Source of the DNA: a virus
Virus record (IMG/VR): IMGVR_UViG_3300045988_053446
Coordinates: 1-56,558 of that record
Direction: 5' to 3' (one strand)
Length of the DNA: 56,558 nucleotides
The notes beneath the pieces were generated by a model. That model ran no database searches. It saw only the letters and a program-made list of their open reading frames with translations, and was not told the origin of the DNA. Of the stretch, positions 1-56,558 are shown piece by piece; the first letter of the stretch is position 1; every line of letters starts with the position of its first letter. The position numbers were made by a program, and so were the translations under genes.

Positions 1-55
1 AGAAAATAAGCGGAATACAGGGGTTGTCAACGAAGTTCGATTCTCTCCACCCCTG
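1..55. repeat. 55-nt terminal direct repeat identical to 56504..56558 (circular-genome overlap; also spans the candidate attP core)
   Basis: Exact identity of the first and last 55 nt read from the window. Contains a tRNA T-loop/acceptor-like 3' segment, GTTCGATTCTCTCCACCCCTG. Confidence 0.9.
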
Positions 56-150
56 CTTAGATTTTAAGTTTAAAAAACCTTGTAAAGCCGCATAAACACT
101 GAAAGAAAGGAGATTTTGAACATCGTCAAATTTCTTTCAAAAATCAAGAG

Positions 151-169
151 GTAATCACAGAGGTAATCA
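151..169 (+). promoter_or_regulatory. two direct GTAATCA repeats (151..157, 163..169); candidate integrase arm-type sites (P' arm)
   Basis: AGAGGTAATCA occurs twice in tandem. The same heptamer occurs twice at 56468..56483 on the other side of the core. Confidence 0.4.
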
Positions 170-182
170 AAGAATGTCTATA

Positions 183-208
183 AACGCCGAAAAGGCGTTA
201 TTTTTTTG
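183..208 (+). terminator. intrinsic terminator-like hairpin
   Basis: AACGCC-gaaaa-GGCGTT followed by ATTTTTTT. Confidence 0.6.
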
Positions 209-295
209 CTTTAAAATGGCGGATAACTGTCTAATTTATGGCGGTTAATCCGTCTTTTTTTATGCAAAAATATAGTTGAAAGAGAGGTAATGCGA

Positions 296-448
296 ATGTT
301 TTCTGATGAAGTTAGAGAAAAAATTTTAAGCAAAGAAGAATTACAGAAACTTGATTTGGTGACATTATCTCTTATTATCCACGCAATCGAAGAGGTTTTA
401 GAGGAGGCAGACAATGAACAATCCTTATCAGACACCTATAATGAATAA
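296..448 (+). CDS. small hypothetical protein (50 aa, below the ORF-track cutoff)
   Basis: ATG preceded by AGAGAGG 8 nt upstream. The stop overlaps the next gene. Confidence 0.4.
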   Translation: MFSDEVREKILSKEELQKLDLVTLSLIIHAIEEVLEEADNEQSLSDTYNE

Positions 449-953
449 TTCTTATATGCAATCTCAAAATCCATATATGGATAGAATGAACTTTTTGCAA
501 AATTATCAGCAGAGCTTACAACAGCCAGTGGCAGGAATGCAAATGCCTTTAACAAATCAACAGGCTATGCCGCAACAGCCAGCAGGTATCAACGGAAGAA
601 TTGTGCAGGCGGTTGAAAATATCAATGCTAATGAGGTCCCTATGGACGGCTCGATGGCATTTTTCCCTAAACAAGATATGTCGGAGATATACGTTAAAGG
701 CTGGAATGCTAATGGAACTATTAATACGATTGTGTATAAGCCTTATACAGAGCCTAATAATCAGACAATAAATTCTATGGCTAACGCAGAAAACGCTAAA
801 TTTACCCTATCAGACGAAAGCACAGAGCTGTTTATGAGTAAGTTTGATGAACTATCAGAAAAGATAGGGCAGTTAGAGAATAGATTTGATAAATCTATAG
901 GAGCACAAAGAAAAACTTCACGAACACAGAGCAAAGGCGGTGATGAAGAGTGA
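414..953 (+). CDS. hypothetical protein with a Gln/Asn/Met/Pro-rich N-terminal low-complexity region
   Basis: ORF track. GAGGAGG lies 6 nt upstream of the ATG. The first ~58 aa are dominated by Q, N, M and P. Confidence 0.6.
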   Translation: MNNPYQTPIMNNSYMQSQNPYMDRMNFLQNYQQSLQQPVAGMQMPLTNQQAMPQQPAGINGRIVQAVENINANEVPMDGSMAFFPKQDMSEIYVKGWNANGTINTIVYKPYTEPNNQTINSMANAENAKFTLSDESTELFMSKFDELSEKIGQLENRFDKSIGAQRKTSRTQSKGGDEE

Positions 954-1180
954 ACCCAATTAACATTTTTCGGATGATGAGAGGTGGTCCTCAACAATTT
1001 ATACAGCAGATAATGGGAAACAATCAGCTTATGAGCAACCCAATGATGAAGAATACAATGCAAATGGCACAGCAAGGCAATATGCAAGGCATTGAACAGA
1101 TGGCTAGAAATTTATGTAAGGAAAAAGGACTAAATGCAGATGATGTATTTAATCAGATAAAAAGCAGATTTAATAATTAA
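950..1180 (+). CDS. hypothetical Met/Gln/Asn-rich small protein
   Basis: ORF track. GTG start overlaps the upstream stop. Start position is uncertain. Confidence 0.5.
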   Translation: MNPINIFRMMRGGPQQFIQQIMGNNQLMSNPMMKNTMQMAQQGNMQGIEQMARNLCKEKGLNADDVFNQIKSRFNN

Positions 1181-1250
1181 TAGCATATTAGATGTCTTTG
1201 CAAATTACCTGGGTGACATCTTTATGAATAAATTAATGGAGGTAACTAAT

Positions 1251-2036
1251 ATGTTTAATTCAAATTGTGCCAGCGTACCATTAGTCGCTAATATTGACGG
1301 CAACGGCAATAACGGCGGATGGGCTGATGGTGGATGGCTTTGGATAATCGTTGTATTTGCCTTGCTCTTTGGATGGGGCAATGGCGGATTTGGCGGTTTT
1401 GGTGGCAACAATGGCGGTGGCTATGTTGCAACAGCTGCTACACAGGCTGATATTCAGAGAGGATTTGATAATTCAGCAGTTATCAGCAAGTTAGATGGCA
1501 TTTCTAACGGACTTTGCGATGGATTCTACGCTATGAATAACAGTATGCTCACAGGCTTTAATGGCATAAATACAAACATTATGCAGACAGGCTACGGCAT
1601 CCAGCAGGCTATCAACGCTGATACAGTCGCTAATATGCAGAATACAAACGCTTTACAGTCACAGCTTGCCAACTGCTGCTGCGAGACAAGAGAAGCTATA
1701 CAGGGTGTAAACTACAATATGGCAACCAACACCTGCGCTTTGCAGAACACAATGAACAATAATACAAGAGATATTATTGACAGCCAGAATGCAGGAACGA
1801 GAGCTATTCTTGATTTTCTGACTAATGACAAGATCGCAACATTACAGGCAGAGAACAATGATTTACGCAGAGCTGCTTCACAGGATAGACAGAATGCACT
1901 TCTGACTACCACAATGGCAGCGCAGACAAATCAGATAATCGACGCTGTAAGACCTACGCCAGTACCATCATTCCCAGCAAGCAACCTTTACGGATATGCT
2001 TACGGATGCGGATGCAATACAGGTTGCGGATGCTAA
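1251..2036 (+). CDS. hypothetical membrane protein: Gly/Trp-rich segment around one TM helix, N/Q/T-rich centre, C-terminal GCGCNTGCGC tail
   Basis: ORF track. Internal ATG at 1251 has GGAGGT 7 nt upstream. Composition read from the translation. Confidence 0.6.
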   Translation: MFNSNCASVPLVANIDGNGNNGGWADGGWLWIIVVFALLFGWGNGGFGGFGGNNGGGYVATAATQADIQRGFDNSAVISKLDGISNGLCDGFYAMNNSMLTGFNGINTNIMQTGYGIQQAINADTVANMQNTNALQSQLANCCCETREAIQGVNYNMATNTCALQNTMNNNTRDIIDSQNAGTRAILDFLTNDKIATLQAENNDLRRAASQDRQNALLTTTMAAQTNQIIDAVRPTPVPSFPASNLYGYAYGCGCNTGCGC

Positions 2037-2101
2037 AAAACTGAATAATCAAGTATCTTAATCGAAAGATTATGTCTGCTAAGCAGTATTACTTAAATTT
2101 A

Positions 2102-2134
2102 AAGGGCAGACTTGTATGGTTTGCCCTTATTTTG
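2102..2134 (+). terminator. intrinsic terminator
   Basis: AAGGGCA-13 nt-TGCCCTT followed by ATTTTG. Confidence 0.55.
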
Positions 2135-2153
2135 TGAAAGAGAGGTAAAAATA

Positions 2154-2573
2154 ATGGAAATAACAGGAATTGCATTACAAACAGTTGCCGCTGGCGAAGA
2201 TGTTGCATTTACAGAAACACCAGTTTGCGGTAGTAAGTGTATTGTACACAGACAGGGCAGCGGAATTATCAAGCTAAGAGGTATCACAAATCAATGCAAG
2301 GCACGATTTTTAGTATCGTATAGTGGCAACATTCAGATACCTACAGGTGGCACGGTAGAAGCTATTTCACTTGCCATTGCAGTAGACGGAGAGCCTTTAC
2401 AGTCTACAAGAATGATCGTTACACCAGCCGCAGTCGAAAACTTATTTAACGTATCAGCACAGGCATATGTTGATGTACCTTGCGGCTGTTGCAGTACAGT
2501 AGCGGTGCAGAATACATCTACACAGGCTATTGAGGTACAGAACAGTAATCTAATCGCAGTAAGGGAGGCTTAA
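2154..2573 (+). CDS. hypothetical beta-rich protein, possibly a BclA-C/C1q-like jelly-roll (weak recognition)
   Basis: ATG at 2154 with AGAGAGG upstream. Pattern ...ISLAIAVDGEPL...NLIAVR resembles TNF-like spore-surface domains. Confidence 0.5.
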   Translation: MEITGIALQTVAAGEDVAFTETPVCGSKCIVHRQGSGIIKLRGITNQCKARFLVSYSGNIQIPTGGTVEAISLAIAVDGEPLQSTRMIVTPAAVENLFNVSAQAYVDVPCGCCSTVAVQNTSTQAIEVQNSNLIAVREA

Positions 2574-2575
2574 TT

Positions 2576-3220
2576 ATGCACATTGAAAGAATCCACAAAA
2601 TGATTGAATGTCTTACAGAGAAAGCCTTAGGCGAGCTTGATAAGGGTGTTGAGAATGTCAATACAGAGGAAATGGGCGAAGCTGTCGATATGATTAAGGA
2701 CTTATGTGAAGCAGAGTACAAGGCTGTTATCGTTAAGTCTATGAAGAAAGCTGATGAAGAGGAAGAAGAGTACAACAAAGAGTTGCTTAGAGCCTTAAAA
2801 GACGAATACGGAGAAGAAGGCGGTAGAAGATACTATGATGAATACAGATACAAGACTACCGGTAGATACGCCCCCAAAGGCAAAGGTACTTATGTAGGCA
2901 GAAGAGGATACGAAGAACCGCCTTATTACCATATGTACCCGGATAGAGATATGGATAGAGAGTATGGCAGAATGTACTATACAGAGCCTACAAGTACACA
3001 TACCGCTGAAAGTGGCTACGACAGGGCAAAGAGAATGTACACAGAAACTAAGGAAATGCACAAAGCTAATACACCAGAGGACAAGGAACATAAGATGAAG
3101 TCTCTTGACAGCTACACTAAAGAACTCGCAAGCGACATTACAGGTATGGTTGCCGATATGTCAGCAGAAGAGAAAAACTTACTTAGAACAAAGTTAAGCA
3201 CTCTTGTATCTAAGATTTGA
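2576..3220 (+). CDS. hypothetical highly charged Tyr/Arg/Glu-rich protein
   Basis: ORF track. GGGAGG RBS. Contains the segment RRYYDEYRYK...GRRGYEEPPYYHMYPDRDMDREYGRMYY. Confidence 0.6.
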   Translation: MHIERIHKMIECLTEKALGELDKGVENVNTEEMGEAVDMIKDLCEAEYKAVIVKSMKKADEEEEEYNKELLRALKDEYGEEGGRRYYDEYRYKTTGRYAPKGKGTYVGRRGYEEPPYYHMYPDRDMDREYGRMYYTEPTSTHTAESGYDRAKRMYTETKEMHKANTPEDKEHKMKSLDSYTKELASDITGMVADMSAEEKNLLRTKLSTLVSKI

Positions 3221-3226
3221 TTTTAA

Positions 3227-3262
3227 AGGCTATGAGTAGCAATATTCATAGCCTGTTTTATT
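3227..3262 (+). terminator. intrinsic terminator
   Basis: AGGCTATGA-10 nt-TCATAGCCT followed by GTTTTATT. Confidence 0.65.
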
Positions 3263-3279
3263 GAGAAAGGGGCATACAG

Positions 3280-3600
3280 ATGATTTTTAACATTAATGGT
3301 ACAATTTGGCACATACAATATAAAAATTCAAATTCAAGTGAATTAAGGCGGTCAGACAACACAATTAGCTTAGGTGTAACTGACAGAAACACGCATACAA
3401 TATATCTGTCAGACAAACTACAGGGATTTATGCAACGCAAAGTTCTGATACACGAAATTTGCCACGCCGTCTGTATGTCTTATGATGTGTATTTACCGAT
3501 TGAGCAGGAAGAAATATTGTGCGATTTTGTAGCAACTTACGGAGATGAAATATTTGATATTGTTGATATGGTACTTGGAGCAGTTAGGAGAGTAGTATGA
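3280..3600 (+). CDS. small HExxH zinc-metallopeptidase-like protein (ImmA/IrrE-like size class)
   Basis: Motif LIHEICHAV in the translation. RBS AAAGGGG. Confidence 0.5.
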   Translation: MIFNINGTIWHIQYKNSNSSELRRSDNTISLGVTDRNTHTIYLSDKLQGFMQRKVLIHEICHAVCMSYDVYLPIEQEEILCDFVATYGDEIFDIVDMVLGAVRRVV

Positions 3601-3746
3601 TGAGCGTTGACGAACTGTTAAAGATAATTCAGAAAACTAATCCAGATATGACTAAGGAACTGCTAATATATGAACTTACTCAATGCCGATATTCGAGTAA
3701 AGCATTGATTTATACAGAAGAATGTTGTCAAAAAATTTCGAGGTAA
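3597..3746 (+). CDS. small hypothetical protein (49 aa)
   Basis: ATGATG start overlaps the upstream TGA. AGGAG lies 6 nt upstream. Confidence 0.4.
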   Translation: MMSVDELLKIIQKTNPDMTKELLIYELTQCRYSSKALIYTEECCQKISR

Positions 3747-3794
3747 CGCATTCAATACGCCCCCAGGTATGGCATTTTATATTCGCAATTTCGA

Positions 3795-4075
3795 TTTTGA
3801 CAATTTTCAAAATTTGGTCCAGATTTCGTTCAAATCCTACTCTAAAAAACGAAAAAAATTTTCCCACAAATTTTATTGCTAAAAATTTTGATACCCCCGT
3901 CATATGCAATTTTGAAATCCAAAAATCGGTTACACAGAATTTCAATTTTTGCTCCCGATTTCGTTCAGATTTGCCTTGAAAAATTGATGAAAAACTTTAA
4001 CAGATTAAAGTTTATTATATAAACTTGACAGGCTGTGGTTCGCGTTTATTTTGACTTTGTAACTTTGTGATTTGA
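3795..4075. repeat. AT-rich non-coding region with dispersed short repeats
   Basis: GATTTCGTTCA at 3822 and 3957. Five (T)TTGAC(A)-type boxes. AACTTTGT occurs twice in tandem near 4056. Confidence 0.5.
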
Positions 4076-4322
4076 CCTGTACGGCGGTTTTATTGCGTTG
4101 ATGTAGATTTATAAGCCTACAAAGCAAAACAGCCTTAAAACGCTTTTAAATGTGTTGTGCAAAATGGGTATAATATGCTCTTGCAAGTCGTGGAAGCTGT
4201 CGCCAGTTCTGGAGAATCCACCAGAACGCACACCGCCCCGGTTGGGTACACTTGTACACCTAAAAAGGCGCAAAAGCCTTATACATAAGCATAGCATTAT
4301 TATATTAATTTTTCAAGGTACG

Positions 4323-4352
4323 CAAAGAAAAGCATATAAAAATATATGCTTA
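4323..4352 (-). terminator. intrinsic terminator of the minus-strand operon
   Basis: AAGCATATA-aaaa-TATATGCTT with a T-run on the minus strand. Confidence 0.6.
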
Positions 4353-4354
4353 AT

Positions 4355-4378
4355 GCTTGCGGCTGGAATCGAACCCCG
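4355..4378 (-). other. relic tRNA 3'-end fragment (T-loop plus acceptor 3' strand), not a full tRNA
   Basis: Minus strand reads GGGGTTCGATTCCAGCCGCAAGCA. No matching 5' T-stem, D-arm or anticodon arm. Confidence 0.45.
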
Positions 4379-4394
4379 GAAAAGCCGGCCTTGC

Positions 4395-4832
4395 CTAAAT
4401 TGCTTTATCTCTGCTAATTTCTGCTGCTATAATTTGTTGTTCTAAAAAATATCTTAAACCACCATCGCCGAAACGCTTTATATAGTATTCTGCAAGCTCC
4501 GCAGTCGCGAACCCATCGAGGACGCAACCAACATCGCTATATATGCCGCGGTAAGTGTTTTCCCTCGTCTTAATAGCTTCATCAATCGGATTTGTTAGCT
4601 CTTTTCGTTCAACGGCAAATTCTCTTGCTGCTGTTGTTTTTCGTTCTCTAACAATTCCATCTTGTAAACTCTTACAAGATATTGCATAACTCTTTCCTGT
4701 CTTGCTCGGCTGAATACTTACAACCTCGCTTTTACTCCCATAATTCCAGACGAGTATATCCCCAATCTTTAAATCTTTTGCGGCTACGCCGTCAAACCTT
4801 TGACTTATTCCCTGTAATTTAATTTTTGCCAT
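4395..4832 (-). CDS. hypothetical protein (145 aa from the second ATG)
   Basis: ORF track 4395..4844. The ATG at 4832 has a better-spaced AAAGGA RBS. Confidence 0.6.
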   Translation of the reverse strand: MAKIKLQGISQRFDGVAAKDLKIGDILVWNYGSKSEVVSIQPSKTGKSYAISCKSLQDGIVRERKTTAAREFAVERKELTNPIDEAIKTRENTYRGIYSDVGCVLDGFATAELAEYYIKRFGDGGLRYFLEQQIIAAEISRDKAI

Positions 4833-4856
4833 AAAATTAACCATCCTTTCATTGTG

Positions 4857-4918
4857 TGCCCTGTCTCATCGGTGCAGGTGGGGCAGTTCCTGCAGACCGC
4901 CGCGCGGGCGGTTTCGAC
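4857..4918 (-). ncRNA. hammerhead-like self-cleaving ribozyme candidate HH-B (type II topology)
   Basis: GUC-GAA-ACCGCC/GGCGGU-C^-UGCAGG/CCUGCA-CCGAUGA-GAC. Loop I UGCCC is complementary to tail GGGCA. Position U4 is a C. Confidence 0.5.
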
Positions 4919-5073
4919 TATTGCAAATTTTCAAGAATCATTTCTATTGCGTATTCTCTTGAGCATTTTTCGACTCCGTCCCATCTGTTTGCCTCTATCA
5001 TTTTATTTGCTTCTGTGATAGCTTCATTTTTGCCGTAACCGCAAGAAATAAGCCAATTCACGATTTTTTCCAT
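4918..5073 (-). CDS. small hypothetical protein (51 aa) bracketed by the two ribozyme candidates
   Basis: ATG preceded by AAAGGGAAAA. Below the ORF-track cutoff. Translated by hand as MEKIVNWLISCGYGKNEAITEANKMIEANRWDGVEKCSREYAIEMILENLQ. Confidence 0.5.
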   Translation of the reverse strand: MEKIVNWLISCGYGKNEAITEANKMIEANRWDGVEKCSREYAIEMILENLQ

Positions 5074-5089
5074 AATATTTTCCCTTTCT

Positions 5090-5155
5090 GGTCTGCCATC
5101 ATCAGAGCCGCGGCGACCGTCCCGCGGCTGACGCTCCGGTGTGGAGCGTTTCGAC
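5090..5155 (-). ncRNA. hammerhead-like self-cleaving ribozyme candidate HH-A (type II topology)
   Basis: GUC-GAA-ACGCUCC/GGAGCGU-C^-AGCCGCGG/CCGCGGCU-CUGAUGA. Loop I GGUC is complementary to tail GACC. The 10.1/11.1 pair is not canonical. Confidence 0.5.
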
Positions 5156-5496
5156 TAAAATTTACAAGGCTTTTCATAGCGGATGACCGCTACCGTCTCG
5201 CCCGTGCTTGCAAGTGTTCCCCAGCCGTTCCACACAGGACCATTCAAGCCCAATAACTTAGGCTGGTTATATAGTTCTTCTCTCTGGCTTTCTGCAAGTC
5301 TGCCGTTATTATAGCCATAAACAAGGCTTTCAAACTCTGCTGCTGTCTTGATTTCCATTGGTAAATCGTAAACGCATTTTGCGCCGCTTTCTAATGTTCC
5401 TATAATCATAATCTTGTACCGTTTCGCCGAATATGATATAATCGGCTTACCTTTCTTTTTGATTGGTGGCGGTTGTGTGTCTTGGCAGGATTGCAA
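5155..5496 (-). CDS. hypothetical protein; start uncertain (TTG at 5496 or ATG at 5409)
   Basis: ORF track. No clean RBS for either start. Confidence 0.5.
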   Translation of the reverse strand: MQSCQDTQPPPIKKKGKPIISYSAKRYKIMIIGTLESGAKCVYDLPMEIKTAAEFESLVYGYNNGRLAESQREELYNQPKLLGLNGPVWNGWGTLASTGETVAVIRYEKPCKF

Positions 5497-5520
5497 CCGC
5501 CTTATTTATTTTGTAGCTTA

Positions 5521-5549
5521 ATAATAACACCTTATATGGTGTATGTCAA
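5521..5549 (-). promoter_or_regulatory. sigma-70-type promoter for the minus operon
   Basis: TTGACA-17-TATTAT on the minus strand. The spacer holds the near-palindrome AACACC-N6-GGTGT. Confidence 0.55.
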
Positions 5550-5586
5550 CACCTTTTAAGATGTTTTTTGATTTTGTTTTTAAGTG

Positions 5587-5615
5587 TTGCAAAACTGCAA
5601 TATTTTATATATAAT
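5587..5615 (+). promoter_or_regulatory. sigma-70-type promoter for the HTH gene
   Basis: TTGCAA-17-TATAAT. GTGTTG abuts the -35 box. Confidence 0.6.
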
Positions 5616-5646
5616 AGAAAAAACAAAACAGAAAGGAGCTTGCGAA

Positions 5647-5874
5647 ATGCTTACATATAAAATAGATGTATTAAAAGAGCTGGCGCAGCGTGGCTACACT
5701 GCTAACAGAATGAGAAAAGAGAAGATATTGAGTGAAAGCACGATGCAGAATTTGAGGAATAAAAGCGATATTAATACAAAGACATTAAATACATTATGTA
5801 TTATTTTAAGATGTCAGCCAAGCGATATAATAGAGATAGTACCAACAGACGACGAAAAGATAAAATATTTTTAA
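5647..5874 (+). CDS. XRE/Cro-type helix-turn-helix regulator (75 aa)
   Basis: GAAAGGAG RBS. HTH-like segment ...SESTMQNLRNKSDINTKTLNTLCIILRCQPSDIIE. Confidence 0.7.
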   Translation: MLTYKIDVLKELAQRGYTANRMRKEKILSESTMQNLRNKSDINTKTLNTLCIILRCQPSDIIEIVPTDDEKIKYF

Positions 5875-5876
5875 AT

Positions 5877-5921
5877 AACACTAAAAATAGTGTTGACAAT
5901 ATAATGCTATCGGTATATAAT
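5877..5921 (+). promoter_or_regulatory. consensus promoter with a perfect palindromic operator overlapping the -35 box
   Basis: TTGACA-17-TATAAT. Operator is AACACT-N6-AGTGTT at 5877..5894. Confidence 0.65.
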
Positions 5922-5970
5922 CAAGGTACATTAAAAGAAAGGGCAGCGGAAACGCTGGAAGGTGGAAAGG

Positions 5971-6165
5971 ATGAAAACAATCGAATTATTAAACAAGGCT
6001 GTTGAGCTTGGATTTAGCAGAGAAAAGGCGCTTGCAGACATAGACGCAAATCTTGATGAAGTGATTGGAGCAGAAAACAGAAAGCCAATCGCAGAAGAGG
6101 AAATAAGCGAAGAGCTGGCGAATGATATTTTATTCGGGTTTGAATGTGAAAAAGAAAACAATTAA
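5971..6165 (+). CDS. hypothetical acidic protein
   Basis: ATG at 5971 with GGAAGGTGGAAAGG upstream. Confidence 0.55.
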   Translation: MKTIELLNKAVELGFSREKALADIDANLDEVIGAENRKPIAEEEISEELANDILFGFECEKENN

Positions 6166-6186
6166 GAAAGGTTAAAAGGTGACAAT

Positions 6187-6528
6187 ATGAGATATTTAAC
6201 AGTTAAAAGAAACAAGAGCGGGGAGCCTAATAAAACGGATATGAAGAGCCTTGCAAAGTTCTTTACGAGTGAAAACGTGGGAAAATATGCAGACTATGAC
6301 AGTTATTTATTCGCAGTGGAAGAAACAAGGAACGCCAGCAAGGAATTTGTTGGGTATACGTTTAAAATAGCAACAAAGGCGGAGAAATCCGGCGGATGTG
6401 ATTATTATTTTGGAGAAGTTCTTGATACTGGGGATAAAGTTGTTATATCTACGGAAAACGGATACGAAAATTTGGCACAGGCTTACAATAAAGCCTTAGA
6501 GATAATCAAGAAAGAGTTTCAAAATTGA
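6187..6528 (+). CDS. hypothetical protein
   Basis: ORF track. RBS AAAGGTGA. Confidence 0.6.
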   Translation: MRYLTVKRNKSGEPNKTDMKSLAKFFTSENVGKYADYDSYLFAVEETRNASKEFVGYTFKIATKAEKSGGCDYYFGEVLDTGDKVVISTENGYENLAQAYNKALEIIKKEFQN

Positions 6529-6540
6529 ATAGATAAAATT

Positions 6541-6570
6541 AAAAGGGGAGCGTTAAGTTCCCCTTTTTTT
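6541..6570 (+). terminator. intrinsic terminator
   Basis: GGGGA-9 nt-TCCCC followed by TTTTTTT. Confidence 0.7.
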
Positions 6571-6839
6571 GCACGCCTTGCGTTGCGGTTTAAAAAATAC
6601 AAAAACGTATATTTCAATACATCCGATGTTATTGTTTATGCTTAACATAATAAACAGATTTTAACATTATGTCAAGCTTAAAATTAAAATTGACTTTATA
6701 ATATATTTATGCTATATTATTTTAATAATTAAATATATAAGATTTACGCCCGATAATTATATAATAGTTATTGGGTTATTTTTATGTTATTAGTATATAT
6801 TATAACAAGCTGGATAAGCTCTGGCAGAAGGGGGAACGA

Positions 6840-7499
6840 ATGGAGAAAGTACAGGAAACAGCAGAAACGCCCGAAGTATTTCAAAATGACATAGAACTGT
6901 ATTTATCGCAGTTCTGCGAAGAACACAACATTGAAGATATGACAAAAGAACCACAGAGCAGATGGAACGCCGCTCTGATGTATATAAATAAATATGTTTT
7001 TAGTGATAAAAGTATATTAAAATTAAATAAGAATATTAATAAAAATAATACTAATTGCATTATGGATAGTAATTTTTATATGTATGATTATGATAAATTA
7101 GAGTATATATTATATATATATTATTATTTATGTGCTGTATATGATAAAGAATGTAGTATAATGGGATATAGCTTATTAACTGGTATTAATTACGATACAT
7201 TAATGGATTGGGGAGCAGATGAAAGGAAACTAAGTACAAAAGGCTTCGATATCGTGCAAAAACTGCGCATTTTTCGTGAAGAGAGTCTATCAAATAAGCT
7301 CGCAACTGGCAAAAAAAATCCTGTCGGCATCCTTGCAATACTTAACAGACATTATGCTTGGAATCTTCCAGGCGTGAGCAGAGAAAGTGCCGCAAAGGTC
7401 ATTAAGACCGCGTCGGAGCTTCCACAATTGAGCCAAAACAATACACAATTAACAGATAACCAGCAGATAAACGCTATAAACAATTCAGACACAATTTAA
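6840..7499 (+). CDS. terS: terminase small subunit-like protein
   Basis: C-terminal pattern ...ATGKKNPVGILAILNRHYAWN... is typical of Firmicutes phage small terminases. ATG at 6840 with GGGGGA RBS. Confidence 0.5.
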   Translation: MEKVQETAETPEVFQNDIELYLSQFCEEHNIEDMTKEPQSRWNAALMYINKYVFSDKSILKLNKNINKNNTNCIMDSNFYMYDYDKLEYILYIYYYLCAVYDKECSIMGYSLLTGINYDTLMDWGADERKLSTKGFDIVQKLRIFREESLSNKLATGKKNPVGILAILNRHYAWNLPGVSRESAAKVIKTASELPQLSQNNTQLTDNQQINAINNSDTI

Positions 7500-7551
7500 A
7501 CAGCTTGTAAACCGCTTAAATACTGGGTTTATGAGTGCTAAGCATTTATAT

Positions 7552-7631
7552 AACGCTGATAAATTAAGGTTTATCGGCGTTATGGTACAGATATAGTGTG
7601 AATTGTGTTAATTGTTTGAAATATCTGTACC
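7552..7631 (+). other. two long hairpins in the terS-mazG intergenic region
   Basis: AACGCTGATAAA/TTTATCGGCGTT (12 bp, one G-U pair) at 7552..7581. GGTACAGATAT/ATATCTGTACC (11 bp) at 7584..7631. Confidence 0.6.
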
Positions 7632-7755
7632 AAGCAGACGCAATTTTATAGATAGGGACTGGGGGTTGTTAGCCTCCAGGATTTTGCCCCAACTAAGTCG
7701 CTCAAATATTCTCAAAAATAAAAAGGTTTATTATATTTATATATACACATTTATT

Positions 7756-7772
7756 TATATATATATATATAT
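7756..7772. repeat. (TA)8 dinucleotide microsatellite inside a very AT-rich spacer
   Basis: Read directly from the sequence. Confidence 0.8.
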
Positions 7773-8009
7773 TTACATACCCAATAATTAATAACTTATT
7801 AACCCATATATAATAATCAATATATTTATCAATATAACCTTAATAAAACCTATATAATTTAATCAATAATTACTGTACAAATCCTATAAATAGGTGTATA
7901 ATAAACACAGTTAATTTAATTCTAAAGATTTTACAAACACACATCAGATACCGATTATTCAATCGGGCTATTTCCAAAAAAATTTTAAAACATAAAAAAG
8001 GGGTTAGAA

Positions 8010-8426
8010 ATGCAGGGCAATGAATACCAAAAATTGGCTATGCGTACTAACGATAAAAAGGCTCATTATAGATTAAGTACTGAATTAACTGGCAAGCTTC
8101 CACTTAGTCCTCTAACAGAAAACAATGCTAAGTGTAGCAACATAAATGACATAGCAGGACTTCTTAATGGTGTCTTAGGTTTAACTGGCGAAGCTGGCGA
8201 AGTATCAGACCTTGTTAAAAAGGGCATATTCCACGAAAAAGGCATAGACCTAGAACATCTTAAGAAAGAGTGCGGCGATGTAATGTGGTACATTGCTATG
8301 ATTTGTGAATCTTGTGGATTCAGTCTTGATGATGTAATGCAGACAAACATAGATAAACTTATAGCACGTTATCCGGATGGTTTTGACACTTACAGAGCTA
8401 ATCACAGACAGGCAGGTGATAAATAA
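8010..8426 (+). CDS. mazG: MazG-like nucleoside triphosphate pyrophosphohydrolase
   Basis: Motifs ...LTGEAGEVSDLVKK... and ...ECGDVMWYIAMI...IDKLIARYPDGF. Confidence 0.85.
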   Translation: MQGNEYQKLAMRTNDKKAHYRLSTELTGKLPLSPLTENNAKCSNINDIAGLLNGVLGLTGEAGEVSDLVKKGIFHEKGIDLEHLKKECGDVMWYIAMICESCGFSLDDVMQTNIDKLIARYPDGFDTYRANHRQAGDK

Positions 8427-8596
8427 TGGGTAATCAGGATAAGCACTGTTACCAGTGCAAACATAGACATAAGTTATATTGTGAAAAGCCTTGTAATGCC
8501 TGTAATGGCAATCCAAATGTTGTAAAAGGCAAGGATAACTTCACAGAGCTTGAAACAGCAAATAAAAATGCAGTACTCTTTGAAACAAAAGAATAG
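8426..8596 (+). CDS. small Cys-rich (CxxC...CxxC) zinc-ribbon-like protein (56 aa)
   Basis: ATG overlaps the mazG stop (TAATG). Below the ORF-track cutoff. Confidence 0.45.
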   Translation: MGNQDKHCYQCKHRHKLYCEKPCNACNGNPNVVKGKDNFTELETANKNAVLFETKE

Positions 8597-8601
8597 CATA
8601 T

Positions 8602-8673
8602 TGCCCCTTAGCCAAGTGGTCAAGGCACAGGATTTTGATTCCTGTATCGTGGGTTCAAATCCCACAGGGGTAG
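8602..8673 (+). tRNA. tRNA-Gln (anticodon UUG)
   Basis: Hand-folded cloverleaf. Acceptor TGCCCCT/AGGGGTA with U1-A72. Anticodon stem CAGGA/TCCTG with loop TTTTGAT. T-arm GTGGG-TTCAAAT-CCCAC. Confidence 0.85.
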
Positions 8674-9096
8674 TTCAAGTGTTTAATTACACTTGTGCCT
8701 TTACAGGACTTATTGGCTTACTAGCATTAAGTCCTCCTTTCACCTCATAGCGAGAGCTGTTAAGGACTGTCAGATAGTCCGTGAGGTTTTGCGTATTATA
8801 AATACGCAAATAAAATTAAGTTATACCTATAGCGCAGCAGTTATCTGTATGGATAGACAGCGAGCGAAGCTACTTTCTTTGAGCCCAACTGCACGGGTAG
8901 AATGACATCCAAGCTTTGCCACGACCTGTTATAGGTGTCATAGCCTATACTGCTATTAAGGCTAGCACTTTATATTCCCTCAAAACAATATTTTTAAGCG
9001 TATAAATGACCTCTAAAGAATTTATAAATGTGAATTGTTTAATCTCTCTGTGCTAGTCTTTTTTATTTCAACTTGTCAGAAATTCTTACAAGTTGA
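8674..9096 (+). ncRNA. hairpin-dense non-coding stretch between two tRNA genes; candidate large structured RNA (class unknown)
   Basis: At least 8 local helices of 5-9 bp. Examples are 8676/8689, 8705/8728, 8742/8782, 8764/8776, 8788/8802, 8902/8935, 8941/8959 and 9069/9088. No RBS-supported ORF. Confidence 0.45.
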
Positions 9097-9168
9097 CGGA
9101 TAGTAGTTCAGTTGGGAGTAACGCTTGATTTATTCAAGTAGTCACAGGTTCAAGTCCTGTCTATCCGA
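9097..9168 (+). tRNA. tRNA-like gene whose best 7-nt anticodon loop ATTTATT gives anticodon UUA (ochre-suppressor type); D-stem irregular
   Basis: Perfect acceptor CGGATAG/CTATCCG. T-arm ACAGG-TTCAAGT-CCTGT. D-arm GTTC-AGTTGGGA-G(T)AAC. Anticodon arm CTTG-ATTTATT-CAAG. Confidence 0.55.
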
Positions 9169-9170
9169 TT

Positions 9171-9231
9171 ACAACAAACTAGCTTGACGAAGCGAAAAGC
9201 ACAAGCCTTAGTGCCTGTTTGTTGTTTTGTT
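9171..9231 (+). terminator. terminator-like long hairpin after the tRNA cluster
   Basis: ACAACAAAC...GTTTGTTGT with inner GCTTG/CAAGC, followed by TTTGTT. Confidence 0.5.
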
Positions 9232-9267
9232 AATAAGGCAGTTATCAGAAAGGCAGGTAATAATATT

Positions 9268-9750
9268 ATGAATTTTGCAGAAAATGAAAATTCAAGAATA
9301 CTTCCTAATGTTCAAAGCCCTATAATCTATTTTCTTATGGATGAGGACGAGGTTGTTTATGTTGGACAATCTAAAATAGGATTAGCAAGACCATATTCAC
9401 ATAAAGATAAAAAATTCACCAAAATAGCAATTATTAATTGTAAAGAAAGTGAATTGGATGATAAAGAAACAGAATTTATCAAAAAATATAAGCCGAAATA
9501 TAACAAGAAAGCCGGAAATAGTGATTATTCATACACTAGAATAAAAACAATAATCAAAAGTCAAACGAATATTCACAGCTTTAATGTGTATGATGTAAGA
9601 AAGCTTGTGACAAAACTTGGATTGAAAACTTATATTTTCAATGGGAGCATTTATATAAACGCAGAAGATTTTAATAAAATGTTTACTTTTGTGAAAGAAA
9701 CAAGTAATGGGGTTAAAAATAAAGAAGAATGGAAGAAAAAAGTATTTTAA
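9268..9750 (+). CDS. GIY-YIG domain nuclease (homing-endonuclease-like)
   Basis: IIYFLMDEDEVVYVGQS...ETEFIKKYKPKYN. ATG at 9268 with AAAGGCAGG RBS. Confidence 0.65.
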   Translation: MNFAENENSRILPNVQSPIIYFLMDEDEVVYVGQSKIGLARPYSHKDKKFTKIAIINCKESELDDKETEFIKKYKPKYNKKAGNSDYSYTRIKTIIKSQTNIHSFNVYDVRKLVTKLGLKTYIFNGSIYINAEDFNKMFTFVKETSNGVKNKEEWKKKVF

Positions 9751-9864
9751 TTTAATTTGGTAAAATCAGTTGCCTAGTGATTGCAACACGAAAAGAGTAA
9801 CCTACGAACTCCTGGTAACTGTTTTTATATAAATCGTAGGGTTATCTATCGTAGGAGGTAAAAT

Positions 9865-10944
9865 ATGGCAGACATAAAAATTAAAAAAGCAGTAATTAGA
9901 GAAGATTTATTATCAATAACAAACGATTATAGAAAAGCAATCATTCTCAATCAGTTTATCTATTGGTCTGAAAGAGTTTCAGATGCCGATAAGTTTATCA
10001 AGAAAGAAAATGAGATTGCGAAGAACAATGGAGAAGAAGAAAGAGAGCTTTTCTATGGTTGGATATATAAAACCGCCGAGGAATTAGCTGATGAGGTTAT
10101 GTTAGGTTTATCTGCAAGCCAGATAAGAAGATATATCAGCGATTTGGTGAATATGGGTTATATCTCAAAACGAAATAACCCTAAATATAAGTGGGATAGA
10201 ACATTACAATATAGGGTAAATCTTGTAAATATTGCAAAGGACCTTAAAAAGAATGGCTATCCATTAAGCGATTATAAAATTGAAATTCCAGAAAATGAAA
10301 AAACCATTACGCACGAGTGCGTAATCAATAATGAGCCAATGAAAAATCAAACACAAGCTAGTGACGAAGCAATACCAAAGAGTACTAACATAGATTACTT
10401 AAACAAAGATTACAAATCAAATAGTACAGAATGTAATTCTCTTAACAGAGAACAATGTAATTCTTTTTTACCCAAAGATAAAAAAGCGAAAGAGTTTAAG
10501 CCGATAAGCGAATACTCTCAAAGTGATTGGGAAGTTGCCGAAGAAAGAATGATAAGCAGAGCTGGCAAGATAGCTTATGATTGGACTAACGATAAAACGC
10601 TCAAAGAAAATACAGAAGCATTCTTTAAATACTTTTTAGATAAACACGGAGAATGTACCGGAGAATATCACTACCCATTAACAGATAAGGTTTTATCAAG
10701 AGTAGTAGATAATTTAACAAAAGAAACTGACATAGAGCGTGACGGATATACAGATACCTATTATGCGGCTATAAGTGATATGGACGATAATACAGACTAC
10801 AAGATGTTGGTTGATGAATATTTCAATACAAAGTTTTCAGCACAATGTGATTACAGCTTAGTTCACTTTTCTTCTGAAAAGGTTTTGATTAACATTATGA
10901 ACCACACTTGTAAGAGCAGTTGGTGCGAAAGTAAAGAATGGTAG
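9865..10944 (+). CDS. winged-helix DNA-binding protein, possible replication-initiator/DnaD-like N-terminus
   Basis: N-terminal ...YGWIYKTAEELADEVMLGLSASQIRRYISDLVNMGYISKRNNP... AGGAGG RBS. Confidence 0.4.
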   Translation: MADIKIKKAVIREDLLSITNDYRKAIILNQFIYWSERVSDADKFIKKENEIAKNNGEEERELFYGWIYKTAEELADEVMLGLSASQIRRYISDLVNMGYISKRNNPKYKWDRTLQYRVNLVNIAKDLKKNGYPLSDYKIEIPENEKTITHECVINNEPMKNQTQASDEAIPKSTNIDYLNKDYKSNSTECNSLNREQCNSFLPKDKKAKEFKPISEYSQSDWEVAEERMISRAGKIAYDWTNDKTLKENTEAFFKYFLDKHGECTGEYHYPLTDKVLSRVVDNLTKETDIERDGYTDTYYAAISDMDDNTDYKMLVDEYFNTKFSAQCDYSLVHFSSEKVLINIMNHTCKSSWCESKEW

Positions 10945-10956
10945 GAGGTATTCATT

Positions 10957-11453
10957 ATGAGTTCATATAAAGATTTACAGGCTAAGATTTTTGAAAGAGA
11001 TAATTATACTTGCAGATATTGTGGAAAGAGTAGCAGAGAATACAGGACGTTGGTAATGTCACATATAAGAACAGCTTCAATGTGCGGTGACGATAGAGAG
11101 AGAGCAATTTAATTACATTATGCAGACATTGTTACAATCATATTTCTAACAATGAGATTAGGGCAAAGTTTGAAACAAAAGAAAACGCTGATTATTTTTG
11201 GGGATTATACCACGAAAAAGTTAAAGGATATTGTTATTATACAAATTACATCAAAAAGGTATTTACTGAAAATGGTGTACTTATGACAAGACCGCAGATT
11301 GATAAATATGTCAGTATATTTGTTAAAAATGATGATGATTTTAACGCTTTCAAAGCAGAAGTTCAAAATACAGGTTATAAGAATATGCCATCTAAAATGC
11401 GTAGTGATGTAAGAAAATATAATCATCAAGTTGAAAATCAAAGTAAGGAGTGA
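10957..11453 (+). pseudogene. HNH endonuclease split by a 2-nt frameshift at an (AG)5 tract (11095..11104)
   Basis: Frame 1 gives ...ERDNYTCRYCG...SHIRTASMCGDDRERAI*. The next frame continues NLITLCRHCYNHISN... Deleting one AG unit joins them. Confidence 0.75.
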
Positions 11454-11458
11454 TTATT

Positions 11459-11647
11459 ATGGCAGCAGGTGTGCACCCACTAAACAAAGATAAGTTTTAT
11501 GAAGCAATTAATCTGTACATATCGGGGCGAGCTTCACAGGTAAAGGCGGCAAAAGTAGCAGGTTGTAGCGTACCGACATTTAAGAAATACGCTAACAAGA
11601 TTTATGGCGGCGAGGAATTACCGGATAACTTATGGGGGAAGAAGTAA
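11459..11647 (+). CDS. small HTH-containing protein
   Basis: AAGGAG lies 8 nt upstream. Segment ...QVKAAKVAGCSVPTFKKY... Confidence 0.5.
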   Translation: MAAGVHPLNKDKFYEAINLYISGRASQVKAAKVAGCSVPTFKKYANKIYGGEELPDNLWGKK

Positions 11648-11648
11648 T

Positions 11649-11870
11649 ATGTGTGAATTTTGCAAAAACTGGTATGACAAAAATACAATTTGCGGAGCAG
11701 ACATAAAAATTTATAAATGTGCGAATGAAACTGAATTGACAACTGCACAGATTATGAAAAACACGAATGATAATAAACCAGGTGTTGTTATTTTTCAGGG
11801 TGGCATAACTAAAGGGTATTTTGAAATAAACTATTGCCCTATCTGCGGTAGAAAGTTGGTGGAGGAATGA
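11649..11870 (+). CDS. zinc-ribbon-like hypothetical protein
   Basis: CxxC at both ends (CEFC...CPIC). Confidence 0.5.
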   Translation: MCEFCKNWYDKNTICGADIKIYKCANETELTTAQIMKNTNDNKPGVVIFQGGITKGYFEINYCPICGRKLVEE

Positions 11871-12163
11871 ATGATTGTTCAAAATGCAAATTCAGCGAAG
11901 AAGATTATATTTTCGATGAAGAAATAGGAGAAGAATATCCCATTTATACTTGTAGCAAAGGAAATGACACAAGCTTAGACTATGAGTGTAAGGATTTTAA
12001 GGAATACAAGCCGAAGAAATATAAAGAGAAAGATACAAAGTGCGATAAATGTGAGCATCTTGAGATTTGCCTTGACAAGGGCAATGTTATTGATTGTAGG
12101 ACAGTTTGCGATACAAGAAGTCATTATATAGCTGGCAGAATGGGGTGTATTAAAAATGAATGA
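11867..12163 (+). CDS. Cys-rich hypothetical protein
   Basis: ORF track. ATGA overlap with the upstream gene. Confidence 0.5.
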   Translation: MNDCSKCKFSEEDYIFDEEIGEEYPIYTCSKGNDTSLDYECKDFKEYKPKKYKEKDTKCDKCEHLEICLDKGNVIDCRTVCDTRSHYIAGRMGCIKNE

Positions 12164-12284
12164 TTGCAACTTAACCACCTGCCGATACAACACAGATGGT
12201 AAATGTACCAATCAAGAAAAAAGAGAAGAATGTGTCGAAGTGTCAGGAAAGGTGTTGTGCATAAATGAAGAAAACAAGAAGTAA
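12156..12284 (+). CDS. small Cys-rich protein (42 aa)
   Basis: MNDCNLTTCRYNTDGKCTNQEKREECVEVSGKVLC... Overlaps both neighbouring genes. Confidence 0.35.
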   Translation: MNDCNLTTCRYNTDGKCTNQEKREECVEVSGKVLCINEENKK

Positions 12285-12507
12285 AATAATCATTAAAACA
12301 AGAGCTGGCGGTTACACAAAAATTTATGCCAATGGGAAATGGCAGAAGAGAGTATGTGTTATTGACTATCGCGCAGAATGCAGTAACAAGGATGGCATAA
12401 AGGTTACTTGCGAATTTGATAGACTGAAAACTGATAAAAATGGTTCAACTATTTACGATGAAGCTAAAAAAGAATTTTCAAAAGAACACATAGTTGTAAG
12501 GATTTAA
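12265..12507 (+). CDS. hypothetical protein
   Basis: ORF track. Confidence 0.5.
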   Translation: MKKTRSKIIIKTRAGGYTKIYANGKWQKRVCVIDYRAECSNKDGIKVTCEFDRLKTDKNGSTIYDEAKKEFSKEHIVVRI

Positions 12508-12518
12508 GGAGTAAAGTT

Positions 12519-12710
12519 ATGAAAATATCAGAAATGAATAACTGCATTGAAAAAATGCGTAAATGTTATAACTTTGATGACGATAAGACGGAAATAATGC
12601 TTGGAAATATGACAAGCAAATCTGCAAGATGTGTAAATGTATACACAAAGGACGAAAACGGAACACAAATTGAAATGACAAGGTATGCGGATGAACTGGA
12701 CAAGGAGTGA
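12519..12710 (+). CDS. hypothetical protein
   Basis: ORF track. AAGGAG RBS. Confidence 0.55.
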   Translation: MKISEMNNCIEKMRKCYNFDDDKTEIMLGNMTSKSARCVNVYTKDENGTQIEMTRYADELDKE

Positions 12711-12714
12711 GATT

Positions 12715-13089
12715 ATGTTAATAGTTGCATTACAAGATGATGCAGACAATCTGTATGCTATATGGAATACAGCTACAGACCGATTTTTAGGAGTTAATCT
12801 TGGGAAATATGAAGCTGTCGGAATTATTATGGATTACAAGGGAAATTACACCTTTGAAACGGCATTAGGCAGAGTAGAACATCCACAGCCATTCAAAGAC
12901 ATTGCCAAGTGTTTATGCGAAGAGCTTAATCGTGACGATAACAAAGTTGAAAAAGCAATCCAATACTTAAAGGATATATCGTGGGAAATAGGAACTACTG
13001 GTGTTGAGTATCTTTCAGAAAAGGACGGACAAAAAATGAGAGAGTACATAAATGTACTTGAAAGCAGAATTGATAAATTAGAACGATGA
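12715..13089 (+). CDS. hypothetical protein
   Basis: ATG at 12715 with AAGGAG upstream. Confidence 0.55.
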   Translation: MLIVALQDDADNLYAIWNTATDRFLGVNLGKYEAVGIIMDYKGNYTFETALGRVEHPQPFKDIAKCLCEELNRDDNKVEKAIQYLKDISWEIGTTGVEYLSEKDGQKMREYINVLESRIDKLER

Positions 13090-13119
13090 TTGCTGATTAT
13101 CAGCAGAAAGGAAAATATT

Positions 13120-13506
13120 ATGAAAAAATTATTTGTAAGCGTGCCAATGAAAGGCAGAACAGAGGAAGAGATCAAAGAAAGTATTCAGAAAATGAAAAAG
13201 ATTGCTGAAATATACGAGGGTGAGGAGTTAGAGCTTATCGACAGCTACATTGAGGATAACCCACCTAAAGACAGCAACGAAGCTGTATGGTATCTTGGAG
13301 AAAGCCTTAAGAAACTGGCGCAGGCTGATGTATTTATTGGAATAAACGATGCTTGGGATTGGAATGGATGCTGCATTGAAATTGAAACAGCAAAAAGATA
13401 TGACATTAAAATATATGTGATTCCTGCAAACTATGTAATTGACGATTATAATGCACTTGTGCAGAAATTACATCCGATTTGCAATGACGAAATGCCAACA
13501 ATCTAA
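13120..13506 (+). CDS. nucleoside 2-deoxyribosyltransferase-like / DUF4406-like protein (weak recognition)
   Basis: MKKLFVSVPMKGRTEEEI...ADVFIGINDAWDWNGCCIEIETAKRYDIKIY. Confidence 0.35.
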   Translation: MKKLFVSVPMKGRTEEEIKESIQKMKKIAEIYEGEELELIDSYIEDNPPKDSNEAVWYLGESLKKLAQADVFIGINDAWDWNGCCIEIETAKRYDIKIYVIPANYVIDDYNALVQKLHPICNDEMPTI

Positions 13507-13608
13507 CAATATATTTACCGGCTAACAAACGGAGTTAGTCGCTACCCTAAAACAATTATAGGCAGAAGTCTATAAGGCACTTCTGCTAAAAGGCGGAGGT
13601 GCTTTTAT

Positions 13609-15333
13609 TTGGCTTCAAAGCAGTTAATCAATGCGGTAAATGGATATGAAAACTACATACAGAGAAAAGGCGTTGATGAACAGGTAATTAATGCCTATGT
13701 AGACGCTTGCAGTGTAGCCATAAACGGCGAGAAAGATATTGAGTATGGACTACAACTTACAGAAAGGACAAAAGAGCTTATAGAGCGTTTCTGCAAGGAT
13801 AAGACAGGTGGAACGATATGGGATTTAGAGAAGTATGCGTTTGCAAATAAAACGGAATATGAGCTGATTAATTGGTTTTACGATATTTTACTGATTGAAG
13901 CGCAAAACAAGGTTGTTGACAGCGGATTTAGGTATCTTGAAAAGAAAAGAGAGCCTAAAGAGCGATTTTATATGCCACGCCGCAAACAATTTATAAAAAT
14001 GGGGCTAACAGAAGCATTACAAGGTATGATTGATGATAAATACGATATATTATGCGTGTCATTAATACCAGGAGCAGGGAAAACAACCATTGAAAAAATG
14101 TTCAATGCTTTAGTGGCCGGCTGGTTTCCTAATGACTTTTGCCTTTTTTACTCTCATTCGGGCGACATTACACGAATGTACTACGATGGCGTGTATGACA
14201 TTGTTACAAATTCTGACGAATATGCGTGGAATGAAATTTTCCCTAATCTTACAGTTACAAGCACCAATGCAAAGCTGGAACAGTTCAATGTAGGTAAATA
14301 CAAGCCATTCCCTAGCATACAATGTACATCTGTTGGCAGTAAAAATGCTGGTAAAGTTCGTGCAAGCAAATTTTTGCTTGTAGACGATATGATAGGCGGT
14401 ATTGAAGAAGCACTTAATCCTATGGTACTTGATAAGCTATGGGATAAATATGCGGTAGATGCCAGACAAAGAAAAATTCAAGATACGGACGGACATAACT
14501 GCAAAGAAATACATATTGCTACACGCTGGAGCGTACACGATGTTATTGGCAGAATACAAAATATGTACGCAGGGAATAAAAGAGTTAAGACTATCGCTGT
14601 GCCGGATGTTGACCCAGTGACAGGCGAGAGCAACTTTGATTATGAATATAGTGGATTTACGAAAGAATTTTTCGCGGACCAGCAGTTATTAATGGATGAG
14701 ATATCATATCGGTGCTTGTACAAGCAGGAGCCTATAGAGCGTGAGGGATTGCTGTTTCCAGATGATAAAATCCGAAGATACCTTAATTTGCCACACGGAG
14801 AGCCAGAAATTATCACAGCTCAATGCGACACAAAAGGAAAAGGTACAGATTATTTTGTACTGCCTGTATTGCAAAAATACGGAGAAGATTATTACTGCGT
14901 TGATTGTGTGTGCGACAACACAGCAGATTATGAAGAACAATACAGAAATGCTGCAGGTGTACTTGTAAATAACAAAGTGCAAGAGTGCGAATTTGAGCGT
15001 AATGCCGGTGGCGACAGGGTTGCAATGGAAGTTAATAAGCGTGTTGAGAGTGTAGGTTGGATATGTAATATTACAGATACGCCTACAGAAACAAACAAAG
15101 AGGCAAGGATTTTTCAATGTTCCAACTGGATTTTGCAACACATTATTTTTAAAGACGCATCGCTTTACAAACCTAATGAACCATACGGAGTAATGATGTC
15201 GTTGCTAAAACAGTATTCAGTATCAGGAAAGAAACAGCTTGATGATGTTCCAGATGTATTTTCAAATTTTGCATTGAGAATGACAAAAGGAAATCGGGTT
15301 AAAAAAACAATCATTATGTCAAGCCCAATATAG
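13609..15333 (+). CDS. terL: terminase large subunit
   Basis: Walker A-like LIPGAGKTT and Walker B-like FLLVDDM. 574 aa, directly upstream of the portal region. TTG start. Confidence 0.85.
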   Translation: MASKQLINAVNGYENYIQRKGVDEQVINAYVDACSVAINGEKDIEYGLQLTERTKELIERFCKDKTGGTIWDLEKYAFANKTEYELINWFYDILLIEAQNKVVDSGFRYLEKKREPKERFYMPRRKQFIKMGLTEALQGMIDDKYDILCVSLIPGAGKTTIEKMFNALVAGWFPNDFCLFYSHSGDITRMYYDGVYDIVTNSDEYAWNEIFPNLTVTSTNAKLEQFNVGKYKPFPSIQCTSVGSKNAGKVRASKFLLVDDMIGGIEEALNPMVLDKLWDKYAVDARQRKIQDTDGHNCKEIHIATRWSVHDVIGRIQNMYAGNKRVKTIAVPDVDPVTGESNFDYEYSGFTKEFFADQQLLMDEISYRCLYKQEPIEREGLLFPDDKIRRYLNLPHGEPEIITAQCDTKGKGTDYFVLPVLQKYGEDYYCVDCVCDNTADYEEQYRNAAGVLVNNKVQECEFERNAGGDRVAMEVNKRVESVGWICNITDTPTETNKEARIFQCSNWILQHIIFKDASLYKPNEPYGVMMSLLKQYSVSGKKQLDDVPDVFSNFALRMTKGNRVKKTIIMSSPI

Positions 15334-15347
15334 GAGGTTAATCTATT

Positions 15348-15770
15348 ATGACAACTAAGGATTATCTGAATCAGATAAGTTATTACAGCAAGATAATTGA
15401 TAATAAATTGATAGAAATAACACAGTATAAAGAATTATCATACAGCATATCAGCGGCTGTAAATGAAGAAAGAGTTATGTCATCATCAGATCCAGACAAA
15501 ACAGGCTGCGGATATGTCAGACTTGAACAAATGGAAGAAAGCCTTGATAAGCTTATAGATAAATATATTGATGTAAAAAACAAAATAATAGAGCAGATAG
15601 AGCAGATAAACAATGAAGACTATTATACAGTATTGTTTCTAAGATATATTAGAAAATTTACATTTGAAAAAATTGCAAATGAAACAGACTGGTGTTGGCG
15701 ACAGGTACACAGGATACACGCTAAAGCATTACAAGCCTTTGAAGACAAATATGGGAGTGAATATCTGTAA
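15348..15770 (+). CDS. sigma-70 region-4-like phage transcriptional regulator (ArpU/RinA/DUF1492 class)
   Basis: C-terminal ...YYTVLFLRYIRKFTFEKIANETDWCWRQVHRIHAKALQAFE. Confidence 0.45.
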   Translation: MTTKDYLNQISYYSKIIDNKLIEITQYKELSYSISAAVNEERVMSSSDPDKTGCGYVRLEQMEESLDKLIDKYIDVKNKIIEQIEQINNEDYYTVLFLRYIRKFTFEKIANETDWCWRQVHRIHAKALQAFEDKYGSEYL

Positions 15771-15861
15771 AAGATGTCATAGAATGTCACATTGCCGGCG
15801 TGGTATAGTATATCTGTAAGAAGTCACAAAGATGTTTCTTCATAAACACATTCCTTATCGA

Positions 15862-15896
15862 AAGCACCGTTACTTAATTGTGGCGGTGCTTTTGTT
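15862..15896 (+). terminator. intrinsic terminator between the regulator and portal genes
   Basis: AAGCACCG-14 nt-CGGTGCTT followed by TTGTT. Confidence 0.6.
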
Positions 15897-15913
15897 ATGC
15901 AAAGAGGTAATAT

Positions 15914-16123
15914 ATGGAATTTTATAAAAATAAAGATAAGTCAATTATGTGTCCAAACTGCCATAAGTTTCTAACTAAGGCAGATAAGAAAGACCCACGC
16001 ACACACAAACTAGCTTGCAAACATTGCGGCAAATGGATTTGGTATGTGCCGAATGATGATGACAATTTTCAAATTAAAGAAATTCCACGGAGTAGAAGCT
16101 CAAGTGGTATGACATTTTATTAG
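15914..16123 (+). CDS. Com-like zinc-ribbon protein
   Basis: CPNC...CKHC four-Cys pattern. Confidence 0.35.
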   Translation: MEFYKNKDKSIMCPNCHKFLTKADKKDPRTHKLACKHCGKWIWYVPNDDDNFQIKEIPRSRSSSGMTFY

Positions 16124-16134
16124 AGGTGTAAGAA

Positions 16135-17691
16135 ATGCAGACAGGAAGAATTGTATTAACAACGGATGTTCCGGAAATAACATATGAAAATGTGTTAGAT
16201 GTATTAAGAGATGTCTTTTCAACACACATACAAAACGCCAACAGAATACAGTATCTTCTTGATTACGATGCAGGAATACAGCCGATAATTAGGAAGAACC
16301 CTAAGACTTACAGACCGGACATTGATTGTGAGTGTATAGATAATGTCGCTCATCAAGCATCAGAATTTTGGACTTCATTCGCTTGGGGAAATCCTATTTC
16401 ACTTGTGCAGAATGGTGATGGAAAAGAGAAATTCGTCGCAGACGGAATATCAGAGCTTAATAAACAGTACGAACTTGCAAAGATTAAAGCAAAGACACAA
16501 GACTTGGGAAGATATGTAACAATCGGGGCAATATGTAATGTTCTTGTAGACGTGAATATGGAATGGAAAAAGAATAAACCATATTTTACATTAGACATAT
16601 TAGACCCACGAACATCATTTGTAGTGAAGTCAAGCTATTATTCCGATAAGCGAACAATGATGGGCGTTACTTACAGACACGATAGAATAACCGGGAACAA
16701 CTACTACACTTGCTTTACAAAAGATTTCCGCTTTGAAGTGGTTAATCTCAATAAGATTGCGAACGGAGATTATACGAAAAAAGAAGCGTGGAGGCATCAA
16801 CAAAGAAGCGGGGAAGTGAATCCACTTGGAATTGTGCCAATCATTGAGTATTTCCGGTCATATGACAGAATGGGAGTTTGGGAACATCAGAAATCAGAAT
16901 TAGACAATCTTAACTTGCTTATTTCTGATTTTACTAACGATGTTGAACAGAATACACAGGCAGTTTGGCATACAAATGATGTTGATTTCCCTGTAGAGAG
17001 AAAAGTTACAGACAATGAGGATGGCACGCAGACTATTGAAGAAACTGTAAGGAAACCAAAATCTGGCGAGTGGATGCAGACTTATACATCGGCGGACGGA
17101 AAGACACCAATTGTTGAATCTCTTGCAATTAATTACGATTACACAGGGATGCTCAATAACATCCAATATCGTAGAAATAAGATACTTGAAAAATGCAACG
17201 TGCCACTTACTAATGACAATGCATCTAACATAACAGGTGTTGCGGCTAGTAATGCAAGTGGATGGGACCACGCAGAGGCAGCAGCAACAAAGTTACAGAT
17301 GATAACCGAAAGCTGCAAAATGGATGAACTAGAAGTAGTTCTTGCGGCTATTGATAAAAGTCCGTATGTCCCACAAGATAGCCCATTAAGACTTATAAGC
17401 CTTGAGGATATTGAAATTAACATTAAGAGACAAAAGCTATATGAGTTATCAACAAAAGTCAACAGTATAGCAACACTTATTAATGCAGGCATTAATGGAG
17501 GAAAAGTACTTAATGCAATTCCTGTATTTGACGACCCTAACGAAGTTTGGGAAGCAAGCAAGGAAACAGTCGAAAAAATACAAAAGAGCAACATTAAAGA
17601 TGATGCAACTAACAATGACCGCATAATGCAAGATTTGAGCGACCAAGTTAGCAACAGCCCTCTGATTGATAAGAGCAGAACAAATAAATAA
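16135..17691 (+). CDS. portal protein
   Basis: 518 aa, positioned after terL and before the scaffold and capsid genes. Confidence 0.8.
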   Translation: MQTGRIVLTTDVPEITYENVLDVLRDVFSTHIQNANRIQYLLDYDAGIQPIIRKNPKTYRPDIDCECIDNVAHQASEFWTSFAWGNPISLVQNGDGKEKFVADGISELNKQYELAKIKAKTQDLGRYVTIGAICNVLVDVNMEWKKNKPYFTLDILDPRTSFVVKSSYYSDKRTMMGVTYRHDRITGNNYYTCFTKDFRFEVVNLNKIANGDYTKKEAWRHQQRSGEVNPLGIVPIIEYFRSYDRMGVWEHQKSELDNLNLLISDFTNDVEQNTQAVWHTNDVDFPVERKVTDNEDGTQTIEETVRKPKSGEWMQTYTSADGKTPIVESLAINYDYTGMLNNIQYRRNKILEKCNVPLTNDNASNITGVAASNASGWDHAEAAATKLQMITESCKMDELEVVLAAIDKSPYVPQDSPLRLISLEDIEINIKRQKLYELSTKVNSIATLINAGINGGKVLNAIPVFDDPNEVWEASKETVEKIQKSNIKDDATNNDRIMQDLSDQVSNSPLIDKSRTNK

Positions 17692-17702
17692 TCAAGGTAT
17701 AT

Positions 17703-17733
17703 AGCCACTGGGAATTATCCTAGTGGCTTTTTA
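17703..17733 (+). terminator. intrinsic terminator after the portal gene
   Basis: AGCCACT...AGTGGCT followed by TTTTT. Confidence 0.6.
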
Positions 17734-17806
17734 TATGCACAGAGAAGTGGATAAAACACAATGAGACAGAGAAGTCAAGAAAACACAGAAAAGTGAGGTA
17801 ACGAAA

Positions 17807-18373
17807 ATGGCAGATGAAGCTAAATCAACAGCAACCGAAAACCCAACAGATACACAGACAACCGAAGTAAAGCCAAATACACCCACAGTTGAAGAACTGA
17901 TGGCACAGCTTGCTACAGAAAAGGCAGACAGAGCCAAGGAAAAGCAGGCACTTGATAAGGCTTTAAGGGAAAAAGGAGAGCTTACCAAGGCTTTAAGAGC
18001 AAAGCAGACAACCGAGGAGCAGGAAGCGGAAGCTAAGGCAGAAGCGGAACGCTTACAGAATGAGAAGTATGAGGAAGCTGTAAAAGAACTTAATCATATT
18101 AAAGCGGTTAATGCTTACAAGAGCGTATCTGAAAAGTCTGTAGAAAAACTGATTGATGCAGTTTCGGACGCAGACCATAACACTATTGCAGCAATTATAG
18201 AAGCTGAAAAGAAAGCAGCAGTCGCAGAAGCACAGACCGAATGGATGAAATCAAGACCTAGAGTTAATACAGGCGGAGAATATTCCGGCATGACAAAGGA
18301 ACAGATTATGGCTATTCCGGACAGAAATGAGCGTAGAAAAGCTATTGCTATGAATATGGATTTATTTAATTAG
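17807..18373 (+). CDS. scaffolding protein
   Basis: Acidic, Ala/Glu/Lys-rich coiled-coil-like protein immediately upstream of the capsid gene. Confidence 0.6.
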   Translation: MADEAKSTATENPTDTQTTEVKPNTPTVEELMAQLATEKADRAKEKQALDKALREKGELTKALRAKQTTEEQEAEAKAEAERLQNEKYEEAVKELNHIKAVNAYKSVSEKSVEKLIDAVSDADHNTIAAIIEAEKKAAVAEAQTEWMKSRPRVNTGGEYSGMTKEQIMAIPDRNERRKAIAMNMDLFN

Positions 18374-18382
18374 GAGGTAAAT

Positions 18383-19255
18383 ATGGCGGCAGAAGAAAAT
18401 TTAATTAAGAAAGCTGACCTTGTAAGAGCAAGAGAGGTTGAGTTTGTAAACATTTTTAGTGAAAACATCAAGAAGTTAATTGAGGCACTTGGAGTAACAA
18501 GAAAGATTCCAAAGCAGGCAGGCTACACATTAAAGTCCTACAAGGCTACAGGAACACTTGAAAACGGAGAAGTCGCAGAGGGCGAAACAATCCCACTCTC
18601 TAAGTATCAGACAGTTGCAGTAAACTACAAGGAAATTACTTTGAAGAAGTGGAGAAAAGCCACATCGGCAGAGGCGATTATCAGTGGAGGCTATGACCAG
18701 GCGGTACAGATGACAACTGACAGAATGTTACTTGATGTTCAGAAAGGCATTAGAGGCGACTTTTTCACATTCCTTGCAACAGGCACAGGAACAGCAACAG
18801 GCGTAGATTTTCAGGCAGCACTTGCACAGGCTTGGGGACAGTTACAGGTCAAGTTTGAAGACGATTCAATCGAAGCTGTGTATTTTATGAATCCACTTGA
18901 TGTAGCTGATTATCTTGCTAAAGCACAGATTACATTACAGACAGCATTCGGTATGACTTATGTAGAGAACTTCCTCGGTCTTGGAACTGTTATTTTTGAC
19001 AGCAAAGTACCAAAGGGAACCATCTACGCAACAGCAAAAGACAATATCGTACTGTATTACATTCCTGTTAATGGTGCAGACCTCGGAGAAGCGTTTGATT
19101 TCACATCAGACCAGACAGGCCTTATTGGTATTCACGAAACACCGGACTACAGCAATATGACAGCTTCTGACACAGTGGTTTCCGGCATTGTACTTTTTGC
19201 TGAAAGACTTGACGGAATTATTAAGTCTACAATCACAGAGGCAGAAGCGGCGTAA
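18383..19255 (+). CDS. major capsid protein
   Basis: 290 aa. Position after the scaffold gene. AGGAGG RBS. Confidence 0.7.
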   Translation: MAAEENLIKKADLVRAREVEFVNIFSENIKKLIEALGVTRKIPKQAGYTLKSYKATGTLENGEVAEGETIPLSKYQTVAVNYKEITLKKWRKATSAEAIISGGYDQAVQMTTDRMLLDVQKGIRGDFFTFLATGTGTATGVDFQAALAQAWGQLQVKFEDDSIEAVYFMNPLDVADYLAKAQITLQTAFGMTYVENFLGLGTVIFDSKVPKGTIYATAKDNIVLYYIPVNGADLGEAFDFTSDQTGLIGIHETPDYSNMTASDTVVSGIVLFAERLDGIIKSTITEAEAA

Positions 19256-19266
19256 GGAGAATTGTT

Positions 19267-19623
19267 ATGAGTTATAAGGTAATTTACAGGTTTATGGATT
19301 TACAAGACTTTAATCACATATACGAAGTTGGAGATGAATACCCTAGAAATGGTTCAGAAACAACTCCGTCAAGAATCAGAGAACTTGCAACCACAGAAAA
19401 TAAAATCGGCAAACCGCTAATAAAAGGTATGCAGAATAATAATAGTTCTGTAAAACCTGTAGATTTGCCGAATGAACATAGCAAGGATTTGAATAAGACA
19501 GCTATAAATCGTATGTCTACATCTGATTTGCAGGCATTTGCCGCAGGGCAAGGTATAGACAATGCAGAAGAACTTACAGGAGCAGAATTAAAGAAGCTGT
19601 TAATTGAGAAATTAGGATTATAG
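19267..19623 (+). CDS. hypothetical head-associated protein with a Rho-N/SAP-like C-terminus
   Basis: C-terminal ...LQAFAAGQGIDNAEELTGAELKKLLIEKLGL. Confidence 0.45.
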   Translation: MSYKVIYRFMDLQDFNHIYEVGDEYPRNGSETTPSRIRELATTENKIGKPLIKGMQNNNSSVKPVDLPNEHSKDLNKTAINRMSTSDLQAFAAGQGIDNAEELTGAELKKLLIEKLGL

Positions 19624-19633
19624 GAGCTGAATT

Positions 19634-20011
19634 ATGGAATACACCACATTAGAACAGGTCAAAATCAGACTTAAACAATTTCATATTGATACAGTCACAA
19701 ATGATGATGAAACAACATCTGATGTGGTAGTGTTCGATAACAAAGAAGATAATCCGATAATCGAACAGCTCATTAAGCAGGCTACAGAAGATGTAAAGGC
19801 AAGAAGAAACTACCCCGACAGCTACACAGATGAAATGATAACCGATGATTTGAAGAAATTTGAGAGTGTTATCGTTAATTTGGCTGTCTATGACCATTCA
19901 CAGGCAGGCGAAGCATTTATGGCAAGTTACAATGAGAATGGCGTAAACAGAACTTGGAAAGATAGAGATAGCTTATTTGTTGGGGTATTTCCGTTTGCTA
20001 AAGTGTTATAG
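19634..20011 (+). CDS. head-tail connector (gp6-like) protein
   Basis: Size, position and N-terminal ...TLEQVKIRLKQ... pattern. Confidence 0.5.
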   Translation: MEYTTLEQVKIRLKQFHIDTVTNDDETTSDVVVFDNKEDNPIIEQLIKQATEDVKARRNYPDSYTDEMITDDLKKFESVIVNLAVYDHSQAGEAFMASYNENGVNRTWKDRDSLFVGVFPFAKVL

Positions 20012-20115
20012 AAGACTGTGCGTTAGCATTTTGCTGATGTCAGCAATATGTTAGCAGGCGGCACACATTAAGGGTGGTGGGCGGTGTGCCTATTAATAAT
20101 TACAGGAGATATAAA

Positions 20116-20421
20116 ATGAAAGAATTTTTATTACAGACATATACAATAATATTACCTATCGTATTAGGTTATATTGTCTGGCTCCTTAAACAGCAAAAAA
20201 AGGACAAAGACGCCAATAGCAAAGGTACAATGTTACTTTTGCGTGTACAGCTTATCGAATACCACGATAAGTATATGAAACTCGGTGAAATACCATCCTA
20301 TGCTTATGATAATTTTGTTGAAATGTATAACGTATATCACGCATTGGGCGGGAATGGTATGGTAACCAAAATGTATAACGAAATACAGGAAATTCACTTA
20401 AAGAATGGAGGTAAAGACTAA
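20116..20421 (+). CDS. membrane protein with one N-terminal TM helix (holin-accessory-like)
   Basis: ATG at 20116 with AGGAG RBS. TM segment TYTIILPIVLGYIVWLL. Confidence 0.45.
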   Translation: MKEFLLQTYTIILPIVLGYIVWLLKQQKKDKDANSKGTMLLLRVQLIEYHDKYMKLGEIPSYAYDNFVEMYNVYHALGGNGMVTKMYNEIQEIHLKNGGKD

Positions 20422-20690
20422 TGGATATAACATCAGTATCAACAGTAGTTGCAATCGTTGTTATCACTTATTTGATTGGTTATGCGGCTAAGCAGATACC
20501 ACAGGTTAAGGACAATTACATTCCTATAATCGTAGGCGTTGCAGGTGCTATCTTAGGCGTTATCGGTATGTATGTAATCCCAGATTATCCAGCTAATGAC
20601 ATTCTTAATGCAATAGCTGTAGGTATCGTGTCGGGATTATCAAGTACTGGCGTAAATCAGATTTATAAGCAGGTAAAGAACAATGCTTGA
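20421..20690 (+). CDS. holin-like protein (multi-TM, LL-H-type pattern)
   Basis: Three hydrophobic segments. C-terminal ...GIVSGLSSTGVNQIYKQVK. Confidence 0.55.
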   Translation: MDITSVSTVVAIVVITYLIGYAAKQIPQVKDNYIPIIVGVAGAILGVIGMYVIPDYPANDILNAIAVGIVSGLSSTGVNQIYKQVKNNA

Positions 20691-21141
20691 TATTAATAAG
20701 CGGGCTATGAAGTATTCACTTCAAGGACAGACAGTAACTATTTACGAAAGAGATGATGAGGGCAATATCCTTTATGAGGGATATACCGACACAGAAGGTA
20801 ATTTTATTCCTTATCTTGATGATGAGGGAAATAAGATACCTAAAGTTCTTGAAGAGAAAACAGGCTTTTCAGAGCCGGTTGATTTTAAAGCTAACATATC
20901 ATTTAGCGGTGGAGAAGCGCAGAGTAAAGAATACGGCTTTGATACCGCTGATTTTGATGCTATTTTGTTGACAGATAGGAATATGTTGCCTGTTCAAAAA
21001 GGCGACCTTATCTGGCTTGATAGCAAGCCTACATACACATCTGACAGCCTTATTGATGAAACATCAGCAGACTTCACGGTTGTAGGCACGAAACCAGCAT
21101 TGTGTTCAACTAAGTATATGCTTAAAGCGGTTGTAAAGTAG
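20683..21141 (+). CDS. head closure / head-tail adaptor candidate (called by position)
   Basis: ORF track. Gene order only. Confidence 0.35.
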   Translation: MLDINKRAMKYSLQGQTVTIYERDDEGNILYEGYTDTEGNFIPYLDDEGNKIPKVLEEKTGFSEPVDFKANISFSGGEAQSKEYGFDTADFDAILLTDRNMLPVQKGDLIWLDSKPTYTSDSLIDETSADFTVVGTKPALCSTKYMLKAVVK

Positions 21142-21148
21142 GTGCATT

Positions 21149-21691
21149 ATGGCAAGACATACAATTAATATATCCTTGTCTGAAAAGTCCGTAAATGAAG
21201 CTATCAGACAGCTACAACAGTATAAGAACTGGCTTATCAAAAAAACTTCACAGCTTGTCAAAGAACTTGCAGAAGTCGGAATTCCTGTCATTGATGAAAA
21301 TATGGCAAAAGCAAGTTATACATATGATGAAAAAGGTGTTCGTAGCGGTTCAGATACAAGCCATCACAGTTATGTTGAAATAAAATCCGCAGGAGAATAT
21401 GTTGAAGCAAAATTAATTGTAGAGGGCAAAGAACTTATGTTTATAGAGTTTGGAGCTGGTGTATTCTATAATGGAGCGGCTGGAAGTAGTCCACACGATA
21501 AAGGCGTTGTTAATGGTATGGTTATAGGCTCATACGGCGAACATCACGGCATACAAAAAGTGTGGGGTTACTATGATGATGACGGAAGCTTAGTTCTTAC
21601 ACACGGCGTAGAAGCACAAATGCCTGTTTATAAGGCTGATATGGAAATTATACAGAAATATGTTGAGGTAGCAAGGAGGGTGTTTAGTTAA
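21149..21691 (+). CDS. tail-completion/gp10-like candidate (called by position)
   Basis: ORF track. Gene order only. Confidence 0.35.
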   Translation: MARHTINISLSEKSVNEAIRQLQQYKNWLIKKTSQLVKELAEVGIPVIDENMAKASYTYDEKGVRSGSDTSHHSYVEIKSAGEYVEAKLIVEGKELMFIEFGAGVFYNGAAGSSPHDKGVVNGMVIGSYGEHHGIQKVWGYYDDDGSLVLTHGVEAQMPVYKADMEIIQKYVEVARRVFS

Positions 21692-22107
21692 TGGCAAATG
21701 CAAACGATTGGGCAATAGACCTTGAAAACACAGTTACAGCACTTGTCAAGGCTAAAACCCTAACACAGCTCAAGAAAACATATCCCAAAATAGTTATAAC
21801 AAATGAGGGAGAAAACAGCGGTCAAGCAGTATTCCCAACAGTATACATTCATTTACTACCGGCAGTTGAACAAGGACAAACGCTTGACGGACAGACAATT
21901 AACGCATTGTTAGCAACATTCCAAGTAGATGTTACCACTAACACAAGCAAGTCTGACTGTCGCAAGGTTATGGCGATAATTACAGATGCATTCAAGATAA
22001 TGAGATTCCAAGGCACATCAATGCCGGAATTTTCAATCAGCAATAAAGTACATAAGAGTACCGCTAGATTCAGACGAATGATAGCGGCAAATGACAGATT
22101 GATGTAA
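21691..22107 (+). CDS. tail terminator-like candidate (called by position)
   Basis: ATGA-type overlap with the upstream gene. Gene order only. Confidence 0.35.
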   Translation: MANANDWAIDLENTVTALVKAKTLTQLKKTYPKIVITNEGENSGQAVFPTVYIHLLPAVEQGQTLDGQTINALLATFQVDVTTNTSKSDCRKVMAIITDAFKIMRFQGTSMPEFSISNKVHKSTARFRRMIAANDRLM

Positions 22108-22109
22108 CA

Positions 22110-22136
22110 AAGAGCAGAAATGCTCTTATTTTTTTG
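22110..22136 (+). terminator. intrinsic terminator before the tail tube gene
   Basis: AAGAGCA-gaaa-TGCTCTT followed by ATTTTTTT. Confidence 0.7.
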
Positions 22137-22162
22137 CGAATTTTTAGGAGGTAGACAAAGCG

Positions 22163-22645
22163 ATGGCAAGTACAAGTTATAAAGCTAGGGTTATCTACAA
22201 GGAGCATAGCGAAGATGGTTTTGCAGGCTCATACAAGCTAATGGTTGCGGCTAAGTCGATTTCAGCACCAGTATCAGCACCTAACACAGTTGAAAGTACA
22301 ACATTTGAAGATGATTCACAGACATTCTTAATGGGTATCAAAACATCTGACGCTAAGACTTACACAGGAAACCTTGAAAAGGCTTATTTGCAGGACTTAA
22401 TCAAAGCAGAGGGCAAGCAGTTAGATATTATTCAGTTATATGGTTCTGACGGATTAGGTGCGGTTGCTAAGTACGCATTTGTGGGGCAGGTAACAGCAAC
22501 GCCTAATGATGTTTCTGGTACTGATTCGGTACTTGAAATGACAGTAACAGCAGTTCCTAACACTTCACCTATCGAATGCACAGACAAGCTTCAAGTTGTC
22601 GAGGGTGCTGGTGGCACATTCACAGTAACAAAGGTGGGGGAATAA
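22163..22645 (+). CDS. major tail (tube) protein
   Basis: 160 aa, immediately upstream of the chaperone pair and tape measure. Confidence 0.6.
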   Translation: MASTSYKARVIYKEHSEDGFAGSYKLMVAAKSISAPVSAPNTVESTTFEDDSQTFLMGIKTSDAKTYTGNLEKAYLQDLIKAEGKQLDIIQLYGSDGLGAVAKYAFVGQVTATPNDVSGTDSVLEMTVTAVPNTSPIECTDKLQVVEGAGGTFTVTKVGE

Positions 22646-22649
22646 TAAG

Positions 22650-22782
22650 CCAATCGACTAAATCAAAGGCTGTGTCGATTGGTGGTACAAACGCCAAAAC
22701 AGCCGACTACACATCATATCTTGATGATGTAACAGAATAATTATTTTAAAAGGTAGGTGCGGTGTAAAATCCGCACCTTTCC
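22650..22782 (+). terminator. two strong hairpins after the tail tube gene (attenuator/terminator-like)
   Basis: CCAATCGAC/GTCGATTGG at 22650..22682. AGGTGCGG/CCGCACCT at 22755..22778. Weak T-runs. Confidence 0.4.
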
Positions 22783-22817
22783 CTATATGGACGATAGGGT
22801 GGGAAAGGGTAAAAATT

Positions 22818-23324
22818 ATGATGAATATTAATGTAAACGGAAAAGAATACAAAGTTGAGTTTTCTTTCGGTGCGGCAGAGTGTGAAAGCATTGTGCAGAA
22901 GATGTTTGAATGTATAACCTCTTCTTGCTTGTCTACGATTTCCACCAAAACAGCAAAGAGTGAAAGTGAAGCGGCAAAGCTTGCGTTTGGTGTTCTTGGC
23001 GAAACTGTATCAAAAGCATCGGAAATTTGCGTCACAGCCATTTATGCAGGCTGTATTGACAACAATCCTGTAACTATGGATGAAGCAAAGGAACTCACTA
23101 GAGCATATATTACAGAGAAGAGAAAGACAGATAAGAGTTACGGATATAGAACATTGTTTGAAGAAATTAAGAAAGCGATGAAAGATGATGGTTTTTTCGA
23201 GTTGAGCGGAATAACAGCGATGTTAGAGGAATTGGCGGACAATGTGGAAGAAGCAACAAAAGAGCAGAAGAAGCCAACAGTAGTTCCACAAGACCACAAG
23301 AAAAAGCAGACTTCCACAAAATAA
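22818..23324 (+). CDS. tail assembly chaperone (G-like, 0-frame product)
   Basis: Position upstream of the tape measure. Contains the slippery site. Confidence 0.7.
   Translation: MMNINVNGKEYKVEFSFGAAECESIVQKMFECITSSCLSTISTKTAKSESEAAKLAFGVLGETVSKASEICVTAIYAGCIDNNPVTMDEAKELTRAYITEKRKTDKSYGYRTLFEEIKKAMKDDGFFELSGITAMLEELADNVEEATKEQKKPTVVPQDHKKKQTSTK
23192..23198 (+). promoter_or_regulatory. -1 programmed ribosomal frameshift slippery heptamer T_TTT_TTC
   Basis: 0-frame reads GGT TTT TTC. The -1 frame is open from 23189 to 23683. Confidence 0.7.
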
Positions 23325-23683
23325 TCTGGGAAGAATACTTTGTCTTAGCTAGTTCACTAGGCGTTAGTTATTCGGACTTTTTAAAAATGACACCTACAAA
23401 ATTATTACTATATGCAAAAGGCAAAAAAATTGATAGACAAAATCGAGACGCAGAAATGTATAACTGGTTTTTGGCTTACGCAATTCCAGCTATTTCTTGC
23501 GGAATAGGTGCGGCATTTAATAAAGATGTACACATTGAATATCCTAAGCAAGCTATTTTATCAGAAAAAACAGAAGAAAGTGAAGGAGATACATACGATA
23601 AGGAGTTACAGCTGATGTTACTCAATGAGCAAAAATGGGCGGCACAGACTGAAAAGAGAGGGCTACCGCCAACAATCCTATAA
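23198..23683 (+). CDS. -1 frame extension of the tail assembly chaperone (GT-like fusion 22818..23198 + 23198..23683)
   Basis: The -1 frame overlaps the last 135 nt of the 0-frame ORF with no stop. The track ORF 23387..23683 is its distal part. Confidence 0.6.
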   Translation, partial: RVERNNSDVRGIGGQCGRSNKRAEEANSSSTRPQEKADFHKIIWEEYFVLASSLGVSYSDFLKMTPTKLLLYAKGKKIDRQNRDAEMYNWFLAYAIPAISCGIGAAFNKDVHIEYPKQAILSEKTEESEGDTYDKELQLMLLNEQKWAAQTEKRGLPPTIL

Positions 23684-23697
23684 AAGGGGGTTAAAGC

Positions 23698-26600
23698 GTG
23701 GAATTAGACAGTTTAGAAGTCAAAATTACCGGTACTGCCACTAAAGCAATTAATTCTGTTGATAAACTGATAAATCAGCTTACAAGGCTGTCAACATCAC
23801 TTGCAACTGTGAATGGCTCATCACTAAGCAACCTTGCAAACGGCGTTAGTCAGTTAGGTTCTGCTATGCAGAATATGAATGTAAAAACAACTGATTTTAC
23901 CCGACTTGCTAAGAACATCACAAAGATAGGCTCTGTTGATTCAGCCGCACTTGCTAACACAGCTACATCACTTCAAGCTGTCACAAAGGCAGTTGCAAGC
24001 ATATCAGCTATTCCACAAAATGCAACACAGGTCACAGAATTTGCAAAGTCGCTTGGTAAGCTAGGCAGTAAGAGTATAGAAAGCGCCGTTGTAAACATTC
24101 CAAAGCTAGGCAATGCTTTAAATGGCTTAATGACAACGCTATCAAGAGCACCAACAGTAAGTCAAAATGTCATTCAAATGACTAACGCATTAGCTAATCT
24201 TGCTAGTCAAGGTAGCAAGGTGGGTACTTCTTCAAACTCACTTCAAAAGTCGCTGTATGGTGTTTCTACAAGTGCTAGGACAGCAACTAAAAGCAGTTGG
24301 AACTTGGCAAGTGCAATAGGTAAGTTTTATGCCACTTATTTTATGGTAATTCGTGGCAGTAAGAAACTTATAGAAGCTATAAAATCAACAACAGATTACA
24401 TTGAAGCGTTTAACTATCAAGCAGTTGCATTTGGTAAAATCGGTTCAGAATGGGATAAGGATTACGAAAAGTACGGATATGATAACGCAACAGCATACGC
24501 AGAAAGCTTTCAGAACAGAGTTAATGATACTCTTGGAAAGCTATCTGGACTTAAGGTTAATGTTCAAGGTGGCTTGCTTGAAGAAAGTGGAGCAAAGAAC
24601 TTAGGACTTAACATACAAGAGATAACGCAATACGCTTCACAGCTAGCTTCTGTTACTAACTCATTAGGACAGACAGGCGAAGCAACAACGGCTATAACAA
24701 AGTCAATGACAATGCTTGCAGGCGATATAAGCTCGCTTTTTAATGTGGACTATTCAACAGTAGCACAGAACTTACAAAGCGGCTTAATTGGTCAATCAAG
24801 GGCATTATACAAGTATGGTATTGATATTACTAATGCTACATTAGCAACATACGCTTATAATTTAGGCATTTCCAAGTCTGTATCAGAAATGACACAGATG
24901 GAAAAACAGCAGTTAAGAGTATTGGCTATACTAGACCAATCAAAAGTATCTTGGGGTGATTTAGCCAATACGATTAACAGTCCAAGTAATATGTTACGCC
25001 AGTTCAGCAACAATATGAAAGAAGTCGGAATGGTAGCAGGACAGCTGTTTATCCCAATTCTTTCAAAGGTTATGCCAGTTGTAAACGGCGTTACTATTGC
25101 AATTAAGCGACTTCTAGTAAACCTTGCAAGCCTTATGGGTGTTAAGATTGACTTTGAGAGCTTCGGACAAAGCGGCTATAAAGACACATCTGACGGCTTA
25201 GAAGATATTTCAGATGGCTACCAAGATGTAGCTGATTCAGCTAAGAAAGCTACGCTATCCCTTATGGGATTTGATGAAATAAATAAATTGCAGGACGATA
25301 CAAGCTCGAGCAAGGGTTCAAGTGGCGGCGGTAGTAGCAGTATTGACTTAACAGATGATATTACTAAGGCAGCGGCTGATTATGAAGCGGCTTGGAATAA
25401 AGCATTTGCCAATATGGAAAATTCGGCTATTGCGTGGGCTGATAGGATTGATAAAGCACTTGAACCTGTTAAACAGATTTTTAAAGATTTTGCGGTTGGT
25501 GATTTCTTTAAGGCAGGGCAAGATACATCTAACCTTGTGGCAGGAATTTTCGATTGGTTTGCAAAGGCTATAGATGATGTTCCTTGGTTTAAAATCGGTC
25601 AGAAAATGGGAGACTTCCTTGCAGGAATTAATTGGACTAAGGTGTTTAAATCGGCGGCTAAAGTGCTTGTGCAAGGCTTAAAAGCGGCTATTGAATTATA
25701 CCTAGGTATGCTATCTAAAGCACCTATAGAAACACTTCTTATATCGCTTGTAGCAGTTCCTAAAGTGCTTAAGGCGATAGGCGGTTCAGCAGTTGTAGCT
25801 AGTATAGTAAAAACGTACAAGACACTTGATAAATTTGCAACAACAGTAGCGGCGGCAACAGGCGCACTTAATGGAAATAAGGCGGCGGCTTCGGCACTAA
25901 CATTTATGTACCCAAAGACAGCCAAAACTGTAACTGATGTTAATAAAACCTTTAATACCCTTAAAACATCTTTAAATGACAATGGCTTTTTTGCTACATT
26001 TAATGAGGGAATTGAAACTATTAGAGGTAAAATGTCAGTATTGCAGAAAGGTGCAGTAGGTGTTATAGGTGTATTTGCAGAGTTTTCACTTGTTAAGAGC
26101 GGCTTTTATGAACTGGCGGTAGGGAGCGACAACCTTGTAGCTTCTATTGCTAAAATAGCAGGCGGCGTAGGTGTGGCAACAGCGGCATTAAAACTTATAG
26201 GCTTATCAAACCCATTTACAGCATTAATAGTAGGTGCTATGGGCTTAATATCGTCAATAGTGGGTATCTCACAAGCTGTAAAAGAAGCAGAATTTAATAG
26301 CATGTTTACAGCATTGCAAAATACTGGAACTGTTACAATGAAAGAATTAGGCGATGTAGCCAAAGACTCTTTTGGGAAAATAACAGATGGTATAACTGAA
26401 ACCACAGACAAACTTAAAAATATATCAGAAGCAAAAGAAAATCTTGAAGAAACAACAGATAATGTAAATCTTTTAAAAACAGCGGTTGAAGATGGAGCAT
26501 ACACAACTAATGAAAAAATGCCGGAAATTATAGAACAATTCCAAAACTTATTAAGTGAATCTAAAAATGTATTCAATGATGAATATGATGTTATCGTTGG

Positions 26601-28290
26601 TAATGTTGTAGGTGCTTGGAAAGATATTCTTGAAGCGCAAGGCGTTGCAATTCCAGAGTATGTGGCACAATTAGCAAGTTTACGCGACAAAGGAAATGAA
26701 TCGTTTACAAGTATGAGTTCAGATTTAGAAACACTTATACAGCAGTTTAATGATGGGAAAATATCAGAAGAAGAGTTCTTAAATGCGGCTACGCCTTTAA
26801 TAGATAAAATATCTTCTATTAATAGTGACAAGTCGGTTGATAATGCGACACTTGCTATTCAAGGATTTGGCGGCGCATTAGATATATCACAGTATATGAC
26901 AGAATCCGGACTTGATGTTCAAAGATTTAGTGAGGCTGTAAATGAAGTTGTAACAGCGGCACAAAACGGAAAAGATAACCTATCTACATTGGGAACGGAA
27001 TCGTCACAAGCTATAACGGATATGAGAGATAGGCTTACAGCTTTAGGAATAGATGCAAGTCAATTTGATTGGTCAAGTTTATATGGTGCTAGTGATACGC
27101 AAGTACAACAAGGCACAGAGAGAATAGACGCGGCATATATGCAATATGCTAATCAAGTACAGTATAACTTACTCAATCAACTTCCATCAGTAGTTGAAGA
27201 AGCAACAAAAGACTATGAAAACCTAAACCCAATAGCTAAAATATTCACAACAAAAGAAAACTATATTAAAAGTGTTATTGAGAAATGGCGTAAAAGCACA
27301 TTAGACCCAGCACTTGATTCTGTTAAAGATGGCTTTAATCAGTTAGGAATAGACGGAAGCGTGTACGCTGATGAAGCGGCAGACAAGCTCACAACATCGC
27401 TATTTGATAGTATTAGAGTTTATTCCAATGTTGGTGTTAACAACACAAAGCCTAAACTTAAGGAAGATTGGCAAGAAATGCTTGATTCTGCTTTAAATGA
27501 AGCAGGAGAAGCAGTAGACGTAGAGGGCTATGGAAGAAATACAGTAGATGGCTTTGTTAACGGAATTGTTGATAATGTTGATAGAAGCAACAATGCTGTA
27601 AGAGATTGGATGGATGAATTAGATAGAAATATTCACGATAGTGCAATGAATTTTGGTTCACCATCAAGGCGTGCGGAAGAATACGGAAGATGGGTTGTTG
27701 AGGGCTTTAACAATGGTTTATCTGACAATTTAGGTAGCACGTATAGTACGATTGATGATTACGTTAACAATGTTAAATCCGGCTTTGATGGCATATATGA
27801 TTCATTATGGGATATAGGTCATTATGCAGGCAGAGGTTTCTATGATGGCTTAGAAAGTATGGAAAACAGTATTTTCAGCGAAGCTAGATACATCGCAGAT
27901 AACGTATCTGATACAATAAGAGATGCCTTAGACATTCATAGTCCATCAAGAGTTATGAAACAGATAGGTGAATACACGATAGAGGGCTTCAAACAAGGTA
28001 TGGAGCTTAATTACAAACCTGTTGAGGTTTCTTTAGGCGACTTTACTAGCGATATTATTCAAAGCACAAAAGCAAGTAAATTTAATGCAAATACTAGTAT
28101 ACCTACAATGCCACAGATTAATATGGATAATAGCGCCACGACAGAAACTAATATGTTATTAAGGCAACTAATATACGCTGTTGAAAATGGAAGAACAATA
28201 GAAATTGACGGACAAGAGATATTCAGAGTTACACAAAAGCAAGCAAATATGTACACAGCAATGACTGGGTTGCCTGCATATAACATATAA
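23698..28290 (+). CDS. tape measure protein
   Basis: 1530 aa, helical and repetitive, positioned after the chaperones. GTG start with GGGGG RBS. Confidence 0.9.
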   Translation: MELDSLEVKITGTATKAINSVDKLINQLTRLSTSLATVNGSSLSNLANGVSQLGSAMQNMNVKTTDFTRLAKNITKIGSVDSAALANTATSLQAVTKAVASISAIPQNATQVTEFAKSLGKLGSKSIESAVVNIPKLGNALNGLMTTLSRAPTVSQNVIQMTNALANLASQGSKVGTSSNSLQKSLYGVSTSARTATKSSWNLASAIGKFYATYFMVIRGSKKLIEAIKSTTDYIEAFNYQAVAFGKIGSEWDKDYEKYGYDNATAYAESFQNRVNDTLGKLSGLKVNVQGGLLEESGAKNLGLNIQEITQYASQLASVTNSLGQTGEATTAITKSMTMLAGDISSLFNVDYSTVAQNLQSGLIGQSRALYKYGIDITNATLATYAYNLGISKSVSEMTQMEKQQLRVLAILDQSKVSWGDLANTINSPSNMLRQFSNNMKEVGMVAGQLFIPILSKVMPVVNGVTIAIKRLLVNLASLMGVKIDFESFGQSGYKDTSDGLEDISDGYQDVADSAKKATLSLMGFDEINKLQDDTSSSKGSSGGGSSSIDLTDDITKAAADYEAAWNKAFANMENSAIAWADRIDKALEPVKQIFKDFAVGDFFKAGQDTSNLVAGIFDWFAKAIDDVPWFKIGQKMGDFLAGINWTKVFKSAAKVLVQGLKAAIELYLGMLSKAPIETLLISLVAVPKVLKAIGGSAVVASIVKTYKTLDKFATTVAAATGALNGNKAAASALTFMYPKTAKTVTDVNKTFNTLKTSLNDNGFFATFNEGIETIRGKMSVLQKGAVGVIGVFAEFSLVKSGFYELAVGSDNLVASIAKIAGGVGVATAALKLIGLSNPFTALIVGAMGLISSIVGISQAVKEAEFNSMFTALQNTGTVTMKELGDVAKDSFGKITDGITETTDKLKNISEAKENLEETTDNVNLLKTAVEDGAYTTNEKMPEIIEQFQNLLSESKNVFNDEYDVIVGNVVGAWKDILEAQGVAIPEYVAQLASLRDKGNESFTSMSSDLETLIQQFNDGKISEEEFLNAATPLIDKISSINSDKSVDNATLAIQGFGGALDISQYMTESGLDVQRFSEAVNEVVTAAQNGKDNLSTLGTESSQAITDMRDRLTALGIDASQFDWSSLYGASDTQVQQGTERIDAAYMQYANQVQYNLLNQLPSVVEEATKDYENLNPIAKIFTTKENYIKSVIEKWRKSTLDPALDSVKDGFNQLGIDGSVYADEAADKLTTSLFDSIRVYSNVGVNNTKPKLKEDWQEMLDSALNEAGEAVDVEGYGRNTVDGFVNGIVDNVDRSNNAVRDWMDELDRNIHDSAMNFGSPSRRAEEYGRWVVEGFNNGLSDNLGSTYSTIDDYVNNVKSGFDGIYDSLWDIGHYAGRGFYDGLESMENSIFSEARYIADNVSDTIRDALDIHSPSRVMKQIGEYTIEGFKQGMELNYKPVEVSLGDFTSDIIQSTKASKFNANTSIPTMPQINMDNSATTETNMLLRQLIYAVENGRTIEIDGQEIFRVTQKQANMYTAMTGLPAYNI

Positions 28291-28352
28291 TTGAATTTAA
28301 TACAATGTTGTGATACACTCTAACCATTAGGATAGCAAGGGGGTGTATCACA

Positions 28353-28664
28353 ATGAAAAGGAAAGCGATATGCTTAATTATTTGGGTGTTATTATCTGCG
28401 ACTTTTATATGGTATCTACAAGATAGTGGCAGAAGAACAGGCAGTAAAATTCAAGATTATTTGGAGTTTTGCACAGAGAAAAATGAAAAAGGTACAGAAA
28501 CAAGCGCGGAAGTATCAACACGAAACTTTATAAATGAAGAGCTTTATAATATGTCTGAATGGTTTCGGAGAGAAGATTTATCCCTTGGATTCGTTATAGT
28601 GATATACGTTAGTGGAACAATGGTATGTTGCTATTTTGGAAATAAAAAGGAAAGGGAAAAGTAA
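28353..28664 (+). CDS. small membrane protein (N- and C-terminal TM segments)
   Basis: ORF track. AAGGGGG RBS. First gene of the intra-tail island. Confidence 0.55.
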   Translation: MKRKAICLIIWVLLSATFIWYLQDSGRRTGSKIQDYLEFCTEKNEKGTETSAEVSTRNFINEELYNMSEWFRREDLSLGFVIVIYVSGTMVCCYFGNKKEREK

Positions 28665-28665
28665 T

Positions 28666-29388
28666 ATGGAGATAAGCAAAGCAGGAATTAAAGCTCATAC
28701 ACTTATAACGGTGCAAGAACGTAATATACAAAGTGATATTCAAGATTGGAATAACTCAATATTAATTGTTGATAATATATATGAGGCTATTAATAAAATT
28801 GACAGTGACTATGCTAAAATGCTTAGTGGGAAAGAATTTGGGCTAGTGTACCCAACGATTAATAATCAATTTGAAGTATACATTAAGTATGGCAATGATT
28901 TAGTAAATATGATATCAACAACACATCATGAATTAACTCATATTGATGACTTTACTATCATTGGAGAAAAATTCGGGATAAAGAACAAAAGAGAATTGAC
29001 CGAAAATGATTATATAAGGCTTTGGTCTGAATTTCATGCAACGTACATTTCAATGACAGAAATATTGAAGTACAATGAAAAATATGATTACCCAGCGATT
29101 AAAAAAGAAACAACAGACAAGTTAATTAATTATTACAATAGTTGCACAGAAAAAATGGTGAAACAGCAAGACGTTTTCGACACTACTGTTAGAAATTATG
29201 GAAATTTTTTTGCAATATGTGATTATGGAAAAACGAAAGATAATCCACCACCAGAATATATTAGAGGATTTAATTATTTTGCAGTATACGCCTTTTTAAA
29301 TCAGCATAAGGATATTTATAAGTTTATTGATGATTACAATACATGGAAAGTGTTAGTTAATAGAACTTTAAGAATAAAAAGTAAATAG
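28666..29388 (+). CDS. HExxH motif protein (putative metallopeptidase-like)
   Basis: TTHHELTHIDDF in the translation. ATG at 28666, adjacent to the upstream stop. Confidence 0.5.
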   Translation: MEISKAGIKAHTLITVQERNIQSDIQDWNNSILIVDNIYEAINKIDSDYAKMLSGKEFGLVYPTINNQFEVYIKYGNDLVNMISTTHHELTHIDDFTIIGEKFGIKNKRELTENDYIRLWSEFHATYISMTEILKYNEKYDYPAIKKETTDKLINYYNSCTEKMVKQQDVFDTTVRNYGNFFAICDYGKTKDNPPPEYIRGFNYFAVYAFLNQHKDIYKFIDDYNTWKVLVNRTLRIKSK

Positions 29389-29612
29389 CTTACAGGCAGG
29401 ATTTTTTACAGGTGTTGTTAAGAATAAAAGCGAATACGGCAAAGAAAAAATATACATATATTTTTCAAAAGATTTTAATTTAAAAAGCGGAAACTATAAA
29501 GCCGGCGATAAAATAACTGCATATGGCTTGATTGTTAATTGCAAAAACAATGGAGCTGGCAGTTATAACAGTATTAGCTTTATACCACGTTTTATAGAAA
29601 AATAATCCCTTT

Positions 29613-29648
29613 AATGGAGCGTATTGAAAGGTACGTTCCATTTTTTAT
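29613..29648 (+). terminator. intrinsic terminator
   Basis: AATGGAGCGTA-8 nt-TACGTTCCATT followed by TTTTTATT. Confidence 0.7.
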
Positions 29649-29659
29649 TGAAAAAGTGC

Positions 29660-29688
29660 TTGACTTTTTTGTGCGTACGGTTTATATT
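29660..29688 (+). promoter_or_regulatory. sigma-70-type promoter
   Basis: TTGACT-17-TATATT. Confidence 0.6.
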
Positions 29689-29717
29689 AAATGTGCGGAC
29701 AGAAAAGAGGTGAGTAT

Positions 29718-29891
29718 ATGTCCAATAAAAAAGGTAGACCTAAACTCGACAATCCTAAAAATGAAAGAATATATATTCGTGTCACCAAAGAGGAAAAGGA
29801 AGAAATAATGAATTTTTCTGATAAAAGCGGATATACAATACTTGATTTGATTAAAAAAGGCATTGAAAAAGTAAAAGGGCAAAAAAAATAA
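29718..29891 (+). CDS. ribbon-helix-helix (CopG/MobC-like) small DNA-binding protein
   Basis: KKGRPKLDNPKNERIYIRVTKEEKEEI pattern. GAGGTGAG RBS. Confidence 0.55.
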   Translation: MSNKKGRPKLDNPKNERIYIRVTKEEKEEIMNFSDKSGYTILDLIKKGIEKVKGQKK

Positions 29892-30011
29892 AGTGTTGCA
29901 CCGCTACCAACGAACACAACACTTTAAAACCACCAATCCGAAAGGAATTGATAAATACAATTATATCAGTTTCTTTCGGAAAATTCAAGAATATTTTCGG
30001 AGGAAAAACAA

Positions 30012-30215
30012 ATGAGTAATGTAGAAATCGTAACAAATATTGACATAGCGTCAGAAATTGCACACGCAACAGTAACAGAAGTTTTAGCAAATATGGATAA
30101 TGAAAGAATAGGATATGTTCTCATAGGAGTTTTACAGCAATTAGAAACTATTCAGGACAATGTTAATAATTTTGATTTAAAGGGACAGGGCAAGTCTACA
30201 AAGGAAGTGGCATAA
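30012..30215 (+). CDS. hypothetical protein
   Basis: ORF track. CGGAGG RBS. Confidence 0.5.
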   Translation: MSNVEIVTNIDIASEIAHATVTEVLANMDNERIGYVLIGVLQQLETIQDNVNNFDLKGQGKSTKEVA

Positions 30216-30306
30216 TATTATTGCGTGAGGCATTGTGGGCATATACTCCCACTACGCAATAAGTTCTGTTTTGAGCTAATAATGAAATTTTGTAGGAGGT
30301 AAAATA

Positions 30307-31083
30307 ATGAGTTATAATAATCTGACTACAAAAGATAACACTCACAATGAGATTAACGCACCAATGAACACTAAGAATATTTGCGGCGTAGACTGCTATG
30401 AGCAGAATGGCGTTGCTTACTTAAGATTGGAAAATGTTGCTAGAGGACTTGGTTTCACAAGAATTGCCGCAAGTGGCAATGAAGTTGTTAGGTGGGAAAG
30501 AGTAGAACAGTATCTAAGAGATATTGGTTTTTTGCAGGAAGCTGCAAAAACCGGCGTACCCACTTGTGGGCACGACGATTTTATCCCGGAAAACATCTTC
30601 TACCGACTAGCAATGAAAGCCAAAAATGAAACAGCAGAGAAATTTCAAGCATTAGTAGCTGATGAGATTATTCCGTCAATTCGCAAGAATGGAATATATG
30701 CTACTGATAATGTTATTGATGAAATACTGAATAATCCAGACTTTGGAATAGAATTATTAACAAAGTTAAAAAAAGAAAGGCAAGCAAGAGTTGAAGCAGA
30801 AAGAAAGAACGCTATCTTAACACACGTCAATAAAACATATACAATGACGGAGATTGCTAAAGAGTTGAACTTAAATTCTGCTATTCAACTTAACAAGTTG
30901 CTTGCTGATAGAAAAATTCAGTACAATGTCAATGGAACTTGGGTTCTTTACTCACCATACAGCAGTATGGGATATGAGGAAATTAAACAAGAAATTCTTG
31001 ACAGTGGTAAAGTAATCTATCATAGACGAATTACCCAACTTGGAAGAGAATTTATACTGCAATTATTCAATAATGTTGCATAA
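30307..31083 (+). CDS. ant: antirepressor (ANT/KilA-C type)
   Basis: N-terminal ...LENVARGLGF..., central ...IPSIRKNGIY..., KilAC-like C-terminus. Confidence 0.7.
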   Translation: MSYNNLTTKDNTHNEINAPMNTKNICGVDCYEQNGVAYLRLENVARGLGFTRIAASGNEVVRWERVEQYLRDIGFLQEAAKTGVPTCGHDDFIPENIFYRLAMKAKNETAEKFQALVADEIIPSIRKNGIYATDNVIDEILNNPDFGIELLTKLKKERQARVEAERKNAILTHVNKTYTMTEIAKELNLNSAIQLNKLLADRKIQYNVNGTWVLYSPYSSMGYEEIKQEILDSGKVIYHRRITQLGREFILQLFNNVA

Positions 31084-31126
31084 GTTCTCTTGTGGGATAT
31101 AATAGCTCAAACAGAAAGAAAATTCA

Positions 31127-31158
31127 ATAGCTGTAAGAAATTTACAGCTATATTTTAT
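31127..31158 (+). terminator. intrinsic terminator
   Basis: ATAGCTGTAA-5 nt-TTACAGCTAT followed by ATTTTATT. Confidence 0.7.
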
Positions 31159-31309
31159 TAATCGGCTCAATTTTTAGCCGACTGTCTAAAACTGGACACT
31201 TAACAGAGAACTCAATTTTGAGTTTTTAAAATGATGATTAATGGAACGAATTACTGACTGCACGAAATGGTGCAGTCGATTATGTTTGATAAACTAAGGA
31301 GATACAAGA

Positions 31310-31417
31310 ATGGCAAAAGAGGTGTACAAAGAAGAAATAAAGGAACTTATAGATAAATGTGACAACATACATTGGCTGAAAGTTATATATGCTTATGTAG
31401 GGAGATTGTTGAAGTAA
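31310..31417 (+). CDS. micro-ORF (35 aa), paralogue of 38656..38775
   Basis: TAAGGAG RBS. MAKEVYKEEIKELIDKCDNIHWLKVIYAYVGRLLK aligns without gaps to the second copy. Confidence 0.45.
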   Translation: MAKEVYKEEIKELIDKCDNIHWLKVIYAYVGRLLK

Positions 31418-31615
31418 GTTTCAATCAGCACAATTTCGTGCCAATTAACTGAATAGGGGAAGGGAAATATCTTTCCTCTGAAAAGTAGCGCCGAAATCTT
31501 GGCTCTACTAGAATAAAAAAATCAGAACAAGTTGGGTAGACCTGTTCTGATTAGCACGTATGAGTGAATGTAAATTAACTCATACCAATAATAACAAAAT
31601 AACAGCAAAATGACA

Positions 31616-31651
31616 AGGACATTTCACTTAATTGTGAGGTGTCCTTTTTGT
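31616..31651 (+). terminator. intrinsic terminator immediately upstream of the tail-tip genes
   Basis: 12-bp stem AGGACATTTCAC/GTGAGGTGTCCT (two G-U pairs) followed by TTTTGT. Confidence 0.6.
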
Positions 31652-31675
31652 GCGCTTAGAAAGTGAGGTTTTACT

Positions 31676-32110
31676 ATGAATTTTATTCAATACATAAAGC
31701 AAGTGTGGAAAGCTGGCACTAGTGGCGGTACTCCATTTAGCCCAGACAGACTTAATCATATGGAGGACGGAATTAAGAATAATAACAATATGATAAGCGA
31801 GCTAAACAGTAATATCGGTAATGAAGACATTGAGGGTGTTTTCAATTATCTTGGGCTTGAATTTGTTATTTATCGTAAAAACGGAATACGTTATCTGCAT
31901 TCAAGCGGCAGATTGACACAAGCATTTCCTACTCAATGGACAACAATAGGAACTATTGAAAACATTGTATATAAAGGATATGGACATATAATATGCAACA
32001 CAAGTAATATAGCAATTAAATTTATTTATAATAATGGAGTATTAAATGCCTCCGCAACAGGCACTACAAAGGCAACGGAATATGCGCAAGATAGTTGTGT
32101 ACTTGTTTAA
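31676..32110 (+). CDS. tail-fibre-like protein (N-terminal fibre motif only)
   Basis: ...GGTPFSPDRLNHMEDGI... resembles the conserved N-terminus of Firmicutes phage fibre/RBP proteins. Confidence 0.4.
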   Translation: MNFIQYIKQVWKAGTSGGTPFSPDRLNHMEDGIKNNNNMISELNSNIGNEDIEGVFNYLGLEFVIYRKNGIRYLHSSGRLTQAFPTQWTTIGTIENIVYKGYGHIICNTSNIAIKFIYNNGVLNASATGTTKATEYAQDSCVLV

Positions 32111-32274
32111 TATTATACAAGTGAAAATTCAATTTTTTCCTATTGGAATATTAGTTATATGTTTATTGAAGATATTATTGTTTAGCTCGCTTATTATATT
32201 GTTATTATTCTTGATTCCGCCCTCGATATAATTAAGTCTGTCTGGGAGTAAATATATAGAAAAGAGGTAATTGA

Positions 32275-32646
32275 ATGATAAGTGCTGTGATTATTGAGGG
32301 AGTAACATTCCCAGTAGCTTACAACGGCTACACATATAGCAGAAATAAGATATGGTCTAAGAATACAGGAAGAAATGATTATGGTGAAATGGTAGGCACA
32401 ATCGTAGCTATTAAAGACAAAGTAGAGCTTCAATTACCGCCACTCACAGGAGAACAGGCGTTGTTGCTTGATAATGTGATTAGTGATGAAAATAACCCAT
32501 TCCCAACAGCACAAGTCCTATTTTTAGGCGGTCAACAAAAAGAAATGACAATATACACAGGAGATGTGACATATCCGTATCTCACAAGAGCAAAGAATGA
32601 GGACGGATTAATAGTCGGAGCAAAATTAAGTTTAATTCAGAAATAA
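32275..32646 (+). CDS. distal-tail/baseplate component candidate (called by position)
   Basis: ORF track. AGAGG RBS. Confidence 0.3.
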   Translation: MISAVIIEGVTFPVAYNGYTYSRNKIWSKNTGRNDYGEMVGTIVAIKDKVELQLPPLTGEQALLLDNVISDENNPFPTAQVLFLGGQQKEMTIYTGDVTYPYLTRAKNEDGLIVGAKLSLIQK

Positions 32647-32657
32647 GGAGATTAGCT

Positions 32658-32984
32658 ATGAAAATAACAGGAAATGAAGTTTTAGCACATTATGAAGCAT
32701 TAAGAAACGTAGCACAGCTTAAAATGGGTGGCAAGTTAGCAGTTGTCATTATGTCTGACATTAAGGCATTAGAACCACACTTTAAAGCGGTTGTAGAAAC
32801 GATAGAAAAGATACGCAAAGAAAATAAGGAAAATAACGATAAGATAAAATCAGAACTTGAAGAACTAGCAGAACAAGAAATAGAAGTATCTGAATACACA
32901 AAAGTTGACATAAGTGCATTTGATAGCTGTGAAGCTATTGAGCCAGCACAGATTATTGCACTTAGCTTTATGATTAACGATTAA
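32658..32984 (+). CDS. hypothetical tail-module protein
   Basis: ORF track. AAGGAG RBS. Confidence 0.4.
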   Translation: MKITGNEVLAHYEALRNVAQLKMGGKLAVVIMSDIKALEPHFKAVVETIEKIRKENKENNDKIKSELEELAEQEIEVSEYTKVDISAFDSCEAIEPAQIIALSFMIND

Positions 32985-33005
32985 TCAGCAGAAAGGAGCA
33001 ACCTA

Positions 33006-36000
33006 ATGAAAAATATCAATTGGGGTGCGAACTTCAACTTACTGTATGCAAGATATTACAGTAAATATTTAGTTGACGGAAAAGAATACAATCAGACACT
33101 TAATGAGTTTAAGTACAGTAATATAATTAATCCGAATAATAACATTTCTATAGGTAACACTTGCAGTAGCAGTGTTACCTTTTCTATTTTTAAGCCAGAA
33201 ATTACGCTTGAAAATAAGGATATAACTATTTTTGAGGGCGTTAAGGATAATAATGGGATTAAATATGTGCAAATAGGCATATTTACTGTAACTAAAGAAG
33301 AAAGCAATGGCGAGTACACTAAGTACGCAGCTTATGACAAGCTGTACAAGGCTGAAAAAGGTTATTTTTCTGAATTGACTTATCCTAGTACGGATAAGGC
33401 TATTTTAAAGGAAATTTGTACAAAGTTAGGCATAAAGTTAGCAACTAGCATAACAACCCCACATACAATCCCAGAAAAGCCACAAGGCTATACAATGCGT
33501 GAAATTATCGGTTATATGGCTATGCTACAAGGCGGTAATGCGGCTATCAATTCCGACGGAAACCTTGAAATTAAATGGTACAAGGATAGCGGATATGTGC
33601 TTGGCGGACATCAATACTATCAACAGGGGGTTACTTTTACTACTAGCAAGGATTTTACGATAAGAAAGCTGACTTGTAATAATACAAAGTCCGGCGATAA
33701 GGAAACTAGCACAATCACTAGCGGTAGCGGTGCAACTGGGCTTAGCTTTGCTAACCCATTTATGACGCAGGCAATTCTTGATGAAGTCTATGAAAAGATA
33801 GGTGGCTTTCAATTCAGACCGCTTACAGTTAAGTTTGTCGGTGACTGGCGGCTTGAAGTAGGCGACATTATTACTGTTAATAAGGGCGGCGTTGATTACA
33901 AAGTGCCTATTATGCAGATTACACACGAATGTGACGGCGGCTTAATGGATACTGTTACATCTATAGGTCAATCTGACACAGAGAACAGCAATATAGCTAG
34001 CGGTCCGATAACCAAGCAAATGGAACGATACTACGCCGATTTAGTCTTAATCAACAAGGCGGTTATTGAAAATGCTGATATAACTAATGCTAATGTTGAG
34101 AATTTAAAGGCGCATCAAGCGTATATCGACCAACTAAAGACTAATAAGATTGAAACTGTCACAGCAGATATTGTTAATTTGACAGCGAGTAAAGCTACAA
34201 TTAATGAAGCTAATATTGCTAAGTTGCAAGCAGATTATGCACAGGTAGGCGTGTTAAATGCAGATGTAGCAAACATTAAGGTTTTAATGTTTGGTTCGGC
34301 GACAGGCAAAAGCTTAACAACAGAATTCGCTAATGCAGTTGTAAGTGTTATCGGCAATGCACAGATTAAAGATGCTATGATTGACAGCATAGCTGCGAGC
34401 AAGATTACAGCACTTGACCTTAATACAACTAAGTTTAAGGTTCATAGTGAAAATGGAATGTCTTATTGGCAAGACAATACAATTATCATCAAAGATACTG
34501 ACAGAATAAGAGTTCAAATAGGTAAAGACGCTAATTCAGACTACAATATGTATGTCTGGGATAAGGCTGGAAATCTTATGTTTGATGCCTTAGGACTTAC
34601 CGAAAAAGGCGTTACGAGAAAAGTTGTTCGTGATGAAGTTGTTAAAGATGACGCTAATATTAATGCAAGCAAGCTGGATATTGAAACACTATTTAATGTC
34701 ATCAATAACGATAGCACCCATACACTTAAGAGTAACAAGATTTATCTTGATAACGAAAAGCAGACACTTAATGTCATTATGCAAGCTATAACAAGTAGTG
34801 CTGGTAAAGATTACACGCAATGGGGCGGTATGATGAAAGTTGCTAGTGATTTTATCACTAACAAGTTGTGGTGGACTGAAAATGTTGACAATGAAAGCAT
34901 TAAGACTAAGTTTTCTACTGTTAATCAGAAGCTAGATAGCTACGAAATTACGTTATCTGACTTATACAAACAAACGAATGATAATTTTATGGTGTATACA
35001 GTAACAGCAACGCCTACAAAAGATAATTACCCTGCTGTTGATTGGTTTATACCTATTTATCCGTCAGATGATTTATTTCCAAGCGATAATCTTACTTGGA
35101 CTTACAGCAATGATGAATATGCTAAACATTACGGAGCAATAGCATACAACGAAACAGCTCAAAAAACTTGGCGTTGGGCTAAAGATGATAAAGGTAATTG
35201 GAGCTGGAAAGAGGTATCTAACACGCAATTAGCCTATATGCTTAATCAAAACGCTAGTTTCAGAATAAATTTAGATAACATATCATCATCACTTTCAAGC
35301 GTGCAGACAAACTTAAAGAATAATTATAGCACGACTACAGCTATGAATAATGCTATTACACAGGCTATAACAAGCGAAAGCAACAGCATCAAACTAGAGG
35401 TGTCGGGAACTTATGCAACTAAGGATAGCGTAGCTAATACGCTTAAGAGCTACGCAACCACAGCTAGCCTTGCAGCTTATATTAAGAAAGACCCAGCAAC
35501 AGGTGAGCTTAAGAGTGCTATAGAAGCTATTGCGGATACTATCAATATTACCGCAAGGGGCGGGCTTAATTTAAGTGGCAACAGGTTTACGTTAAGTAGC
35601 ACAAATACCAGCATTACGGCAGACGGAACAATAACTTGTAGCAATTTGATTGCAAACGGCGGAAATATTGGCGGTTGGAAAGTGTCTAAGGATTCAATAA
35701 GTACAATATTTAAGCAGAATAATGACTTATTTAAAATTGCATTACAAATACCTGGCGATGTTACACCATATGTTTTTTCAGTTTTTCACGGAACTGAAGA
35801 TGAGGGATACAGCAAAAGTCCTAATTTTTATATAAGTCAAACTGGTAAACTGTATGCAACTAACGCACAAATTACAGGAAGCGGCTATTTTTCATCTGGC
35901 ACGATTGGAGGCTGGGACATCAGTAAGTCTTCTATTTATAAAGATTATGGCAAATATAGAACTTATATACAGGCACCCGCTAATTCCGAAGCTTGGGCAT

Positions 36001-36980
36001 TCTCTTGCCAAGAAGAAAGAGATGGGGCATATTATGGCAATTGGTACGTTCGTGCGGATGGATATATGTATGCTTCTAAAGGTCAAATTGGCAATTTCTC
36101 AATTGATAATGGTATATTGTCGACATATCAAAATAATGGAATTAAAGGAATGTCAATAGACCAAAATTACATAAAATTCTATTCTTGGGTCGACGATTAC
36201 GAAAATTATGTAGGTTCGATAACTACAACAAGATACTATACTAGCAATAATGAAGTAAGAAGAGCTTTAGTGCTCAATGCAGATTATGGAGATGTTGTCG
36301 GAATAAATTGTACCAAAGAGAAAACAGAAAATACGGAATACGAATTCGTTATAAGAATAAACAACGATTTAAACAAATCATTAGAGTTTTTTTCGCCCAA
36401 TATTTCGATGAATGGCGGTTACCAAGACAATATTAAAAAACCAACGACACTTACAGTATATTGCTATAATCCAAATTCGGGAAAAGACACACAAAATGTC
36501 AGAATTACAAATACAGAGGACAGACACTACGAGAACTGCGAACTGTCAGTATATGGAAGTACATACATAGGATATGATTTGCGATGTTTCGGGTCAATTT
36601 ATGGAACAATTGCTTCTGATTCAGACGAGAACGTAAAAAAAGACGTTCATTTATTGAATTCAGAAGACTCTTCTGAATTTATCTACAATTTAAAACCTTG
36701 CGAATTTAAAATGATTAACGGTACTTCTAATCGCTATCATCACGGATTTATTGCACAGCAGGTTAAAGAAACTATGAAAGATGACTGGGGATTATTTATC
36801 GATAAAAAGATTAATAATGATAACTACGAAACACAAGTCTCAGACGAAAACGGAAATACAACTAAAGAACTAACAGCAAGATACGCATTACGCTATGATG
36901 AATTAATAGCGGATTTAGTTGCGACTGTACAATCGCAGAATATGCGTATTAAAAAATTGGAAAAGCAATTAAGCAATTAA
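33006..36980 (+). CDS. large tail tip/fibre protein with a C-terminal S74-type intramolecular chaperone domain
   Basis: 1324 aa. C-terminal ...SDENVKKDV...RYHHGFIAQQV...ALRYDELIADLV... pattern. Confidence 0.7.
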   Translation: MKNINWGANFNLLYARYYSKYLVDGKEYNQTLNEFKYSNIINPNNNISIGNTCSSSVTFSIFKPEITLENKDITIFEGVKDNNGIKYVQIGIFTVTKEESNGEYTKYAAYDKLYKAEKGYFSELTYPSTDKAILKEICTKLGIKLATSITTPHTIPEKPQGYTMREIIGYMAMLQGGNAAINSDGNLEIKWYKDSGYVLGGHQYYQQGVTFTTSKDFTIRKLTCNNTKSGDKETSTITSGSGATGLSFANPFMTQAILDEVYEKIGGFQFRPLTVKFVGDWRLEVGDIITVNKGGVDYKVPIMQITHECDGGLMDTVTSIGQSDTENSNIASGPITKQMERYYADLVLINKAVIENADITNANVENLKAHQAYIDQLKTNKIETVTADIVNLTASKATINEANIAKLQADYAQVGVLNADVANIKVLMFGSATGKSLTTEFANAVVSVIGNAQIKDAMIDSIAASKITALDLNTTKFKVHSENGMSYWQDNTIIIKDTDRIRVQIGKDANSDYNMYVWDKAGNLMFDALGLTEKGVTRKVVRDEVVKDDANINASKLDIETLFNVINNDSTHTLKSNKIYLDNEKQTLNVIMQAITSSAGKDYTQWGGMMKVASDFITNKLWWTENVDNESIKTKFSTVNQKLDSYEITLSDLYKQTNDNFMVYTVTATPTKDNYPAVDWFIPIYPSDDLFPSDNLTWTYSNDEYAKHYGAIAYNETAQKTWRWAKDDKGNWSWKEVSNTQLAYMLNQNASFRINLDNISSSLSSVQTNLKNNYSTTTAMNNAITQAITSESNSIKLEVSGTYATKDSVANTLKSYATTASLAAYIKKDPATGELKSAIEAIADTINITARGGLNLSGNRFTLSSTNTSITADGTITCSNLIANGGNIGGWKVSKDSISTIFKQNNDLFKIALQIPGDVTPYVFSVFHGTEDEGYSKSPNFYISQTGKLYATNAQITGSGYFSSGTIGGWDISKSSIYKDYGKYRTYIQAPANSEAWAFSCQEERDGAYYGNWYVRADGYMYASKGQIGNFSIDNGILSTYQNNGIKGMSIDQNYIKFYSWVDDYENYVGSITTTRYYTSNNEVRRALVLNADYGDVVGINCTKEKTENTEYEFVIRINNDLNKSLEFFSPNISMNGGYQDNIKKPTTLTVYCYNPNSGKDTQNVRITNTEDRHYENCELSVYGSTYIGYDLRCFGSIYGTIASDSDENVKKDVHLLNSEDSSEFIYNLKPCEFKMINGTSNRYHHGFIAQQVKETMKDDWGLFIDKKINNDNYETQVSDENGNTTKELTARYALRYDELIADLVATVQSQNMRIKKLEKQLSN

Positions 36981-37005
36981 GGACATCTTCGGGTGTCCTT
37001 TTTTA
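36980..37005 (+). terminator. intrinsic terminator
   Basis: AGGACATC-ttcg-GGTGTCCT followed by TTTTT. Confidence 0.7.
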
Positions 37006-37029
37006 ATGCGAATTAGGAGGTAAAACACA

Positions 37030-37323
37030 ATGTTAGACATTAACTCATCAATTCAGAAGAACGGAACATTATCTGTTCAAAATTCAGACGGAACACTTAA
37101 ACAGGTGGCTTATCTGTCAGCTACAATCAGCGAAAGCGGTACAGTTAGTATGTCAGCCAGCTTTAATGATTTTGCGGCATACTTGGCGAATGATATAGCA
37201 CTAGACAACGAGCTTAAGAGCTTTCTTGATGGCGTTAAAAATACTTACAAGGCAACATACAGCACAGAAGATAACACAGTTAGTTCAGATGCAACAGAAA
37301 CAGTAGAAAGTGAGGTATTTTAA
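37030..37323 (+). CDS. hypothetical protein (no TM segment)
   Basis: ORF track. AGGAGG RBS. Confidence 0.5.
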   Translation: MLDINSSIQKNGTLSVQNSDGTLKQVAYLSATISESGTVSMSASFNDFAAYLANDIALDNELKSFLDGVKNTYKATYSTEDNTVSSDATETVESEVF

Positions 37324-37325
37324 TT

Positions 37326-38432
37326 ATGATTAAATGTGGAGATTTTTCAGCGTGGAATGGTGTAGTTGACTGGAACAGAGTTAAGGCGGCAGGACTTACT
37401 CACGCTATTCTTAAGGTTATCAGACGTGATTTTGGCCCAGATAAGCAGTTTGAAAACAACTGGAAAGGCTGTCAGTTAGCAGGCGTGCATATTTGCGGTG
37501 TATACAACTATGTTTACACACCGACAGTAGAAGAAGCTATTGCGGCGGCTAAGAGAGTGCTTGAAGTGCTTGACGGACGTAAGGTAACTGTCTGGATGGA
37601 CGTTGAAGATACTTGTATGCGAAACTTAGGTTCAGAGCTTATCGACATTATCAAGGCTTACAAAGAGGTTATTGAGGGTGCAGGATATGACTTCGGTGTA
37701 TATACTGGCTTATCATTCTATGGCAGTTATATCAAACCATACACAAACCCTAGCGACTTAGATTGTCCGTTCTGGATAGCACGTTACTACTTAGGCTATG
37801 ATGAAATGCAGTTAAATGATGATGTTAACGCAGATAAGACACCCAGTATCGACCATTATCTTGCGGGGTGGCAGTATACTTCTAGCGCAAGAATTGACGG
37901 TGTAGACGGAGTTTGCGACTTATCAGAATTCTATGGCTTTCATAATGAAGAAGATAATACAGAAGATAACAGCGAAGAAGATAACACAGAGGATAGCACA
38001 GATGAACACGTATATGCTACATACGCCGCTTATACCGATAGATGGTGGGGTGAAGTAGAAGATAGAGAAGATTGGGCTGGTGCAGGCGACAATAAAGCTA
38101 TCACGGCACTTATTATCAAGGTTAGCAGAGGTTCAGTTAAGTACAGAGTTCACTTAAAGGGCGGAGATTGGCTTCCTTATGTTACTGGCTTTAATTATGA
38201 CGATTACGATAATGGCTATGCAGGTGACAAGAAGCACGAGATTGACGCAATAGAAATCATTTACTATACACCAGAGGGCGAGCCTTGGAAGTATGCTAAG
38301 TATATGGTATCTGTATTTAACAACCGCAACTTCTATCCAGAACAGGTAGATGATGAAACATCTAACGGAATGGACGGATATGCAGGCGTTATGGGTAATG
38401 CAATCGACAAGTTCCAGTTAGTTGTCGAATAA
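37326..38432 (+). CDS. endolysin: GH25 muramidase domain, acidic repeat linker and C-terminal binding domain
   Basis: ...DFSAWNGVVDWNRVKAAGLTHAILKV...VWMDVED... Linker is NEEDNTEDNSEEDNTEDSTDE. Confidence 0.75.
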   Translation: MIKCGDFSAWNGVVDWNRVKAAGLTHAILKVIRRDFGPDKQFENNWKGCQLAGVHICGVYNYVYTPTVEEAIAAAKRVLEVLDGRKVTVWMDVEDTCMRNLGSELIDIIKAYKEVIEGAGYDFGVYTGLSFYGSYIKPYTNPSDLDCPFWIARYYLGYDEMQLNDDVNADKTPSIDHYLAGWQYTSSARIDGVDGVCDLSEFYGFHNEEDNTEDNSEEDNTEDSTDEHVYATYAAYTDRWWGEVEDREDWAGAGDNKAITALIIKVSRGSVKYRVHLKGGDWLPYVTGFNYDDYDNGYAGDKKHEIDAIEIIYYTPEGEPWKYAKYMVSVFNNRNFYPEQVDDETSNGMDGYAGVMGNAIDKFQLVVE

Positions 38433-38576
38433 AGTCGAAATAACACGACCGAAAGTATTTGAAATATACTAACGATAAATGTATAATAAACTTGTCTTTG
38501 AGAAAAGACCCTTAAACATTTTCAAGTTCTGGCAGGCGATATTGTTTGATTGGCGTTGGCAATATCGCCGCTACAC

Positions 38577-38605
38577 TTGACACGATAGAACGTGTGTTCT
38601 ATAAT
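38577..38605 (+). promoter_or_regulatory. perfect consensus sigma-70 promoter
   Basis: TTGACA-17-TATAAT. Preceded by the 10-bp hairpin GGCGATATTG/CAATATCGCC at 38535..38569. Confidence 0.65.
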
Positions 38606-38655
38606 AATCGTATCGCTATCAAACGTGCAAGGGCAAGAGAGGGGAGTGCAGGTTT

Positions 38656-38775
38656 ATGAGTAATGAGGAATACAGGCGAATAATAATAGAAACAGTCAAT
38701 AGCTGTAATAATAAAAGATTTTTAAAGTTTTTATATGAATTAATTATATCATTCAAAAAGAAATGGGGCATTTAA
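38656..38775 (+). CDS. micro-ORF (39 aa), paralogue of 31310..31417
   Basis: AGGGGAG RBS. MSNEEYRRIIIETVNSCNNKRFLKFLYELIISFKKKWGI. Confidence 0.45.
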   Translation: MSNEEYRRIIIETVNSCNNKRFLKFLYELIISFKKKWGI

Positions 38776-38789
38776 TGCCCCTCTTTCTC
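38765..38789. terminator. bidirectional terminator hairpin shared by the convergent micro-ORF and repressor
   Basis: GGGGCAT-tta-ATGCCCC with T-rich runs on both strands. Confidence 0.6.
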
Positions 38790-39131
38790 ATACCAATAGG
38801 CTATATTGTCAAATATAGTTTGTTGATGTTCTTTATTAAGTTTCATTAACTTCTTAACACTATCCAACATTTTCTTATCTGACATTAAGTCGGGAATAAT
38901 ATCAGCATTATCAGTAGATAAATTATCTTCCCATCCCATTAAATACGATGGAGAAATATCAAGAATCTGTGCAGCAATCTGAATTTTATCACTTGGTATG
39001 TTTGTTACGGCATTGTTTTCATACTTATATAATGTCTGTTTAGAAACGCCCATCTTTTTAGCTAACTCTACTTGTGACATATTGTTAAGCTCTCTTTGTT
39101 CCTTAATCCTATCTCCAACAGTTTTAATCAT
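38772..39131 (-). CDS. CI-like XRE-family repressor
   Basis: HTH ...MSQVELAKKMGVSKQTLYKYEN... Divergent from the cro-like gene. Confidence 0.85.
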   Translation of the reverse strand: MIKTVGDRIKEQRELNNMSQVELAKKMGVSKQTLYKYENNAVTNIPSDKIQIAAQILDISPSYLMGWEDNLSTDNADIIPDLMSDKKMLDSVKKLMKLNKEHQQTIFDNIAYWYEKEGH

Positions 39132-39162
39132 TAGTGTTTCCTCCTTTCCTATCGGTAACTTG

Positions 39163-39190
39163 ATTATAGCACAAAAAAGTTACAAGTCAA
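39163..39190 (-). promoter_or_regulatory. repressor promoter
   Basis: TTGACT-16-TATAAT on the minus strand, flanked by GTAACTT/AAGTTAC half-sites. Confidence 0.6.
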
Positions 39191-39202
39191 GAAAAAAATA
39201 AC

Positions 39203-39230
39203 TTGACAAGTTACTTTTGCGGTGTATAAT
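39203..39230 (+). promoter_or_regulatory. early rightward promoter
   Basis: TTGACA-16-TATAAT. An AAGTTAC half-site overlaps the spacer. Confidence 0.65.
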
Positions 39231-39234
39231 AAGA

Positions 39235-39251
39235 GTAACTTCAAAAGTTAC
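39235..39251. promoter_or_regulatory. palindromic operator GTAACTT-caa-AAGTTAC
   Basis: Perfect 7-3-7 palindrome just downstream of the -10 box. Confidence 0.65.
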
Positions 39252-39274
39252 GAAGTTGGAAAGGAGATGAGAAG

Positions 39275-39484
39275 ATGGTTGATACAAATAAGCTTCGTGG
39301 GATTATTGCTGAAAACGGAAAAACGCAGACAGAAGTTGCACAAATGATAGGTGTAACACCCAAGACTTTCTATTTACGAATGCACAAGGGAGTTTTTGGC
39401 AGTAACGAAATTCAGATTATGATTGATAATTTGAATATTGAAAATCCTATGGAGATTTTTTTTGCAAAGAAAGTAACTTCATAA
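39275..39484 (+). CDS. Cro-like HTH regulator
   Basis: ...KTQTEVAQMIGVTPKTFYLRM... AAAGGAG RBS. Confidence 0.7.
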   Translation: MVDTNKLRGIIAENGKTQTEVAQMIGVTPKTFYLRMHKGVFGSNEIQIMIDNLNIENPMEIFFAKKVTS

Positions 39485-39488
39485 GTTA
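39472..39488. promoter_or_regulatory. distal copy of the operator palindrome GTAACTT-cat-AAGTTAC
   Basis: Perfect 7-3-7 palindrome overlapping the cro-like stop codon, 237 bp from the first copy. Confidence 0.55.
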
Positions 39489-39519
39489 CCACAAGACACA
39501 TAAGAATTAGAATTTTTGA

Positions 39520-39546
39520 TATTGATACAATAGAGAAGTGATGGTA
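39520..39546. repeat. left arm of a 27-bp perfect inverted repeat (ATTGATACAATAGAGAAGTGATGGTAG)
   Basis: Exact reverse complement of 39793..39819. Contains the extended -10-like TGATACAAT facing inward. Confidence 0.9.
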
Positions 39547-39631
39547 GCGGTAAATAGTTACAAACTTTTATTCAAACATCATTAGTTCTTTTTGGCAGGG
39601 ATAGCGCCCTGTTCGTATCAAGTGTGAATTA

Positions 39632-39769
39632 CCTACCGATTGGCAGTTTTGTCTTTAGCATATTTATTTAATTCTATTGATATAGAAATAAGAGCGTACA
39701 GGGTGCAGAAGTCTACGTCACAGAAGTATGAGCCGACCACTGATACGCACAATGCTATGACAGTATCCA
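39632..39769 (-). CDS. 45-aa hydrophobic peptide with a charged C-terminal tail (type I toxin-like)
   Basis: AAGGAG lies 5 nt upstream of the ATG. MDTVIALCVSVVGSYFCDVDFCTLYALISISIELNKYAKDKTANR. Below the ORF-track cutoff. Confidence 0.45.
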
Positions 39770-39792
39770 TACAATCTCCTTTTTGGAAAATG

Positions 39793-39819
39793 TCTACCAT
39801 CACTTCTCTATTGTATCAA
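39793..39819. repeat. right arm of the 27-bp perfect inverted repeat
   Basis: Exact reverse complement of 39520..39546. TGATACAAT on the minus strand faces inward. Confidence 0.9.
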
Positions 39820-39919
39820 TAAACATAAAGTTCTACAAGCTACAACAGATAGAAATGAGCAAAATTGCTCAAATGTGCCTTAAAAGGAATATATCACACA
39901 TTGTTAGAAAGGAATGTTT

Positions 39920-40612
39920 ATGGAGTTACAGATTTTTAACAATTCAGAGTTTGGAGAAATCCGAACCATTACTAAAGATGATGAACCTATGTTTTGCTTA
40001 GCTGATGTATGCAAGGCATTAGAAATATCAAATGTAGGAAATGTTAAGCAGAGGTTATCTGAAAAGGGTATCCATACTGCGGATACCCTTACAAATGGCG
40101 GAATGCAGAAGATGATATTTATTAGCGAGGCTAATCTTTACAAGACAATCTTTCAGAGCCGTAAAGAAAGTGCAGAGAGATTTACAGATTGGGTTACAGG
40201 AGAGGTGCTTCCGTCAATCAGAAAGACAGGCAGTTATCAGAAAAAGTTATCCCCACAGGAAATGATGAGAATACAGCTAGGTATGTTAGATGATGTGTCA
40301 GACAGAGTGTCTAAGTTAGAAAATACAATGAACATTGATTACGGACAGCAGAAAGTACTTAATGACTTAGTATCAGCAAGGGTAATAAAAATCTTAGGCG
40401 GTAAAAACAGTAACGCTTATAAGGAAATAAGCAGAAAAGTATTTGCAGAAATTAATCACGATTACAAGGATTATTTCAATGTTAATTCAAGAGCCAACAC
40501 ACCAAGGCTTAAGAATGAACAGGCAGTTGAATATATTAAAAACTGGATGCCAAGCACTAACACAATGATGTTAATAAAAGATTGCAATGCACAGATAAAC
40601 TTAGAGAGCTGA
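39920..40612 (+). CDS. ant: Bro-N domain antirepressor
   Basis: ...FNNSEFGEIRTITKDDEPMFCLADVCKALEISN... and ...FTDWVTGEVLPSIRKTG. Confidence 0.8.
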   Translation: MELQIFNNSEFGEIRTITKDDEPMFCLADVCKALEISNVGNVKQRLSEKGIHTADTLTNGGMQKMIFISEANLYKTIFQSRKESAERFTDWVTGEVLPSIRKTGSYQKKLSPQEMMRIQLGMLDDVSDRVSKLENTMNIDYGQQKVLNDLVSARVIKILGGKNSNAYKEISRKVFAEINHDYKDYFNVNSRANTPRLKNEQAVEYIKNWMPSTNTMMLIKDCNAQINLES

Positions 40613-40634
40613 TGATTAAGCGGAGGATTGTTTT

Positions 40635-40826
40635 ATGGAAAAGGAAGTACAGGCAACACCACAGTATAGCATATCAGTAGAAGAACTGATTGCGGAAAGA
40701 AACAATTTAGAAGTCTCTATTGCAGCATACAAGAAAGCTAAGAGAGACAGCAAGATAGCTGAATATTTATGGATTTTATCAGCAATATTATTTATTGCGC
40801 AAATGATATTTCAGCTTATTAATTAG
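40635..40826 (+). CDS. small protein with a C-terminal TM helix
   Basis: ORF track. GGAGG RBS. Confidence 0.5.
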   Translation: MEKEVQATPQYSISVEELIAERNNLEVSIAAYKKAKRDSKIAEYLWILSAILFIAQMIFQLIN

Positions 40827-40843
40827 AAAGGAGTTTTAGCAGA

Positions 40844-41119
40844 TTGATATTTATTATTTCTGAAAAAGGCGAACAGATTAATGAGGTAGAAAAACTTGAA
40901 ATCCTGGCACACATTGGCAGAAGAACAAGTTACCTCTTAGGAAGAAATAAGAATTGTGAACTCTTAAGAAGAGTAGTTGTAAAGGACATTTTAGGGCAGT
41001 TAAAGCACGAATACGGGTGTGAGTTAAATGAACTGAAAAAGAAGTACATAGCAGACACTCACGATTATATCGACTGCTACGAACTGCCTACAATAATGAA
41101 AGAGAGATATAAGCTATGA
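40844..41119 (+). CDS. hypothetical protein (TTG start)
   Basis: ORF track. AAGGAG lies 10 nt upstream. Confidence 0.45.
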   Translation: MIFIISEKGEQINEVEKLEILAHIGRRTSYLLGRNKNCELLRRVVVKDILGQLKHEYGCELNELKKKYIADTHDYIDCYELPTIMKERYKL

Positions 41120-41268
41120 TACAGGGTTTTATGTTGGGTGTTGTTGTCGGAATGATACTAGAAACTATATGTATTGTAGTTACAACATTAAAGATTAAAG
41201 CAAAAGAAAGGAAAGAACAATATGAAACAGGTAAACGAGAAAGTAATAACAGTACAGGATTGCATTGA
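41116..41268 (+). CDS. small TM peptide (50 aa)
   Basis: ATGA overlap with the upstream stop. Hydrophobic N-terminus. Confidence 0.3.
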   Translation: MIQGFMLGVVVGMILETICIVVTTLKIKAKERKEQYETGKRESNNSTGLH

Positions 41269-41350
41269 TATGTACGAGAAAAAGGATATGTATACAGTTA
41301 TTGACGGCGGTAAAGTTGTTGGATTTGTAGAAAAAAGAGAGGAGAACTAA
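41222..41350 (+). CDS. small hypothetical protein (42 aa)
   Basis: AAAGGA RBS. Overlaps the previous small ORF in another frame. Confidence 0.3.
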   Translation: MKQVNEKVITVQDCIDMYEKKDMYTVIDGGKVVGFVEKREEN

Positions 41351-41352
41351 AG

Positions 41353-41991
41353 ATGAAAGAGAGAGATAACAATATTACAGTTTTTGGGTTAGTTGCAGAA
41401 GAGCCAGCTTTTAATCACGAAGTTTTCGGAGAAAAATTCTTTAAGATGATGGTTTCGGTTAATAGAGTTAGTGGAACAGTAGATACACTTCCTGTTCTTA
41501 TATCTGAAAGAATTGTAGATATGAAAGAATTAAAAACAGGTGCTTGCGTAATGATTACAGGAAAAATAAGAAGCTACAATGAGCATATAGGTGAAAAAAG
41601 CAAGCTGATATTAGCAATCTTTACCGAAGTTATAGAGATATATGAAAACGAGGCAGAACTACCTTTTAATAATGATGTAGTTCTTAGAGGTTTTATTTGC
41701 AAAGAACCTATATACAGGGTAACGCCACTTGGAAGAGAAATAACAGATGTTCTCATAGCTATTAACAGAGCATATGGCAAGTCGGACTATATACCTTGCA
41801 TAGTTTGGGGCAGAACAGCTAAGTTCGTAGGTCACTTGCCAGCAGGAACACATATAGAAATGACAGGTAGGTTTCAGTCAAGGCCTTATACAAAGAAGAT
41901 AAGCGAAGATGAAATTGAAAACAGAGTAGCTTATGAGGTATCAGTAGGCAGAGTTGAGATTATAGAGGAAGAGGAGAATGCTGATGAATAG
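41353..41991 (+). CDS. SSB-like protein with two tandem OB-fold-like halves
   Basis: Two internally similar halves (...ITGKIRSYNE... and ...MTGRFQSRPYT...) and an acidic C-terminus EEEENADE. Confidence 0.55.
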   Translation: MKERDNNITVFGLVAEEPAFNHEVFGEKFFKMMVSVNRVSGTVDTLPVLISERIVDMKELKTGACVMITGKIRSYNEHIGEKSKLILAIFTEVIEIYENEAELPFNNDVVLRGFICKEPIYRVTPLGREITDVLIAINRAYGKSDYIPCIVWGRTAKFVGHLPAGTHIEMTGRFQSRPYTKKISEDEIENRVAYEVSVGRVEIIEEEENADE

Positions 41992-42178
41992 TGATGTTAC
42001 AGTTTCAGAATTAGCTAGTATGGCAGCAGACAATGAAAAGCGTTGTCAAGTATGACATCCAGTCCAAGGTGTTATATTTGACGGCACATTTGATGAACTT
42101 GACAGACGGCATTATCTTGCGGATAAGACAGTTGATAACTTCTCAATAGAAGATGATGTGTTCGTTATGAATATATAA
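41984..42178 (+). pseudogene. 64-codon reading frame interrupted by one in-frame TGA (42053..42055)
   Basis: The ATG overlaps the SSB-like gene's end. The 39 codons after the TGA are open but have no usable start. Confidence 0.3.
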
Positions 42179-42197
42179 ATAAGGAAAGGATATGTTT

Positions 42198-44126
42198 ATG
42201 AAAAGAGCAGTTTTAAAAAAGGTAGTACTTGAAAACTTTATGTGCTACGCACACGCAGAGTTTGATTTTTATGCCATTACAAAGATTACGGCTAAGAATG
42301 GCAAGGGTAAGTCGACTATTGCGACAGCTTATCTGTGGTGTCTGTTTAACTGTGATTATGAGCTAAAGGATAATCCGGTTGTAAGAAGAGAGGTTGGCGG
42401 AAAGTCCGTTGATGATATGGACACAAGCGTTGAACTTACACTTGATGTTGACGGAAAAGAAATAACTATGAAGAAAGTACAGAAGCGTACTTACAGCAAA
42501 GATGGCAGCAGTTATAAGGACGATAACAAGTACTTTATTAATGATGTGCCTAAGACATTAAAGGATTTCAACGCATATCTTGATGTGGATATGAATGTAT
42601 TTAAGATGTGTAGTAATGTGAACGCATTTCTTAATCAGAAACCGGCTGAAATGAGAGAATACTTATTTGGTTTAGCAGGAGATGTTACAGACTTTGATAT
42701 AGCTTCACAGAAAGCCGAATTAGCGGAGTTAGTTCCTTTGCTTAATAAGTATACAGTTGAAGAGTTATCCGCTATGAGTAAGGCTGCCAAGACCAAGATT
42801 ACAAAGGATTTGCCTATTCTTGACGGACAAATTAAGGAAAAGGAAAGGGATATACAGCTTAAACAGGCTATTGAAGTATCTGACCTTGAATTACAGAAGA
42901 ACAGCCTTAAAGAGCAGATTGCTGATTGCGTGGCAAAACAGACCGACAATGACAAGCTGATGGCTGAATATGACAATGCTAGTGCTAATATTCTCAGCTT
43001 AAAGTTTGAGCTTGACGATATTCGCCGTAAAGCCAATGAGGAAAATATTAAGGCTAGAAGAGATATTGAGAACAAGATTTCTGATAAGCAGTTTCTTGTT
43101 AGGCAGACAGAAAAGACTATTACTGATACAGAAAAGAACATCGAGTATCAGCAGAATGCCATTGATAGCATAAATAGGAATTTGCAGAATATAAGGGATA
43201 AATGGAAAGCAGAGAATGAGCGTAAATTTGACGAAACAAGCCTTATTTGTAGCTATTGCGGACAGGAATATCCCGAGGATAAGAAAGAACAGTTAAGAGC
43301 TGATTTTGATAGTCACAAGGCAGAAGAATTAAAGATTATCACAAGCAATGGCAACCTTTTTAAAGACAAACTTGATAAGAATAAGAAGATTCTTAAAGAT
43401 TTACAGAAAGAGTTGCCGCAACATAAAGAAAGCCTTGAAATGCTGAACACAGCTATTGCAGACCTTGAAAAGCAGTTATCAGAACTTCCACAGGAGATTG
43501 ATGTATCAGCTACAGAAGAATACAAGGCAATTGAACAGCAGATTGCAGAAAAAGAAGAGGCTATGCACAAGGCTAATGATATTTCAGCAGTTAAGGCAGA
43601 ATTAAAGGCACAGGAAACAGCTTTAAGGCAGCAGTTAGCAGAATGTGAATCCGAGATTGCAAAGTCTGATACGGCAGCAGACGAACAGCGACTTGAAGAA
43701 TTAAAGCAGACAAGGATTGATTCTGAACAGAATAAGGCTAATGCCGAGAAAATCCTTGATTTACTTGACGAACTGGATAAAGCAAAGAACGAAGCCTTAA
43801 CAGAAGCCGTAAACAGCCACTTTGGGTTAGTTAAGTGGCAGTTGTTTACTTATACAAAGTCTGGTGGTTACAAAAGTTGCTGTATACCAACAGTTGACGG
43901 AAAGAGTATTTTAACAACTATGAGCAACAAGGGTAACAGGATTTTAGGCAGAGTAGACATTTGTAATTCAATTCAGAAGATTAGTGACATATCAGTGCCT
44001 ATTATCTTAGATGATTCTGAAAGCCTTAGTACGGATAATCAGAAGAAAGTTGCCGAAATGGTAAATAGCCAGTTAATCATGCTGATTGTTAATGATAGCG
44101 AGAAATTAGAGATTGTGGAGGGATAA
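42198..44126 (+). CDS. SMC/Rad50/SbcC-like recombination ATPase
   Basis: Walker A AKNGKGKST, long coiled-coil, CxxC hook CSYCGQ, Walker B PIILDDSES. Confidence 0.7.
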   Translation: MKRAVLKKVVLENFMCYAHAEFDFYAITKITAKNGKGKSTIATAYLWCLFNCDYELKDNPVVRREVGGKSVDDMDTSVELTLDVDGKEITMKKVQKRTYSKDGSSYKDDNKYFINDVPKTLKDFNAYLDVDMNVFKMCSNVNAFLNQKPAEMREYLFGLAGDVTDFDIASQKAELAELVPLLNKYTVEELSAMSKAAKTKITKDLPILDGQIKEKERDIQLKQAIEVSDLELQKNSLKEQIADCVAKQTDNDKLMAEYDNASANILSLKFELDDIRRKANEENIKARRDIENKISDKQFLVRQTEKTITDTEKNIEYQQNAIDSINRNLQNIRDKWKAENERKFDETSLICSYCGQEYPEDKKEQLRADFDSHKAEELKIITSNGNLFKDKLDKNKKILKDLQKELPQHKESLEMLNTAIADLEKQLSELPQEIDVSATEEYKAIEQQIAEKEEAMHKANDISAVKAELKAQETALRQQLAECESEIAKSDTAADEQRLEELKQTRIDSEQNKANAEKILDLLDELDKAKNEALTEAVNSHFGLVKWQLFTYTKSGGYKSCCIPTVDGKSILTTMSNKGNRILGRVDICNSIQKISDISVPIILDDSESLSTDNQKKVAEMVNSQLIMLIVNDSEKLEIVEG

Positions 44127-44127
44127 T

Positions 44128-44445
44128 ATGAAACTTTATTTTTACAAATTGAATACAGATGAAAGACACGGAAAAGTAGGAATTACAGTGCAGGTTTGCG
44201 AAGCAGAAGAGAAACCTAAGACATACAAGTCTGTTGATAGAATTTTTCCAAACTACTTAAGTACAGCAAGAAAAGATGATGTTGGGCGAATAACTGATTT
44301 TGACCGCATGTTTCTTACAGAACCTAACTTTGAGTATGTCAAGGATAAATTTAAGAAGCGTGCAGAATCAAGGATTGCGCAGGCAAAAGAAAAACTTGAA
44401 AGAGAAGAAAAGGAATTAAAGATAATTGAGGAAAGCGAGGAATAA
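44128..44445 (+). CDS. hypothetical protein
   Basis: ATG at 44128 with GGAGGG RBS. Confidence 0.5.
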   Translation: MKLYFYKLNTDERHGKVGITVQVCEAEEKPKTYKSVDRIFPNYLSTARKDDVGRITDFDRMFLTEPNFEYVKDKFKKRAESRIAQAKEKLEREEKELKIIEESEE

Positions 44446-44447
44446 TT

Positions 44448-45521
44448 ATGGCAGAGAATACAGCAGTTGCGGAAAAGAAAGCATTTACCACCTCATTAAG
44501 TGAGTGGAGTAATACAATGACAGGACTTATTATCAATGATTATAAGGCTGTTGGAATGGATATGGACGATTACGCAAAAGAGTGTGCTATGGAAGCTATG
44601 ACAAGCATATTTAATCTTGTTAAGAATGACCCTAAGATTGATATGAGAAACCTTGATACAAGTAATTTAAGGGGCATTGTCAAGCGTTGTGCAAGTCTTA
44701 AACTCAATGCTAGCGCATACCCAAGGGAGTGTTATTTTCAGCTAAGAAATGTAAAGGTAGGAACTGACCCACAGACAGGAAAAGATATATGGCAGAAACA
44801 GGTTGAAATGGGAATTGAGGGAAACGGCTACGATTCTCTCTTATCCAACTATGGAAAGAATGTTGACACAGTTTATCCATATTGGGTTATCAAAGAGGGG
44901 GATGTGTATATTCCACCTAAACACAAAGGGCTTTCGATTACAGAACCAGAATGGGAAGAAAAAGGGTTATCCGATAAGGCGGTAAGGGTTGTATATCCTG
45001 TTAAGTTATTAGACGGAACGGTTACATATCTTTCTGCTGACAGGGATAGTGTTAAGGTTAATCTGTTGGCTCATGTAAAGCAGAATATGATGAACAGTAC
45101 CTTTGGAGTATGCGAGGATAGATATAAGGCTACGCCAAAGCAGAAAGCAGAAATTAAGGCTAAAAAAGACGAGATACTTAATGCTTTAAGAGCATGCAAG
45201 ACAGTAGATGAAATGCTTGAATGTGAAATTGCAAGACCATTCATCAGCGGTGCTTGGCTTGATACGCCAGAGAGTATGATTCAGAGAAAAATGTGCAACA
45301 ACGCTACAAGGAAATACCCTAAGAACTATGACCCTATGGCTAGACAGGCACAGATTGAAATGGACGAGGTATATCAAGTTGCACAGGCTGAAATTGCCGA
45401 AAATGCTAATTTTGTTGAGTTTATAGAAGATAAGGCAGATGTAGTTGACACCACGGCAACAGAAGCAACCGAAGAACAGACAGAAGACAGCACATTACCG
45501 CCATTTATGCAGGCAGAATAG
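44448..45521 (+). CDS. recT: RecT-like single-strand annealing protein
   Basis: ...RECYFQLRNV...EMGIEGNGYDSLL...YPYWVIKEGDVY... pattern. Neighbours are the ATPase, an MBL nuclease gene and SSB genes. Confidence 0.55.
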   Translation: MAENTAVAEKKAFTTSLSEWSNTMTGLIINDYKAVGMDMDDYAKECAMEAMTSIFNLVKNDPKIDMRNLDTSNLRGIVKRCASLKLNASAYPRECYFQLRNVKVGTDPQTGKDIWQKQVEMGIEGNGYDSLLSNYGKNVDTVYPYWVIKEGDVYIPPKHKGLSITEPEWEEKGLSDKAVRVVYPVKLLDGTVTYLSADRDSVKVNLLAHVKQNMMNSTFGVCEDRYKATPKQKAEIKAKKDEILNALRACKTVDEMLECEIARPFISGAWLDTPESMIQRKMCNNATRKYPKNYDPMARQAQIEMDEVYQVAQAEIAENANFVEFIEDKADVVDTTATEATEEQTEDSTLPPFMQAE

Positions 45522-45531
45522 GAGATTGAGT

Positions 45532-45819
45532 ATGAGAATAATTTCACAGGACGGAAGAATTGATATTCCATATGATTATTTTACATTAGCTACAGCTGAT
45601 GAGAAACATGGAGCTTTAGAAGTAGCGAGTATCTATTGTCGAAATTTTTCGTCAGATAGTGGTGCAAAGTTAGCTGAATATTTAAGTGTGGAAAAAGCAA
45701 TTAAAGCTATAAAAATGTTGACGGAAACGCAGAAAATGGAGTCAGTAGAATTTGAAGATAGAATTTATCATAGAAATTTAGTTTTTCAATTCCCACAGGA
45801 TGATGAAATCGAGGTGTGA
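45532..45819 (+). CDS. hypothetical protein
   Basis: ATG at 45532 with GGAGA RBS. Confidence 0.5.
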   Translation: MRIISQDGRIDIPYDYFTLATADEKHGALEVASIYCRNFSSDSGAKLAEYLSVEKAIKAIKMLTETQKMESVEFEDRIYHRNLVFQFPQDDEIEV

Positions 45820-45821
45820 GT

Positions 45822-46549
45822 ATGAGGTTAAAATGTTTAGGCTCATCGTCAGCCGGTAATTGCTATCTGCTAACTTCCAACAACGGAGAAACACTTATCC
45901 TTGATTGCGGAATCGGCATTAAGGAGATTAAGAAAGGCTTGAACTGGGATATAAGGGGGATAAAGGGCGTGATTATAAGTCACGCCCACCTCTAGACCAT
46001 AGCAAGTCATTAAACGAATTTAAGGCTATGGGAATACCGATTTATGCACCATATATAAGCCAAAAACCAATGGCAATCGGTAGTGGTGCTTTCAGAATAC
46101 AATCGTTTGACCTAACAACAGTAGATGGCAGGTGGACACATACTAACGCAGATGGAACGGAATGCCATTGTTACGGATTTTTGATTACGCATCCCGAAAT
46201 GGGTAGATTACTTTATATAACCGACACAGAGCTTATTAAGTGGCGTTTTAAGGGCATAAATCACATCCTCTTAGGTGTGAATTATGACAAGGATTTAGTT
46301 GATACTGACAATCCGAAAGCTAATCACGTTTTCAGAGGTCACTTATCCATTGATACCGCTTGCGATTTTGTTAAGGCAAATCATTCGGATATCTTGCAGA
46401 ACGTGATTATGTGCCATTTATCAAGTGAAAATGCTGATAAGGATAGTTTTATTGCCAAGATGAAAAATGCTGTAAATGGGGCGAATGTGGACGCTGCGGT
46501 TGCAGGGAAAAGTTGGGATTTGAAAAATCCTAGTGAATGTCCGTTTTAG
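45822..46549 (+). pseudogene. MBL-fold metallo-hydrolase split by a 2-nt (TA) insertion inside the HxHxDH motif
   Basis: ...VIISHAHL then TAG at 45993. The frame from 45995 continues DHSKSLNEFKAMGIPIY... The track ORF 46028..46549 is the distal part. Confidence 0.75.
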
Positions 46550-46563
46550 AGAGGAGTAAGGCA

Positions 46564-46782
46564 ATGTTAGTTGTTTATATTATTTGGATTATTGGAATAT
46601 TCATTGCAACAATTGGAGACTATGAAAATATTGCAGTAACCCCAAAGCAGGTATATGAATGTACAGACCTAAATATGTTTGCCTGCACTTTAGTAATCAT
46701 AATAGGCTTTTTGTTAAATCCTTTGTTCTATATAGTACATTTTATCAGCTGGCTATTACACGTCGGCAGAAAGGAGCAGTAA
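46564..46782 (+). CDS. small multi-TM membrane protein
   Basis: ATG at 46564 with GAGAGGAG RBS. Confidence 0.5.
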   Translation: MLVVYIIWIIGIFIATIGDYENIAVTPKQVYECTDLNMFACTLVIIIGFLLNPLFYIVHFISWLLHVGRKEQ

Positions 46783-47282
46783 TGGAGAGATTAACAGATA
46801 TAATCAATGGCTGGACTTTTGAAGAAACTATTAAGACTGCTGAAAGCTTTATGAAAGCTGAAAAGAATATATTTAAGTGGGATGTGTTAAGGCATTTAAG
46901 AGATTTTGCAGAGAATTACAGAGAACGGATAAAGGGATATCAACAGTTAGAAGAGCAGGGCAGACTTATCAAGTTGCCTTGTAAAGAAGCGTACACGCAA
47001 TCAGGAGACATAGTATATCTTATTTATGATGATGAAGTGGTTGAGTGCACCCATTGCGGCTTAGGTATAAATCCTGTTGACGGAAAAGCATATATTGCGC
47101 TTGTGACAGATGAAGATATTTTCCCATACAGAAGACCTGTTCCTGAATACGATTTAGACCCTACAGATTGGTGTACAAATGCAATCGATGCAGAAGTAGG
47201 TGAAATTGGCAAGACAGTATTCTTCACAAAATCCGAAGCCGAAGCAAAACTGGAAGAATTGAGAGGTAAAGAAAATGAGTAA
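46782..47282 (+). CDS. hypothetical protein
   Basis: ATG at 46782 with AAAGGAG RBS. Confidence 0.55.
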   Translation: MERLTDIINGWTFEETIKTAESFMKAEKNIFKWDVLRHLRDFAENYRERIKGYQQLEEQGRLIKLPCKEAYTQSGDIVYLIYDDEVVECTHCGLGINPVDGKAYIALVTDEDIFPYRRPVPEYDLDPTDWCTNAIDAEVGEIGKTVFFTKSEAEAKLEELRGKENE

Positions 47283-47634
47283 ATTCCTTGAAAGTGTAAA
47301 CAAGCGTGACTTTGATAGAAGAATATCAGAAGTTGTTGGAATGCTTGAGGAAAAACAACTCTACGGAACTATCAGTCTGATAAAAGATTTGAAATATTAC
47401 CTTGACTTAGCCATAAAGGAAAAGACACACGACTGCAACTGCCAGCACAACAGCAATCCAAGAGACAATGAGCCTTGTTGCAGATGTGACAGCAGAATGA
47501 CTAACACTGACAGAATAAGAAATATGTCGGATGAAGAGTTAGCAGAATTTCTTGTCGGATTTAAAAACGCATTCGGCGAGGAATACGAGGGAGAAGCTAG
47601 TTGTATGGAATGGCTTCAATCAGAAGCGGAATAG
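47275..47634 (+). CDS. hypothetical protein
   Basis: ORF track. Confidence 0.5.
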   Translation: MSKFLESVNKRDFDRRISEVVGMLEEKQLYGTISLIKDLKYYLDLAIKEKTHDCNCQHNSNPRDNEPCCRCDSRMTNTDRIRNMSDEELAEFLVGFKNAFGEEYEGEASCMEWLQSEAE

Positions 47635-47645
47635 GAGAGCAAACA

Positions 47646-47957
47646 ATGAGATTAATTGATGCAGATAAATTATTAGAACTGATAAAAGACCAGAAAGAAA
47701 GAGAGATAGGAGCATACGCAAAAGGCATAAATGCTGGTCTGAATATCATAAAGAGTATTATCAATGATGAAACACAAACTCCAACTGCCTATGATGTAGA
47801 TAAGGTTGTGGAACATCTGGAAATGGTGAGGGATAACTATTCAACTGTAAAGCGTATGACAGCTACTAATGCTCAACTTGTTAGGCGGTTCATAGCAAAA
47901 GAAAAAGCAATGGATTTAGCAATCGAAATAGTAAAGGCAGGTGGAATAGATGGCTAA
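47646..47957 (+). CDS. hypothetical protein, MRLIDAD family (paralogue of 49771..50007)
   Basis: Shares MRLIDAD..., YDVDKVVE.L and AIEIVKAGG with the second copy. Confidence 0.55.
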   Translation: MRLIDADKLLELIKDQKEREIGAYAKGINAGLNIIKSIINDETQTPTAYDVDKVVEHLEMVRDNYSTVKRMTATNAQLVRRFIAKEKAMDLAIEIVKAGGIDG

Positions 47958-48210
47958 GATATTAAATAAATGCCCTATTTGTGGTGCAAGATTAGAATAC
48001 TCGGATTTAATGCAGTTTTCTAAAGATTATCAGATTAAATTAAATGGTAGATTGTCCAAAAACTCTAAAAATAGCAGTGTATCTCCTATGGAATGTGGAT
48101 TTATAAGTTGTACCTCTTGCGATTTCCATACTAACTGTGATTTAGAGTGCGAAGAAAACCGCGATATAAAAATATACCAGGAGAATGGAGTGTATATGTA
48201 TGAAGATTAA
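47950..48210 (+). CDS. zinc-ribbon-like hypothetical protein
   Basis: CPIC...CTSC pattern. Confidence 0.5.
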   Translation: MAKILNKCPICGARLEYSDLMQFSKDYQIKLNGRLSKNSKNSSVSPMECGFISCTSCDFHTNCDLECEENRDIKIYQENGVYMYED

Positions 48211-48598
48211 CGATAGATATTTATTTAAAGCAATAGATACCAATTCTGTATGGCGTACAGGCTTACTTATAGCTTTAAAAGGTAATAGATGTGCAATTGA
48301 AGAAAGTGACGGAAGCAAATGGGCGTGTGACGCTAAAACTCTTTGCCAATGCACAGGCTTGAAAGATAAGAACGGCAAGCTGATTTGGGAGAATGATATC
48401 GTCAATCTTGAAACTGACAAAGCTGTTGTTATCTGGGATAGGGCAGAATGGAGAATTAAGTGGATTAAAGATACTATATGGCGAAAGGATTTACATTTTT
48501 GGACTAATGAAGATGATTGGAAATGTGAAGTTATCGGCAATATATTTGACAATCCAGAGTTATTAGAAAGTGAGGAACAATATGGCGAGAATATTTAG
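48200..48598 (+). CDS. YopX family protein
   Basis: ...GLKDKNGKLIWENDIV... and ...VIGNIFDNPELLE. Confidence 0.7.
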   Translation: MKINDRYLFKAIDTNSVWRTGLLIALKGNRCAIEESDGSKWACDAKTLCQCTGLKDKNGKLIWENDIVNLETDKAVVIWDRAEWRIKWIKDTIWRKDLHFWTNEDDWKCEVIGNIFDNPELLESEEQYGENI

Positions 48599-49043
48599 AA
48601 TTAGTGGCTATTTAGTTTCTAAGCGTGAGAACCCTTTAATTAAAGATGTGTATGATGACATAAGCTATACAGGATATGCCGAAAATTGGCAACAGTTACA
48701 TATCGAACAGTCGGAAGAATTTAATCTTGATGGCGAAGATGTGCCGAACTGTGACCTCGCATTGCTCACAAGGCATTTTAAGAAAGACAATATCAGCACA
48801 GAATTTGACAGACCTTTACCTAAGAAAGGTGAGAAATACAGACATTTCAAGTTAGGCAAGATTGTTACTGTTATCGGTATTTCAAGGCATACAGAAACAG
48901 AGGAAATGTCGGTTGTGTATGAATATGAGGGACATATTTGGAATAGACCTCTTGAAATGTTTATGAGCGAAGTTGATAAGGGAAAATACCCGAACGCAAC
49001 ACAGAAATATAGATTTGAAAAGGTAGAAAGTGAGGAAAAGTAA
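48582..49043 (+). CDS. DUF1653-like protein
   Basis: ...YRHFKLGKIVTVIGISRHTETEEMSVVYEYEGHIWNRPLEMF... Confidence 0.55.
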   Translation: MARIFRISGYLVSKRENPLIKDVYDDISYTGYAENWQQLHIEQSEEFNLDGEDVPNCDLALLTRHFKKDNISTEFDRPLPKKGEKYRHFKLGKIVTVIGISRHTETEEMSVVYEYEGHIWNRPLEMFMSEVDKGKYPNATQKYRFEKVESEEK

Positions 49044-49471
49044 TGAATCGTGTAATTTTATGTGGAAGAGTTGTTAGAGAGCCAGAGATTAGATATTCGC
49101 AGACAGCAAGTGGAAATATGGCAGTTGCAAGATACACATTAGCTGTTGACAGAACTTTTAAGAAAGAGGGCGAACAGGCAGCAGACTTTATTAGCTGTAT
49201 CGCATTTGGCAAGAATGGAGAGTTTGCAGAGAAGTATCTTCATCAAGGCACTAAGATTATCGTTGAGGGTAGATGGCAGACAGGCAATTATACCAACAAG
49301 GACGGGCAGAAAGTTTACACTAATGATTGCGTTGTTGAAAGACACGAGTTCTGCGAAAGCCGTACTAACCAGCAGAGTGGCAATAATGGAATTATGGGCG
49401 GTAACAGCAGTAATGATGGCTTTATGGCTATTCCAGATGGTGTAGCTGACGAGGGATTACCATTCAATTAA
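49043..49471 (+). CDS. ssb: single-stranded DNA-binding protein
   Basis: MNRVILCGRVVREPEIRY... OB fold and acidic tip ...DEGLPF. Confidence 0.85.
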   Translation: MNRVILCGRVVREPEIRYSQTASGNMAVARYTLAVDRTFKKEGEQAADFISCIAFGKNGEFAEKYLHQGTKIIVEGRWQTGNYTNKDGQKVYTNDCVVERHEFCESRTNQQSGNNGIMGGNSSNDGFMAIPDGVADEGLPFN

Positions 49472-49483
49472 AGAGGTGTGAGT

Positions 49484-49774
49484 ATGACAGAGAGTGAAGC
49501 AATAGAAAAACTGAAAAATATGAGATTGTTTATGCAGATTACAGACAAGAACAACGACTGCAAGTTTACAGAAGATGATTACAAGGCTAACGAAATGGCA
49601 ATACAAGCGCTTGAAAAGCAGATACCGAAGAAACCTATTAAGAGCAAAAAACAAGCAGTTAGGTATGTTAATACATATTGTTGTCCGATTTGTAATTTGA
49701 AATTTACTGGAACAGGTATTGCAAAATGGTGTTACCATTGCGGTCAGAAATTAGATTGGAGCGATGAAGAATGA
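49484..49774 (+). CDS. zinc-ribbon-like hypothetical protein
   Basis: CCPIC...CYHC pattern. Confidence 0.5.
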   Translation: MTESEAIEKLKNMRLFMQITDKNNDCKFTEDDYKANEMAIQALEKQIPKKPIKSKKQAVRYVNTYCCPICNLKFTGTGIAKWCYHCGQKLDWSDEE

Positions 49775-50007
49775 GACTAATTGACGCAGATGCATTTGAA
49801 AAATCGGTTATGTTTGGTGATGCGGAAGATATGCAAGATGTAATTTATGCATTGCGTGATTATCCAATTACCTATGATATTGATAAGGTTGTAGAGCGGT
49901 TGAAAATAGACTCTTCCGTAAAACTGTATGGAAGTGGCAACAGCAATAATTATCTTATTTCTCTTGAAAAGGCGATTGAGATAGTAAAGGCAGGTGGTAA
50001 CTCTTGA
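49771..50007 (+). CDS. hypothetical protein, MRLIDAD family (paralogue of 47646..47957)
   Basis: Motifs shared with 47646..47957. Confidence 0.55.
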   Translation: MRLIDADAFEKSVMFGDAEDMQDVIYALRDYPITYDIDKVVERLKIDSSVKLYGSGNSNNYLISLEKAIEIVKAGGNS

Positions 50008-50609
50008 ATTATCAGAACATAGCAAGAGCCAAAGCAATTGAACAGGAGAATAGAAAGCGACTATTGAAGCTGAATCCAAAGCTGAACGACAAAAGTGGAA
50101 TATATTTCTTACTCCGAGAAGATGAAAACGGATTTAAGTTTGCTTATGTCGGACAGGCGATACATACACTTAGCAGGTTGGCAAGCCACCTTGTAGGCTA
50201 TGAACAGCACATAGACCTTAGTTTACGCAAACATAAGCTATATTCAGAGGATAATCCGTATGGTTGGCGAGTTGAATTTCTGAATTTTCCCGAAAGCCAG
50301 CTTGACGAGAAAGAGAAGTATTACATCAAACTGTATGCCGATAACGGTTATCAGCTTAGGAATGTTAGTATCGGCGGACAGGGAGAAAATCGTGATAGTG
50401 GTTCGATAGGCGAAAGAAAAGCACCAAAAGGCTATTTACAGGGCATACAGCAGGGCAGAAAGAACCTTGCTAGGGAATTATCCAATATTGCAGAAAAACA
50501 TCTTAAAATCGAATTGAGAGAAGATAAGGCTAATAACAAGGTATCACAGAAACAGTATGAGAAGTTTATGGAACTGCTGAAGGAGGGGAAAGATGAAACC
50601 AATTCTTGA
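50004..50609 (+). CDS. GIY-YIG domain nuclease (second copy in the genome)
   Basis: SGIYFLLREDENGFKFAYVGQA...EKYYIKLYADNGYQLRN. TTG start. Confidence 0.6.
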   Translation: MNYQNIARAKAIEQENRKRLLKLNPKLNDKSGIYFLLREDENGFKFAYVGQAIHTLSRLASHLVGYEQHIDLSLRKHKLYSEDNPYGWRVEFLNFPESQLDEKEKYYIKLYADNGYQLRNVSIGGQGENRDSGSIGERKAPKGYLQGIQQGRKNLARELSNIAEKHLKIELREDKANNKVSQKQYEKFMELLKEGKDETNS

Positions 50610-51060
50610 TGTATGTTGTGGAAGCAAGATGTTTTACTTTGATAAAAGCAATCCCAATGTAGTTTTTATGGATTGCAGAGAGCTAGAAGATACCCTTTGT
50701 GATGGACGCAAGTTAGAAATAAAGCCGGACATTATAGGGGATTTCCGCAACATTCCTTTCCCGGACAATACATTTCATTTAGTTGTATTTGACCCACCCC
50801 ATTTAATTAAGGTTGGTGATAATTCGTGGTTGGCCAAGAAATATGGAAAACTAACAGACACTTGGCCAAGTGATATAAAGAGAGGCTTTAACGAGTGTAT
50901 GAGAGTGCTTAAACCTTGCGGAACGCTTGTCTTCAAATGGAATGAACAGCAGATAAAGTTATCAGAGATATTAAAAAATATAGATTACAAGCCTATATTC
51001 GGAAACAAAAGAGCTGATACGCACTGGCTTGTGTTTATGAAAGTGGGTGAAAGTGAATGA
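50593..51060 (+). CDS. SAM-dependent DNA methyltransferase (DPPH motif; N6-adenine/N4-cytosine class)
   Basis: DVCCGS... and ...LVVFDPPH... Strong GGAGGGG RBS. Confidence 0.6.
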   Translation: MKPILDVCCGSKMFYFDKSNPNVVFMDCRELEDTLCDGRKLEIKPDIIGDFRNIPFPDNTFHLVVFDPPHLIKVGDNSWLAKKYGKLTDTWPSDIKRGFNECMRVLKPCGTLVFKWNEQQIKLSEILKNIDYKPIFGNKRADTHWLVFMKVGESE

Positions 51061-51093
51061 CGATAGCAGAACAGTTGAAGGGAGCGAAGCAAA

Positions 51094-51369
51094 ATGAAGA
51101 TTTTAAGCAAGAAGAAATATAATCAACTCATTGATGATTTTGAGAAACTACAGGGAAAAGTAGAAGAACTCAAAAGAATAAATGAAAGTCTTGGGAAAAA
51201 GTTGGAAGATAAAAAGACAAGTTGCAAAATGAATAGTGGAAAGGACTTCTGCTTTAATTGTGCAAACTCTTACAGGTACAAGACATATTGGAATTGCACA
51301 GAAGTTGAGCGGTGCGGTTGCTTACTTGATGTTTCTTGCGAGAGCTTTGAAAGAAAAGAAAGGGAGTGA
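51094..51369 (+). CDS. hypothetical protein (coiled-coil N-terminus, Cys-rich C-terminus)
   Basis: ORF track. Confidence 0.5.
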   Translation: MKILSKKKYNQLIDDFEKLQGKVEELKRINESLGKKLEDKKTSCKMNSGKDFCFNCANSYRYKTYWNCTEVERCGCLLDVSCESFERKERE

Positions 51370-51375
51370 TTCAGA

Positions 51376-51603
51376 GTGAGTAAAGCATACAGATGTGATG
51401 TTTGTGGCAAATTTTGTAGTGATTGTTATGAAATAAATGGTTTTGATATTTACCCTGATGATTACGCAAAAAGAGGCTATTCAAATGTTGATAAAAAGAC
51501 AGTGATAAATGAAATATGCGACGATTGCTATAACGATATTAAGAACTACATTCACGATAAGGTATTTGAAATAGCCAAAAAGCGTGTAAAAAAATTCTAT
51601 TAA
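51376..51603 (+). CDS. zinc-ribbon-like hypothetical protein (GTG start)
   Basis: CDVCGK...CDDC pattern. Confidence 0.45.
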   Translation: MSKAYRCDVCGKFCSDCYEINGFDIYPDDYAKRGYSNVDKKTVINEICDDCYNDIKNYIHDKVFEIAKKRVKKFY

Positions 51604-51670
51604 CTAAAAATCTAAGAAAGGAATAGGTTGTGCGCACATAAAACCGAGGTTTCCTTTTGGTAGATTTAGA

Positions 51671-52392
51671 ATGAAAGTACATTGTTTATTTGAACAGTCA
51701 GGCATATTCAAGAATGCTTTCAAAAAGTATGGAATTGAAGCATATGACTATGACATTCAGAATGAATTTGGCGAAACAGACTATGTTATCGACCTTTTTA
51801 AAGAGATTGAAGGGGGGGGTATCAAGGCGAGCTGAGTTTATTCGATAGGATAAGTCCTGATGATTTGGTATTTGCGTTTTTTCCTTGCACTTATTTTTCA
51901 GACCAAAGCCATAGACACTTATGCTGCACAGCTTATCAATACAGGAATTACACTATTGAGCAAAAATGCGAGGTGTCAATAAAAAGGCATAGACAGTTAA
52001 GTCTATTTTATGAGATACTTAATAAATTTGTTATTGTCTGTCAGAGAAAACATCAAAGGTTAATTATAGAAAATCCATTAAGCACTAGCGGAATGCATTA
52101 TTTAACACATTTTTGGTGCGTAAAACCCAATGTTATTGACAAAGACAGGACATTGAACGGAGATTACTACAAAAAGCCTACACAGTATTGGTTTATTGGT
52201 TTACAACCTAAGAATAATCTTATTTTTGAACCATTAGAAGCAGTTGAGGTTATGAAGCAAAGATATGTTACAAGCAATAATCCGTTGGGAGTAGACAGAA
52301 AAACAGCAAGGTCAATGATACACCCACAATACGCAGATAGATTTATTAAACAATATATTCTTGATGAAGAAATATGGAGAGGTAAACAATGA
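51671..52392 (+). pseudogene. cytosine-5 DNA methyltransferase-like gene frameshifted at a G8 tract
   Basis: N-terminal frame gives MKVHCLFEQSG...EIEGGGIKAS*. The downstream frame gives ...YQGELSLFDRISPDDLVFAFFPCTYFS...IIENP... G9 or G6 would fuse the frames. Confidence 0.65.
51812..51819 (+). repeat. G8 homopolymer (candidate slipped-strand phase-variation tract)
   Basis: Read directly from the sequence. Lies at the frame junction of the methyltransferase-like gene. Confidence 0.85.
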
Positions 52393-52580
52393 AAGACGAA
52401 ACAAAGCAGGAAATACAGATTTTACTTGACCTACTCAAAGGCAGTCTTACAAGGAATGGTGTAAGTATGGCAACAGATAGAGAGGGTAACTTGATGTTCT
52501 TTGATACAGCCACTTACAACAGGAGCAAGGGTAAGGAGTTTGACGGATTTAGGGTTAATATTAACGATTTAGTAAAGTAA
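52389..52580 (+). CDS. hypothetical protein
   Basis: ATGA overlap with the upstream gene. Confidence 0.5.
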   Translation: MKDETKQEIQILLDLLKGSLTRNGVSMATDREGNLMFFDTATYNRSKGKEFDGFRVNINDLVK

Positions 52581-52608
52581 CAATGCGACAGAACTTGAAG
52601 AGGTAATT

Positions 52609-53367
52609 ATGGCAGGCAATTTTATTAAAATTGACAGAAAGATTTTAAAGTGGGAATGGTGGAGCGATATTAATACATTCAGACTTTTTATGTATATGTT
52701 GATAAACGCCTATTGGAAAGACGGAAATTATAAAGGCAAGATAATTGAAAGAGGGTCTTTCCCCTCTTCAATATCTGAATTATCAAAAGAAACTAATTTG
52801 TCTGTAATGGAAATTCGTACCTCGCTAAAACACTTACAATTAACAGGCGAAATAACAAGCAAAGCAACAAACAAATTCACGATATTTACTGTGGTTAACT
52901 ACAATTTGTATCAAACGGATAACAAGCAAGACAACAAACAAATAACAAGCAACTTAACAAACAATCAACAAACAGATAACATTCTATTAACAAACTCTAT
53001 ATTAAAAGAAAGTAAGAATGAAAGAACGGAAGAAATTAAAAAAGACAAGAATATAGAAAAAGATATTGATAAATCAATATCCAAAAAGAAAAGTTATTAT
53101 CCCGATGATGAATTACTTGATGAAGCATTTAATGAATATCTAACAATGCGTAAGAAAATTAAGAAGCCTATATGCACCGACAAGGCATTACATAGGGCTA
53201 TGAATGCTCTCGAAAAGCTATCGGGTGGAGATAATGATTTGGCTATTAAAATTCTTAATCAGTCAGTAGACCATTGCTGGCAAGGGCTGTTTGAGCTTAA
53301 AGAAGATAATTCGAATAAGCAGGGCAAGAAAAATGTATTTGATGAATGGATGGAGGCGATGAAATGA
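52609..53367 (+). CDS. phage replisome organizer / DnaD-like replication protein
   Basis: N-terminal FIKIDRKILKWEWWSDINTFRLFMYML... pattern. DnaD-like C-terminus. Confidence 0.6.
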   Translation: MAGNFIKIDRKILKWEWWSDINTFRLFMYMLINAYWKDGNYKGKIIERGSFPSSISELSKETNLSVMEIRTSLKHLQLTGEITSKATNKFTIFTVVNYNLYQTDNKQDNKQITSNLTNNQQTDNILLTNSILKESKNERTEEIKKDKNIEKDIDKSISKKKSYYPDDELLDEAFNEYLTMRKKIKKPICTDKALHRAMNALEKLSGGDNDLAIKILNQSVDHCWQGLFELKEDNSNKQGKKNVFDEWMEAMK

Positions 53368-54026
53368 CAGAAGAACAGGTTGGAAAACTTCTAATGACGA
53401 TACAGGCTTATTATCCTAACTACAATCCACCAGATAAGAAGATTACTCTTAATGCTTGGTATATAATGCTTGCTGAATATTCAGAAGAATTAGTTTTGCA
53501 GGCGTTAAGAGCTTGTATTGCAACTAATGCTAGCGGATTTGCACCAGATGTAGGGCAGATAATGAGCAAGATACAGACTATATCACAGCCGCAGGAACTT
53601 GACGGAATGACAGCTTGGGGATTGGTTAGTAAGGCGTTAAGGAATGGCACATATGGAGCAGTTGAAGAATTTAACAAGCTACCGCCGTTAGTCAGACAGG
53701 CGGTTGGTATTCCTGACAACCTTAAAAACTGGGCGACATCAGACTATCAGACGATAGAAACAGTTATACAATCAAATTTTCTAAGAACCTATGAAGTAGT
53801 TGTTAAGCGTGCGAATGAAATAAATCGTATGCCAGACAATATCAAATCACTCATCGAGAAAACGAATGTAAATTCGCACAAGGCTCAAATCGAGCAAAAA
53901 TTCCAAAGAGGTATAAATACACTACCAACTAAAGAAAATGCCCTTATTGGTCAGAATATAAACACAGAGAACTATATTGAAGCACCTCAAGATATACAAG
54001 ATAGAATTAACAGAATGCGAGGTTGA
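53364..54026 (+). CDS. helicase-loader-like protein (G39P-type N-terminus)
   Basis: MTEEQVGKLLMTIQAYYPNYNP... ATGA overlap with the upstream gene. Confidence 0.45.
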   Translation: MTEEQVGKLLMTIQAYYPNYNPPDKKITLNAWYIMLAEYSEELVLQALRACIATNASGFAPDVGQIMSKIQTISQPQELDGMTAWGLVSKALRNGTYGAVEEFNKLPPLVRQAVGIPDNLKNWATSDYQTIETVIQSNFLRTYEVVVKRANEINRMPDNIKSLIEKTNVNSHKAQIEQKFQRGINTLPTKENALIGQNINTENYIEAPQDIQDRINRMRG

Positions 54027-54032
54027 TTTTTA

Positions 54033-54701
54033 GTGGAAATAACGCCAATTAGTCCACAAATGAGAATGTACTATAAGCGGAAAGAGGCAGGATTATGCGT
54101 TGAATGTGGGAAGCCTCTTGATGGAGAAAAACTTAAATGCAGAGATTGCAGAGAAAGAATTAATGCAAACAAAAAAGAACTTGCACACTGGTATCAAGAT
54201 AATGGCATATGCCCTGAATGTCGGCAAAATAACCTTATGGGAGATGAAAGGGTTTGCCCTGAATGTTCTGCAAAAAGATATTCTCAGAGGATTGCTAGAT
54301 ATAATGCTAATCCCGAAGAGTTCAAGGCGAGAGATAGGCTTGAACAGAAAAAAATCAGAACAAGACGAGCTGAAAAAGGAGTGTGTGTTAAATGTGGTAA
54401 AGTTGAGGCAGATGCTGGGTATAAAACTTGTACAAAATGTCGTATTAAAGCAAGGAACGCAAAGCGCAATAAGCGGAAAGATTGTAAGGCTGAGCTAAAA
54501 AGAGAATGGGTTGCTAATGGCAGATGCTGGTTATGCGGTGAACCTGTTTTTAATCACACTAAGTTATGTGAAATACATTACAATAAATCCCTTGAATATG
54601 TCAGAAAAAGTGTAGAAGTGAGGCATAAAAATGAGCAAGCTAGAGCAAAGAAGATTTCAAGAACAAATGATGAGAGTTCAAATGAACAACAGGAAAATTA
54701 A
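54033..54701 (+). CDS. basic protein with multiple CxxC zinc-finger-like pairs
   Basis: At least six CxxC pairs in the translation. Start is uncertain (GTG at 54033). Confidence 0.45.
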   Translation: MEITPISPQMRMYYKRKEAGLCVECGKPLDGEKLKCRDCRERINANKKELAHWYQDNGICPECRQNNLMGDERVCPECSAKRYSQRIARYNANPEEFKARDRLEQKKIRTRRAEKGVCVKCGKVEADAGYKTCTKCRIKARNAKRNKRKDCKAELKREWVANGRCWLCGEPVFNHTKLCEIHYNKSLEYVRKSVEVRHKNEQARAKKISRTNDESSNEQQEN

Positions 54702-54906
54702 AGAACAGAAGCAGATGTTCAACAGTGCAATGATAATAATTTGCTGGGTATTGCACGACAAATTCGGATTTGGAAGCAAAAGGCTTGAAAGGTTGATTGA
54801 TGAGGTTAATGAGCTTAATGATAATTTCAATGCTGGATTAATAGAGCCTAATGAGCTTATTGAACAGTTAAAAGAAGAAACAGGAATTGAATTTAAGGAG
54901 GGTTAA
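54631..54906 (+). CDS. hypothetical protein
   Basis: ORF track. GAGG RBS. Overlaps the upstream gene by 71 nt. Confidence 0.45.
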   Translation: MSKLEQRRFQEQMMRVQMNNRKIKEQKQMFNSAMIIICWVLHDKFGFGSKRLERLIDEVNELNDNFNAGLIEPNELIEQLKEETGIEFKEG

Positions 54907-54907
54907 T

Positions 54908-54991
54908 ATGGTGGGTTTTGCTACAGGCGTGGTTATAGGTTCGATAATAGGATTTGTAATTTGTGCATTATTAACAGCTAATAGTAGATAG
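54908..54991 (+). CDS. 27-aa TM peptide
   Basis: Strong AAGGAGGG RBS. MVGFATGVVIGSIIGFVICALLTANSR. Confidence 0.4.
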   Translation: MVGFATGVVIGSIIGFVICALLTANSR

Positions 54992-55006
54992 AAAGGGTGC
55001 GGCTTT

Positions 55007-55204
55007 ATGAAATTTTCGGATTTTACAAAGCCAGAGCTTGAAAGAATAATTGAAAATGCCAATTTTACCGAGGAAGAAGTGAGAATATTTAAACTTCTTT
55101 CTCGGAATTTTACACAAAAGGAGATTGCTTACAGACTTTCAATGTCGGTTAGGACACTTGAAAGACGTGTAAAAAGCATTAAAAGTAAAATTGAAAGGGT
55201 GTGA
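55007..55204 (+). CDS. sigma-70 region-4/LuxR-type HTH small regulator
   Basis: ...EEEVRIFKLLSRNFTQKEIAYRLSMSVRTLERRVKSIKSKI. Confidence 0.55.
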   Translation: MKFSDFTKPELERIIENANFTEEEVRIFKLLSRNFTQKEIAYRLSMSVRTLERRVKSIKSKIERV

Positions 55205-55210
55205 AGATGA

Positions 55211-56452
55211 GTGGAGTTAACTGACAGAGAACTATTGAACTATGTACTTGAAAATGGTATCATTTCCCGTGACGATGTTCAAAAGAAGATAGAAATGAAC
55301 GAAAGAAACAAATTTCTTAAGGCACACGCCAATGAAGTATGGCAAGGAAAAGACAATAAATGGTATACATATCTGCCGGACGCTAAAAGCGGTAGAAAGC
55401 TACTTAAAAGGTCGACACTGGATTCTCTTAATGATGGGATAGTTGAATATTACAAGAAATTAGAGAATGAACCACTGATTAAGGCTGTTTTTCAAGAATG
55501 GATTGACTGTAAACTTGATTATCACGAAATCAAGAAACAGTCTTATGACAAGTATGCTAATAATTTTAATAGATTTTTTAACAGCGAAGTTTATCCAATG
55601 GCAGATAAGAAGATTAGGTATATCACAGAAGATGAATTAGAACGATTTATCAAGACAATCATTGCTGAATGTAGCCTCTCGCAGAAAGCATATTCTGATA
55701 TGCGTATTCTTGTCAATGGCATTTTTAAGTATGCCAAGAAGAAAGGCTATACAAATATCAGTATCACACAGTTTATGGGAGATTTGGATTTATCAAGGCG
55801 AGCATTTACTAAGACAGCTAAAAGGAAAGAAGACCAGATTTATTACGAAGATGAAATTTCTGCAATTACAGAATACTTATGGCAGAGGTATGATATTCGT
55901 AGTTTAGGGTTACTGTTAGCATTTGAAACAGGTGTAAGAATAGGTGAGTTATCAGCTTTAAAATTTTCAGACGTTCATACAGTAGATTTAAAAGACGGAG
56001 TTAATAAGCACTATATTTCCATAGAACGTACAGAAATTAAGATTAGGGATGAAGATAGCAGATGGATAACGCCTGTTAGTGATTATCCAAAATCTGATGC
56101 GGGCATAAGAAATATAATCATTACAGATAAGGCTATGAAAACTATTAAAGCTATTAAACATCTTAATCCTTTTAGCGAATATATGTTCACCGAAAGAGGG
56201 GAGCGTATTAAGAGCAGGGCTTTTGATAAAAAACTGCAAAGGGTGTGCAAAGCATTGGAAATTAATTATAGGTCGGCACACAAAATCCGCCGTACCTACG
56301 GAACTACACTGTGTGATAATAATGTTAATGATTCTATTATTTGTGAAATGATGGGTCACGCAGATATTGAAACAACACGTAAATATTATTATTACAGCAA
56401 TAAGAATGATAAAACCAAAGTGGAACAGGTTGCAAAAGCAATCAGTTTTTAG
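55211..56452 (+). CDS. int: tyrosine site-specific integrase
   Basis: C-terminal catalytic pattern ...GVRIGELSAL...HKIRRTYGTTL...GHADIETTRKYY. GTG start. Confidence 0.9.
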   Translation: MELTDRELLNYVLENGIISRDDVQKKIEMNERNKFLKAHANEVWQGKDNKWYTYLPDAKSGRKLLKRSTLDSLNDGIVEYYKKLENEPLIKAVFQEWIDCKLDYHEIKKQSYDKYANNFNRFFNSEVYPMADKKIRYITEDELERFIKTIIAECSLSQKAYSDMRILVNGIFKYAKKKGYTNISITQFMGDLDLSRRAFTKTAKRKEDQIYYEDEISAITEYLWQRYDIRSLGLLLAFETGVRIGELSALKFSDVHTVDLKDGVNKHYISIERTEIKIRDEDSRWITPVSDYPKSDAGIRNIIITDKAMKTIKAIKHLNPFSEYMFTERGERIKSRAFDKKLQRVCKALEINYRSAHKIRRTYGTTLCDNNVNDSIICEMMGHADIETTRKYYYYSNKNDKTKVEQVAKAISF

Positions 56453-56467
56453 CAAAATGATTACAAA

Positions 56468-56483
56468 GTAATCAAAGTAATCA
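56468..56483 (+). promoter_or_regulatory. two direct GTAATCA repeats (56468..56474, 56477..56483); candidate integrase arm-type sites (P arm)
   Basis: AAAGTAATC tandem repeat between the int stop and the core. Same orientation as the copies at 151..169. Confidence 0.4.
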
Positions 56484-56503
56484 TAGGAGAATGGCGTAAA
56501 GCA

Positions 56504-56558
56504 AGAAAATAAGCGGAATACAGGGGTTGTCAACGAAGTTCGATTCTCTCCACCCCTG
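56504..56558. repeat. second copy of the 55-nt terminal direct repeat
   Basis: Identical to 1..55. Lies 52 nt downstream of the integrase stop codon. Confidence 0.9.

Follow-up and report, generated by a model that had tools for sequence, protein, structure and literature searches.

The window analysed here is the whole 56,558-nt stretch of viral DNA held in IMG/VR record IMGVR_UViG_3300045988_053446 (positions 1 to 56,558); it contains terminase and portal genes and is therefore phage DNA. The locus of interest has the order mazG, small ORF, tRNA-Gln, the RNA described below, suppressor tRNA and int-alpA motif, and the nearby genes and tRNAs are all on the + strand:

7874-7902: promoter-like site upstream of mazG
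8010-8426, + strand: mazG-like nucleotide pyrophosphohydrolase gene (Pfam PF03819 MazG, E 4.3e-13)
8426-8596, + strand: zinc-ribbon-like ORF of 56 aa with two CxxC pairs (ORF list)
8601-8674, + strand: tRNA-Gln(UUG) (ARAGORN; Rfam tRNA, 66.3 bits)
9097-9168, + strand: suppressor tRNA with anticodon UUA, which reads UAA (ARAGORN; Rfam tRNA; scaffold comparison)
9172-9238, + strand: int-alpA RNA motif (RF02996; 58.9 bits, gathering score 35.8)

The mazG gene is presumably the first of the transcription unit, and the int-alpA motif, which combines a terminator-like stem with a U-run and whose match spans model positions 1-71 entirely, probably marks its end. The upstream mazG and small zinc-ribbon ORF described in the initial annotation are both present; the ORF (8426-8596) has no Pfam match and its stop codon lies 5 nt upstream of tRNA-Gln. 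The same annotation had ended the locus with a terminator-like hairpin, and the hairpin and its U-run are indeed there, their identity being that of the known int-alpA motif. Similarly, the second tRNA gene, which had been called tRNA-like, is a real ochre suppressor tRNA (RF00005, 51.6 bits compared with a gathering score of 29), with a G3:U70 pair in its acceptor stem. CCA is not encoded in tRNA-Gln (8601-8674). Elsewhere in the window, a type II hammerhead ribozyme was found at 5087-5156.

No credible ORF is present in the 422 nt between the two tRNAs, only short unsupported ones, in agreement with the earlier claim that no ORF there has a ribosome-binding site. On the + strand, the 8675-9096 segment folds with a minimum free energy (MFE) of -120.6 kcal/mol, compared with -90.5 +/- 4.9 for shuffled sequences (z = -6.16); the fold of the - strand is weaker (z = -3.04). 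Rfam 15 families gave zero matches to 8675-9096 at E <= 10 (cmscan of 8400-9400 with permissive filters). This includes the ROOL covariance model and GOLLD, for which the whole window had no match at the gathering score either. The hairpin at 9069-9095 goes with the suppressor tRNA module, the end of the RNA proper being at about 9068. The 8675-9068 segment is a folded non-coding RNA of ~395 nt that belongs to a family absent from Rfam; it is encoded on the + strand, as indicated by the invariant U.G pair in P2 and the conserved G.U pairs in helices H6 and H7 (see below). The initial proposal of a large structured RNA between the tRNA genes, perhaps a new one, is upheld by the fold, the conservation of the segment and the Rfam search. 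The best reading is that of a new class of RNA embedded in phage tRNA arrays. A catalogue of 10,006 candidate phage RNAs has been published (Fremin et al. 2023; PMC10690425).

The RNA is conserved in hundreds of related gut-phage contigs of ~55 kb (80 + 117 + 71 + 119 conserved loci were retrieved), and its universal part, Core A, is shared by at least six lineages of gut phages. A same-strand tRNA was present no more than 700 nt from Core A in 136/136 distinct contexts and an opposite-strand tRNA in 0/136; Core A was directly 3' of tRNA-Gln(UUG) in 123 of them. In GenBank phage DNA, blastn matched tRNA-Gln only, and the Core A query returned nothing at E <= 1. A pattern scan of 185,579 genomes gave one true match (L201); its nine other matches were rejected as chance ribosome-binding sites on the reverse strand. 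In a metagenome scan, odd matches outside the phage family were likewise chance ribosome-binding sites. An RtcB RNA ligase is encoded by one relative, Dulem virus 39.

Core A consists of a tract with a hairpin on one side and a three-way junction on the other:

8729-8792, + strand: Core A, universal part
8734-8741, + strand: invariant CUCCUUUC tract
8742-8787, + strand: three-way junction (model R1, 83.4 bits)
8742-8747/8782-8787, + strand: P1
8748-8751/8756-8759, + strand: P2, with an invariant U.G pair
8760-8763, + strand: junction UUAA
8764-8768/8776-8780, + strand: P3, with a 7-nt loop

Among 49 distinct Core A sequences, drawn from six or more phage lineages, the tract hardly varies. In the MFE fold it is predicted to be unpaired from 8736, and in the window its first 2 nt are paired within the preceding hairpin, H2. 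In the R1 alignment, 96.8% of the cells are paired and double changes affect 10 of the 15 pairs, these pair counts being from an alignment fitted to the model and low in sequence diversity, with an effective sequence number of 3.35. The covariation score was 0.391; shuffles gave 0.125 and slid controls no more than 0.068, and the observed values were reached by 0/500 shuffles. No consistent pseudoknot joining the tract to the P2 or P3 loops could be drawn.

The other helices of the segment are as follows:

8676-8695, + strand: H1, 5'-terminal hairpin CAAGUGU/ACACUUG, which starts 2 nt after tRNA-Gln
8705-8735, + strand: H2, hairpin AGGACUUA/UAAGUCCU, kept with a changed sequence in relatives
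8788-8810, + strand: H4, hairpin UUUGCGUAU/AUACGCAAA, replaced by other hairpins in relatives (at least four different sequences)
8834-8958, + strand: lineage-specific 3' domain (model R2, 139.5 bits)
8836-8841/8949-8954, + strand: H5, 3' domain
8842-8845/8852-8855, + strand: H5a, 3' domain
8856-8860/8926-8930, + strand: H6, 3' domain, with conserved G.U pairs
8864-8870/8913-8919, + strand: H7, 3' domain, with conserved G.U pairs
8883-8886/8895-8898, + strand: H8, 3' domain, with the invariant loop AACUGCAC
8931-8935/8944-8948, + strand: H10, 3' domain
8958-9068, + strand: H11, long-range closing stem of AAGGCUAGCAC (8958-8968) with GUGCUAGUCUU (9050-9060)
9069-9095, + strand: H12, hairpin CAACTTGT/ACAAGTTG, which ends 1 nt before the suppressor tRNA

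In relatives, H1 is replaced at the same place by GCAAGUA/UACUUGC or ACAAGUG/CACUUGU, and H2 by GAACUUA/UAAGUUC enclosing another inner hairpin, with unrelated hairpins at the H2 position in other lineages. In the 3' domain, 92.9% of the cells of the R2 alignment are paired, with double changes in 16 of the 32 pairs, again counted in an alignment fitted to the model and of low diversity (effective sequence number 1.27). This model-based alignment was used in place of a MAFFT-only alignment, in which misalignment of one subtype weakened the pair signal. The covariation score of 0.199 compares with 0.120 for shuffles and a maximum of 0.095 for slid controls. Searches with R2 did not find the 3' domain outside the window's own lineage. 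H11 encloses a variable AU-rich insert of 81 nt and is followed by a U-run (9059-9068); three versions of its stem exist in all, AAGACUAGCAUUGU/ACAAUGCUAGUCUU, AAACUGGCACUUUG/CAAAGUGUCAGUUU and that of the window. In the window, the 11-bp stem precedes UUUUUUAUUU, as does that of the L002 type. The commonest variant, in which tRNA-Tyr comes next, has a weak U-run (UCUUUUAA; UUUU), and H11 was not called by a terminator scan. H12 was found only where a suppressor tRNA follows directly.

The homologous loci of related phages are thus conserved with compensatory changes, the comparison that the initial annotation had proposed. Of the seven helices that it listed, five are supported by such changes. 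Relatives retain CAAGTGT/ACACTTG (8676-8695) and AGGACTTA/TAAGTCCT (8705-8735) with different sequences; compensatory changes occur in ACCTCA/TGAGGT enclosing GGACT/AGTCC (8742-8787); four different hairpin sequences occupy the position of TTTGCGTAT/ATACGCAAA (8788-8810); and the 9069-9095 hairpin is retained in relatives that have a suppressor tRNA directly after it. TAGCCT/AGGCTA (8941-8964) is not supported: its central C-G pair is present in only 3/48 sequences, and it clashes with better-supported helices. Helices absent from that list are the long-range ones in 8836-8954 and the 8958-8968/9050-9060 closing stem.

The new RNA can be compared with other tRNA-linked phage RNAs. Like GOLLD, which is ~800 nt long, and ROOL, it is a large ornate non-coding RNA beside tRNA genes, often in prophages for the known classes, and maybe co-transcribed with the tRNAs. 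GOLLD and ROOL adjoin tRNAs in prophages, and ROOL has an average length of 581 nt and six multistem junctions (PMC5737381). The new RNA likewise lies in phage DNA near tRNA genes; however, it is ~395 nt long, its universal core is limited to the CUCCUUUC tract and a three-way junction, it is tightly linked to tRNA-Gln(UUG), and its supported structure has fewer multistem junctions than ROOL: Core A contributes one, the 3'-domain model two branch points. Compared by description only, RNAC and RNAD of T4 are also non-tRNA RNAs inside a phage tRNA cluster, but they are smaller (~140 nt and less), and for the new RNA processing is something that we infer. The two T4 species originate in the tRNA region of that phage, are transcribed with the tRNAs and have unknown roles (PMC3014915). 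The int-alpA motif (RF02996) is a phage-associated RNA too and occupies the same locus (9172-9238), but it is a separate element, after the last tRNA and outside the new RNA.

On balance, we lean towards the view that 8675-9068 is an unclassified structured non-coding RNA of a phage tRNA operon, which is excised, stable and active in trans. It would presumably be co-transcribed with the tRNAs and processed by the tRNA-maturation enzymes, with cuts by RNase Z downstream of tRNA-Gln, which lacks an encoded CCA, and by RNase P at the tRNA that follows. The absence of an encoded CCA in tRNA-Gln and the hairpins at both ends, H1 and H11/H12, are compatible with excision. These terminal hairpins, at the 5' and 3' ends respectively, would shield the RNA from exonucleases, and a stable species would therefore accumulate, as for RNAC and RNAD of T4. 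More speculatively, the exposed tract might pair in trans with purine-rich Shine-Dalgarno-like sequences or, alternatively, be bound by a factor that recognises the 3' end of 16S rRNA, the three-way junction serving as a scaffold for it; the outcome could be a modulation of translation initiation during infection.

These speculations start from the identity of the tract. CCUCCUUUC (8733-8741) is identical to the 3' end of Firmicutes, B. subtilis-type 16S rRNA; in Bacillus the anti-Shine-Dalgarno tail is 5'-GAUCACCUCCUUUCU-3'. Nine consecutive bases are common to the 16S rRNA 3' end and the RNA of the window, and ten (ACCUCCUUUC) to the 16S rRNA and the short forms of the RNA. The tract is also located just 3' of a hairpin, as is the 16S tail after helix 45. 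In contrast with 16S rRNA, the tract is internal rather than a free 3' end, and in the window the first four bases of CCUCCUUUC are paired in H2. No other similarity to small-subunit rRNA was detected in the RNA, and the Rfam small-subunit models did not match it. As expected of a small RNA that targets Shine-Dalgarno sequences, the invariant CUCCUUUC is complementary to ribosome-binding sites and predicted to be unpaired from 8736. In the window, the tract has no extended complement besides the locus itself and ordinary ribosome-binding sites, and GAAAGGAGG-like sites occur at chance frequency. A multivalent anti-Shine-Dalgarno sponge was dropped as a general feature because additional CU-rich motifs elsewhere in the RNAs were not enriched, exceeding shuffles in 1/10 RNAs, from one lineage. 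In Firmicutes, RsaE/RoxS and RNAIII, host RNAs of ~100-500 nt with several C-rich loops and mapped targets, use unpaired C-rich motifs presented beside stable helices to target ribosome-binding sites. The new RNA also has an unpaired pyrimidine-rich motif beside stable helices, but a single conserved tract and no enrichment of CU-rich extras.

A bolder and quite tentative proposal is that gut phages make a mimic of the 16S tail, the anti-Shine-Dalgarno CCUCCUUUC on a junction scaffold, which would be released from the tRNA operon by RNase Z and RNase P and would catch mRNAs by their Shine-Dalgarno regions or titrate whichever factor reads the tail. Such a factor could be Era, an RNase of the maturation machinery or a toxin from a defence system that cleaves this tail, and translation initiation would be reprogrammed or protected during infection. 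We found no phage RNA mimicking the 16S tail in the literature. Since the tract also reads as a perfect ribosome-binding site on the opposite strand, part of its conservation could stem from there.

Among the alternatives, the one that fares best is a cis-acting spacer that serves the tRNA operon only and has no function in trans. The RNA could organise how RNase Z, P, III or Y cleaves, shield the tRNAs beside it or, through H11 and its U-run, attenuate read-through into the downstream (suppressor) tRNAs. Its constant location within same-strand tRNA arrays, the UUUUUUAUUU that follows H11 in the window and the L002 type, and the modular 3' parts, exchanged between lineages as spacers would be, all agree with such a role. 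A spacer, however, has no need of an invariant single-stranded tract of 8 nt or of a three-way junction conserved in sequence across six lineages and several types of neighbouring tRNA; the weak U-run (UCUUUUAA) of the commonest, tRNA-Tyr-followed variant and the silence of the terminator scan on H11 also count against it. We give this explanation a limited chance.

It is unlikely that Core A is a T-arm-less tRNA relic, a decoy soaking up host tRNA-targeting defence nucleases or tRNA-binding enzymes, which would complement the tRNA replacement set of the phage. P1 would then stand for the acceptor stem, UAGC...GCUG for the D-arm, the UAGC that follows P1 resembling tRNA positions 8-11, and P3 for the anticodon arm: in most lineages P3 has 5 bp and a 7-nt loop (GUCAGAU, GUCGCAA, GUCACAA, CUUACGA) in which the second base is U and the sixth a purine. 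The location inside tRNA arrays and the RtcB of Dulem virus 39 would also fit. However, Core A has no Rfam tRNA match at E <= 10 and ARAGORN is silent there; it has no T-arm, CCA or discriminator context and only two hairpins inside P1; the P3 loops are 5 nt long in the short forms and in L201; the "anticodon" varies (CAG, CGC, CAC, UAC); and the invariant CUCCUUUC tract is left unexplained.

We consider it still less likely that Core A is a catalytic or ligand-binding RNA, either a new self-cleaving ribozyme cutting the tRNA precursor or an aptamer. It is compact and combines variable covarying stems with invariant junction or single-stranded nucleotides, and self-cleaving ribozymes are abundant in phage genomes, the window having its own hammerhead (5087-5156); against this, known ribozyme and riboswitch families do not match, no consistent pseudoknot links the tract to the P2 or P3 loops, and no expression platform lies downstream. 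Least likely is an element of the - strand, in which the tract would be a Shine-Dalgarno sequence (GAAAGGAGG) and the junction the 5' leader of a tiny ORF or an antisense transcript: the reverse complement UGAAAGGAGGACUUAAUG is a perfect ribosome-binding site plus AUG, with mini-ORFs of 1 to 5 codons downstream in several lineages, but these frames differ by lineage (5, 3 or 1 codons, or else a long frame antisense through a tRNA), the U.G of P2 and the G.U pairs of H6/H7 would become C.A mismatches, and the - strand folds worse in a region where the neighbouring genes and tRNAs are all on the + strand.

The function of tRNA-adjacent phage RNAs such as GOLLD, ROOL and RNAC/RNAD of T4 has been unexplained for years. 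Unlike these, the new family has an exposed stretch that is short and invariant and whose candidate partner is obvious, either Shine-Dalgarno sequences or proteins recognising the 16S 3' end, so that a mechanism can be tested directly. The family is frequent among phages of the human gut (hundreds of contigs, several lineages). It shares operons with suppressor tRNAs and may therefore belong to a wider phage toolkit for manipulating host translation. Should the RNA prove to be a processing spacer only, annotation and Rfam would still gain a new and well-defined motif.

ATGACAT/GTGTCAT (8902-8941), also among the helices first listed, would form a pseudoknot across nested helices; pairing in the alignment reaches 81-84%, and by eye the helix is absent in 3/6 subtypes. 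ACUGCACGGG...GACAU of the window resembles a pseudoknot motif of other lineages, CYGCACAG...UGCRGACAUAAAAU, with a different topology.

The 422 nt between the two tRNA genes folded on the + strand at -120.6 kcal/mol, compared with -90.5 +/- 4.9 for shuffled sequences (z = -6.16); the reverse strand reached only z = -3.04. ORFs were listed in this segment and none had support. The fold and the helices that covary in relatives bear out the large structured RNA proposed here by the initial annotation, and the lack of a supported ORF noted there is also confirmed. The principal features of the locus and of the phage are:

8010-8426, + strand, MazG gene (Pfam E 4.3e-13)
8601-8674, + strand, tRNA-Gln(UUG), ARAGORN and Rfam in agreement
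9097-9168, + strand, ochre suppressor tRNA, anticodon UUA, ARAGORN and Rfam in agreement
9172-9238, + strand, int-alpA motif (RF02996), full-length Rfam match, 58.9 bits (gathering score 35.8)
13609-15333, large terminase
16135-17691, SPP1-type portal

The mazG gene and zinc-ribbon ORF expected upstream were both found, the latter as a 56-codon CxxC...CxxC ORF between the MazG gene and tRNA-Gln, with its stop codon 5 nt upstream of the tRNA. What had been called a tRNA-like gene is a true tRNA, more precisely an ochre suppressor, and the hairpin said to end the unit exists and is the int-alpA motif. In the window this motif lies directly 3' of the last tRNA and is followed by a weak GIY-YIG-like ORF (9268-9750), with no integrase or alpA gene there; the relatives examined also have it behind their last tRNA. 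Upstream of mazG, an AT-rich non-coding stretch of about 500 nt (7500-8010) carries TA-rich simple repeats together with several promoter-like sites, of which 7874-7902 is the best. Elsewhere, the - strand carries a type II hammerhead ribozyme at 5087-5156, matched over its full length by RF02276 (58.1 bits, gathering score 37); it abuts an ORF at 5155-5496 on the same strand. The window, with its large terminase and SPP1-type portal, is a tailed phage. In GenBank it is closest to Dulem virus 39 from lemur faeces (82.6% terminase identity), and near-identical contigs originate from human-gut metagenomes.

The segment was present after tRNA-Gln in all 80 loci retrieved through MazG. Positions 8675-8967 are conserved (75-99% identity) and the remainder is modular: in most relatives, insertions of tRNA-Tyr and tRNA-Ser(GCU) separate the RNA from the last tRNA, and RNA blocks recombine from contig to contig, therefore supplying natural helix variants. 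The distance from tRNA-Gln to the next ARAGORN-called tRNA is much longer in some loci, 609 nt in L053, L069 and L078 and 1267 nt in L066, where the extra sequence holds a long stretch resembling an ORF, perhaps that of a homing endonuclease. The helices that are supported, all on the + strand, are:

8676-8695, H1, kept in relatives with different sequences
8705-8735, H2, kept in relatives with different sequences
8742-8747 with 8782-8787, P1
8748-8751 with 8756-8759, P2
8764-8768 with 8776-8780, P3
8788-8810, H4, kept in relatives with different sequences
8836-8841 with 8949-8954, H5
8842-8845 with 8852-8855, H5a
8856-8860 with 8926-8930, H6, conserved G.U pairs
8864-8870 with 8913-8919, H7, conserved G.U pairs
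8883-8886 with 8895-8898, H8
8931-8935 with 8944-8948, H10
8958-8968 with 9050-9060, H11, closing stem, kept in relatives with different sequences

H11 surrounds a variable AU-rich insert, with UUUUUUAUUU directly 3'. Five of the seven helices initially annotated were supported. TAGCCT/AGGCTA was unsupported in the alignment, and ATGACAT/GTGTCAT, a would-be pseudoknot, was 81-84% paired and absent from 3 of 6 subtypes (aligned sequences judged by eye).

Only one piece, Core A (8729-8792), is common to the window, the short form (about 211 nt, e.g. L013) and the RNAs of lineages N1 (L280-L359), N2 (L299) and N3 (L307), of L279 (Dulem virus 39) and of L201, a Bacillota MAG contig with two tandem copies. 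It consists of a hairpin, the tract CUCCUUUC and a three-way junction of the form P1 / UAGC-loop-GCUG / UUAA / 5-bp P3 / G / P1'. Its covariance model, R1, matched the window once (8729-8792, 83.4 bits) and scored 63-90 bits in long-type lineages, 44 bits in the second L201 copy and 17-27 bits in short forms, E-values being rough owing to shortened calibration. Across 49 distinct sequences, 96.8% of cells are paired and both sides have changed in 10 of 15 pairs; the covariation score was 0.391, compared with 0.125 for shuffles (0/500) and at most 0.068 for slid controls. Sequence comparison thus provides strong evidence that Core A is a selected RNA structure. In the lineage-specific 3' domain (8834-8958), 92.9% of cells are paired and 16 of 32 pairs changed on both sides (model-guided alignment of 40 distinct sequences), with a covariation score of 0.199 (shuffles 0.120, 0/500 reaching 0.199; slid partners at most 0.095). 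Because this alignment followed the model and the lineage has little depth, the support is good rather than decisive. Effective sequence numbers are low for both domains. The initial annotation had looked to related phages for covariation, and compensatory pairs occur in both domains.

These results show a conserved structured + strand RNA inside the tRNA operon, with a nearly invariant tract predicted to be unpaired from 8736. The 3' end of Firmicutes 16S rRNA is matched exactly by CCUCCUUUC in the window and by ACCUCCUUUC in the short forms. In L201 (54,996 bp), the tandem junctions (1750-1805, 44 bits; 1827-1891, 72 bits) lie in an ORF-free gap of about 880 nt (1379-2262) ending at tRNA-Asn, of which 1700-2262 was folded; CUCCUUUC precedes the second junction only. 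A second common motif, H-type-pseudoknot-like, was seen in Core A-bearing RNAs of other lineages (L289, L295, L353, L307 and L279, about 6940-6975): CYGCA-CAG(NNNN)U-UGCRG-ACAUAAAAU-(N'N'N'N'). In this motif, loop and tail pair through covarying sequences (GCCA/UGGC, GCUC/GGGC, GCCC/GGGU, GUCC/GGAC). The window type bears only a loose likeness to it, ACUGCACGGG...GACAU.

A same-strand tRNA lies within 700 nt of Core A in 136/136 distinct contexts among the matches listed, and in 123 of these 136 the end of tRNA-Gln(UUG) is under 200 nt upstream, which makes the element part of phage tRNA arrays. The next tRNA downstream is variable (Tyr, Ser, Arg, Glu, Met, Ile, Asn or suppressor). Public collections were scanned by exact patterns only, the matches in the final scan being a lower bound, and the family probably has a broader range than these matches indicate. 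In L279 (PP511791.1), a protein-coding gene directly follows tRNA-Gln, where the RNA sits elsewhere, the Core A copy is located after tRNA-Ser(UGA), and an RtcB RNA ligase is annotated just upstream of the terminase (L279 positions 8460-9665 and 5381-6022). Downstream of the short-form RNA in L087, L097, L114 and L155, tRNA-like genes have matching acceptor halves (GATGTGT...ACCACATCA) split by 100-200 nt of extra sequence, which suggests intron-containing or disrupted tRNAs.

In Firmicutes, RNase Z cuts CCA-less tRNA 3' ends and RNase P cuts tRNA 5' ends. Since tRNA-Gln encodes no CCA, RNase Z would cut right behind its discriminator, and RNase P would cleave where the following tRNA starts. 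H1 begins 2 nt past the first predicted cut, and H11 and H12, the latter a hairpin at 9069-9095, end just ahead of the second; these terminal hairpins would block 5' and 3' exonucleases. The RNA would thereby build up as a stable species, comparable to RNAC and RNAD of T4, whose roles are unknown as well (PMC3014915). Speculatively, the tract would pair with Shine-Dalgarno-like sequences or bind a factor recognising the 16S 3' end, the junction being a scaffold. A specific tract target was searched for in the phage and not found, and a multivalent-sponge version was unsupported.

Four other readings were weighed: a spacer that serves only processing or attenuation, a decoy derived from a tRNA, a leader on the minus strand, and a ribozyme or aptamer. 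A minus-strand leader would place the RNA on the other strand; the conserved G.U pairs of H6 and H7 would be mismatches there, so the pairing pattern puts the RNA on the + strand. Opposite-strand tRNAs occurred within 700 nt of Core A in 0/136 distinct contexts among the matches listed, and opposite-strand ORFs behind an apparent ribosome-binding site were rejected, as they vary from lineage to lineage (lengths of 1, 3 or 5 codons, or a frame crossing an antisense tRNA). As for a ribozyme or aptamer, an Rfam 15 scan of the segment with permissive filters found no family at E <= 10, which, within the limits of the Rfam models, rules out membership of ribozymes, riboswitches, tmRNA, RNase P, SRP, 6S and Y-like RNAs.

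The same scan answered the initial question of GOLLD or ROOL membership in the negative. These large phage RNAs adjoining tRNA genes (PMC5737381) are, with T4 RNAC and RNAD, the nearest kind. Because neither matched and the literature searched described no phage RNA that mimics the anti-Shine-Dalgarno sequence, we call the conserved + strand RNA a new class within a known kind of element, a comparison outside which stands the catalogue of 10,006 candidate phage RNAs presented in PMC10690425.

The acceptor stem of the suppressor tRNA (9097-9168) contains a G3:U70 pair. As G3:U70 is the alanine identity element, this tRNA should insert Ala at UAA. The window's long ORFs end in ordinary stops (30 TAA, 14 TAG, 12 TGA), with no sign of wholesale recoding. 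In close relatives (L002, L005, L006, L049 and L016 compared with the window), the same scaffold carries UCA (opal suppressor) or UGC (Ala). The array of L016 opens with a tRNA called with anticodon UUA, at the place where the other loci have tRNA-Gln(UUG).

Follow-up and report, generated by a model that had tools for sequence, protein, structure and literature searches.

A perfect inverted repeat in the phage DNA analysed here (IMG/VR virus record IMGVR_UViG_3300045988_053446, 56,558 nt, referred to as the window) delimits, at both ends, a compact and self-contained gene cassette of a gut-bacterial phage. This module, about 320 bp in size, probably represents a new type I toxin-antitoxin-like family. 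Its anatomy, conservation and covariation are visible across close relatives and across far more divergent phage modules. The type I toxin-antitoxin idea was one of several readings offered by an initial annotation made from the letters alone, and it is the reading that gained the best comparative support, from promoter boxes in both arms, a hairpin, a covarying stem around the Shine-Dalgarno (SD) sequence and AUG, and a peptide that is under purifying selection yet has been deleted repeatedly.

The inverted repeat bounds a cassette found at varied phage loci

The inverted repeat is real and non-random. Each arm is 28 nt long, with TATTGATACAATAGAGAAGTGATGGTAG in the ORF-distal arm and its exact reverse complement in the ORF-proximal arm, and the arms are separated by 246 nt (Table 1). 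The initial annotation described the repeat as perfect, which it is, but gave its length as 27 bp, one base too short, and its arm coordinates were off by one; the 27-mer actually lies at 39521-39547 and 39794-39820. These two are the only copies of the arm in the window when up to three mismatches are allowed, and the number of matches expected by chance from dinucleotide-preserving shuffles is 0.00. The flanks outside the arms read ...TTTTGA on one side and AACATA on the other. The outer arm ends differ among modules (TAT, GT, AC) and vary along with the promoter. The terminal TA was considered as an IS630-type target duplication and rejected, since GT or AC stands there in other modules.

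The neighbours of the module in the window encode an HTH_3 repressor, a small HTH cro-like protein and a Bro-N/ORF6C antirepressor. An 18-nt operator-like repeat occurs three times (at 39197, 39234 and 39472), and its third copy is near the module, as had been noted from the sequence. The proposed search for the repeat in other genomes was also productive: 69 related viral contigs carry it, at the same site between cro and ant and in the same orientation. No blastn match to the element was obtained among 50,697 GenBank phage records, and no empty site (the two flanks joined by 0-30 nt) was found in the viral contigs, the one match, in L075, being unrelated.

The layout recurs in 14 further, far more divergent modules from temperate phages of Lachnospiraceae or Roseburia, where peptide identity falls to about 35-65%. 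The pairs of neighbouring genes vary among these modules and include ant and SLT, T5orf172 and SLT, and HTH and HTH_39, as well as ORF6N; the module is antisense to the early operon in every case. In the compact modules (the window, L072 and L081) homology stops at or very near the arms. Further conserved sequence is found beyond both arms in 11 of 15 modules, and an operon-direction terminator lies just beyond the proximal arm in 11 of 15. Because the module adjoins quite different genes in other phages, the specific tie to the antirepressor and the lysis-lysogeny decision that was suggested from its position in the window is weakened.

Table 1 Features of the module and its surroundings in the window
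Feature	Coordinates	Strand	Remarks
Third operator-like palindrome	39472..39489	.	Repeat family D1; overlaps the end of the cro-like gene
ORF-distal arm	39520..39547	+	Second extended -10 promoter and first ~10 nt of the predicted antisense RNA
Distal-arm box	TG 39523-24, TACAAT 39526-31	+	Read from the arm; mirrored at 39818-39810 (-)
Predicted antisense (antitoxin-like) RNA	39538..39620, possibly to ~39656	+	Inferred from promoter and hairpin with U-rich tail
Hairpin CAGGG-ATAGCG-CCCTG	39596-39611, tail to 39619	+	Tail UUCGUAUC; just 3' of the ORF
Block CTACCGATTGGCAGTTTTGTCTTT	39633..39656	.	Nucleotide-level conservation
45-aa peptide gene MDTVIALCVSVVGSYFCDVDFCTLYALISISIELNKYAKDKTANR	39633..39770	-	ORF including stop codon
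Codons 2-5 UACUGUCAU	39757..39765	-	3' strand of predicted stem with the mRNA 5' end (39803-39795)
5' UTR of peptide mRNA	39771..39803	-	Predicted folds; SD GGAG (39779-39776) in small hairpin
ORF-proximal arm	39794..39821	-	Promoter of peptide mRNA and first ~10 transcribed nt
Proximal-arm box	TG 39818-39817, -10 TACAAT 39815-39810	-	Read from the arm
-35 box TTGTAG, peptide promoter	39833..39838	-	17 nt upstream of the -10, outside the inverted repeat

Promoter boxes are mirrored in the two arms

Both arms contain TGATACAAT with the boxes directed into the interior, in agreement with the earlier observation of one inward-pointing extended -10 box per arm. Each arm is composed of an extended -10 box (TGnTAnAAT) and about 10 nt of shared first-transcribed sequence (GUGAUGG and three further nucleotides), which in the proximal arm is GUGAUGGUAG (39803-39794). 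The peptide mRNA would start near 39803 on the minus strand and the predicted antisense RNA near 39538 on the plus strand. Nearly all proximal arms have a TTGnnn hexamer at 17-nt spacing (TTGTCG, TTGCCA, TTGTAA, TTGTCT and others), and TTGAAA-type -35 boxes are present in about half of the distal arms. On the ORF-proximal side, 15 of 15 modules have TGnTAnAAT followed by (G)TGATGG; of the 14 modules that were scanned first, 13 also have it on the distal side, the exception being L084 with TACGAT. The distal -10 reads TGCAAT, having lost the key A at position 2, in most close relatives as well as in L072 and L081, and the distal arm of the window is without a -35 box, so the antisense promoter may be weak. 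Antitoxin promoters are usually the stronger one of a toxin/antitoxin pair.

Among the 68 relatives with two readable arms, the proximal arm does not vary. The two arms of a module evolve in concert, with an arm identity of 85% within a module versus 77% between modules, a difference exceeded in 0 of 5000 permutations. The likeness of the arms also covers sequence upstream of the predicted transcription start sites. Pairing of the mRNA ends does not account for that upstream similarity.

The peptide gene is conserved and repeatedly lost

The minus-strand 45-aa ORF was described correctly in sequence, with coordinates that needed correction (39770->39633, not 39769->39632), and its SD sequence, GGAG, is indeed 5 nt ahead of the ATG. 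The hydrophobic character and basic tail of the product also held up: the maximum KD19 hydropathy is 1.78 for the window peptide, and the tail LNKYAKDKTANR has a net charge of +3. Across the family this maximum ranges from 1.2 to 1.95 and is marginal (1.2-1.3) in some members. A hydrophobic, membrane-directed peptide of 45 aa falls within the <60 aa used as a criterion for type I toxins. The AF2 model (pLDDT 82) predicts helices at residues 2-17 and 21-43, that is, a hydrophobic helix, a kink, a second helix and a basic tail. Residues G13, D20 and F21 are invariant in the family, and the invariant Asp and the kink lie mid-way in the hydrophobic stretch.

Homologues of the peptide were found in 32 clusters, with 86 clusters at 50% identity. 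Most are 40-65 aa long, and the few longer gene calls align over only about 45-50 residues. The ORF is intact in 38 of 38 distinct full-length relatives, the pairwise pN/pS of the gene is 0.28, and the peptide is under purifying selection. At least two independent precise deletions of the ORF are evident among relatives, along with a partial deletion, a premature stop, frameshifted tails and a C-terminal replacement; both arms are retained in close relatives even where the interior is deleted. The peptide returned nothing from Pfam at E<=1 or from NCBIfam, PHROGs, PADLOC and PDB at E<=10, and there was no sequence or profile match to the named type I families (Fst, Hok, Ldr, TisB, Ibs, TxpA, BsrG and holin-like toxin).

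Two other reading frames were rejected. The plus-strand 60-aa ORF at 39640-39822, which starts MAVLSLAYL and recurs in L072 and L071, has a TTG start without an SD sequence, and stop codons interrupt it in L077 and L080; it shares its third codon positions with the 45-aa ORF, and its conserved start merely mirrors the nucleotide-conserved block at the tail of the peptide gene. An in-frame GTG at 39803, which would give a 56-aa ORF, loses its frame in relatives with a leader 1 nt shorter.

Predicted structures of the peptide mRNA and antisense RNA

In the predicted leader hairpin of the peptide mRNA, the SD GGAG is paired with an anti-SD UUUCC (39789-39785), and this inner helix is 81% paired across modules. 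A stem between the mRNA 5' end and codons 2-5 encloses both the SD and the AUG. This outer helix of 11 pairs is 100% paired in 13 distinct sequences and shows compensatory double changes at two pairs, compared with 31-59% pairing in slid controls. The minus-strand complement of the distal arm is the predicted 3' partner of the same 5' end, and in the window mRNA this 5'-3' pairing has a computed energy of -16.6 kcal/mol versus -9.3 for the cis stem. The minimum-energy fold uses the 5'-3' pairing in 14 of 14 modules folded (-16.6 to -21.2 kcal/mol). The features by which T1TAdb, the type I toxin-antitoxin database, defines type I toxin mRNAs are a sequestered SD, a stem-loop at the 5' end and a long-distance 5'-3' interaction (PMC8594479), all of which are found in silico here.

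An RNA stem sequestering the transcript ends, as the initial annotation proposed, is upheld for the inner ~10 nt of the arms only, where this 5'-3' pairing is predicted. Both strands of the whole 302-nt stretch fold with paired arms (-94.5 and -100.6 kcal/mol, z -6.6 and -9.5), but this fold was not counted for the peptide mRNA because its own promoter is inside the arm. At the other end of the gene, the block CTACCGATTGGCAGTTTTGTCTTT is conserved despite different frames (KTAxR versus KLPxGR tails) and beyond the premature stop in L070. On the mRNA it is predicted to form a small hairpin with the stop codon inside, and on the plus strand, where a weak stem precedes its U-run, it may act as a second terminator. 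The peptide mRNA may have its 3' end at the third operator-like palindrome, which is followed by UUUCUUU on the minus strand.

The predicted antisense RNA would be about 85-115 nt long, with complementarity to the peptide mRNA's 3' UTR. Its promoter and its hairpin with a U-rich tail are both kept in position across modules. The closing pair of the hairpin is G-C, G-U or A-U in the family, such that pairing persists on the plus strand only, and the stems that occupy this position in the divergent modules are quite different and lead into UUUAUC or UUCAUC. In the window the hairpin is followed by a poor U-tract (UUCGUAUC), and it could equally terminate the upstream operon transcript. Rfam searches with gathering and with permissive thresholds returned no relevant family (best RsaE, 21 bits versus a gathering score of 79), and no named antitoxin RNA (RatA, SR4, Sok or other Rfam RNAs) matched above noise.

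Proposed mechanism and alternative explanations

From these features we infer transcription from both arms, RNA-RNA control and toxicity, the one indirect hint of toxicity being that the ORF has been lost or truncated in nature more than once. In each arm an extended -10 sigma-A-type promoter box would be joined to roughly the first 10 transcribed nt, which the two arms share. The proximal arm, together with the TTGnnn -35 box outside the repeat, would give rise to the mRNA for the 45-aa hydrophobic, basic-tailed peptide. As it emerges, this mRNA would close on itself by pairing of its 5' end, GUGAUGGUA, with codons 2-5, and this pairing, along with enclosure of the SD in the UUUCC/GGAGA hairpin, would block translation. 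Once transcription had passed through the distal arm, the 5' end would switch to a stronger 10-bp pairing with the arm complement, which would constitute a 5'-3' lock. The distal arm would in turn produce the antisense RNA of about 85-115 nt, with the same first 10 nt and an end at the hairpin 3' of the ORF. Being fully complementary to the mRNA 3' UTR, lock element included, this RNA is proposed to compete for the lock element and to mark the duplex for degradation. The module may act in addiction or exclusion, or as a selfish cassette, within the early operon of temperate Lachnospiraceae phages.

It is possible, and we offer this tentatively, that the module follows an undescribed type I toxin-antitoxin design in which the toxin promoter and leader are duplicated in mirror image, giving both RNAs identical starts of about 10 nt. 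The shared sequence would pair with codons 2-5 as a co-transcriptional lock and with the toxin's own 3' end as a 5'-3' lock, and the antisense RNA would reach both of the same sites in trans, making the antitoxin a mimic of the toxin's own 5' end. Selection would then keep the two arms identical, which would explain their concerted evolution.

The same anatomy could belong to something other than a toxin-antitoxin system, namely a lysogeny-expressed 'moron' encoding a harmless small membrane protein with a role in, for example, superinfection exclusion, lysis timing or host modulation; mRNA structure, together with antisense or read-through transcription, would tune its expression. We judge this rather unlikely. 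Like morons, the gene has its own promoter and is antisense to the lytic operon, and purifying selection on the peptide and the weak predicted antisense promoter in several lineages are also consistent with such a role, as are the invariance of G13, D20 and F21 and the helix-kink-helix model, which suggest a specific fold and not a generic pore-former. However, precise and independent losses of the ORF have occurred repeatedly without loss of the RNA elements, the elaborate double mRNA lock is typical of toxin mRNAs, and the module assorts as a minimal unit among unrelated neighbours. It is improbable that the arms act chiefly in the rightward early-operon transcript (PR-cro-...-ant), pairing there as a 28-bp stem around a 246-nt loop, so that RNase III would process the transcript at this point or the stem would attenuate or insulate downstream genes, among them the antirepressor, the peptide being incidental. 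The outer arm halves coincide exactly with a promoter box whose -35 lies at the correct spacing outside the repeat, the mid-arm is non-complementary in several modules (ATTTTT versus AAAAA in L076 and an indel in L079), the module is not tied to ant, and such a role would leave the covarying stem that joins the 5' end to codons 2-5 unexplained. Such a stem would nonetheless fit the pairing of the arms in folds of either strand of the 302-nt stretch, the similarity of the arms upstream of the predicted start sites (contained only in read-through RNA), the frequent operon-direction terminator just past the proximal arm, and the finding of no predicted plus-strand terminator between cro and the module. 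This reading is compatible with the type I toxin-antitoxin explanation.

Two further readings from the initial annotation did not survive comparison. A perfect 28-bp inverted repeat with promoter-like boxes has the classic look of an inverton, in which the 246-bp interior would flip between the arms as an invertible promoter switch, but the interior keeps one orientation with respect to the flanks, with 0 inversions among 69 close relatives and 0 among 14 divergent modules. The adjoining genes are those for repressor, cro and antirepressor and include no recombinase, and since both arms hold the same promoter, inversion would alter nothing at the ends, leaving this reading extremely unlikely. 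A MITE-like non-autonomous transposon is highly improbable as well, even though the 28-bp terminal inverted repeats are perfect, homology among the window, L072 and L081 ends at or near the arms, and the module occupies different sites in different phages. Each contig examined, the window included, has just one copy of it, and a degenerate 23-mer of the arm matched only two contigs across genomes of 185,579 species (one genome each). Moreover, the module has no target-site duplication, its functional -35 box is outside the repeat, and conserved sequence continues past both arms in most modules.

Relation to known toxin-antitoxin systems and significance

In the literature and libraries searched, we found no type I toxin-antitoxin system described for Lachnospiraceae or Roseburia. 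Several systems of other bacteria resemble the type I arrangement proposed here. In par (Fst, RNA I/RNA II) of the Enterococcus faecalis plasmid pAD1, convergent promoters surround a small hydrophobic toxin, with repeats at the two 5' ends and a terminator region between the two genes. The par repeats are direct in the DNA, making the two 5' ends complementary, whereas in our module the repeats are inverted, so both RNAs would start with the same sequence; a profile search found no Fst homology of the peptide. The txpA/RatA locus of a Bacillus subtilis prophage-like element has convergent genes, an RNA antisense to the 3' part of the toxin mRNA and an SD in a short helix, and to our knowledge it has not been described as having promoters and 5' ends that copy each other. 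Unlike in txpA/RatA and bsrG/SR4, the 3' UTR is predicted here to be coupled to the translation start via the shared 10-nt 5' sequence.

The bsrG/SR4 system, also from a B. subtilis prophage-like element, is similar in its convergent genes, an RNA that is antisense to the toxin mRNA's 3' part and an SD sequestered in a short helix; in this case, antitoxin binding at the 3' end alters the structure of the ribosome binding site and triggers decay (PMC3834814). The peptide and RNA families differ from ours, and the promoters and 5' ends there are not described as mutual copies. In hok/Sok of plasmid R1 and aapA1/IsoA1 of Helicobacter pylori, a local co-transcriptional 5' hairpin forms first and a 5'-3' long-distance interaction then keeps the toxin mRNA inert (PMC9841398, PMC5416894, PMC6733600), an order of events like the one proposed here. 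Those systems are Gram-negative, their antitoxin overlaps the mRNA 5' region and activation needs 3' processing, whereas the antisense RNA of our module is predicted to overlap the 3' lock element itself.

The type I systems of Clostridioides difficile prophages (CD0977.1-RCd11, CD0956.2-RCd10, CD2517.1-RCd8 and others) comprise hydrophobic, lysine-tailed toxins of 50-53 aa with convergent antisense RNAs (PMC6563280, PMC7699646). They share with our module a Clostridia-class host, a prophage location, a hydrophobic N-terminus and charged C-terminus (lysine-rich in theirs), a convergent antisense RNA (predicted in our module) and a proposed part in retaining the mobile element. Sequence similarity to them is absent (no Pfam or NCBIfam match), and the published descriptions consulted make no mention of paired identical inverted promoter/leader arms. 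In addition, the predicted antisense RNA of our module covers mainly the 3' UTR and not a long coding stretch, and its toxicity is a prediction.

For metagenomic scans, the module is a caution that a perfect inverted repeat with promoters is not always an inverton. It could likewise serve as a counter-selection or stabilisation cassette in gut anaerobes that are genetically hard to work with, a use for which a C. difficile toxin provides precedent (PMC7699646). At about 320 bp, it is small enough to serve as a test bed for the way in which mirrored promoters and leaders may couple mRNA folding to antisense control, and the comparative data set of 15 divergent modules and 86 peptide clusters pins down the promoters, the covarying translation lock and the predicted 5'-3' lock. 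If confirmed, the module would represent a type I toxin-antitoxin family in phages of Lachnospiraceae and Roseburia, which are dominant butyrate producers of the human gut.

An inverted-repeat cassette in the lysogeny switch

The element lies in the lysogeny switch of the window, between the cro-like gene and the antirepressor gene (ant), and is bounded by a perfect 28-nt inverted repeat, TATTGATACAATAGAGAAGTGATGGTAG and its reverse complement, with 246 nt between the arms. We refer to the arms as proximal and distal according to their position relative to the peptide ORF. The initial annotation was right that the repeat and a 45-aa ORF exist, while the repeat length (27 nt) needed correction and the positions of both were one base off. 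As it had also described, each arm carries an extended -10 box, TGATACAAT, pointing inward. A search tolerating up to 3 mismatches found just these two arm copies in the window, and 100 dinucleotide-preserving shuffles gave zero arm matches. The ATG of the peptide ORF is preceded by GGAG 5 nt upstream.

Features of the window and of related viral contigs
Feature	Coordinates	Strand	Remark
Hammerhead ribozyme, type II	5087-5156	-	Rfam match
tRNA gene	8602-8673	+
tRNA gene	9097-9168	+
int-alpA RNA	9172-9238	+	immediately 3' of second tRNA
GGGGCATTTAATGCCCC	38765-38781		between lysis genes and repressor 3' end
HTH_3 repressor	38772-39131	-	lysogeny switch
Divergent consensus promoters			lysogeny switch
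18-nt operator-like palindrome			lysogeny switch; three copies
cro-like gene	39275-39484	+	69 aa
Third operator-like palindrome	39472-39489		overlaps cro stop codon
Distal arm	39520-39547	+	28 nt
Tail block CUACCGNNUGGCAGUUUUAUCUUUAG	39633-39656	+	last 6-8 codons and stop of peptide ORF
Peptide ORF	39770->39633	-	45 aa, stop included
Proximal arm	39794-39821	-	28 nt
Palindrome TGAGCAAAATTGCTCA	39856-39871		two 6-nt arms, 4-nt centre
Bro-N/ORF6C antirepressor	39914-40612	+
Outer layer, contig L077	9905-9935
Outer layer, contig L071	6895-6925 and 7320-7335
Recombinant relative, contig L074	1205-1416

In the TP901-1-type CI/MOR switch the downstream operator OD overlaps a stop codon in the same way as the third palindrome here, which is followed by TTTCTTT on the minus strand and may thus also act weakly in ending leftward transcription. 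The palindrome between the proximal arm and the antirepressor start scored as terminator-like on the minus strand only, and could be an insulator of the peptide promoter or an operator for ant. Elsewhere in the window, GGGGCATTTAATGCCCC has T-runs on both strands and resembles a bidirectional terminator, the hammerhead match in this phage genome is full length (58.1 bits, gathering score 37), and the int-alpA match scores 58.9 bits (gathering score 35.8).

The element is fixed in site and orientation among close relatives

The initial annotation had proposed looking for the repeat in other genomes. An exact 23-mer of the arm was present in 69 IMG/VR viral contigs, and a degenerate arm pattern, searched against 185,579 species with one genome per species, matched only two contigs, from a Lachnospiraceae MAG and from a Roseburia MAG. 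Two arms lie 101-277 nt apart, start to start, in all but one of the 69 contigs, the exception being a stored stretch that covers a single arm. With the remaining 68 contigs oriented by interior, the flanks were alike in every one (...GAATTTTTGA / element / AAYATAAAGTTCT...), and the site and orientation of the element are therefore fixed. This constancy, with no inversion relative to the flanks, led us to reject the suggested inverton, and the presence of a single copy per genome lacking target-site duplication likewise led us to reject a MITE. The left flank (repressor, cro) is unrelated to that of the window in many close relatives and the right flank (ant N-terminus) is 74-99% identical, which places the element at a mosaic junction.

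The ORF is intact in 38/38 distinct sequences of 300-305 nt, two of them with a frameshifted yet basic tail. Elements of 159 and 161 nt represent two distinct junctions, each of which cuts out the ribosome-binding site (SD) and ORF near-exactly and retains both arms and the left interior; those of 129 nt lack the left interior together with the 3' half of the ORF. The left arm of most relatives has two differences (TGATGCAAT...AGAAAAG) from the invariant right arm, and the two became identical by change in the window's lineage.

The cassette recurs in divergent phages

We inspected the DNA around 14 divergent members of the family (L070-L072 and L076-L085). All of them place the small ORF within a temperate-phage early operon (repressor/cro ... 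SSB ... AAA ATPase), where no other gene shares its strand, and all flank it with an inverted repeat of this type, 24-28 nt long. Its neighbors vary (cro|ant, ant|SLT, T5orf172|SLT, HTH|HTH_39, ORF6N, AntA), so the specific link to the antirepressor drawn initially is not general. The compact modules of the window, L072 and L081 resemble one another from the -35 box to the outer end of the distal arm and no further. Differing neighbors, a recurrent flanking repeat and these limits argue for an autonomous cassette of ~320 bp that assorts independently of its surroundings.

An extra outer layer surrounds 11/15 modules (L070, L071, L076-L080, L082-L085) and is absent from the three compact ones. 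It consists of a hairpin, AAAAAAUCCAACUACC...GAUAGUUGG, that lies just past the proximal -35 box and looks like an intrinsic terminator for transcription in the operon direction, and a third motif copy, TTCTCAACTATC, beyond the distal arm, often after TTTCGAC repeats. Pairing of this upstream copy with the 5' half of the terminator could form an antiterminator spanning the whole module. The recombinant relative in L074 retains the proximal arm together with ~30 codons from the start of the peptide gene, with the C-terminus, 3' region and distal arm swapped for unrelated sequence beside a DUF739 cro-like gene.

The peptide gene is conserved when intact and often destroyed

The peptide had no match in Pfam, NCBIfam, PHROGs, PADLOC or PDB. 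Its family comprises 32 clusters by profile search and 86 clusters at 50% identity by exhaustive HMMER search. Most of these peptides are 40-65 aa long, and in longer gene calls the match is limited to about 45-50 residues. Selection on the peptide is purifying, with a pairwise pN/pS of 0.28 in the window family, and common substitutions are conservative; G13, D20 and the tail DKT are invariant, F21 almost so. KD19 hydropathy peaks at 1.7-1.95 in most members, and two have lower maxima of 1.2-1.3. An AlphaFold2 model from the family alignment has helices at 2-17 and 21-43 with a break at 18-20 (mean pLDDT 82). The gene has been lost through two independent exact deletions and one partial deletion, and damaged by C-terminal replacement (L074), a premature stop (L070), shortening (family member P0025) and frameshifted tails. 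A gene conserved when intact and often destroyed, with its RNA scaffolding surviving, fits a toxin gene.

Each arm combines a predicted promoter with a leader

Alignment across modules identified two conserved blocks per arm, TGnTAnAAT and, after 6-9 A/T-rich nt, (G)TGATGG, after which comes a covarying triplet (TAG, CGA or CGG). On the proximal side, a -35 hexamer (TTGnnn) precedes the -10 box at 17-nt spacing and falls outside the repeat; it reads TTGTAG in the window, TTGCCA in L072 and TTGTCG or TTGTCT elsewhere. A distal -35 box at 17 nt was found in about half of the modules (TTGAAA, TTGAAG or TTGATA) and in none of the window, L072 and L081; the distal -10 reads TGCAAT in L072, L081 and most window relatives. 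Assuming a start ~7 nt past the -10 box, GUGAUGGNNN is the predicted common 5' start of both RNAs.

Arm identity is 85% within a module vs 77% between modules, and 0/5000 permutations reached this value. Both L081 arms carry GTGGTGAC, both L083 arms carry TGGTATAATGGATAT, and GT is missing from both arms of L080 and of L082, a pattern indicative of concerted evolution. The arms are also alike 5' of the predicted start. Pairing between mRNA ends fails to account for this likeness; gene conversion between the arms would, as would a read-through operon RNA that includes the two arms in full.

Predicted locks and a putative antisense RNA

Folded from the predicted start, the leader took the same minimum-energy structure in 12/12 MDVII-subfamily modules: codons 2-5 pair with the 5' end GUGAUGGYR, the start codon region with ACAU, and the SD lies inside a UUCC-GAAA-GGAG hairpin. 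The 11 pairs of the outer helix are 100% paired in a 13-sequence alignment, vs 31-59% paired when partners were slid 1-3 columns; two pairs changed on both sides in a compensatory manner (C-G to U-A; G-C to A-U), and four changed on one side only. If transcription extends through the distal arm, the first 11 nt of the mRNA would pair with the complement of that arm at -16.6 to -21.2 kcal/mol, vs -4.3 to -12.5 with codons 2-5, and this 5'-3' pairing appears in the full-length minimum-energy fold of 14/14 modules folded. The peptide mRNA is thus modeled as locked. In hok and aapA1 mRNAs a local 5' hairpin likewise precedes a long-distance 5'-3' lock (PMC9841398, PMC6733600, PMC5416894), the same order as predicted here, and this succession is among the T1TAdb determinants for type I toxin mRNAs (PMC8594479).

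In each module a hairpin occupies an equivalent position in the stretch separating the distal arm from the ORF stop, and its stem differs: CAGGG/CCCTG in the window, and CGGATT/AATCCG, ACGGAA/TTCCGT, CCAAAG/CTTTGG, TCCAGAT/ATCTGGA or ATGGATT/AATCCAT elsewhere. In the window family its closing pair is G-C, G-U or A-U, so that pairing is maintained on the plus strand only. The antisense-strand tail 3' of it reads UUUAUC, UUCAUC or UUCGUAUC, and the U-tract is poor in the window. Together with the predicted start, the hairpin would bound an antisense RNA of ~85-115 nt complementary to the mRNA 3' UTR and lock element; it could instead be the terminator of an upstream operon transcript. The tail block has equivalents in all modules and is conserved as nucleotides, since its frame differs between members (KTAxR vs KLPxGR) and it persists past the L070 premature stop, which suggests an RNA or DNA element rather than a peptide motif only, possibly a second terminator. 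No Rfam family matched the module.

A probable type I toxin-antitoxin-like module

The anatomy, conservation and covariation of the module are shown here and support the type I toxin-antitoxin (TA) reading of the initial annotation; its expression and RNA control we infer. We lean toward a type I TA-like module. The proximal arm would fire the peptide mRNA, whose nascent form would fold shut over its own SD and AUG until, with the transcript complete, the 5' end switches to the 3' lock. The distal arm would fire an antisense RNA with the same first 10 nt, which would pair with the entire 3' UTR and force the 5' end to pair again with the start region, the duplex being an RNase III substrate; SR4 acts comparably on bsrG (PMC3834814). 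Were the prophage or the short-lived RNA to be lost, translation could then proceed, which is what was shown for the prophage type I TAs of C. difficile (PMC7699646). This scheme is weakest at the TGCAAT distal -10 of several lineages, the window U-tract, the hairpin as a possible operon terminator and the pre-start arm likeness.

The module belongs to none of the named type I TA families. It would work like the 3'-overlapping systems of Firmicute prophages (bsrG/SR4, txpA/RatA, those of C. difficile), with predicted mRNA locks similar to those of hok and aapA1. Mirrored promoter-plus-leader arms, which would give both RNAs the same 5' end, were not described in the type I TA literature compared.
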